IMG/VR virus record: IMGVR_UViG_2531839029_000017
Length of the DNA stretch: 4,791 nucleotides
Source of the DNA: a virus
Lineage: Duplodnaviria > Heunggongvirae > Uroviricota > Caudoviricetes
Direction: 5' to 3' (one strand)
The notes beneath the pieces were generated by a model. It was given only the letters and a program-made list of their open reading frames with translations. It did no database searches and was not told the origin of the DNA. Within the stretch, counting starts at the first letter, position 1; the number at the start of each line of letters is the position of its first letter. The translations under genes were made by a program, and so were the position numbers. Of the stretch, positions 1 to 4,791 are shown piece by piece.

Positions 1-72
1 ATCGGAAACGATGATCTGGCAGCCTGAGTTCACAGATAAAACACTCTCCAGGAAACCCGGGGCGGTTCAGAA

Positions 73-531
73 TTGCTTTTTAATTGTAGCAAAATTCAAC
101 CAGTTGAAAACAAGAAAGATGCTAATGAAACTTTAGAGTTAAAAATTATTGAGCTTCAGATGAAAATTAATAATTTAATCGTTGCATTGTCTGTCGCGCC
201 TGAAGTTACCGCTATAGCAGAGAAAATAAGACTATTAGATAAGGAATTACGAAGAGCTTTGGTATCATTGAAAACTTTGAAGAGTAAAGGTGTAAATTCA
301 TTCAGTGATTTTTATGCTATTGACTTAACCAGTAAAAATGGACGAGAGTTATGCCGTACACTTGCCTATAAAATATTCGAAAAAATCATAATTAATACGG
401 ATAATAAAACCTGTGATATCTATTTTATGAATGGCATTGTTTTTAAACACTATCCTTTAATGAAAGTAATATCCGCCCAGCAGGCGATAAGTGCTCTCAA
501 ATATATGGTTGATGGTGAGGTTTATTTTTGA
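73..531 (+). CDS. Hypothetical protein, unknown function, in AT-rich cargo segment; N-terminal half is coiled-coil-like. Start uncertain: TTG at 73 is the first start after an in-frame stop at 37-39, and the first in-frame ATG is at 160 (123-aa product).
   Basis: Six-frame ORF of 152 aa. Hand counts give about 22-25% G+C on lines 121-180 and 361-420 versus about 50% on line 1681-1740. No convincing Shine-Dalgarno before either start. No similarity that I recognise. Confidence 0.35.
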   Translation: MLFNCSKIQPVENKKDANETLELKIIELQMKINNLIVALSVAPEVTAIAEKIRLLDKELRRALVSLKTLKSKGVNSFSDFYAIDLTSKNGRELCRTLAYKIFEKIIINTDNKTCDIYFMNGIVFKHYPLMKVISAQQAISALKYMVDGEVYF

Positions 532-650
532 GTAATAATCACTTTTTCAACCGTGCTATGGTATGAAAGTAAAGTAACTACTATGATATTAACTATCGAG
601 CAAGAATATCCCCAGGCACTCAACAGGGCGCAGGTCAACGTGAATCGGTC

Positions 651-842
651 ATGACACGACACCGATTTTGCGGAATCAATGTTGCTTATGAATACAACAT
701 CCCGCTTAGTACATGTTCAACACATCAGCAAATTTTGAACTGGGTGTGGCACTTAACTGAAAAAACATGGATGACACAAAATGTTACTCGTCGCTTCATT
801 GAAGTAGCTTGTGGATATCACAAGCTAGACTATCGCCAATGA
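651..842 (+). CDS. Small hypothetical ORF (63 aa), possibly coupled to an upstream 22-aa ORF (583-654) through an ATGA overlap; may be non-coding or a gene remnant
   Basis: ORF track. ATG at 651 overlaps the TGA (652-654) of a short ORF starting at ATG 583. No recognisable motif. Confidence 0.2.
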   Translation: MTRHRFCGINVAYEYNIPLSTCSTHQQILNWVWHLTEKTWMTQNVTRRFIEVACGYHKLDYRQ

Positions 843-884
843 TATTCAATTTTTGATTTTTTAGTATCAACCTTCCATAATAAT

Positions 885-942
885 GTCACCGGAGCTTGAA
901 CAACTCCGGTGACTTCTGCGCATTTAAGGGGACTTAAATGCG
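885..942. terminator. Two adjacent perfect inverted repeats: 10-bp stem gtcaccggag/ctccggtgac with 9-nt loop (885-913) and 10-bp stem cgcatttaag/cttaaatgcg with 4-nt loop (919-942). Candidate terminator(s) or protein-binding palindromes at the cargo/nin-operon boundary.
   Basis: Read directly from the sequence. Intergenic position between the AT-rich segment and ybcN. No strong U-tract follows, so intrinsic-terminator function is uncertain. Confidence 0.35.
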
Positions 943-1032
943 ACCACAATCTGAACTCCTTACCTTGTCACAGATGCAGAAATGCACCTGCGATGTCTTG
1001 CATCCAGCGTTTGATCTCTGCGGAGGTGAAGC

Positions 1033-1488
1033 GTGAACCTCCCACAAGATGGCATCAAATTACATCGCGGTAACTTCACCGCTGTCGGTCAGCAGATCCA
1101 GACTTATCTGGAAGACGGCAAATGCTTTCGCATGGTGCTTAAACCGTGGCGCGAGAGACGCAGTCTTTCCCAGAATGCACTCAGCCACATGTGGTACAGC
1201 GAAATCAGTGAATACCTCATCAGCAGGGGGAAATCGTTCGCTACTTCAGCATGGGTAAAAGATGCTCTCAAACACACATACCTCGGTTATGAAACCAAGG
1301 ACCTGGTTGATGTCGTAACCGGCGAAATCACTACTATCCAGTCGTTACGCCATACCTCCGATCTTGGTACCGGAGAGATGTATGTCTTCCTGTGTAAGGT
1401 TGAAGCCTGGGCGATGAATATTGGCTGCCACCTGACTATTCCACAGAGCTGCGAGTTCCAGCTGCTGCGTGACAAGCAGGAGGCGTAA
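1033..1488 (+). CDS. ybcN: YbcN-family protein (DLP12-type nin-region protein, described as a DNA base-flipping protein)
   Basis: 151-aa ORF starting [15 protein letters not shown], near-identical to my recollection of E. coli K-12 DLP12 YbcN. GTG start at 1033 preceded by GGAGGTG (1022-1028). Lies immediately upstream of ninE, as in DLP12. Confidence 0.8.
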
Positions 1489-1658
1489 TGGCTACACCGC
1501 TTATTCGTGTCATGAACGGACACATCTACAAAGTACCAAATCGTCGTAAGCGTAAACCTGAGCTGAAGCCATCCGAAATACCAACACTGCTCGGATATAC
1601 CGCCAGCCTGGTTGATAAAAAATGGTTGCGACTGGCAGCAAGGAGGAATCATGGCTGA
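1488..1658 (+). CDS. ninE: NinE-family phage protein (56 aa)
   Basis: ATG at 1488 overlaps the ybcN stop TAA (1486-1488) by one base. Translation [56 protein letters not shown] matches recalled DLP12 NinE. Too short to appear in the supplied ORF track. Confidence 0.8.
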   Translation: MATPLIRVMNGHIYKVPNRRKRKPELKPSEIPTLLGYTASLVDKKWLRLAARRNHG

Positions 1659-1941
1659 TTTGAGAAAAGCAGCGCGTAGTCGGGAATGCCAAGTAAGAAT
1701 CCCTGGCGTATGTAATGGCAACCCTGAAACGTCTGTACTGGCACATATCCGGCTGACTGGATTGTGCGGCACCGGTACCAAACCGCCAGACTTGATTGCC
1801 ACCATTGCATGTTCTGCCTGCCACGACGAAATCGACCGCCGCACACATTTTGTCGATGCTGCATATGCAAAAGAATGCGCGCTGGAAGGTATGGCGAGAA
1901 CACAGGTTATCTGGCTGAAAGAGGGGGTTATTAAGGCGTGA
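1651..1941 (+). CDS. ybcO: YbcO-family putative nuclease (DUF1364-like, Cys-rich, 96 aa)
   Basis: [43 protein letters not shown]... matches recalled DLP12 YbcO. AGGAGG at 1641-1646 sits 4 nt upstream of ATG 1651. The track's longer start at 1612 is unlikely because it lies inside ninE with no SD. Confidence 0.8.
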
Positions 1942-2300
1942 ATACCTACAGCATCACATTACCCTGGCCTCCGAGCAATAATCGCTACTACCGGCATAAT
2001 CGCGGGCGCACGCACATCAGCGCAGAAGGGCAGGCATACCGTGATAACGTCGCCCGAATCATCAAAGGCTCCATGCTGGATATCGGCCTGGCTATGCCAG
2101 TGAAAATCCGTATTGAGTGCCACATGCCGGATCGCCGTCGCCGTGACCTGGATAATCTGCAAAAAGCCGCTTTTGACGCACTCACCAAAGCAGGTTTCTG
2201 GCTGGATGATGCTCAGGTCGTTGATTACCGTGTTGTGAAGATGCCCGTTACCAAAGGTGGGAAGCTGGAGCTGACCATCACCGAACTGGGGAATGAATGA
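1938..2300 (+). CDS. rusA: RusA Holliday-junction resolvase (endodeoxyribonuclease RusA, 120 aa)
   Basis: Translation [26 protein letters not shown]...[29 protein letters not shown] matches recalled E. coli RusA, including the acidic DxDN region. GTG start overlaps the ybcO stop (GTGA). Confidence 0.9.
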
Positions 2301-2437
2301 TGTTTGAGTCTTATATGGCAGAACGTCTTCGCCACCGCTGGATGCGCCTGCGCTTATATCGTTTTCCTGGTTCTGTTTTGACCGATTACCGGATACTGAA
2401 GAATTACGCCAAAACACTGAAAGGAGCTGCCGCATGA
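2297..2437 (+). CDS. ylcG: YlcG-family small phage protein (46 aa)
   Basis: ATG at 2297 overlaps the rusA stop (2298-2300). Translation [46 protein letters not shown]. Stop 2435-2437 overlaps the next gene's ATG (ATGA). Position between rusA and Q matches DLP12 ylcG. Below the ORF-track length cutoff. Confidence 0.6.
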
Positions 2438-3123
2438 ATACCCAATATTTACAGTATGTCCGCGAGCAACTCATTGTGGCTACCGCTGATTTGAGCGGAG
2501 CAACGAAAGGACAGCTTGAAGCCTGGCTGGAGCATGCACAATTTGATACTGGTACATACAAACGAAAGAAGCCGCGCATTCTGGATGAGGTAACTGGCAG
2601 GATGATTACGCTGGATAATCCGCCGATTTCCGGTAAGCAGTCGTACGCAAAAGGTTCATCCATTGCACTGGTCAGCCAGGTTGAGTTCTCAACCTCGTCA
2701 TGGCGCCGCGCGGTTCTGTCTCTCGAAGAACATCAGAAAGCGTGGTTGCTGTGGAGTTACAGCGAAAGTGTTCGCTGGGAACATCAGGTCACCATAACGC
2801 AGTGGGCATGGAGCGAGTTTAAGACTCTGTTGGGTACCAGGAAAATTGCAGGTAAGACACTGGAACGTTTGAAGAAGTTGATCTGGCTGGCGGCACAGGA
2901 TGTGAAGAACGAGCTGGCAGGGCGTAAGACCTATGAATACCAGGAGCTGGCATCACTGGTGGGAGTGACATCAAAAAACTGGTCTGAGACATTTACTGAA
3001 CGCTGGGTTGCAATGAAACACATTTTTCTACAGCTTGATAGCCAAGCTTTATTGCTTTTAACGAAAACACGTTCAAAACAAAAGACCACATTTTCACAGC
3101 AAGATATTGCAAAACTGGATTAA
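2434..3123 (+). CDS. Putative late-gene antitermination protein (Q-like), non-lambda family, 229 aa, no cysteines
   Basis: Occupies the Q slot: last gene of the nin operon, just upstream of a non-coding region with promoter and terminator hairpins and then the lysis genes. AAGGAG at 2421-2426 sits 7 nt before the ATG. Not similar to lambda Q as I recall it; family assignment is inferred from position. Confidence 0.5.
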   Translation: MNTQYLQYVREQLIVATADLSGATKGQLEAWLEHAQFDTGTYKRKKPRILDEVTGRMITLDNPPISGKQSYAKGSSIALVSQVEFSTSSWRRAVLSLEEHQKAWLLWSYSESVRWEHQVTITQWAWSEFKTLLGTRKIAGKTLERLKKLIWLAAQDVKNELAGRKTYEYQELASLVGVTSKNWSETFTERWVAMKHIFLQLDSQALLLLTKTRSKQKTTFSQQDIAKLD

Positions 3124-3135
3124 AAATCATATATT
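3107..3135 (+). promoter_or_regulatory. Candidate sigma70 late promoter (PR'-like): -35 TTGCAA (3107-3112), 17-bp spacer, -10 TATATT (3130-3135). An alternative is -35 TTGCCA (3154-3159) with -10 AGTAAT (3177-3182).
   Basis: Hexamer matches read by eye. By analogy with lambda, PR' and qut lie just downstream of Q. Not verified. Confidence 0.25.
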
Positions 3136-3191
3136 TTATGTAAATCTGATATTTTGCCAATGTTGTACGCACTGGCAGTAATCCAAATTCA

Positions 3192-3226
3192 AGCCCGAGG
3201 TTTAAAGCCTTGGGCTTTTCTGTTTC
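3192..3226 (+). terminator. Hairpin with 9-bp stem agcccgagg/ccttgggct (one G-U pair) and 7-nt loop, followed by TTTTCTGTTTC; candidate intrinsic terminator or 5' structure of the late leader RNA
   Basis: Read directly from the sequence. Lies in the Q-to-holin intergenic region. Confidence 0.4.
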
Positions 3227-3304
3227 TGAACGGTGAGTAGCCTTCCAACCTACCCCAGCCAGGGGGTCTTCAGCTGTTGAGTTGATATTGCTTAGCCCTC
3301 TGTT

Positions 3305-3330
3305 GCCAGCTACATGCTGGCTTTTTTATT
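3305..3330 (+). terminator. Intrinsic terminator candidate (tR'-like): 6-bp GC-rich stem gccagc/gctggc, 5-nt loop, then TTTTTTATT
   Basis: Perfect stem followed by a T-run. It is roughly 150-200 nt downstream of the candidate promoters, comparable to the approximately 194-nt lambda 6S transcript ended at tR'. Confidence 0.5.
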
Positions 3331-3432
3331 CCAGGCTTGTGGGGAGCATCAACTCCGTGCTTTGTCGTTAAATTACCCCGTGAGCCTGATTTCTGACATT
3401 TAACGTCCCGGCCTTTTGTCGGCGGCGAAACA

Positions 3433-3750
3433 TTGGCTATTCATATGCACGAAAAAGAGAGCCTTGCCGGAGCGTTCTGGCTCGTTTTGCTGATCATCGC
3501 AGGTTGGGGCGGTCTGGTCCGCTACCTGATAGATGTGAAGCAGAGTAAAGCAACGTGGAGTTGGATAAATGCTCTGGCTCAAATAGTGGTATCAGGATTC
3601 ACCGGTGTTATTGGTGGCCTGATCAGCATCGAAAGTGGATTCAGTATTTACATGATTCTCGCGACAGCGGGGATTAGTGGTGCGATGGGTTCGGTTGCAC
3701 TGACGTACTTCTGGGAACGACTGACAGGGGTGAAAAATGCAAAATCTTAA
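3433..3750 (+). CDS. Putative class I holin with three predicted TM segments and a charged C-terminal tail, not lambda S-like. Possible dual start: TTG 3433 and ATG 3445.
   Basis: Three hydrophobic stretches (AFWLVLLIIAGWGGLV, INALAQIVVSGFTGVIGGLI, FSIYMILATAGISGAMGSVALTYFW) followed by [11 protein letters not shown]. The 3' end overlaps the start of the endolysin gene by 14 nt, as lambda S/R do. Sits immediately downstream of the late terminator region. Confidence 0.55.
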   Translation: MAIHMHEKESLAGAFWLVLLIIAGWGGLVRYLIDVKQSKATWSWINALAQIVVSGFTGVIGGLISIESGFSIYMILATAGISGAMGSVALTYFWERLTGVKNAKS

Positions 3751-4213
3751 TCCTCAGCGTAAAGCCTTCCTCGATATGTTGGCGTGGTCAGAAGGAACGG
3801 ATAACGGGCGACAACCGACACGTAACCACGGTTATGATGTTATTGTTGGCGGCGAACTGTTTACTGATTACTCCGATCACCCTCGCAAACTTGTCACGCT
3901 ACACCCCAAACTCAAATCAACAGCCGCCGGACGTTATCAGCTTCTTTCACGCTGGTGGGATGCTTACCGTAAACAGCTTGGTTTGAAAGACTTCTCCCCC
4001 AAAAGCCAGGACGCAGTGGCATTGCAGCAGATTAAAGAGCGTGGTGCTTTACCTATGATTGATCGCGGTGATATCCGTCAGGCAATCGACCGTTGCAGTA
4101 ATATCTGGGCTTCACTGCCGGGCGCTGGTTATGGTCAGTTCGAGCATAAGGCTGACAGCCTGATTGCAAAATTCAAAGAAGCTGGCGGAACGGTCAGAGA
4201 GAGTGAGGTATGA
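3737..4213 (+). CDS. R: Endolysin, lambda R-type lytic transglycosylase (158 aa)
   Basis: Near-identical to recalled lambda R ([20 protein letters not shown]...[31 protein letters not shown]), including the catalytic Glu in the WSEGT motif. Only the first few residues and a few scattered positions differ. Confidence 0.95.
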
Positions 4214-4671
4214 GCAGAATAACCGCGATTATCTCCGCTCTGCTCATCTGCATCATCGTCTGCCTGTCATGGGCTGTTAATCATTACCGTGATAACGCCA
4301 TTACCTACAAAGCCCAGCGCGACAAAAATGCCAGAGAACTGAAGCTGGCGAACGTGGCAATTACTGACATGCAGATGCGTCAGCGTGATGTTGCTGCGCT
4401 CGATGCAAAATACACGAAGGAGTTAGCTGATGCGAAAGCTGAAAATGATGCTCTGCATGATGATGTTGCCGCTGGTCGTCGTCGGTTGCACATCAAAGCA
4501 GTCTGTCAGTCAGTGCGTGAAGCCACCACCGCCTCCGGCGTGGATAATGCAGCCTCCCCCCGACTGGCAGACACCGCTGAACGGGATTATTTCACCCTCA
4601 GAGAGAGGCTGATCACTATGCAAAAACAACTGGAAGGAACCCAGAAGTATATTAATGAGCAGTGCAGATAG
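4210..4671 (+). CDS. Rz: Rz inner-membrane spanin (i-spanin), 153 aa
   Basis: Near-identical to recalled lambda Rz ([47 protein letters not shown]...YINEQCR). N-terminal TM segment. ATG overlaps the R stop (ATGA). Confidence 0.95.
4430..4612 (+). CDS. Rz1: Rz1 outer-membrane lipoprotein spanin (o-spanin), 60 aa, embedded in the +1 frame of Rz
   Basis: Translation [24 protein letters not shown]...[29 protein letters not shown] matches recalled lambda Rz1. Lipobox VVGC and proline-rich region. AAGGAG at 4417-4422 sits 7 nt before the ATG. Confidence 0.9.
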
Positions 4672-4696
4672 AGCTGCCCATATCGATGGGCAGCTC
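4671..4696. other. Perfect 10-bp inverted repeat gagctgccca/tgggcagctc with a 6-nt loop, between the convergent Rz and bor genes; possible bidirectional terminator or RNA processing site
   Basis: Read directly from the sequence. Begins at the last base of the Rz stop codon. No strong T-tract on either side. Confidence 0.3.
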
Positions 4697-4702
4697 ATGC
4701 AA

Positions 4703-4791
4703 TTATTGTGAGCAATACACACGCGCTTCCAGCGGAGTATAAATGCCTAAAGTAATAAAACCGAGCAATCCATTTACGAATGTTTGCTGGG
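4703..4791 (-). CDS. bor: Bor lipoprotein (Iss-family serum-resistance lipoprotein), C-terminal 28 codons only; the 5' part lies beyond the window end
   Basis: The reverse complement of 4703-4789 translates to QQTFVNGLLGFITLGIYTPLEARVYCSQ-stop, matching the recalled C-terminus of lambda Bor. Convergent position directly after Rz, as in lambda. Confidence 0.75.
   Translation of the reverse strand, partial: QQTFVNGLLGFITLGIYTPLEARVYCSQ

Follow-up and report, generated by a model that had tools for sequence, protein, structure and literature searches.

The window, by which is meant the whole 4,791-base stretch of DNA that was analysed, is identical over its whole length to part of the E. coli O157:H7 F7386 genome (NZ_CP038360.1; locus L001, 6001–10791), where it belongs to a DLP12-like cryptic prophage adjoining icd. 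A megablast search with bases 1–1100 matched the locus in 307 of 5,426 complete E. coli genomes, and an IS3-like element IS1203 family transposase is annotated in the best full-length matches. The left part of the prophage in F7386 consists of the integrase and excisionase genes, a truncated O, P, ren, emrE and a small ORF. There follow a 5' piece of ybcK (a pseudogene), an IS1203 transposase and a 3' piece of ybcK (likewise a pseudogene), then a 32-codon ORF, ybcN, ninE, ybcO, rusA, ylcG and Q, and finally, at the right end, the genes for holin, lysozyme and Rz, and bor. The same prophage adjoins icd in strain CDC#03-98 (L002), but with an uninterrupted ybcK of 1527 nt. The gene order is also that of the K-12 prophage DLP12, which shares the neighbours of ybcK (ren, emrE and the small ORF on one side, ylcH, ybcN, ninE, ybcO, rusA and ylcG on the other) but lies at a different chromosomal site from the O157 prophage beside icd. 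No second gene of the YbcK recombinase lineage was seen in the annotation of the F7386 locus, and Rfam and tRNA scans of the whole window gave no matches.

The window opens within an insertion sequence. Bases 1–69 (+ strand) are the right end of IS1203 (IS629, IS3 family), as annotated by PGAP, and the last codons and the stop of the transposase frame occupy bases 1–27 (+ strand). The complete copy is 1310 bp long (L001 4760–6069), starting with TGAACCGCCCCGG and ending with CCGGGGCGGTTCA at window base 69. The outermost 13 bases of its terminal inverted repeats agree at 13 of 13 positions, further in the repeats are imperfect, and the PGAP annotation is of an IS3-like IS1203 family transposase in two frames with a programmed frameshift. 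Directly to the right, bases 70–73 (GAAT) form the right copy of a 4-bp target-site duplication, which becomes apparent when the flanks are compared with the intact gene: the left flank ends in ...AATGAAT and the right flank opens with GAATTGC, against AATGAATTGC in the intact gene. With the element and its duplication, the interrupted locus gains 1314 bp (1310 + 4) in length over the intact one. Compared base by base with intact ybcK, the left part of the interrupted gene matches over 1071 nt and the right part over 462 nt, ybcK resuming at window base 70, where codon 356 begins (nt 1066).

A length of ~1.3 kb, inverted repeats, a frameshifted two-ORF transposase and a short target duplication are the marks of an IS3-family insertion, and all are present here. 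The IS1203/IS629 elements of O157:H7 have the same size, inverted repeats and transposase and make target duplications of 3–4 bp, and there is nothing unusual about this copy except its rare site. A query spanning the junction (window 1–150) was found in only 6 of the 5,426 complete E. coli genomes; the IS end itself is present in 4592 of the 5426. Since the insertion is confined to so few genomes, it is recent and lineage-restricted. (An identical 1310-bp IS1203 lies elsewhere in ybcK in Z1813 [L011, NZ_CP062725.1, 1260–2569] and Z1814, where it follows ybcK nt 182 and is flanked by a 3-bp duplication, AGG. This is a second, independent strike by the same element, and ybcK has been inactivated at least twice in O157:H7.)

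What lies to the right of the insertion is the remainder of ybcK. Window bases 70–531 (+ strand) comprise codons 356–508 and the stop codon, and are identical at 462 of 462 nt to nt 1066–1527 of the intact ybcK of CDC#03-98, in frame and with the same stop. The same portion is 100% identical to the intact gene in ~300 other O157 genomes. The first-pass annotation, which was made from the sequence alone, had singled out a 152-aa ORF here as an unrecognised and possibly undescribed accessory gene. This ORF runs, exactly as claimed, from a TTG at 73 to a stop at 529–531 (123 aa from the first ATG, at 160), and it corresponds to YbcK residues 357–508, with the TTG at 73 being Leu357. PGAP and RefSeq label window 67–531 as a recombinase family protein, incomplete and missing the N-terminus. 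Judged by this identity and by the PGAP label, bases 70–531 are almost certainly the orphaned 3' third of the 508-codon ybcK, cut by IS1203, and thus a pseudogene fragment. As such the fragment is ordinary and already annotated in RefSeq, and there is nothing undescribed in the segment: the supposed accessory gene is the known ybcK, cut by an IS. The annotation had itself added that the ORF might be the remnant of a larger gene, which is correct, and the alignment that it had named as refuting its main proposal, one that would make the ORF the C-terminal fragment of a larger recombinase gene, is the one found here over every base.

The K-12 gene (b0544 in DLP12, annotated as 'putative recombinase YbcK') is the same gene. 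Window 70–570 aligns with it at 96% DNA identity, and at the protein level K-12 YbcK and intact O157 YbcK differ at 3 of 508 residues. K-12, however, keeps the whole of ybcK, whereas the window keeps only codons 356–508, to the right of IS1203. The two prophages differ again immediately downstream, where K-12 has ybcL and ybcM after ybcK; both are absent from the window, which has 280 bp of decayed small-gene DNA instead.

The first part of this downstream interval, 532–597 (+ strand), is untranslated sequence that is conserved among ybcK-carrying phages and prophages. The phages Perceval, 4A7, Turner and others, as well as a prophage in assembly GCA_037022965.1 (L006), are homologous to the window as far as base 597, while homology to K-12 stops at 570 and restarts at 851. 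In L006, ybcK and ybcN are separated by two genes, of 90 and 105 codons, and a comparison with it accounts for the whole difference in spacing between the two genes. In blastn alignments of the window against L006 the offset shifts by 231 and then by 663, with three aligned blocks that are each ~99% identical. The first shift is a 231-bp indel at 597/598, with a 3-nt microhomology (ATC); the 231 bp are present in L006 and absent in the window, and base 597 is a module boundary in other phages too. The second shift is, relative to L006, a 663-bp deletion at 674/675, with a 2-nt overlap, and has cost the window the 90-codon gene as well as 150 nt at the 5' end of the 105-codon gene. Together (231 + 663) they give the 894-bp difference in ybcK-to-ybcN spacing, and between the two junctions they leave a 77-bp island at 598–674 (+ strand).

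A 63-codon chimeric ORF is found at 651–842 (+ strand). Its codons 9–63 (675–839) come from the small-protein gene and its codons 1–8 are unrelated: in alignment A1, it is homologous to a family of 88–105-aa proteins from residue I9 on only. A full-length copy of the gene is present at L006 5001–5318. In PHROGs, the ORF matches phrog_12459 (87 aa) at profile positions 35–86 of 87, so that its residues 9–63 represent the C-terminal two-thirds of the family protein, including the invariant WVWHLTEKTW, whereas the N-terminal ~35 residues are missing, with the 8 unrelated codons standing in their place by way of the 663-bp deletion. No RefSeq feature lies over 651–842 in the ~30 O157 genomes listed, of 301 carrying the segment. 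This ORF is likely a truncated, 5'-cut remnant. (A Pfam match to DDE_1, with an E-value of 0.012 and below the cut-off, was rejected as due to chance, given the family alignment and the existence of full-length relatives without transposase features.)

The phrog_12459 family has nothing above threshold in Pfam. Proteins with the WVWHLTEKTW motif range from 75 to 105 aa (window 675–842; L006 5001–5318; L007 5001–5273) and occur in enterobacterial DLP12-like prophages as well as in marine (TARA) contigs, where an integrase and a DUF5906 primase-like gene precede them. The 88-aa family is an uncharacterised accessory gene of the same slot. PHROGs also holds two families that correspond to the pieces in the window: phrog_2371 (161 aa, 'unknown function') matches the ybcK tail with an E-value of 4e-101, and the whole length of the truncated 63-aa ORF is covered by phrog_2559 (63 aa), whose full-length counterpart is phrog_12459. 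Both phrog_2371 and phrog_2559 look as if they had been built from pseudogene pieces. The existence of phrog_2371 therefore means that the ybcK tail gets called as a gene, and is not evidence of function.

Judging from what the related prophages and phages carry at this position, the stretch from ybcK to the nin leader is a swap site. In all those compared, namely K-12 DLP12, the phages Perceval and 82, HK639 and L006, its right edge corresponds to window base 851. Between ybcK and that edge lie ybcL–ybcM in K-12 (L003 5471–7282), an alpha/beta-hydrolase gene on the reverse strand in phage Perceval (L004 4529–6119), two small genes in L006 (4180–5150), and in O157 only scars (window 598–850). 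The first-pass annotation had proposed an accessory-gene slot upstream of the nin operon, and the segment does sit in a variable cargo slot between the replication genes and ren on one side and the nin genes on the other; the end coordinate of 850 that it gave is nearly exact. ybcK and emrE themselves make up AT-rich cargo between ren and the nin genes, both in DLP12-type prophages and in several viable lambdoid phages.

To the right of the slot, the conserved leader of the nin operon (851–1032, + strand) is homologous to K-12 DLP12 (from 7283), phage 82 (X92588, from base 48), HK639 and phi80. A site scan identified a promoter-like site, TTGATT-17-CATAAT, at 853–881 (+ strand), after which comes a perfect inverted repeat with a 12-bp stem (885–913, + strand). 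The stretch 853–913 aligns with the putative -35 and -10 elements and the 'possible regulator-binding site' before orf33 of phage 82 (X92588), and the repeat also has a terminator-like hairpin score on the minus strand. The 32-codon ORF at 938–1036 (+ strand; L001 6938–7036, a hypothetical protein in PGAP) is ylcH/orf33-like, corresponding to ylcH of K-12 and orf33 of phage 82; no PHROGs family matches it, and its end overlaps by 4 bases the start of ybcN, the ninB homologue (1033–1488, + strand).

Some features further along the window may be mentioned here. The homology with K-12 goes no further than 2438, where Q starts, and the Q module thus differs from the quuD module of K-12. The last ~120 bases of Q and the spacer beyond it (3000–3180) fall to 27–38% G+C. 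Between Q and the holin gene (3107–3360) there are a promoter-like site at 3107–3135 and terminator-like hairpins at 3191–3217, 3305–3321 and 3338–3359, an arrangement that fits a late promoter whose short leader transcript would be the target of Q. Within Rz, in the +1 frame, a 60-codon ORF at 4430–4612 with a lipoprotein-like start and a proline-rich body is a predicted Rz1-type embedded gene, which is unannotated in the F7386 RefSeq record.

Why does the ybcK segment stand out from its surroundings? Bases 73–540 have a G+C content of 31.0% (145 of 468; z = -8.1 against 49.6% for the window). The segment is thus AT-rich, as had been claimed, but the 22–25% G+C originally given for it applies to the extreme lines only, single 60-base lines ranging from 22% to 42%. 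Bases 541–850 are intermediate, at 40–43%. The low G+C of the segment reflects the fact that ybcK as a whole is AT-rich (35.6%, with 35.9% in the 5' region outside the window). Also outside the window, emrE has 41.7% G+C and O-P-ren 50.1%. The abrupt change that had been noted at about base 72 is indeed sharp and falls at 69/70, because that is where the IS/ybcK junction lies; it marks the end of an IS and not the edge of the cargo. Contrary to the first description, the segment is not bordered by phage genes on both sides, since the left flank is the last 69 bases of IS1203, an element of 54% G+C. Nor does the cargo start at about base 72: AT-rich emrE, a ylcJ-like ORF and the 5' part of ybcK continue beyond the IS, outside the window.

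In intact YbcK, Pfam recognises a Resolvase domain at 4–161, a Recombinase domain at 191–284 (PF07508) and a Zn_ribbon_recom domain at 302–357 (PF13408). The IS cut falls at the exact end of the zinc-ribbon model, so that all three domains precede the IS and are not in the window. The 152-aa ORF has no match in Pfam. It lacks the catalytic Resolvase domain with the nucleophilic serine, and it lacks the Recombinase and zinc-ribbon domains, all of which belong to a functional large serine recombinase. In large serine recombinases, the zinc ribbon is followed by a coiled-coil arm, for which a helical hairpin is expected, and this part of the protein is present. The fragment matches phrog_95 (a PHROG integrase) at positions 450–585 of 651 (E-value 1e-15). 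Its AlphaFold model, built on a shallow 9-sequence alignment and with a mean pLDDT of 75.5, has helices at 12–41 and 45–74 with an Ala-Pro-Glu (A-P-E) tip between them (pLDDT ~75–83 in the hairpin), and then a small alpha/beta unit at 88–151 (helix/three-strand/helix). Nothing of the recombinase beyond its antiparallel coiled-coil arm and a short alpha/beta tail at the C-terminus is left in the fragment, in agreement with the coiled-coil-like N-terminal half and globular C-terminal part that had been described from the sequence. A Foldseek search of the PDB with this model gave only non-significant, generic helical-hairpin matches, among which 4kis_C, a known LSR–DNA complex, was third (E-value 0.73), and speaks neither for nor against the C-terminal alpha/beta unit. 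The hairpin is thus assigned from where it lies in YbcK, from the match to phrog_95 and from the model, and not from a fold match. (A single-sequence AlphaFold model of P0011, a 256-aa partial protein, had a pLDDT of 33.8 and was not usable.)

A profile of YbcK and its relatives matches SPbeta SprA/YokA (PDB 9dxh, 9dxd) over the first three domains, with an E-value of 4.5e-9, while a phmmer search of PDB sequences with full-length YbcK gave no match at E <= 0.01. Intact YbcK shares with large serine recombinases such as SPbeta SprA/YokA (9dxh) and the Listeria integrase (4kis) the succession of Resolvase, Recombinase and zinc ribbon, followed by a hairpin, whereas the fragment in the window is without every catalytic and DNA-binding domain. 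An exhaustive HMMER scan of 1.84 billion representative proteins found no more than 12 relatives of the fragment. Three of these, P0021 (509 aa), P0028 (465 aa) and P0029 (502 aa), are full-length proteins that align over most of the fragment; in each, the region in question is the C-terminus and the same three Pfam domains lie upstream. P0030 (512 aa, no Pfam domain) matches the fragment weakly and in short stretches. Short relatives of 95–185 aa (P0024, P0027, P0023 and P0026) were also found in the representative search, and are presumably contig-edge or pseudogene pieces. When the fragment was used in a word-indexed protein search, the only matches were partial, near-identical pieces from E. 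coli, and full-length YbcK was not among them; several of these partial pieces resemble base-converted reads. The answer on free-standing homologues therefore comes from the representative scan.

The papers searched give YbcK neither an activity nor attachment sites nor a biological role and, apart from the two K-12 studies cited below, mention the gene incidentally. Across no fewer than 12 sequenced records of lambdoid phages the intact protein is kept almost unchanged, and a tyrosine integrase is also present in these where checked. YbcK-carrying phages encode a tyrosine integrase and excisionase as well, as at the F7386 and CDC#03-98 loci.

Could the fragment still function as a gene? On the + strand, no sigma-70-like promoter site is predicted upstream of base 377, and a clear Shine-Dalgarno sequence is lacking ahead of both the TTG at 73 and the ATG at 160; the poor start signals had been correctly observed. 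Since it has neither a promoter, a ribosome-binding site nor its native start, the fragment is presumably not expressed as a functional protein and would be a decaying pseudogene. Transcription out of the IS or from further upstream would be compatible with the sequence, and there is an in-frame ATG at 160.

The 152-aa or 123-aa ORF was at first thought to be an independent, horizontally acquired accessory gene, such as a moron or a gene for exclusion, defence or anti-defence. It is not difficult to see why: the slot is genuinely variable, with different genes in K-12, phage Perceval and L006, the DNA is AT-rich, and a 161-aa family of 'unknown function', phrog_2371, matches the ORF. However, the supposed accessory gene is base for base the 3' end of ybcK, with an IS end and a target duplication directly before it, and three full-length relatives carry the region as the C-terminus of a serine recombinase. 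A free-standing moron gene would have its own promoter, ribosome-binding site, start and free-standing homologues. The 152-aa ORF has no promoter-like site ahead of it and no clear ribosome-binding site, and its full-length relatives that align over most of it are recombinases of 465–509 aa; it has no Pfam match, and PGAP treats it as a piece of a pseudogene. No PADLOC family matched the 152-aa ORF, the 63-aa ORF or the full-length 105-aa relative at E <= 0.1. An independent accessory gene is thus hardly credible. The coiled-coil arms of large serine recombinases mediate synapsis and directionality control, and a fragment translated from the ATG at 160 or by read-out from the IS might, through its arm, act as a dominant-negative or a modulator of related serine recombinases. 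The predicted helical hairpin is complete, the tail is folded, the model confidence is reasonable, and the ATG is in frame. On the other hand, the fragment is without expression signals, no other gene of the YbcK lineage is seen at the same locus, and the insertion is recent, unconserved and limited to the 6 genomes, while a different IS1203 insertion destroys ybcK in other strains, which fits simple gene loss; such a role is extremely unlikely. It is very unlikely that either the translated fragment interferes with serine recombinases or YbcK has a job of its own, for example in moving an emrE-ybcK cassette or in a programmed rearrangement. A job for YbcK is more plausibly of interest than interference by the fragment, and it lies outside the finding proper.

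A further possibility concerns the DNA and could hold together with the pseudogene reading. The AT-rich ybcK DNA may be a platform for nucleoid-associated silencers and for Rho-dependent termination, keeping the nin and late region quiet. In K-12, Hfq binds ybcK DNA in vivo in a polyphosphate-dependent manner, and this DNA has served as the model AT-rich fragment (PMC10954037); a Rho/NusG-dependent terminator lies upstream of ybcK, which is de-repressed in Rho and NusG mutants (PMC4150792). The 31% G+C of the fragment is in keeping with such a role. However, this support comes from K-12 ybcK, and not from the O157 allele or the 3' fragment alone; the K-12 terminator is upstream of ybcK and outside the window, and the silencing of AT-rich foreign DNA is generic and not specific to this segment. 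A generic silencing role for the AT-rich DNA is plausible, if on balance unlikely.

The pseudogene reading, then, is preferred. IS1203/IS629 (1310 bp) transposed into codon 356/357 of ybcK in a small O157:H7 lineage, duplicating GAAT. Left on the far side of the IS were the catalytic domain with its serine, the DNA-binding recombinase domain and the zinc ribbon, and the ORF downstream of it opens at an internal TTG (Leu357). In the interval 532–850, relative to L006, the 231-bp indel and the 663-bp deletion would have removed the 90-codon gene and the 5' third of the 88–105-codon gene, and this downstream decay would have left behind the fortuitous 63-codon ORF at 651–842. The window happens to open 69 bases before the right end of the IS. 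Because it starts inside the IS end, the junction showed up as a sudden change of composition, and what follows it looked like an ORF of 152 codons.

The result removes a candidate for an undescribed accessory gene and in that respect matters little. It does illustrate that a window starting just inside an IS end can mimic the boundary of a horizontally acquired island. It also bears on the use of protein family collections: phrog_2371 and phrog_2559 appear to match gene fragments, and a label of 'unknown function' is to be read with care. As for ybcK itself, the gene has been struck independently at least two times by IS1203 in O157:H7, which suggests that it is dispensable in the lysogen.

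Follow-up and report, generated by a model that had tools for sequence, protein, structure and literature searches.

Two inverted repeats ahead of a lambdoid nin operon as conserved hairpins of a probable RNA leader

Two perfect inverted repeats lie side by side between the cargo genes and the nin operon in a stretch of 4,791 nt of lambdoid phage DNA, which is referred to as the window in the following. Their position raises the question whether they act at the level of DNA or of RNA, and which step of gene expression they control. The first-pass annotation, made from the sequence alone, had offered three readings: stacked terminators insulating the cargo from the nin operon in the manner of lambda tR2, a bidirectional terminator, or operator sites for a dimeric DNA-binding protein. 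These readings were weighed against the folding of the repeats, their variation among related phages, the surrounding genes and published RNA 3′ ends.

Position and Folding of the Inverted Repeats

A lambdoid prophage located beside icd in E. coli O157:H7 shows 100% identity to the window. Its gene order in RefSeq is int, xis, a truncated O, P, ren, emrE and a frameshifted recombinase, followed by ybcN, ninE, DUF1364, rusA, ylcG, Q, holin, lysozyme, and Rz. According to the RefSeq annotation, the immunity region has been lost from this prophage, and the genes flanking 885-942 are all encoded on the + strand, with none converging on the site. The repeats, here called IR1 and IR2, and the genes downstream of them (ORF list and RefSeq) are located in the window as follows:

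885-913, + strand: IR1, arms 885-894 (GTCACCGGAG) and 904-913 (CTCCGGTGAC), 10/10 complementary, 9-nt loop
914-918, + strand: linker between IR1 and IR2, TTCTG, 5 nt
919-942, + strand: IR2, arms 919-928 (CGCATTTAAG) and 933-942 (CTTAAATGCG), 10/10 complementary, loop GGGA at 929-932
938-1036, + strand: orf33, a ylcH-like ORF of 32 codons, whose stop overlaps the ybcN GTG (GTGA); hypothetical protein in RefSeq
1033-1488, + strand: ybcN
1488-1658, + strand: ninE
1651-1941, + strand: DUF1364
1938-2300, + strand: rusA
2297-2437, + strand: ylcG
2434-3123, + strand: Q

Together, orf33, ybcN, ninE, DUF1364, rusA, ylcG, and Q form a row of seven cistrons in which all six junctions overlap (ORF list and RefSeq). 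In the chain from 1033 to 3123 on the + strand, the overlaps measure 1-8 nt each.

The two perfect 10-bp repeats at 885-913 and 919-942, 5 nt apart, were reproduced in coordinates and complementarity. Repeat scans detected four perfect hairpin-type inverted repeats of at least 9 nt in the 4.8-kb window, namely IR1, IR2 and two others at 805-827 and 4671-4696, so that three of the four fall within 805-942. The folding energy, which had been proposed as a check for both strands, was about 6.5 standard deviations better than that of dinucleotide shuffles in each case: the + strand RNA of 880-960 folds with -31.6 kcal/mol (z = -6.6) and the - strand RNA of the same segment with -34.5 kcal/mol (z = -6.5), and none of 200 shuffles was as good for either strand. 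On the + strand, IR1 alone reaches -17.1 kcal/mol with a 10-bp stem containing 7 G-C pairs, and IR2 alone reaches -12.0 kcal/mol with an A/U-rich stem.

The weak U-tracts that had been noted before hold true for the + strand, where the tail is UUCUGCGC after IR1 (3 U in 8 nt) and ACCACAAU after IR2 (1 U in 8 nt). A terminator consensus scan made no + strand call at IR1 or IR2, and it flagged IR1 on the - strand alone (tail AUUAUUAUGG). A covariance-model search with Rfam 15 returned no match at E ≤ 1 overlapping 850-1040.

Conservation and Covariation of Both Hairpins

Related leaders were collected with a 20-nt bait taken from the conserved core of orf33, outside the hairpins, and supplemented by loci reached via YbcN. 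The sample comprises 132 leaders, 108 of them distinct, from phage contigs and from genomes of Escherichia, Enterobacter, Citrobacter, and related genera; the bait limits it to leaders which retain the orf33 core, and the sequences are phylogenetically related.

Both IR1 and IR2 were predicted by RNAfold in all 65 distinct two-hairpin segments. The 5′ arm of IR1 takes 38 different forms among 52 distinct versions, and the loop is nearly invariant (YYTGARCNN; as RNA YYUGARCNN, with CUUGAACAA in the window). IR2 occurs in 12 distinct versions with at least eight different stems, such as CGCATTTAAG/CTTAAATGCG, GCGCTAAACG/CGTTTA-T-GCGC, CGCATATGATT/AATTATATGCG, and GCGCTTTGAG/CTCAAAGTGC, and the loop is GGGA in all of them.

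When the raw segments were aligned with MAFFT and evaluated by RNAalifold, the stems fell out of register and too little structure was called; this alignment was replaced by anchored counts and by an alignment built with a covariance model. In the latter, which contains 67 distinct sequences, 18 of the 20 base pairs show compensatory changes (9 of 10 in IR1 and 9 of 10 in IR2). As this alignment is fitted to the structure, its pairing values are to be read against their controls: 96.7% of the cells pair, vs. 78% in column shuffles and 28-51% when the partners are slid. For IR2, the share of pairing cells in the same structure-fitted alignment is 99%. The covariation score, likewise obtained from related sequences in an alignment fitted to the structure, amounts to 0.479, compared to 0.157 for the shuffles and at most 0.071 for slid partners.

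Which strand carries the structure could be read from the wobble pairs. For IR1, the total folding energy does not discriminate between the + and the - strand (29 against 21), because the - strand gains pairs within the loop; wobble counts were used instead. The IR1 stems of the distinct variants contain 73 G·U against a single A·C, and the IR2 stems contain six G·U against no A·C, with the + strand being more stable in 12 of 12 IR2 versions. Since the G·U wobbles fall almost exclusively on the + strand, IR1 and IR2 are, as judged by comparative sequence analysis, conserved hairpins of the + strand RNA. Such a wobble asymmetry is not expected from a palindrome acting as DNA, nor from an RNA of the - strand.

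IR2 and the Coupling of orf33 to ybcN

The small ORF orf33, which had been missed in the first-pass annotation, starts inside IR2. The elements of translation initiation at orf33 and ybcN are:

926-932, + strand: Shine-Dalgarno core AAGGGGA, in the top of the IR2 stem and the GGGA loop, 5 nt before the ATG
938-940, + strand: ATG of orf33, within the 3′ arm of IR2
1007-1034, + strand: third hairpin, GCGTTT.ATCTC-TGCG-GAGGT.AAGCGT, covering the Shine-Dalgarno sequence and the GTG of ybcN, -14.2 kcal/mol

A start codon (ATG or GTG) is found 4-7 nt past the GGGA loop in all 108 distinct leaders. In each of them orf33 is intact with 29-34 codons, although its N-terminal third is wholly different between lineages, and a stop-start overlap of the type ATGA or GTGA connects it to ybcN in 106 of the 108. 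The encoded protein has no match among the NCBIfam or PHROG families. Two features mark a structured translation initiation region, a Shine-Dalgarno sequence together with the start inside a hairpin and covariation of that hairpin, and both were found for IR2. As sequence and comparison show, IR2 encloses the translation initiation region of orf33, and it would throttle the translation of this ORF.

The 5′ arm of the third hairpin is formed by the last codons of orf33. Across 79 distinct versions, this hairpin has a mean energy of -15.8 kcal/mol and a mean z of -3.3, and at least four of six nucleotides of the ybcN Shine-Dalgarno sequence are paired in 56 of them. It recurs with lineage-specific stems, e.g., GCGGTTTCC/GGAGGCCGT and GCGTTACCTCT/AGGTGGCGT, in which the pairing is kept. 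The sequence features of coupling through an upstream ORF, a stop/start overlap and an occluded downstream ribosome site, are both present, and the arrangement of orf33 and ybcN is the standard architecture of structure-mediated translational coupling.

As the stop of orf33 overlaps the start of ybcN and the third hairpin occludes the ybcN site, IR2 probably gates translation into the seven-cistron chain ending in Q. From the coupling layout and the overlapping junctions up to Q, we therefore infer that IR2 limits the entry of ribosomes at the head of the chain.

A Promoter-Like Element Ahead of IR1

Directly upstream of IR1, the window contains a conserved sigma-70-type, promoter-like element, which was recognized from its sequence. 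Its parts are:

853-870, + strand: palindrome TTGAT-N8-ATCAA, overlapping the -35-like TTGATT at 853-858; candidate operator
876-881, + strand: -10-like hexamer CATAAT, with a 17-bp spacer from TTGATT, ending 3 nt before IR1

Within the 108 distinct leaders, TTGATT at a 17-bp spacer was found in 86 and TTGATA in a further 6, making 92 together. The palindrome, in the form TTGA-N9-ATCA with a variable interior, is kept in 91 of the 108. A -10-like hexamer with A at position 2 and T at position 6 precedes the IR1 stem by 1-5 nt in all 108 leaders, most often as CATAAT (81) and less often as TATAAT (9). Unrelated upstream modules bring TG-N-TATAAT instead, and the extended TG is present in 15 leaders. 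A promoter scan of the window by itself yielded 7 candidates vs. 7.4 expected, which is not above chance.

The predicted transcription start lies at about A888, 7 nt after CATAAT, and thus falls within the 5′ arm of IR1. A start at this position would cost IR1 its outer three pairs, which nevertheless covary. This covariation means either that read-through transcripts from upstream matter or that the start is located elsewhere.

RNA 3′ Ends at IR1

The homologous leader of the DLP12 prophage in E. coli K-12, in which the IR1 stem and its 3′ flank match those of the window exactly, has been covered by Term-seq, and RNA 3′ ends were mapped at 572349(+) and 572350(+) (Adams et al., 2021; PMC7815308, supplementary files 1 and 3). 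Their context is ...CTCCGGTGACTTCT[G]CGC, i.e., the RNA ends with ...GGUGACUUCUG(C), 5-6 nt past the IR1 stem and 19 nt ahead of the ylcH ATG, which is the one located in the IR2 arm. Transferred to the window, the ends correspond to G918/C919:

914-919, + strand: linker UUCUG(C), homologous to the K-12 DLP12 Term-seq 3′ ends

In the lists of Adams et al., no other + strand 3′ end is given for the nin region of K-12 DLP12, none follows IR2, and no - strand 3′ end is given near the K-12 homolog. We conclude that IR1 is the position where short leader transcripts end in the K-12 homolog. Because this 3′ end lies just past an identical IR1 stem, IR1, whose U-tract is poor, would either attenuate transcription or protect the RNA end, and it is most likely a weak promoter-proximal attenuator.

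The K-12 3′ end was classified as 'orphan, upstream ORF', and it appears with low read counts and only in those tabs that hold no Rho or terminator scores (Adams et al., 2021; PMC7815308). The 5′-UTR table of the same study keeps 3′ ends only if a start was mapped more than 20 nt upstream (PMC7815308); the retention of the K-12 3′ end in this table implies such a mapped start site upstream. Most 5′-UTR 3′ ends lacking a terminator or Rho signature were regarded as probable processing products in that study (PMC7815308).

Some further observations concern the same region. The U-tract after IR1 (3 U in 8 nt), its long loop and the missing + strand call in the terminator scan speak against an attenuator, and the low-count K-12 3′ ends may represent decay intermediates. 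Within orf33, the first 36 nt are rich in C and poor in G (12.7 C vs. 4.3 G), which just reaches the 95th percentile within the window and hints at a Rut-like composition; the K-12 data list no Rho region at either ylcH or ybcN. An RNA of ylcH is detectable as a stand-alone unit (PMC8910356), and adequate expression of rusA in DLP12 requires a promoter supplied by an insertion (PMC4118853). This need of rusA speaks for an operon head that restricts expression.

Mobility of the Module and Upstream Terminators

In divergent relatives, the homology to the window begins at about 851-928, and in some phages the module is duplicated around inserted cargo. These findings support the region 885-942 as a mosaic boundary, in agreement with the boundary between cargo and nin operon that had been proposed at first. 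In five phage contigs, the complete module occurs twice, with the additional copy lying on the same strand, 2.3-4.1 kb upstream and before other genes. The module is therefore regarded as a portable operon head and a recombination joint. An apparent second copy in K-12 turned out to be a phi80 prophage in that isolate.

Of 103 distinct upstream contexts, 21 have a canonical hairpin followed by a T-run just before the promoter-like element. Judged by position and sequence, the equivalent of tR2 in the relatives is this terminator, where present. In lambda, such a canonical terminator is the only element before ninB.

Proposed Model and Alternative Readings

Taken as a whole, it is probable that IR1 and IR2 belong to a structured leader in the + strand RNA which heads the nin operon, with the IR2 hairpin acting as a gate and the IR1 hairpin as an attenuator. 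In IR2, the Shine-Dalgarno sequence would be displayed in or beside the GGGA tetraloop while pairing within the 3′ arm covers the start codon, and the hairpin would limit the entry of ribosomes in this way. The Shine-Dalgarno sequence and the start of ybcN would be locked in the third hairpin, whose 5′ arm sits in orf33, and ribosomes that pass IR2 would therefore be needed to open ybcN. This way, IR2 could serve as the gate for translation of the overlapping chain up to the late-gene activator Q. Attenuation at IR1 would hold the operon and Q quiet, and it might be relieved by a termination-resistant polymerase or by a factor acting on the invariant loop. Alternatively, IR1 may merely shield the RNA end from exonucleases. 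The invariant loop of IR1 and the TTGAT-N8-ATCAA palindrome are not accounted for by the leader model.

The last-mentioned role leads to the reading that competes best. Here IR1 would do no more than stabilize the RNA, and the mapped 3′ end would be a decay product, with the role of IR2 being the same; we regard this as possible, but unlikely. IR1 could act as a 5′-terminal stem-loop against 5′-end-dependent decay or as a barrier to 3′ exonucleases. The predicted start puts it at the extreme 5′ end, with a gap of 1-5 nt between the -10-like hexamer and the stem in 108 of 108 leaders, and the poor U-tract, the low Term-seq counts and the view of Adams et al. that such unsigned 5′-UTR 3′ ends are probable processing products would fit as well. 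However, a 3′ exonuclease should stall first at IR2 (-12 to -17 kcal/mol), where no 3′ end has been reported. Moreover, the pyrimidine-rich 5-nt tail past IR1 is conserved, and the poor expression of the DLP12 operon suits attenuation better than stabilization.

A more far-reaching version of the leader model is doubtful at best: the module could be a dedicated N-independent riboregulatory switch for Q, and hence for lysis, in many lambdoid phages including the O157:H7 prophages. The IR1 loop would then be read, or IR2 opened, by a small RNA or by a factor of the host or the phage, or the IR1 RNA of about 31 nt might itself be a trans-acting product. The module in question consists of the promoter-like element with its palindrome, IR1, IR2, orf33 as an upstream ORF, and the hairpin occluding ybcN.

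Two further readings are improbable. In the first of them, a trans-acting factor recognizes the IR1 hairpin by its invariant loop, and IR1 would form a dedicated antitermination or riboregulatory switch together with IR2. Candidates would be an N-type boxB, a put-like RNA that modifies the polymerase, or the seed loop of a trans-acting RNA of about 31 nt. A nearly invariant YYUGARCNN loop on a covarying stem is what such a hairpin would look like; the portability of the module and its location behind a promoter would fit as well, as would the short RNA that ends after IR1 in vivo. The loop also resembles lambda boxB, CCCUGAAAAAGGG. On the other hand, the same loop occurs in phages with differing N and immunity modules, no boxA lies nearby, and no Rfam match was obtained. 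Convincing copies are confined to the leader modules, canonical or duplicated, and the few other regular-expression matches look like chance. Furthermore, the nut core of phi80 (CACGTAAACGTG) is unrelated to IR1. A lambda-type nut site was rejected as well on comparison of the phi80 nutL core CACGTAAACGTG and boxA TGCTTTTTA with the IR1 stem TCTGCCAG..CTGGCAGA and its loop CCTGAACAA, which has no adjacent boxA. The boxB reading and that of an immunity operator were tested in phi80 alone, and both failed there.

The second improbable reading is that of classical intrinsic terminators, stacked or bidirectional, which serve as the tR2 equivalent and set the cargo apart from the nin operon. The stems are stable, their place just upstream of the first nin gene matches that of lambda tR2 upstream of ninB, the K-12 3′ end follows IR1, and the terminator scan flags IR1 on the - strand. 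The part of the claim that stands is the RNA 3′ end after IR1 in K-12 DLP12, whereas a classical terminator with a U-tract does not. Stacking is not supported, as IR2 is the ribosome-binding and start-codon hairpin of a small ORF, carrying the Shine-Dalgarno sequence and ATG of orf33, without a U-tract and without a mapped 3′ end after it in K-12. Use in both directions is not supported in view of the + strand-specific G·U pattern, the absence of a converging gene and the lack of any reported - strand 3′ end in K-12. A promoter-like element also lies between the cargo and IR1, and canonical terminators, when present, are located upstream of that element.

The weakest reading, in which the palindromes are DNA operators of a dimeric protein (IR1 as the regulator site marked over +1 in phage 82, and IR2 as an operator of the P22 c2 type), is highly improbable: the palindromes are perfect and lie at or near a promoter, and the phage 82 record speaks of a 'possible regulator-binding site', but the arms change by compensatory substitution around an invariant center, which is the reverse of an operator, the T·G vs. 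A·C asymmetry of 73:1 is not expected from DNA binding, the prophage has no immunity region, and the six annotated CI operators of phi80 are unrelated to its IR2, although this is identical to that of the window. The half-sites of IR2, ATTTAAG/CTTAAAT, are presumably those of the synthetic P22 c2 operator; in phi80, where the operator reading was tested, no second ATTTAAG-N4-CTTAAAT site was found.

The preferred model, a translational gate at IR2 with attenuation at IR1, places the element at the entry to the only path leading to Q, which activates lysis and the late genes. Its range covers a widespread family of lambdoid phages and prophages, with E. coli, Enterobacter, Citrobacter, and Klebsiella as hosts. 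Should it be a true gate, it would help to explain why the nin genes of cryptic prophages, such as rusA, are silent, and mutations in the stems and loops would offer a handle on an N-independent setting of the Q dosage and of the timing of lysis. The hairpins also constitute a conserved, strongly covarying RNA motif that is missing from RNA family databases.

Comparison With Known Systems

The head of the nin region in phage 82 (GenBank X92588; Mahdi, Sharples, Mandal, and Lloyd, 1996) and the ylcH-ybcN region of DLP12 represent the same element. In the record of phage 82, a -35 and a -10 are marked as putative, and they are accompanied by an inverted repeat located where transcription starts, a ribosome-binding site in the loop of IR2, orf33, and the overlapping orf151 (ybcN). 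The IR1 stem and its 3′ flank are identical to the window in phage 82, whereas the IR2 stem of phage 82 and DLP12 differs from it (TAAACG/CGTTTA plus a bulge), and it is this stem of different sequence that reveals the covariation. IR1 is labeled there merely as a 'possible regulator-binding site' on DNA and the IR2 hairpin is unmarked, while the phi80 record lists IR2 as a plain 'IR4'. Both the 'regulator-binding site' of phage 82 and the 'IR4' of phi80 are better read as RNA hairpins. The Term-seq catalog includes the K-12 homolog, which is neither discussed nor characterized there (Adams et al., 2021; PMC7815308).

Lambda tR2 occupies the same place as the leader, between the replication or cargo genes and the first nin cistron, and IR1 is likewise tied to an RNA 3′ end. 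The analogy drawn at first does not extend further: tR2 is a canonical hairpin with an 8-bp GC stem and the U-run TTTTATTT, and it has no promoter-like element, small ORF, or hairpin at a ribosome-binding site, whereas IR1 is followed by only UUCU.

Stem-loops right after a promoter are known from the put RNAs of HK022 and HK639 and from boxB of the lambda nut sites. IR1 shares with them a conserved loop on a covarying stem. In contrast, IR2 is a ribosome-binding and not a polymerase-binding stem, and membership in the HK022-type put family is unlikely because of this.

No paper treating ylcH together with ybcN was retrieved in the literature search, and a search for nin promoters returned nothing on this leader. 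The RNA leader with three hairpins and a coupled upstream ORF is thus new with respect to the literature searched.

The replicase operator of RNA phages and the coupling of coat to replicase are structured translation initiation regions with structure-mediated coupling. As in the RNA phages, the start codon in the leader is paired, and the downstream ribosome site is closed by upstream coding sequence and would be opened by ribosomes. Unlike in that system, the Shine-Dalgarno sequence of the leader is situated in a GNRA-type tetraloop, and an ORF for a 32-codon peptide heads the operon of a DNA phage. To our knowledge, no repressor protein is known for this leader, unlike for the replicase operator of the RNA phages. 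By analogy, the leader would work like devices that are each known by themselves, combining an attenuator in the 5′-UTR, a hairpin at the ribosome-binding site and translational coupling through an upstream ORF.

Distribution and duplication of the leader module

The leader found in the window, which comprises a promoter-like element (TTGATT at 853-858 and CATAAT at 876-881), the hairpins IR1 (885-913) and IR2 (919-942) and the short reading frame orf33, was also identified in the nin region of a phi80-like prophage (L144, NZ_CP174267.1 1834944-1842045). This genome is labeled as the E. coli K-12 MG1655 'original strain'. The spread of phi80 in laboratory strains is known, and the presence of such a prophage here is consistent with it. 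The leader is wholly absent upstream of the ybcN homologs of Pantoea and Rosenbergiella (L012, L013, L014, and L016; 61-65% identity), where another coding sequence lies immediately 5′ of ybcN. Because these homologs occur without it, the leader belongs to one sub-lineage of the nin module and not to ybcN as such.

In five phage contigs, the module is present in full, from the promoter-like element through IR1 and IR2 to the start of orf33, in two copies on the same strand, which are spaced by 2.3-4.1 kb.

Positions of the paired module copies in phage contigs
L049: 2275-2350 and 4586-4661
L135: 10377-10452 and 12688-12763
L116: 6845-6920 and 10948-11023
L128: 261-336 and 2584-2659
L050 (- strand): 13004-13079 and 10597-10672

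The orf33 of the upstream copy is interrupted by a TAG in L049 and L135, and this copy is followed by a small membrane-like ORF, a Bro-N-like ORF of 201 aa, a HEPN-like ORF of 138 aa and an ORF of 133 aa, the domain labels being assigned by eye from the sequence. Judged from this arrangement, the duplication looks like the insertion of cargo via recombination inside the leader.

Further palindromes and terminators in the window

A third perfect palindrome, TAGCTTGTG-GATAT-CACAAGCTA (805-827), is located on the cargo side, 25 nt 5′ of the -35-like hexamer and within a 63-codon ORF (651-842). It falls outside the block common to the relatives, in which homology begins at about 851. The longest hairpin-type repeat of the window is a perfect 11-bp inverted repeat (GAGCTGCCCAT-N4-ATGGGCAGCTC, 4671-4696), starting at the stop codon of Rz (4210-4671).

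Directly 3′ of Q, a sub-threshold Rfam match to isrJ was obtained (3139-3218; 30.4 bits, E = 0.009, where the gathering score is 37). The segment closes with a strong terminator (3191-3217, followed by TTCTGTTT) and is probably the late-promoter leader/6S-like RNA, including tR′. Farther downstream, positions 3305-3321 form a second site that resembles a terminator.

Composition of the orf33 start

The initial 36-40 nt or so of orf33 (943-982) are rich in C and poor in G, with 12 C vs. 5 G in the window, which is just the 95th percentile there, and a family mean of 12.7 C vs. 4.3 G. This bias persists although the encoded N-terminus varies among lineages. The composition is rut-like, so Rho could act there if orf33 were untranslated.

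Operator-like sequences

The palindrome TTGAT-N8-ATCAA (853-870) overlaps the -35 hexamer and the spacer and is centered at about -26.5. Its half-sites are kept in 91 of the 108 distinct leaders compared, while the interior is variable, an operator-like pattern without a known binder. FNR, with a spacing of N4, and LexA, with the site CTGT-N8-ACAG, do not match.

For the IR2 core, a role as the resident immunity operator of phi80, whose IR2 is identical, was ruled out in that phage. The core (922-939) reads ATTTAAG-GGGA-CTTAAAT, and its half-sites are equal to those of the synthetic P22 c2 operator, ATTTAAG-ATAT-CTTAAAT.

Follow-up and report, generated by a model that had tools for sequence, protein, structure and literature searches.

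Gene organization of the locus

The window, by which the whole analysed stretch of 4,791 bp is meant, contains ninB-like, ninE, ybcO, rusA (PF05866), ylcG (NF033498), Q, the late promoter pR', holin, R and Rz/Rz1 genes in this order. A preliminary description of the DNA had placed the Q-slot gene after rusA/ylcG and before a promoter/terminator region and the lysis genes, and this order was confirmed by gene calls and family matches. The lysis cassette 3' of Q is intact; it is separated from Q by a non-coding gap of 310 bp, and its R-Rz region shows 94.6% DNA identity to lambda. The genes under study were located as follows.

2434–3123, + strand: Q gene of the phage 82 type (229 aa, without Cys; late-gene transcription antiterminator), assigned by PF06323, PHROG 304 and identity to phage 82 Q
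3433–4671, + strand: late (lysis) genes, comprising a LydA-type holin (PF16083), a lambda-R-like endolysin, Rz and the embedded Rz1 (4430–4612), assigned by gene calls, Pfam and PHROG

The Q ORF (2434–3123, +) consists of 229 codons followed by TAA, is preceded by a GGAG ribosome-binding site located 8–11 nt 5' of its ATG, and overlaps the ylcG-like ORF, the stop codon of which shares bases with the Q ATG (ATGA). The exact window Q protein was found on at least 1000 contigs of a public protein collection, and window positions 2300–3500 recurred at 100% identity in E. coli chromosomes, that of an O157 strain among them; the identical E. coli DNA carries the RefSeq label 'bacteriophage antitermination protein Q'.

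The 158-aa endolysin ORF (3737–4213, +) matched PHROG 90 'endolysin' (E 1.6e-63) and gave no Pfam match at E ≤ 0.01. The record of phage PhiR47_2 splits the endolysin gene into two CDS, suggestive of a frameshift there. At the 5' end of the window, an ORF of 152 aa (73–531, +) matched PHROG 2371 over the full length and the integrase/recombinase PHROG 95 in the C-terminal part only (450–585 of 651). A ybcK-type serine recombinase is annotated at this position in related phages, similarity to PhiR47_2 begins at window base 70, and ORF 73–531 probably represents either a recombinase gene that has been truncated or a junction formed by recombination.

Identification of the Q protein

Three families of Q proteins have been described, Q21 (PF06530), lambda Q (PF03589) and Q82 (PF06323) (PMC9388147, PMC7171158). 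In the HMM search against the Pfam antiterminator families that the preliminary description had proposed, PF06323 (Phage_antiter_Q) was matched by window Q over the full length (E 1.4e-94; 316.3 bits, the cutoff being 25; positions 1–217 of the 220 in the profile), and PHROG 304 'anti-termination protein Q-like' was matched with an E-value of 1.5e-108. PF06323 was the sole family matched in Pfam and NCBIfam, the latter giving no model for window Q; no match to PF03589 was obtained at E ≤ 0.01, and window Q was not assigned to PF06530. The preliminary description had considered that the protein might be a different kind of late regulator, and had named homology to a non-regulatory family as evidence against an antiterminator; since the family searches matched no other family, neither suspicion found support. 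In a control Pfam scan, lambda Q was assigned to PF03589 (193 bits), and phage 82 Q (317.5 bits) and phage 434 Q were both assigned to PF06323.

Window Q and phage 82 Q (X92588.1, CAA63332.1) share 225 of 229 residues without gaps, and are alike in length (229 aa) and in the absence of Cys. The four substitutions (Q204E, K211R, T218A and D224N) are conservative and confined to the C-terminal tail, where conservation is poor. At the DNA level the Q gene differs from that of phage 82 by 11 nucleotides, corresponding to 6 synonymous and 4 non-synonymous codon changes and no frameshift. Window positions 876–3123 show 95.7% DNA identity to X92588.1 (orf151-orf56-orf96-rus-orf45-Q), a record entitled 'Bacteriophage 82 orf33, orf151, orf56, orf96, rus, orf45 and Q genes', and the upstream genes are thus the same in both (orf151/ybcN, orf56/ninE, orf96/ybcO, rus and orf45/ylcG). 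Among other relatives, phage 434 Q (OL657226.1, annotated 'Q82-like') is 87% identical to window Q and belongs to the same Pfam family, and Gifsy-1 AntQ of Salmonella is ~70% identical over residues 1–216. Q21 (PF06530; PDB 6JNX) and P. aeruginosa AlpA (PDB 7XYB) differ in being without sequence similarity to window Q and in their Pfam family.

By these comparisons the product of the window ORF is very probably (probability about 0.96) a Q protein of the phage 82 type, which serves a lambdoid prophage as late-gene antiterminator. The Q slot is filled by a known protein, and the phage 82 Q system is itself already known. The earlier statement that the antiterminator identity could be deduced from gene order only has therefore to be withdrawn, because the biochemically characterised 82 Q is 98% identical.

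Cysteine content and comparison with lambda Q

The preliminary description had read from the translation that the 229-aa Q-slot protein is without any Cys, and our count of the translation was the same (0 Cys, 4 His). The probability of 0 Cys in 229 aa is ~0.08 at 1.1% Cys, the background figure assumed for E. coli proteins, and ~0.007–0.01 at 2.0–2.2% Cys, the background of the other window ORFs and of distant family members; the absence of Cys at this length is mildly unusual, not rare. No Cys was present in 81 of the 133 close relatives of window Q. Nearly all close relatives contain 0–1 Cys per protein and distant members 2–8; phage 82 Q contains 0, and phage 434 Q contains 1 (S107C), whereas window Q has none. 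As judged from these sequences, the Cys-free state is a trait of the clade and is not peculiar to the window copy; it marks the family and is not the sign of a new regulator.

Lambda Q is composed of a four-helix body (residues 61–113 and 153–207, with a helix-turn-helix (HTH) formed by H4-H5) and a zinc-ribbon arm (residues 114–152), which touches DNA and the zinc-binding domain of RNA polymerase (PMC9388147). The earlier claim that lambda Q uses a Cys4 zinc-binding motif agrees with this location of the zinc ribbon at residues 114–152 (PMC9388147), and in our own scan a sub-threshold match to the DnaJ CXXCXGXG motif was obtained in the same stretch. Lambda Q (PF03589; PDB 4MO1, 7UBN) contains 7 Cys in all and bears the zinc-ribbon arm, whereas window Q has neither, and overall sequence similarity between the two proteins was not detectable.

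For the Q82 family, 63 full-length representatives of 50%-identity clusters were aligned together with window Q (64 sequences), and in this diverse set no column contained more than 50% Cys. A conserved metal site in the distant members with 2–8 Cys was considered and rejected, the top Cys columns (108, 122 and 198 in window numbering) reaching only 37–50%. In these columns Cys alternates with A/V, T/V and L/F, respectively, a pattern that fits buried positions and not metal ligands. The lack of Cys has a structural explanation: in lambda Q four Cys form the zinc-ribbon arm inserted in the helical body, and this insertion is missing from the Q82 family.

The two families were further compared by profile alignment with hhalign, using for the lambda family a profile of 11 phage-record sequences; viral contigs scanned with lambda Q yielded identical copies only, which were of no use for the profile. 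In local mode the Q82 and lambda-family profiles were aligned with a score of 30.1 (P 9e-4, probability 22.6%), as compared with scores of at most 14.5 for 40 column shuffles and 16.0 for the reversed profile. [quoted passage not shown] In a greedy, low-confidence alignment (-mact 0.1), the lambda arm was placed in gapped Q82-family columns of near-zero confidence. With the single lambda Q sequence in place of the lambda-family profile, the Q82 profile gave no significant match (probability 0.5%), and global mode, applied to the Q82 and lambda-family profiles, gave nothing. The result of this Q82/lambda Q comparison has already been stated from AlphaFold models (PMC9371919). At most, the helical bodies of the Q82 and lambda families go back to a remote common ancestor.

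Predicted structure

The preliminary description had also called for a structure prediction, and in the AF2 model of window Q an HTH appears at residues ~169–195.

2939–3020, + strand: predicted HTH, residues ~169–195 (helix 169–176 and the start of helix 180–225), likely to bind the Q82 binding element (QBE), from the AF2 model and hhalign

The pLDDT exceeds 95 across this stretch, and W183 and W191 hardly vary across the Q82 family. On the model, residues ~169–195 likely constitute a DNA-binding HTH; the lambda Q paper, with which the position was compared, gives the HTH as H4-H5 and does not give per-helix ranges (PMC9388147). A Foldseek search against the PDB returned weak matches (E ~0.3), the top two being AlpA and lambda Q, and a search against BFVD yielded a single family member without further informative matches. 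A PDB sequence search with window Q gave no match at E ≤ 10 and no Q82-family structure, and a later paper reporting such a structure was not found in the literature. The locus is a natural example of the sole Q family still without an experimental structure, for which a nozzle versus an open shield is unsettled (PMC9388147).

Predicted late promoter, pause module and terminators

Downstream of the HTH-coding region, the following elements were located at the end of Q and in the gap between Q and the holin gene.

3107–3112, + strand: pR' −35 hexamer TTGCAA, within the last Q codons (promoter scan, 9/12 match with a 17-bp spacer)
3113–3129, + strand: 17-bp spacer AACTGGATTAAAAATCA, including the Q stop codon, the expected place of the QBE (PMC4914094 and conservation)
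3130–3135, + strand: pR' −10 hexamer TATATT, part of a 14-nt direct repeat (promoter scan and alignment of relatives)
3142, + strand: putative pR' +1, set by placing GCC at +15–17 as published for 82 pR'
3147–3158, + strand: predicted sigma70-dependent pause element, consisting of an extended −10-like TGaTATTTT (+6 to +14) and the discriminator GCC (+15–17) (after the description in PMC5001585)
3159–3167, + strand: AT-rich +18 to +25 (AATGTTGT) with T at +25 and the expected pause at +25/+26 (after the description in PMC5001585)
3191–3222, + strand: first intrinsic-terminator-like hairpin (12 bp, 6 GC pairs; 3191–3217) with a TTTTCTGTTTCT tail, end at ~+80 (terminator scan and folding)
3305–3328, + strand: second terminator-like hairpin GCCAGC-TACAT-GCTGGC (3305–3321) followed by TTTTTTA, end at ~+186 (terminator scan and folding)

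The putative +1 (3142) lies 7 nt past the −10 hexamer and sets TG at +6/+7, TATTTT at +9–14, GCC at +15–17 and AATGTTGT at +18–25, with T at +25. In 82 pR' the discriminator GCC is located at +15–17, the stretch from +18 to +25 is AT-rich with U at +25, and the polymerase pauses at +25/+26, as compared with +16/17 in lambda; the −10-like pause element is closer to TATAAT than that of lambda and includes an extended −10, and insertions at +9 shift the whole pause element, those at +15 parting it from the discriminator (PMC5001585). By its sequence the window module fits every published position of 82 pR', the match being one against the verbal description of this promoter: X92588.1 stops at the Q stop codon, and the agreement of the published 82 pR' features with the window downstream region was consequently established by description. 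The suggestion that the Q family and the qut site differ from those of lambda is upheld, the family being PF06323 and not PF03589 and the module being of the 82 type with a pause at +25 versus +16 in lambda.

The QBE lies between −35 and −10, and the segment from −31 to +30 of 82 pR' is sufficient (PMC4914094). This segment corresponds to window positions 3111–3171, inside which the spacer (3113–3129) falls. The pR' region of the window was aligned with those of phage 434, PPompW, KO-TP1, BHUENT6, CobraSix, PhiR47_2 and Gifsy-1, and across these phages with Q82-family genes (8 aligned) a block was conserved that begins with the initial base of the −35 hexamer and extends to ~+14. TTGCAA was invariant in the 8 related phages, including Gifsy-1, where it does not adjoin Q; the spacer contained a conserved block AA(C/G)TnnATT(A/G)AA, and CTGATAT was kept in 8/8. 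The Gifsy-1 block is away from Q and yet begins exactly at TTGCAA, and for this reason the conservation of the pR' block is not a by-product of Q coding. In a DNA search, similarity to closer relatives stopped at ~+36. Phage 434 has the same −35/spacer/−10/pause module as the window through ~+20, whereas its sequence past ~+20 and its downstream genes are unrelated. A 14-nt direct repeat (+), 86% identical and 18 bp apart, links promoter and pause element: the first copy (3124–3137, AAATCATATATTTT) carries the promoter −10 hexamer, and the second (3142–3155, AAATCTGATATTTT) carries the sigma70 pause-inducing element.

Other motifs overlap the same region. The window's only exact match to TTGCN6TTGC, which we take to be the lambda CII-site consensus, is TTGCAATATCTTGC (3099–3112, −), overlapping the pR' −35 and the last Q codons. 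In the record of phage 434 the equivalent spot is labelled as a CII site and carries a paQ −35 signal. The window match may be due to chance, at least one match to TTGCN6TTGC having occurred in 65 of 200 shuffles. A promoter-like TTGGCA-16-TAAAAT (3133–3160, −) matches the consensus at 10/12 positions versus 9/12 for pR', points into Q and shares bases with the −10 and pause elements of pR'; the AT-rich repeat may have given rise to it incidentally.

Hairpins between Q and the lysis genes had been noted in the preliminary description, and two terminator-like hairpins were located there (3191–3217 and 3305–3321), the T-tract of the first being interrupted (TTTTCTGTTTCT). In the scanned region of 500 bp, 6 terminator-like sites were found versus 0.7 expected from shuffles, and the leader fold was more stable than shuffled sequence (z = −3.85).

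Proposed mechanism and alternative explanations

The mechanism proposed here is that of the published 82 Q work, and 82 Q activity is assigned to window Q because of the 98% identity and the matching cis module. Antitermination by 82 Q, its dependence on the QBE, its stimulation by NusA and its contact with the flap-tip helix have been described, and in purified in vitro systems 82 Q brings about terminator read-through and needs a sigma70-dependent paused complex (PMC4914094). RNA polymerase with sigma70 would start constitutively at pR' (+1 at ~3142), and sigma70 region 2 would then re-bind the extended −10-like repeat (+6 to +14), so that the complex pauses at +25/+26. Without Q, transcripts would stop at the hairpin terminators at ~+80 and ~+186. 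Q would bind the QBE in the promoter spacer, probably via the predicted C-terminal HTH, touch the paused polymerase at its beta flap-tip helix with the help of NusA, and remain on the elongation complex. The Q-loaded complex would ignore the terminators, and holin, R, Rz, Rz1 and the genes beyond would be transcribed. Q82 may block termination by a closed nozzle or by an open, NusA-dependent shield; the nozzle mechanism was shown for Q21 and AlpA, not for Q82, and Q82 can load on complexes with long RNA (PMC9388147).

O157-type E. coli strains carry many defective lambdoid prophages, and the identical copies in E. coli chromosomes, that of an O157 strain included, together with the probable recombinase remnant upstream (ORF 73–531), would agree with a relic in which the Q82 homologue, although intact, lies idle in a defective prophage and no longer drives the late operon. 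Judging from 4.8 kb, the complete prophage may be a cryptic one and its Q gene rarely used. Nevertheless, none of the elements is disrupted, from the ORF and its ribosome-binding site through the promoter/pause module and the terminators to the four lysis genes; the differences from phage 82 Q amount to 6 synonymous and 4 conservative non-synonymous changes with no frameshift, and a near-identical module is present in PhiR47_2, which was deposited as a complete phage genome with E. coli as host. An idle relic is therefore considered unlikely.

A classical activator of the late promoter, in place of an antiterminator, would accord with the wording 'transcriptional activator/anti-terminator' in the phage 434 record and with the predicted HTH, the binding site of which would fall inside the promoter. 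The 98%-identical 82 Q, however, gives read-through in vitro via the sigma70-dependent paused complex (PMC4914094), and the layout of the locus, with already usable pR' hexamers (9/12) and terminators directly after them, is that of antitermination, which makes a classical activator very improbable. It is equally hard to regard window Q as a divergent member of the lambda Q family that has lost its zinc site: PF03589 was not matched, the hhalign probability was just 22.6%, and window Q belongs to a separate curated family with phage 82 Q as its type member. Moreover, a recent loss of the site is contradicted by the Q82 family as a whole, which is without a conserved Cys column. The assignment as a phage 82-type antiterminator is preferred. 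Phage 82 Q is among the best-studied transcription antiterminators, and the window carries an ordinary copy of it with the associated late promoter, pause site, terminators and lysis genes. The practical value of the assignment lies in correct annotation, and little else changes.

Leader RNA and isrJ

Window positions 3139–3218 (+) were matched by the Rfam model of isrJ (RF01393), an Hfq-binding sRNA of Salmonella, at 30.4 bits as compared with a gathering score of 37 (E 3e-4, local search). The model starts at 3139, 3 nt 5' of the putative +1, and its terminator stem aligns at the first hairpin. With the same model the Gifsy-1 pR' leader scored 100 bits and the leaders of three Klebsiella/Enterobacter phages scored 63–73 bits. 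IsrJ of Gifsy-1 has been described as a short stable sRNA with a rho-independent terminator at its end (PMC4825925), and the Gifsy-1 isrJ locus has the same −35-to-terminator module as window 3107–3218. By this sequence comparison, isrJ RNAs appear to be the leader transcripts of 82-type late promoters, short and terminated in the manner of the 6S RNA of lambda.

The two loci differ in arrangement, as the module adjoins Q in the window, whereas in Gifsy-1 isrK-orf45-anrP lie between the module and the Q gene (PMC4825925). In the Gifsy-1 segment compared with window 3106–3152 (NC_010392.1 33167–33813), the module is located ~870 bp 3' of the Q-like gene, and IsrK, a second short terminated RNA, is encoded directly 3' of Q (PMC4825925); the late control region of Gifsy-1 seems to have been duplicated, or split by insertion. 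The window gap between Q and the holin gene contains no tRNA genes. In the Stx2a phage/PPompW and in Enterobacter phage BHUENT6, 2–3 tRNA genes are located right after the Q82-type pR' leader, and in KO-TP1 a match to the STnc100 sRNA was found 3' of the Q82-type pR'.

Follow-up and report, generated by a model that had tools for sequence, protein, structure and literature searches.

In the present study, a window of 4,791 nucleotides was analysed, the whole stretch being prophage Sp8 of E. coli O157:H7 Sakai and 100% identical to O157:H7 chromosomes beside icd. Sakai coordinates exceed the window positions by 1,623,283. The region in full is carried by 790 of 5426 complete E. coli genomes (~15%). 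The locus is a gap in a defective O157:H7 prophage carrying an ordinary late (lysis) gene switch, and its features are collected in Table 1. The gap (3124-3432) lies between a Q antiterminator gene and a holin gene, and both neighbours, which had been expected there from the original prediction, were recognised by Pfam. The upstream gene is labelled 'bacteriophage antitermination protein Q' in RefSeq, and PF06323 is the Q82 family (PMC9388147). Its last codons (..IAKLD*) overlap the -35 element of the late promoter, the C-terminal AKLD is kept in 9 of 10 diverse homologues, and a sequence-based search found no solved structure for the protein. Coding potential in the gap is limited to ORFs of at most 29 aa with weak start codons, and the tRNA scan returned neither a tRNA nor a tmRNA there. 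The earlier statement that the gap holds no ORF and no tRNA or other cargo is therefore right for this window; in relatives, tRNAs and morons are inserted at exactly this interval. The sequence features that had been described were all found in place.

Table 1. Features assigned in and around the gap between the Q and holin genes (positions of the window)
Feature	Position	Strand	Basis
Q antiterminator gene, Q82 family	2434..3123	+	Pfam PF06323, E = 1.4e-94
Late promoter PR': -35 TTGCAA 3107-3112, 17-bp spacer, -10 TATATT 3130-3135	3107..3135	+	Conservation, position
Predicted transcription start (+1, A)	3142	+	7 nt past -10; fits phage 82 PR' positions
Predicted short late-leader RNA, ~80 nt, IsrJ-like	3142..3224	+	Rfam isrJ match, fold; 3' end by prediction
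Putative sigma70-dependent pause element: extended -10-like TG-a-TATTTT (+6..+14) and GCC discriminator (+15..+17)	3147..3158	+	Match to PMC5001585 description of 82 PR'
Leader hairpin 1, UGCCA...UGGCA core, -8.7 kcal/mol	3154..3178	+	Fold
Predicted promoter-proximal pause site (+25/+26), proposed Q loading point	3166..3167	+	Position by analogy with PMC5001585
Terminator T1, tR' of the Q82-type module; stem 3191-3217, U-tract 3216-3226	3191..3226	+	Terminator scan, conservation
Lineage-specific spacer, including small CCCC/GGGG hairpin 3253-3266	3227..3282	+	Homology breaks
Terminator T2, GCCAGC-uacau-GCUGGC and U6AU2, 'guard' terminator of the lysis-cassette leader module	3305..3330	+	Terminator scan, synteny
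Conserved structured RNA element, stem P1 3332-3344 / 3376-3388 around conserved loop (..GUGCUUUGUCGUUAAAU..)	3331..3390	+	RNAalifold, covariance model R1
Hairpin just 5' of the holin start codons, -11.8 kcal/mol	3404..3427	+	Fold
Holin gene, first of the late lysis cassette; starts TTG 3433 or ATG 3445	3433..3750	+	Pfam PF16083; RefSeq start 3445

The late promoter PR' was placed where the Q gene ends. In a simple promoter scan it matches the consensus at 9 of 12 positions, and 7 such sites occur in the window against 7.4 expected; because the hexamer match alone is not above chance, the call leans on position and conservation. All 27 close variants carry the two hexamers unchanged. Furthermore, among 55 loci of other species that were picked only by their Q protein, 54 show promoter, pause element and a terminator 3' of the Q gene. 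The block from -36 to +11, that is, the promoter and the first 11 transcribed nucleotides, is homologous to the isrJ promoter of Gifsy-1 (91.5% identity over 47 nt). The Rfam isrJ model and the published IsrJ 5' end both fall at 3139, 3 nt upstream of the predicted start. Mosaic breakpoints in relatives were located at 3156, 3167 and 3221, and therefore the block from -37 to +26 is inherited together with Q, which lends indirect support to a Q-binding element in this block.

Two promoter candidates had been proposed for this region, and both sequences are present. The conserved TTGCAA-17-TATATT is the real PR', and the second candidate, TTGCCA (3154-3159), 17 bp, AGTAAT (3177-3182), is not conserved and was rejected. 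Were it the true promoter, a shorter RNA from ~3189 would be made, and the hexamers and the 17-bp spacing are indeed there; but the site was not reported by the simple promoter scan, TTGCCA is replaced by GTGCCA or CGTCGCC in related leaders, AGTAAT is not kept, and the segment forms hairpin 1 in the transcribed leader. An RNA from ~3189 would be hardly more than a terminator, and the isrJ matches cover the whole stretch from 3139. We regard this start as extremely improbable.

On the minus strand, a promoter directed into the 3' end of Q might yield a paQ-like antisense RNA damping Q. Antisense control of Q by paQ is established for lambda. The candidates in the window are TTGGCA (3160-3155), 16 bp, TAAAAT (3138-3133), which has the top promoter-like score in the window (10/12), and/or the CII-type repeat TTGC-N6-TTGC (3110-3097), and at the corresponding position of phage 434 the record marks a CII site as well as a paQ -35. 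However, the -10 hexamer is altered to TGAAAT (3137 T>C) in 20 of the 27 close variants, the -35 shares bases with the GCC discriminator, whose conservation has a different cause, and Gifsy-1 and 434 are without the hexamer pair, which was accordingly dropped as a promoter. In many relatives the spacing of the TTGC repeat is N5 or degenerate, and the annotated Sp8 region holds no cII gene. The literature on short leader RNAs only names the paQ transcript (PMC7547250). An antisense unit at this position is very unlikely, and the plus-strand PR' is retained below.

Downstream of PR', the parts of the putative pause element are TG (3147-3148), a, TATTTT (3150-3155) and GCC (3156-3158), and the pattern TG-n-TATnnT followed by a GC-rich triplet is retained in all leader variants of the related loci. 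In phage 82 PR', polymerase pauses at +25/+26, with U at +25 and G at +24 (PMC5001585), and the segment from -31 to +30 is enough for Q82 action (PMC4914094). A start at 3142 puts GCC at +15-17, G (3165) at +24 and U (3166) at +25, as published for phage 82, and the AT-rich stretch at +18-25 reads AATGTTGT (3159-3166). Every positional feature in the text of PMC5001585 for 82 PR' thus appears to have its counterpart in the window, compared by description and not by alignment. The likeness to the PR'/qut/tR' region of phage 82, as worked out in the Roberts and Hochschild laboratories, includes a PF06323 gene directly upstream, a sigma70 promoter at the Q gene end with an extended -10-like element at +6..+14, and an intrinsic terminator downstream; a pause at +25/26 and a qut within about -31..+30 are predicted in the window. 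Homology to one group of comparison loci (L028, L029, L039 and L060) stops at 3165-3167.

The leader RNA predicted between PR' and T1 consists of a 5' single strand, hairpin 1, an A/U-rich linker and the terminator. From +1 to T1 it folds at -27.6 kcal/mol (z = -4.06), which is better than all 200 shuffles. The T1 stem has 12 pairs (-18.4 kcal/mol) and its tail runs to 3226; because this U-tract is interrupted (UUUUCUGUUUC), the efficiency of T1 is uncertain. The window has 12 terminator-like sites where 4.6 +/- 1.7 were expected, and on the plus strand T1 and T2 rank as the best two. In close variants the T1 stem is kept by wobble or compensatory changes (3195 C>T; 3199 G>A with 3209 C>T; 3207 G>A). 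In addition, of 74 distinct leader variants scanned, 73 were found to carry a terminator, and in nearly all of them its stem ends at +46..+89. Two terminator-like hairpins, the second with a T-run, had been foreseen, and both are present and conserved. The small GC hairpin that had been noticed between them does exist, but it is not conserved: G3265T breaks the pairing in 25 of the 27 close variants. It was rejected as a functional element and lies in a lineage-specific spacer which is probably not functional, as homology to other module combinations ends at 3221 and restarts at 3268 or later.

The Rfam search over the gap that had been suggested gave a full-length match to isrJ (RF01393, model positions 1-75) at 3139-3218, with 30.4 bits against a gathering score of 37 (E = 0.009). 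Since the score is under the gathering score, the window RNA was treated as a divergent homologue and not as a curated family member; hairpin-1 sequence and terminator loop differ from those of IsrJ, which accounts for the lower score. The two RNAs share the order of 5' strand, hairpin, linker and terminator and are close in length (74 nt for IsrJ, ~80 nt predicted here). Of 40 loci from other genera that were selected by Q homology alone, 21 gave an isrJ match that reaches the gathering score, each beginning 16 nt past a Q82-family stop codon. The window match starts at the same offset from the Q end at 3123. Because this offset is shared, IsrJ appears to be the late leader made by Q82-type phages, a link that is not stated in the literature searched. 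In Gifsy-1, a P1-type c4/isrK-anrP cassette lies between Q and the promoter, in contrast to the window. IsrJ was detected in Salmonella as a 74-nt RNA with its own promoter, and deletion of isrJ reduced invasion and effector translocation (PMC2330248). The expressed RNA of ~74 nt, its Hfq binding and its role in invasion are reported only for Salmonella (PMC2330248), and the virulence phenotype and HilA dependence likewise belong to the Salmonella RNA.

If IsrJ is a PR' leader, a published small RNA affecting invasion gets a defined mechanism and place, as a terminated Q82-type leader. Its conservation and its 'own promoter' would have to be reread, the leader being present in many other genera too, and the conservation at its 5' end would come from a sigma70 pause element and not from an RNA seed. 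It would also follow that Q82-type Q proteins, including AntQ of Gifsy-1, act at the isrJ promoter.

The T1-terminated RNA could instead be mainly a trans-acting, Hfq-dependent sRNA on host mRNAs, a functional orthologue of IsrJ and not a by-product of antitermination. The loss of invasion and translocation upon isrJ deletion (PMC2330248) speaks for such a role, as does StxS, the terminated PR' transcript of Stx1 and Stx2 phages (Sy et al. 2020), also found in an O157 prophage, which persists in lysogens, binds Hfq and can regulate host genes as an Hfq-dependent sRNA (PMC7547250). StxS differs from the window RNA in Q type and sequence, and RNase E cuts it out of a longer leader. The window RNA is sRNA-like in having a hairpin, an A/U-rich linker and a U-tailed terminator, and its linker-plus-stem segment CAAAUUCAAGCC is identical in Gifsy-1. 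However, the best-conserved part of the leader, the 5' 12 nt, is accounted for by the DNA-level pause element, and the remainder is exchanged among at least 4 types of hairpin 1 and several kinds of terminator, which speaks against a conserved seed. Counterparts of hairpin 1 elsewhere are built from other sequences (GUCG/CGAC, GCUGCC/GGCGGC, UGCCAA/UUGGCA), with the discriminator included in the 5' arm, and hairpin 1 is missing from the short 434-type leaders. For this leader family, the MAFFT/RNAalifold alignment was structurally inconsistent for the inner terminator stem, and per-sequence detection of hairpin and terminator was therefore used. No Hfq-bound orphan peak is listed for Sp8 in Table S2 of Tree et al. 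2014, which carries little weight because the filter applied there left out sites lying 100 nt or less from a coding region. A mainly trans-acting leader is possible but on the unlikely side, and an sRNA role and a cis role of the same leader can coexist.

Lambda, 21, phi80, 82, P22 and Stx phages are all known to make a short terminated RNA from PR' (PMC7547250). Like lambda with its 6S RNA, the window is predicted to have a constitutive late promoter with a sigma70-dependent pause close to it, a short leader that is terminated in the lysogen, and read-through that depends on Q. The Q families are unrelated (PF03589 in lambda against PF06323 here) and the leaders are without sequence similarity. 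In lambda, Q binds between the -35 and -10 elements and the pause lies at +16/17, whereas the pause element of the window is 8-9 bp further downstream. The region would function like lambda 6S and is not a member of the lambda 6S/Q-lambda qut type. The suggestion of a 6S-like leader is therefore borne out only in part: a short terminated RNA is predicted, but the T1 product of ~80 nt resembles IsrJ and not the 194-nt lambda 6S, and only a T2 product (~187 nt) would be 6S-sized.

Taken together, the PF06323 gene, the phage 82 PR' features, the isrJ match and the architecture seen in 54/55 loci support what had been proposed for the gap, namely a late promoter, qut and terminator region with a short terminated leader, as far as sequence comparison can carry it. 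Very probably, 3107-3226 is the late-gene switch of a phage-82-type lambdoid prophage, and T2 with 3331-3390 is a second module, inherited separately, at the 5' edge of the lysis cassette. T2 would shield the lethal lysis genes from polymerase that Q has not modified, whether it leaks past T1 or, in relatives, comes from morons inserted in this interval. The fold would act in cis in the leader of the lysis mRNA, perhaps as a 5' stabiliser or as a site of processing. In our model, host sigma70 RNA polymerase would start constitutively at PR' (+1 ~3142) and pause at +25/+26, where sigma70 may re-bind TG-a-TATTTT backed by the GCC discriminator. Without Q, the polymerase would resume, stop at T1 and free the ~80-nt IsrJ-related RNA, and any leak past T1 would be stopped at T2. 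The Q82-family protein is expected to bind a DNA site within about -31..+30 and to load onto the paused polymerase, which would then become terminator-resistant and read through T1 and T2 into the holin, endolysin, Rz/Rz1 and structural genes. Sp8 is without an immunity and early region in the RefSeq annotation, and for this reason its own Q gene may stay silent throughout, so that Q dependence in vivo could call for a Q protein from another prophage. The late switch itself is of the textbook lambdoid type and, alone, ordinary. The holin-leader element is the part of the region worth follow-up.

This element begins with T2, whose stem (3305-3321) has 6 pairs (-11.9 kcal/mol) and is followed by T6AT2. 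In the original prediction, two sequential terminators would have to be overridden, and both are present; T2, however, is not part of the Q-linked module and belongs to a separate, widely shared module of the lysis cassette, composed of a terminator and a structured leader. In one comparison locus (L140), the antitermination gene in front has another annotation and another length, yet T2 still accompanies the holin. Covariance model R1, built on the structured element, gave 66.6 bits for the window and found matches in 32 of 66 sources, and in 30 of the 32 matches a hairpin with a T-run stands directly 5' of the element, in 29 different hairpin sequences. In stem P1, 9 of 12 pairs were changed on both sides, pairing was kept in 88.5% of cells against 49% after a one-column slide, and 0 of 500 shuffles reached the observed score. 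Many G-U pairs of P1 exist only on the plus strand. No Rfam family was found over 3331-3390 (4227 covariance models, E <= 10; window and Gifsy-2 copy). The module lies 1-50 nt upstream of holin ORFs, so that lysis cassettes with at least 5 unrelated Pfam holin families share a terminator and a covarying stem-loop leader absent from Rfam. In lambda, which is without the T2 and P1 module, no copy was seen on reading the leader and model R1 gave no match.

Several other readings of the structured element were tried and set aside. The conserved loop GTGCTTTGTYGWTAAAT gave by eye no consistent -35/-10 pair, and the covariation and the plus-strand G-U pairs indicate an RNA and not a promoter. An inner hairpin P2 or a pairing of the loop with downstream sequence (CGUUAAAU/AUUUAACG in the window) was not retained across sequence classes, as judged by eye. 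A tie to the O157 anti-sRNAs AsxR and EcOnc27 was also rejected, since the Sp5 stx2 late region gave no model match; the P1 element is absent from this region.

T2 and the fold could also be a mere recombination linker without RNA function, with T2 as the terminator of the upstream unit. They lie exactly at a mosaic boundary, and they are found behind differently annotated antitermination genes and before different holin families, as a linker would be. However, a pure DNA linker is expected to be conserved in sequence and not to covary, whereas most P1 pairs change on both sides with pairing kept, and the strand-specific G-U pairs also stand against it. In addition, the terminator is always a hairpin with a T-run despite its 29 sequences in 30 loci, and the distance to the holin start is held within the narrow range given above. 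A linker and nothing more is therefore an unlikely explanation.

As a tentative proposal, for which we claim less than even confidence, T2 and the 3331-3390 fold would form a cis-regulatory RNA module not described before, which protects the lysis cassettes of many lambdoid and P22-like Enterobacteriaceae prophages and shapes their expression. The obligatory terminator would block every polymerase that lacks modification by Q. Once the AU-rich linker had been cleaved, the covarying stem-loop would form the 5' end of the holin mRNA and set its stability, its translation or the choice of holin/antiholin start, and hence the timing of lysis. This raises the testable question of how prophages silence lethal lysis genes beside expressed morons and how the lysis mRNA gets its 5' end. 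Immediately downstream of the fold, the block at 3400-3440 is 95% conserved wherever this holin is found.

Short terminated PR' RNAs, that of phage 82 included, are already well known. Two points in the present study go beyond the ordinary, namely the tie of the Salmonella small RNA IsrJ to the late promoter PR' of Q82-type phages, as read from sequence, and a conserved leader module in front of holin genes. Many E. coli O157:H7 chromosomes contain all 4791 bases of the window at 100% identity, and the counterpart in Sakai is prophage Sp8, adjoining icd, in which ECs_1620 encodes Q and ECs_1621 the holin. The gene upstream of the gap, correctly taken for Q-like, belongs to what Yin et al. (PMC9388147) call the Q82 family, Q proteins forming three families with no relation to one another. 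Annotated genes of Sp8 include an integrase and an excisionase; a truncated O gene, P and ren, together with an emrE-like gene and a recombinase interrupted by IS1203, were noted in window 1-531 and the 12 kb preceding it. The annotation contains no repressor and no early regulators, the immunity and early region being absent, so Sp8 looks defective. Its PR' leader is therefore probably expressed with no prospect of cognate Q induction, unless Q is supplied by another prophage. The non-coding stretch from the recombinase fragment to ybcN holds a strong terminator-like hairpin on the minus strand (885-913; 12-bp stem GTCACCGGAGTT..AGCTCCGGTGAC).

Coordinates of the features in the window and in related sequences (L-numbers)
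Feature	Location	Strand	Details
Gene order	window		ybcN, ninE, DUF1364, rusA, ylcG, Q, gap, holin, endolysin, Rz/Rz1
Q gene	2434-3123		Pfam PF06323, E = 1.4e-94
First terminator, T1 (tR')	stem 3191-3217	+	-18.4 kcal/mol, tail UUUUCUGUUUC
Motif before T2	3286-3306		ATTGCTTAGCCCTCTGTTGCC; same motif in L089, L095, L121, L126, L130, L104, L125, L094, L122, L108, L085, L142
Second terminator, T2	stem 3305-3321	+	-11.9 kcal/mol, tail U6AU2
P1 stem	3332-3344 with 3376-3388	+	encloses conserved loop ..GUGCUUUGUYGWUAAAU..; RNAalifold predicts the stem unaided
Holin gene	start 3433 or 3445, end 3750		
Cargo	L028 3412-4215	minus	267-aa ORF
Cargo	L049 3356-3679	minus	107-aa ORF, N-terminus resembling a lipoprotein signal peptide
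Cargo just past tR'	L090, L094, L100, L103, L108, L110, L118, L120, L123		
Other copies of terminator and stem-loop	L264 2001-2115; L263 2501-2602; L141 ~1990-2080; L085 ~2690-2785		

All features listed in the original prediction were present at their places, including both promoter-like hexamer pairs; the gap has no ORF longer than 29 aa, a tRNA search of it was negative, and T1 and T2 were the best two terminator-like hairpins on the plus strand. The CCCC/GGGG hairpin was also present but is not meaningful. Terminator-like sites were enriched in the window (12 found, 4.6 +/- 1.7 expected), while promoter matches of 9/12 occurred at 7 sites against 7.4 expected from shuffled sequence; hence, the promoter call cannot rest on consensus alone. 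The top promoter-like score in the window belonged to a minus-strand site directed back into Q (TTGGCA-16-TAAAAT, 3160-3133, 10/12), which is probably a chance match, since its -10 was changed in 20 of 27 close variants.

Of the two predicted hexamer pairs, the first (TTGCAA-17-TATATT) is the promoter and the second (TTGCCA-17-AGTAAT) is not. For comparison, the features of phage 82 PR' were taken from the verbal descriptions of the Roberts and Hochschild laboratories. That promoter has a -10-like pause-inducing element nearer consensus than that of lambda, with an extended -10, then GCC at +15-17 and AT-rich sequence over +18-25; polymerase pauses at +25/+26, where +25 is U, and a one-base insertion at +18 brings G to the pause end (PMC5001585), so that +24 is G. 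Both the pause element and the site bound by Q fall within -31 to +30 (PMC4914094). In the window, the inferred +1 is the A at 3142, at the normal distance of 7 nt past TATATT, which places TG at +6/+7, TATTTT at +9-14, GCC at +15-17 and AATGTTGT at +18-25, with G at +24 and U at +25. One choice of +1 thus satisfies all the published features of phage 82, as an agreement of features and not an alignment. On the opposite strand, TTGCAATATCTTGC (minus strand, 3097-3110) fits the CII-binding consensus TTGC-N6-TTGC and overlaps the PR' -35. The phage 434 record labels the homologous site as both a CII site and the paQ -35; many relatives do not keep the spacing, and a cII gene is missing from Sp8.

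The leader was compared in two sets of relatives, 80 viral contigs with close Q homologues and 55 loci (one genome per species) selected only via the Q protein. In 54 of these 55 loci the end of Q carries TTGCAA, about 17 bp, a (T/C)ATATT-like hexamer, about 10 bp, TG-n-TATnnT and a GC-rich triplet, and both PR' hexamers were unchanged across the 27 close variants, in which the T1 pairing was preserved by wobble and compensatory changes (e.g. 3199 G>A with 3209 C>T). Of the 74 distinct leader variants scanned, 73 gave an intrinsic terminator, and its stem almost always finishes between +46 and +89. Two layouts were seen, a short 434-type in which the terminator comes straight after the pause site, and a two-hairpin type to which the window belongs, the discriminator being part of the 5' arm of hairpin 1. 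This hairpin is made by at least four different sequence pairs, which suggests that it is itself under selection. The homology of the window to other module combinations stops at 3156, 3167 (+26) or 3221 (the end of T1); from these endpoints, we infer that the block from -37 to +26 is inherited along with Q and that T1 is the next unit.

The short terminated late leader of the original prediction was upheld, but its size is that of IsrJ and is not 6S-like. The proposed Rfam scan, run permissively on the whole window, gave a single match, to isrJ (RF01393) at 3139-3218 over the full model length (30.4 bits, E = 0.009), below the gathering score of 37. IsrJ, 74 nt long and encoded by the Salmonella prophage Gifsy-1, was seen by Northern blot and primer extension, is transcribed from its own promoter on a plasmid, and reportedly influences invasion and effector translocation (PMC2330248). 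Window 3106-3152 shares 91.5% identity with the Gifsy-1 isrJ promoter plus the first 11 nt of the RNA, and this stretch includes TTGCAAAACTGGATTAA, which in the window codes for the end of Q. Unlike the window, Gifsy-1 has a cassette (L002 2166-3001) between Q (AntQ) and the isrJ promoter, which matches the Rfam c4-a1b1/isrK and C4 antisense RNA families; IsrK at the c4-a1b1 target sites is followed by the C4 antisense RNA (2300-2383) and the antirepressor gene anrP, and the cassette is P1/P7 immI-like. The insertion replaced the usual ..AKLD C-terminus of Q and displaced PR' about 840 bp from Q. The decisive point is synteny: the gathering score was passed by 21 of the 40 species-level loci scored, and all 21 matches start 16 nt past the Q stop codon, just as the window match does. 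Judged by this position, IsrJ is what Q82-type phages make as their terminated late-leader RNA; the window would encode a divergent member in which hairpin 1 and the terminator loop differ. This identity was not stated in the literature searched; Hershko-Shalev et al treated isrJ as the end of the isrK-orf45-anrP transcript with qut, the site of Q action, unmentioned, and the antitermination-linked RNA named by Sy et al is IsrK, not IsrJ.

The two successive terminators predicted before the holin gene both exist, but they are not one shared unit, as T2 appears from its distribution to be part of a module distinct from PR'/T1. In strain JNEC-KY176, segment 3268-3440 sits after an antitermination gene that is 753 nt long and annotated differently, and before the same holin as in the window, and parts of it occur, unannotated in all, in mEp237, UPF_BP1, HK225, Gifsy-2 and many Klebsiella phages; the antitermination genes upstream of the copies vary in annotation and size. 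What the copies have in common is a GC-rich hairpin with a T-run and, 3-5 nt further on, the long stem P1. With a covariance model built from 36 sequences, 32 of 66 sources gave a match to the element, among them 25 of the 55 loci selected by Q protein only, always on the plus strand and 180-1100 nt downstream of Q. In the alignment fitted to this model, which is biased toward structure, both sides were changed in 9 of the 12 P1 pairs, 88.5% of P1 cells were paired against 49% with the partner slid one column, and 0 of 500 shuffles reached the observed covariation. Pairing survives in classes with unrelated stems (GUGUCGUCGGG/CCCGGCGGCAC, CCCAGACCCUCGGG/CCCGCAGGGUCUGGG). The structure is assigned to the late transcript, because its many G-U pairs turn into A-C mismatches when read on the opposite strand. 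In 30 of the 32 matches the element directly follows a terminator, with 29 different hairpin sequences, and the next ORF begins 1-50 nt 3' of the element. At the Pfam curated cut-off, 9 of 10 representative next ORFs were holin families (P21 S, HP1, LydA, lambda S and Phage_holin_8), so the module stands before holins from five or more Pfam families; many of these ORFs open with a dual-start motif, e.g. MxRM. The element was found neither in lambda nor in the late region of Stx2 phage Sp5, it has no Rfam family, and the literature search returned no paper containing its sequence.

We propose that PR' is constitutively active and that RNA polymerase would pause at +25/+26 and, without Q, stop at T1 to give an IsrJ-like RNA of about 80 nt. 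The interrupted U-tract suggests that T1 leaks to some extent, and this leakage would be caught by T2; Q from the adjoining gene would load at the pause, and polymerase would then run past T1 and T2 and enter the lysis genes. Relatives have tRNA genes and morons between tR' and the holin leader, with one or two tRNA genes straight after the leader terminator in many species, and Rfam isrI and STnc100 matches also fall there. Because of this cargo, and because polymerase not modified by Q would endanger the lysogen on reaching the holin gene, the terminator constantly present just in front of the lysis-cassette leader can be understood as insulation. One hypothesis for the stem-loop starts from the AU-rich linker separating the two hairpins, which resembles an RNase E site: once cut there, the lysis mRNA would begin with P1, which may stabilise it. 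Alternatively, the stem-loop could be a processing site or a protein-binding site.

The sequence past lambda tR' (TTTTTTATATCTGCACAACAGGTAAGAGC, L265 975-1000) reappears after some Q82-type leader terminators (..TTTTTCGTATCTGCACAACAGGTA.., L099 and L121), which looks like a mosaic joint between phages with unrelated Q families. A motif, (A)CATTGCCTTACCCTCAYATTGCC, is conserved just before the T2-type hairpin and extends into it, so the lysis-leader module may start about 20 nt before T2. At the other end, block 3400-3440 is 95% conserved wherever the holin of the window occurs, and a hairpin (3404-3427) precedes the two possible holin starts, TTG 3433 and ATG 3445 (MAIHMHEK..), which resemble a dual-start holin/antiholin arrangement.

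Follow-up and report, generated by a model that had tools for sequence, protein, structure and literature searches.

What happens to lysis timing when a lambda-type endolysin and spanin are preceded by a holin that is not lambda S, and when the two possible starts of that holin enclose no basic residue? This question is raised by a stretch of viral DNA of 4,791 nucleotides (hereafter the window). A first-pass annotation, made from the sequence alone, had described its lysis genes as a mosaic, in which an unrecognised holin was joined to R, Rz and Rz1 of the lambda type. We have thus analyzed the family to which this holin belongs, its junction with R, the region upstream and the two starts.

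Origin and gene content of the window

Over its full length, the window shows 100% identity to the chromosomes of many E. coli O157:H7 strains. Its genes form a lambdoid late-early to late region and are, in order, a recombinase fragment, NinB/YbcN, NinE, YbcO, RusA, YlcG, Q, a non-coding stretch, the holin, R, Rz (with Rz1) and bor. We propose that the region, which lies within the late operon, is where a lambdoid prophage of E. coli O157:H7 carries its lysis cassette. Taken as a whole with the mechanism described below, this explanation seems to us quite probable. The cassette is already annotated in public records, and every one of its genes falls into a described family. The features to which we refer in the following are:

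2434 to 3123, plus strand: late-gene antiterminator Q of the phage 82 type (PF06323, E 1.4e-94; PHROG 304)
3107 to 3135, plus strand: putative late promoter, TTGCAA-17-TATATT (consensus scan)
3107 to 3218, plus strand: proposed unit made of the late promoter and a short promoter-proximal transcript ending at an intrinsic terminator (3191 to 3217 plus T-run)
3305 to 3330, plus strand: second predicted intrinsic terminator, a GC-rich hairpin (3305 to 3321) followed by TTTTTTATT (consensus scan)
3331 to 3432, plus strand: conserved pre-holin leader, shared with phage mEp237 and holding a hairpin at 3404 to 3427
3433 to 3750, plus strand: holin gene of the PF16083 (LydA/ST64T gp13) family, 105 aa from TTG 3433 or 101 aa from ATG 3445
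3737 to 4213, plus strand: endolysin R, a lambda-type lytic transglycosylase (1AM7, E 2.2e-100; PHROG 90)
4210 to 4671, plus strand: Rz, inner-membrane spanin subunit (PF03245, E 5e-53; PHROG 13)
4430 to 4612, plus strand: Rz1, outer-membrane lipoprotein spanin subunit (PF06085, E 2.8e-20; PHROG 3198)
4703 to 4791, minus strand: 3' part of bor (serum-resistance lipoprotein), whose translated C-terminus is identical to that of lambda Bor; the gene carries the name bor in RefSeq and in phage records

The products of R, Rz and Rz1 had been described as nearly identical to their lambda counterparts, and this is what we found at the protein level (94.3%, 97.4% and 96.7% identity, respectively). R keeps the catalytic Glu19 (AWSEGT); neither Pfam nor NCBIfam returned a match for this lambda-type endolysin, which was identified through the PDB and PHROGs. 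Rz1 lies wholly inside Rz in the other reading frame and displays the lipobox LVVVGC, and the pair has the features of a two-component spanin of the embedded architecture. The resemblance to lambda extends to the gene order, the overlaps and the position of Rz1 within Rz as well as to the C-terminus of bor, the fragment of which is convergent with the lysis genes.

According to the mechanism that we favor, the phage-82-type Q would enable transcription that starts at the late promoter to pass the two terminators and reach the lysis genes. The holin, with its three predicted helices, would then gather in the inner membrane and make holes at a set time, and these holes would free the cytoplasmic transglycosylase R, which would degrade the cell wall. 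The Rz/Rz1 spanin would finally disrupt the outer membrane.

Family and predicted topology of the holin

Far from being unrecognised, the holin is a clear member of a described family. The search against holin families that the first-pass annotation had recommended gave a match far above threshold to PF16083 (Phage_holin_3_3), with 77.6 bits for a gathering cutoff of 28.4, over profile positions 2-78 of 78. The protein also matches PHROG 785 (E 5.5e-40, profile positions 4-104 of 107) and is named "phage holin family protein" in RefSeq (WP_000544528.1). By tblastn, the annotated holins of Klebsiella phages are 84-86% identical to it, those of the Salmonella phages ST64T, L, PS3 and ST160 72-73%, that of the Serratia phage Eta 64% and that of a Hafnia phage 53%. 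Our survey of the family drew mainly on protein clusters and IMG/VR, and a scan of genome contigs gave only 11 loci.

The namesake of PF16083 is LydA of phage P1, which we liken to the window holin via the profile, 77 of the 78 positions of which are matched. In P1 the antiholin is the product of a separate gene, lydB, and is not known to come from a dual start. A closer parallel can be drawn with gene 13 of ST64T, L and PS3, whose product is a full-length homologue of 105 aa (72-73% identity) that likewise combines three hydrophobic helices with a basic tail at the C-terminus. As in the window, this gene is the first one after Q and the terminators and overlaps by 14 nt an endolysin that starts with ATG-CAA. 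It differs from the window in what follows, since in ST64T and L the next gene codes for an endolysin of 132 aa (ST64T gp19) instead of a lambda-type R.

The classical amber mutation 13-am43 of phage L maps to gene 13, the homologue (73% identical) of the window holin (PMC8022706). When the record of phage L cI-40 13-am43 was compared with that of L cII-101, a single change appeared in this homologue, CAG to TAG at Gln50, a residue that does not vary in the alignment of the family. On the basis of this homology, we infer that the window protein could act as a holin, i.e. carry out the timed hole formation that releases the endolysin.

The first-pass annotation had made its holin assignment depend on the presence of a membrane topology, and hydrophobic helices are indeed indicated by both hydropathy and AlphaFold2. 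The hydropathy profile displays a first hydrophobic segment, then a long second one holding two helices, and finally a basic C-terminal tail. In the AlphaFold2 model, computed with 32 rows, the helices span residues 2-36, 44-68 and 72-98, with a mean pLDDT of 72, which corresponds to a moderate confidence. Helices 1 and 2 are connected by a basic loop, and the C-terminal tail is also basic. According to this model, the protein probably crosses the membrane three times with its N-terminus out and its C-terminus in, like lambda S105.

A size of 101-105 aa would also be compatible with a pinholin, which would only depolarise the membrane instead of opening large holes. We consider this very improbable and have rejected it together with the signal-anchor-release endolysin that it would imply. 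The lambda-type R has a hydrophilic N-terminus devoid of a signal-anchor-release segment and would need large holes to leave the cytoplasm; the other endolysin partners of the family also start with hydrophilic residues. Moreover, the architecture of three predicted helices is like that of class I holins and unlike the two-helix S21 type. A holin making large holes thus remains our preferred reading.

The proposal that the holin is unrelated to lambda S held in every comparison that we made. BLASTP between the two proteins gave an E value of 9, that is no detectable similarity, and the window holin matched neither PF05106, even at E values up to 10, nor TIGR01594, whereas lambda S itself, used as a positive control, matched both (E 2.4e-30 and 2.6e-37, respectively). 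Profile-profile comparison (hhalign) of the window holin with the lambda S family gave a probability of 2.5%, for a match of 15 columns confined to the C-terminal tails, and we rejected homology through these tails on that account. The likeness between the two proteins is of another kind. Both occupy the slot of the late operon directly upstream of R and overlap R, both are of similar size (107 aa for lambda S versus 105 aa), three helices are predicted for each, with a charged tail at the C-terminus, and each belongs to a family with a dual-start arrangement. By their Pfam names, both are also assigned to "holin superfamily III"; the literature consulted on LydA holins and holin superfamilies, PMC9527704 included, yielded nothing on this assignment.

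The holin/R junction and the upstream region

The first-pass annotation had located the joint with lambda-type sequence in the holin/R overlap, and alignment with lambda places it there. The two genes overlap by 14 nt, the holin stop codon being at 3748-3750, and the mismatches to lambda cluster at 3740-3753, identity resuming around codon 7 of R. The alignment with lambda and related phages that had been suggested gave the same picture from the side of the holin: in the eight loci aligned, conservation of the holin family extends to the stop codon, after which the sequences diverge according to the type of endolysin. The endolysin start ATG-CAA is embedded in the last codons of the holin, within this conserved 3' end. 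The overlap measures 14 nt in 12 of the 18 loci that we examined, and the endolysin begins with MQ in 13 of them.

Depending on the locus, this holin 3' end is followed by one of five endolysin types. The partner is of the lambda-R type in the window, in phage PhiR47_2 and in two further loci (L020 and L016). Elsewhere it is a GH24 enzyme (PF00959), a GH108 enzyme with a PG_binding_3 domain, a GH19 enzyme or the 132-aa endolysin represented by ST64T gp19, the only Pfam match of which, to Peptidase_M15_4, is below threshold (23.6 bits for a cutoff of 25). This arrangement explains why R begins with MQNLNP and not with the MVEINN of lambda, a difference already pointed out in the first-pass annotation: the first codons of R belong to the conserved 3' end of the holin. 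That the first endolysin codons are part of the holin module could be useful to specialists of phage lysis. The cassette is mosaic, as had been proposed, with a PF16083 holin ahead of lambda-type R, Rz and Rz1, and illustrates in a standard way how lambdoid phages exchange modules at the boundaries of genes.

It had also been suggested that the holin alone was exchanged. It is plausible that the holin was exchanged as a unit, because its open reading frame is bracketed by sequences that are common to different holin types. On the upstream side, positions 3319-3389 of the window are 80.8% identical to a sequence of phage mEp237 that there precedes a PF16080/PF04971 holin; the second terminator and the leader of about 100 nt are also common to Klebsiella phages carrying the same holin type as the window. 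When lambda is taken as the reference, however, the holin is not the only part that differs, since Q and the promoter region are of the phage 82 type and R itself diverges in patches. By megablast, the nucleotide identity to lambda is 94.6% between 3754 and the last position of the window; mismatches are found about every 12 nt as far as 4045 and are rare beyond (93-100% identity from about 4045). In addition to its first six codons, the 5' two-thirds of R are thus more diverged from lambda than the rest of the gene, and one patch, at 3790-3859, accumulates 20 mismatches in 70 nt for a single amino-acid change. Because this divergence is patchy, the sequence argues that the part to the right of the holin was shaped by more than one exchange.

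The assignment of Q is illustrated by the phage 82 record X92588 (nin-Q), which is 96.5% identical in nucleotides to positions 1033-3123 of the window, from NinB through Q, where the record ends. Between Q and the holin, there is a non-coding stretch of 310 nt. By analogy with lambda, the promoter, short transcript and first terminator found there could function like pR', the 6S RNA and tR'. A match to the Rfam family isrJ at 3139-3218 is below threshold (30.4 bits for a gathering score of 37). The second terminator was also recognized in an alignment of the window with the L020 locus, mEp237 and two Klebsiella phages, where the letters of the stem vary yet pair and the T-run is invariant.

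The leader holds a hairpin (3404-3427) whose 3' arm contains GGCGG (3421-3425), a weakened Shine-Dalgarno sequence. We folded, sequence by sequence, the 37 nt ending at the upstream start codon, and a hairpin sequestering the Shine-Dalgarno sequence was predicted in all 16 loci folded, with energies of -8 to -12 kcal/mol for these single-sequence folds. RNAalifold gave no consensus structure for 12 upstream regions, the MAFFT alignment of which was gapped, and folds of 81 nt upstream had z-scores near zero, i.e. no special stability. In lambda, an upstream stem-loop sets the S107:S105 ratio, and the predicted hairpin of the holin loci recalls this element.

The two starts of the holin

The open reading frame listing confirmed the two in-frame starts of the first-pass annotation, TTG 3433 and ATG 3445, which are four codons apart in a frame open from 3397. 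Since there are only 12 codons between ATG 3445 and the preceding in-frame stop, a start-type codon would occur there by chance in about 44% of cases by our own estimate. In the alignment, TTG 3433 nevertheless coincides with the first ATG of the dual start conserved in the family, and we conclude from this that it is a real remnant of the upstream start.

In the family, the N-termini read MAKRM, MKRM, MAKHM, MAKNM, MATRM or MKM. A Lys or Arg lies between the two Met residues in 82 of the 84 cluster representatives whose gene call includes the upstream start. Among more distant relatives, the succession of GGAGG or GGGGG, a spacer of 4-7 nt, ATG, a basic residue and a second ATG was found in 13 of 14 loci, the exception (L017) having the short start only. 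The record of the Serratia phage Eta even carries the note "possible dual start motif". From the conservation of the second Met, we infer that both starts could be used across the family. The upstream start would give a positively charged antiholin and the downstream one a shorter holin, as for lambda S107 and S105.

The window departs from this pattern at three points. In ST64T and L, the gene starts with ATG-GCA-AAA-CGT-ATG (MAKRM) behind GGAGG; in the window, GGCGG is followed after 7 nt by TTG-GCT-ATT-CAT-ATG, so that the extension, (M)AIH, adds no Lys or Arg, as the first-pass annotation had observed. A second E. coli allele (L020/P0003), 93% identical to that of the window, has ATG-GCT-ATT-CAT-ATG behind GGCGG. 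Among the holin loci of this Ile-His type in IMG/VR, all of which have a lambda-type R, the upstream codon is TTG in 84 cases, ATG in two and GTG in one. Because the relatives have ATG and a basic residue behind GGAGG or GGGGG, the absence of Lys/Arg in the window allele is a derived state and TTG a remnant. The allele is thus a degenerate dual start, with GGCGG instead of GGAGG, TTG instead of ATG and Ile-His instead of Lys-Arg. This decay of the upstream start also accounts for a disagreement between annotations, since the gene starts at 3445 in RefSeq but at 3433 in the PhiR47_2 record.

The likeness to the dual start of lambda S that had been put forward thus stands at the level of the family but not for the copy in the window, with its TTG, its weak Shine-Dalgarno sequence and its lack of a basic residue. 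The dual-start motif is reportedly defined by two in-frame starts that are separated by a few codons and enclose one or more Lys or Arg residues, which TTG-Ala-Ile-His-ATG does not contain. The spacing differs too, the starts being two codons apart in lambda S and four codons apart, with an extension free of basic residues, in the window. The antiholin character of the long lambda product rests on the added positive charge. As the inhibition exerted by S107 needs this extra charge, absent here, the window allele by analogy most likely makes a holin-active protein only and no effective antiholin. Its main product would likely start at ATG 3445 (101 aa).

On the other hand, the only Shine-Dalgarno-like sequence, GGCGG at 3421-3425, is 7 nt from TTG 3433 and 19 nt from ATG 3445. 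This geometry, which the relatives with GGAGG share, favors the upstream codon, and no evident ribosome-binding site is dedicated to the short form. One could assume on this basis that the dual start remains functional, with translation initiating at both TTG 3433 and ATG 3445 and the 105-aa product being an antiholin despite its lack of Lys/Arg. This might occur via the His residue or through a longer N-terminus slowing the exit of the first helix. Such a possibility would agree with the correct spacing of TTG, with the frame open from 3397 and with the retention of the hairpin around the Shine-Dalgarno sequence, in which the A-to-C change of the window (GGAGG to GGCGG) falls on a bulged base of the stem. 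It would also agree with the conservation of the AIH extension in two diverged alleles, that of the window and L020/P0003. We nevertheless find it unlikely. The dependence of the lambda antiholin on added charge and the basic residue kept by nearly all of the relatives both speak against an antiholin ending its extension in Ile-His, and the weakening of both the start codon and the Shine-Dalgarno sequence suggests a relaxed constraint on the upstream start.

The same three changes around the upstream start, which are independent of each other, could also be viewed as an early stage of pseudogenisation, the cassette decaying in a defective prophage and its holin being poorly expressed or non-functional as a result of the weak ribosome-binding site and the TTG codon. 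In O157 genomes, an IS1203 insertion in the recombinase pseudogene abuts the left edge of the window, and the prophage that harbors another copy of the cassette in O157 has a truncated early region. We hold general decay to be slightly less likely still than a working dual start. All four lysis open reading frames are intact, and the differences between R and lambda are mostly synonymous, as the patch at 3790-3859 illustrates. Moreover, the same allele is found outside O157: holin 5' ends at least 99% identical to that of the window occur for example in an ST131 strain, and the cassette of PhiR47_2, deposited as a complete phage genome with E. coli C as listed host, is 98.8% identical.

A degenerate start in an otherwise intact cassette is thus the reading that we retain. 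We propose, tentatively and with a little less than even confidence, that the E. coli allele is a natural and widespread loss-of-antiholin variant in a holin family where the dual start is otherwise almost universal. If so, the prophages that carry it would time lysis without an intragenic antiholin, and its near-identical copies would offer a natural comparison for the contribution of the antiholin to fitness; judged by the holin 5' end, about 15% of the complete E. coli genomes have such a copy. The window allele is in any case a convenient natural variant for testing the role of the dual start outside lambda S. The high number of copies partly reflects clonal descent. The holin-R joint is present at a coverage of at least 80% in 804 of 5426 complete E. 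coli genomes, and the holin 5' end is matched in 1075 genomes, with 788 records at least 99% identical.

Signals preceding the holin gene

Just upstream of the holin, the window carries two features:

Window 3305-3432: intrinsic terminator, followed by a leader of about 100 nt
Window 3404-3427, with counterparts at the matching positions of the relative loci L004-L020: hairpin predicted by folding, with the Shine-Dalgarno sequence of the holin gene as its 3' arm

The T-run of the terminator is invariant across phages; its stem varies in sequence, with pairing kept. The leader of about 100 nt is conserved 5' of the PF16083-family holin in Klebsiella phages, and in phage mEp237 it also precedes a holin gene of an unrelated family. 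Holin exchange may use this leader as a common linker.

The hairpin containing the Shine-Dalgarno sequence was predicted in all 16 of the holin loci that were folded, with arm sequences that differ between loci. In the window, its bulged base is the site of the GGAGG-to-GGCGG change. In lambda, the relative amounts of the two S products are set by a stem-loop upstream of S. The predicted holin hairpin may be the counterpart of this lambda structure.

A dual start is, judging from the sequence of one relative, not obligatory in the PF16083 holin family. Indeed, the holin of Serratia sp. PL17 (L017, 2501-2815) has the short start only; a GGAG of its own lies at close spacing, and no in-frame start was found upstream of this short start.

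A possible short late transcript

A third element lies further upstream:

Window 3139-3218: isrJ-like segment, Rfam match of 30.4 bits

This match to isrJ, a Salmonella sRNA, is sub-threshold (gathering score, 37). It ends at a terminator (3191-3217), and a promoter-like site (3107-3135) is located just upstream of the segment. The segment resembles the short promoter-proximal RNA that a phage with a Q82-type antiterminator makes from its late promoter, a resemblance suggesting that isrJ itself may be a prophage leader RNA of this kind.

Patchwork divergence of the endolysin gene

The divergence of R from lambda is uneven: 20 mismatches in 70 nt at window 3790-3859, with one amino-acid change only, then moderate divergence at 3902-4045. 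Beyond about 4045, the two sequences are nearly identical across the rest of R and all of Rz, Rz1 and the bor part. At the sequence level, this pattern implies further putative recombination breakpoints inside R. In the deposited genome of phage PhiR47_2 (L001, 4638-5113), R is split into two CDS by the loss of one nucleotide from a stretch of five C, at the equivalent of window 3996; the deletion probably reflects a sequencing error at the homopolymer rather than a genuine defect of the endolysin. The Rz1 gene (window 4430-4612) is intact, and its product shares 96.7% identity with lambda Rz1; the RefSeq O157 records examined carry no annotation for Rz1.

Left edge of the window

In O157:H7 genomes, a recombinase gene is split by an IS1203 insertion, and the window begins where this insertion ends. 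One ORF lies close to this edge:

Window 73-531: low-GC ORF (31-36% GC)

This ORF, for which no Pfam match was found, overlaps the C-terminal fragment of the recombinase pseudogene (window 67-531).
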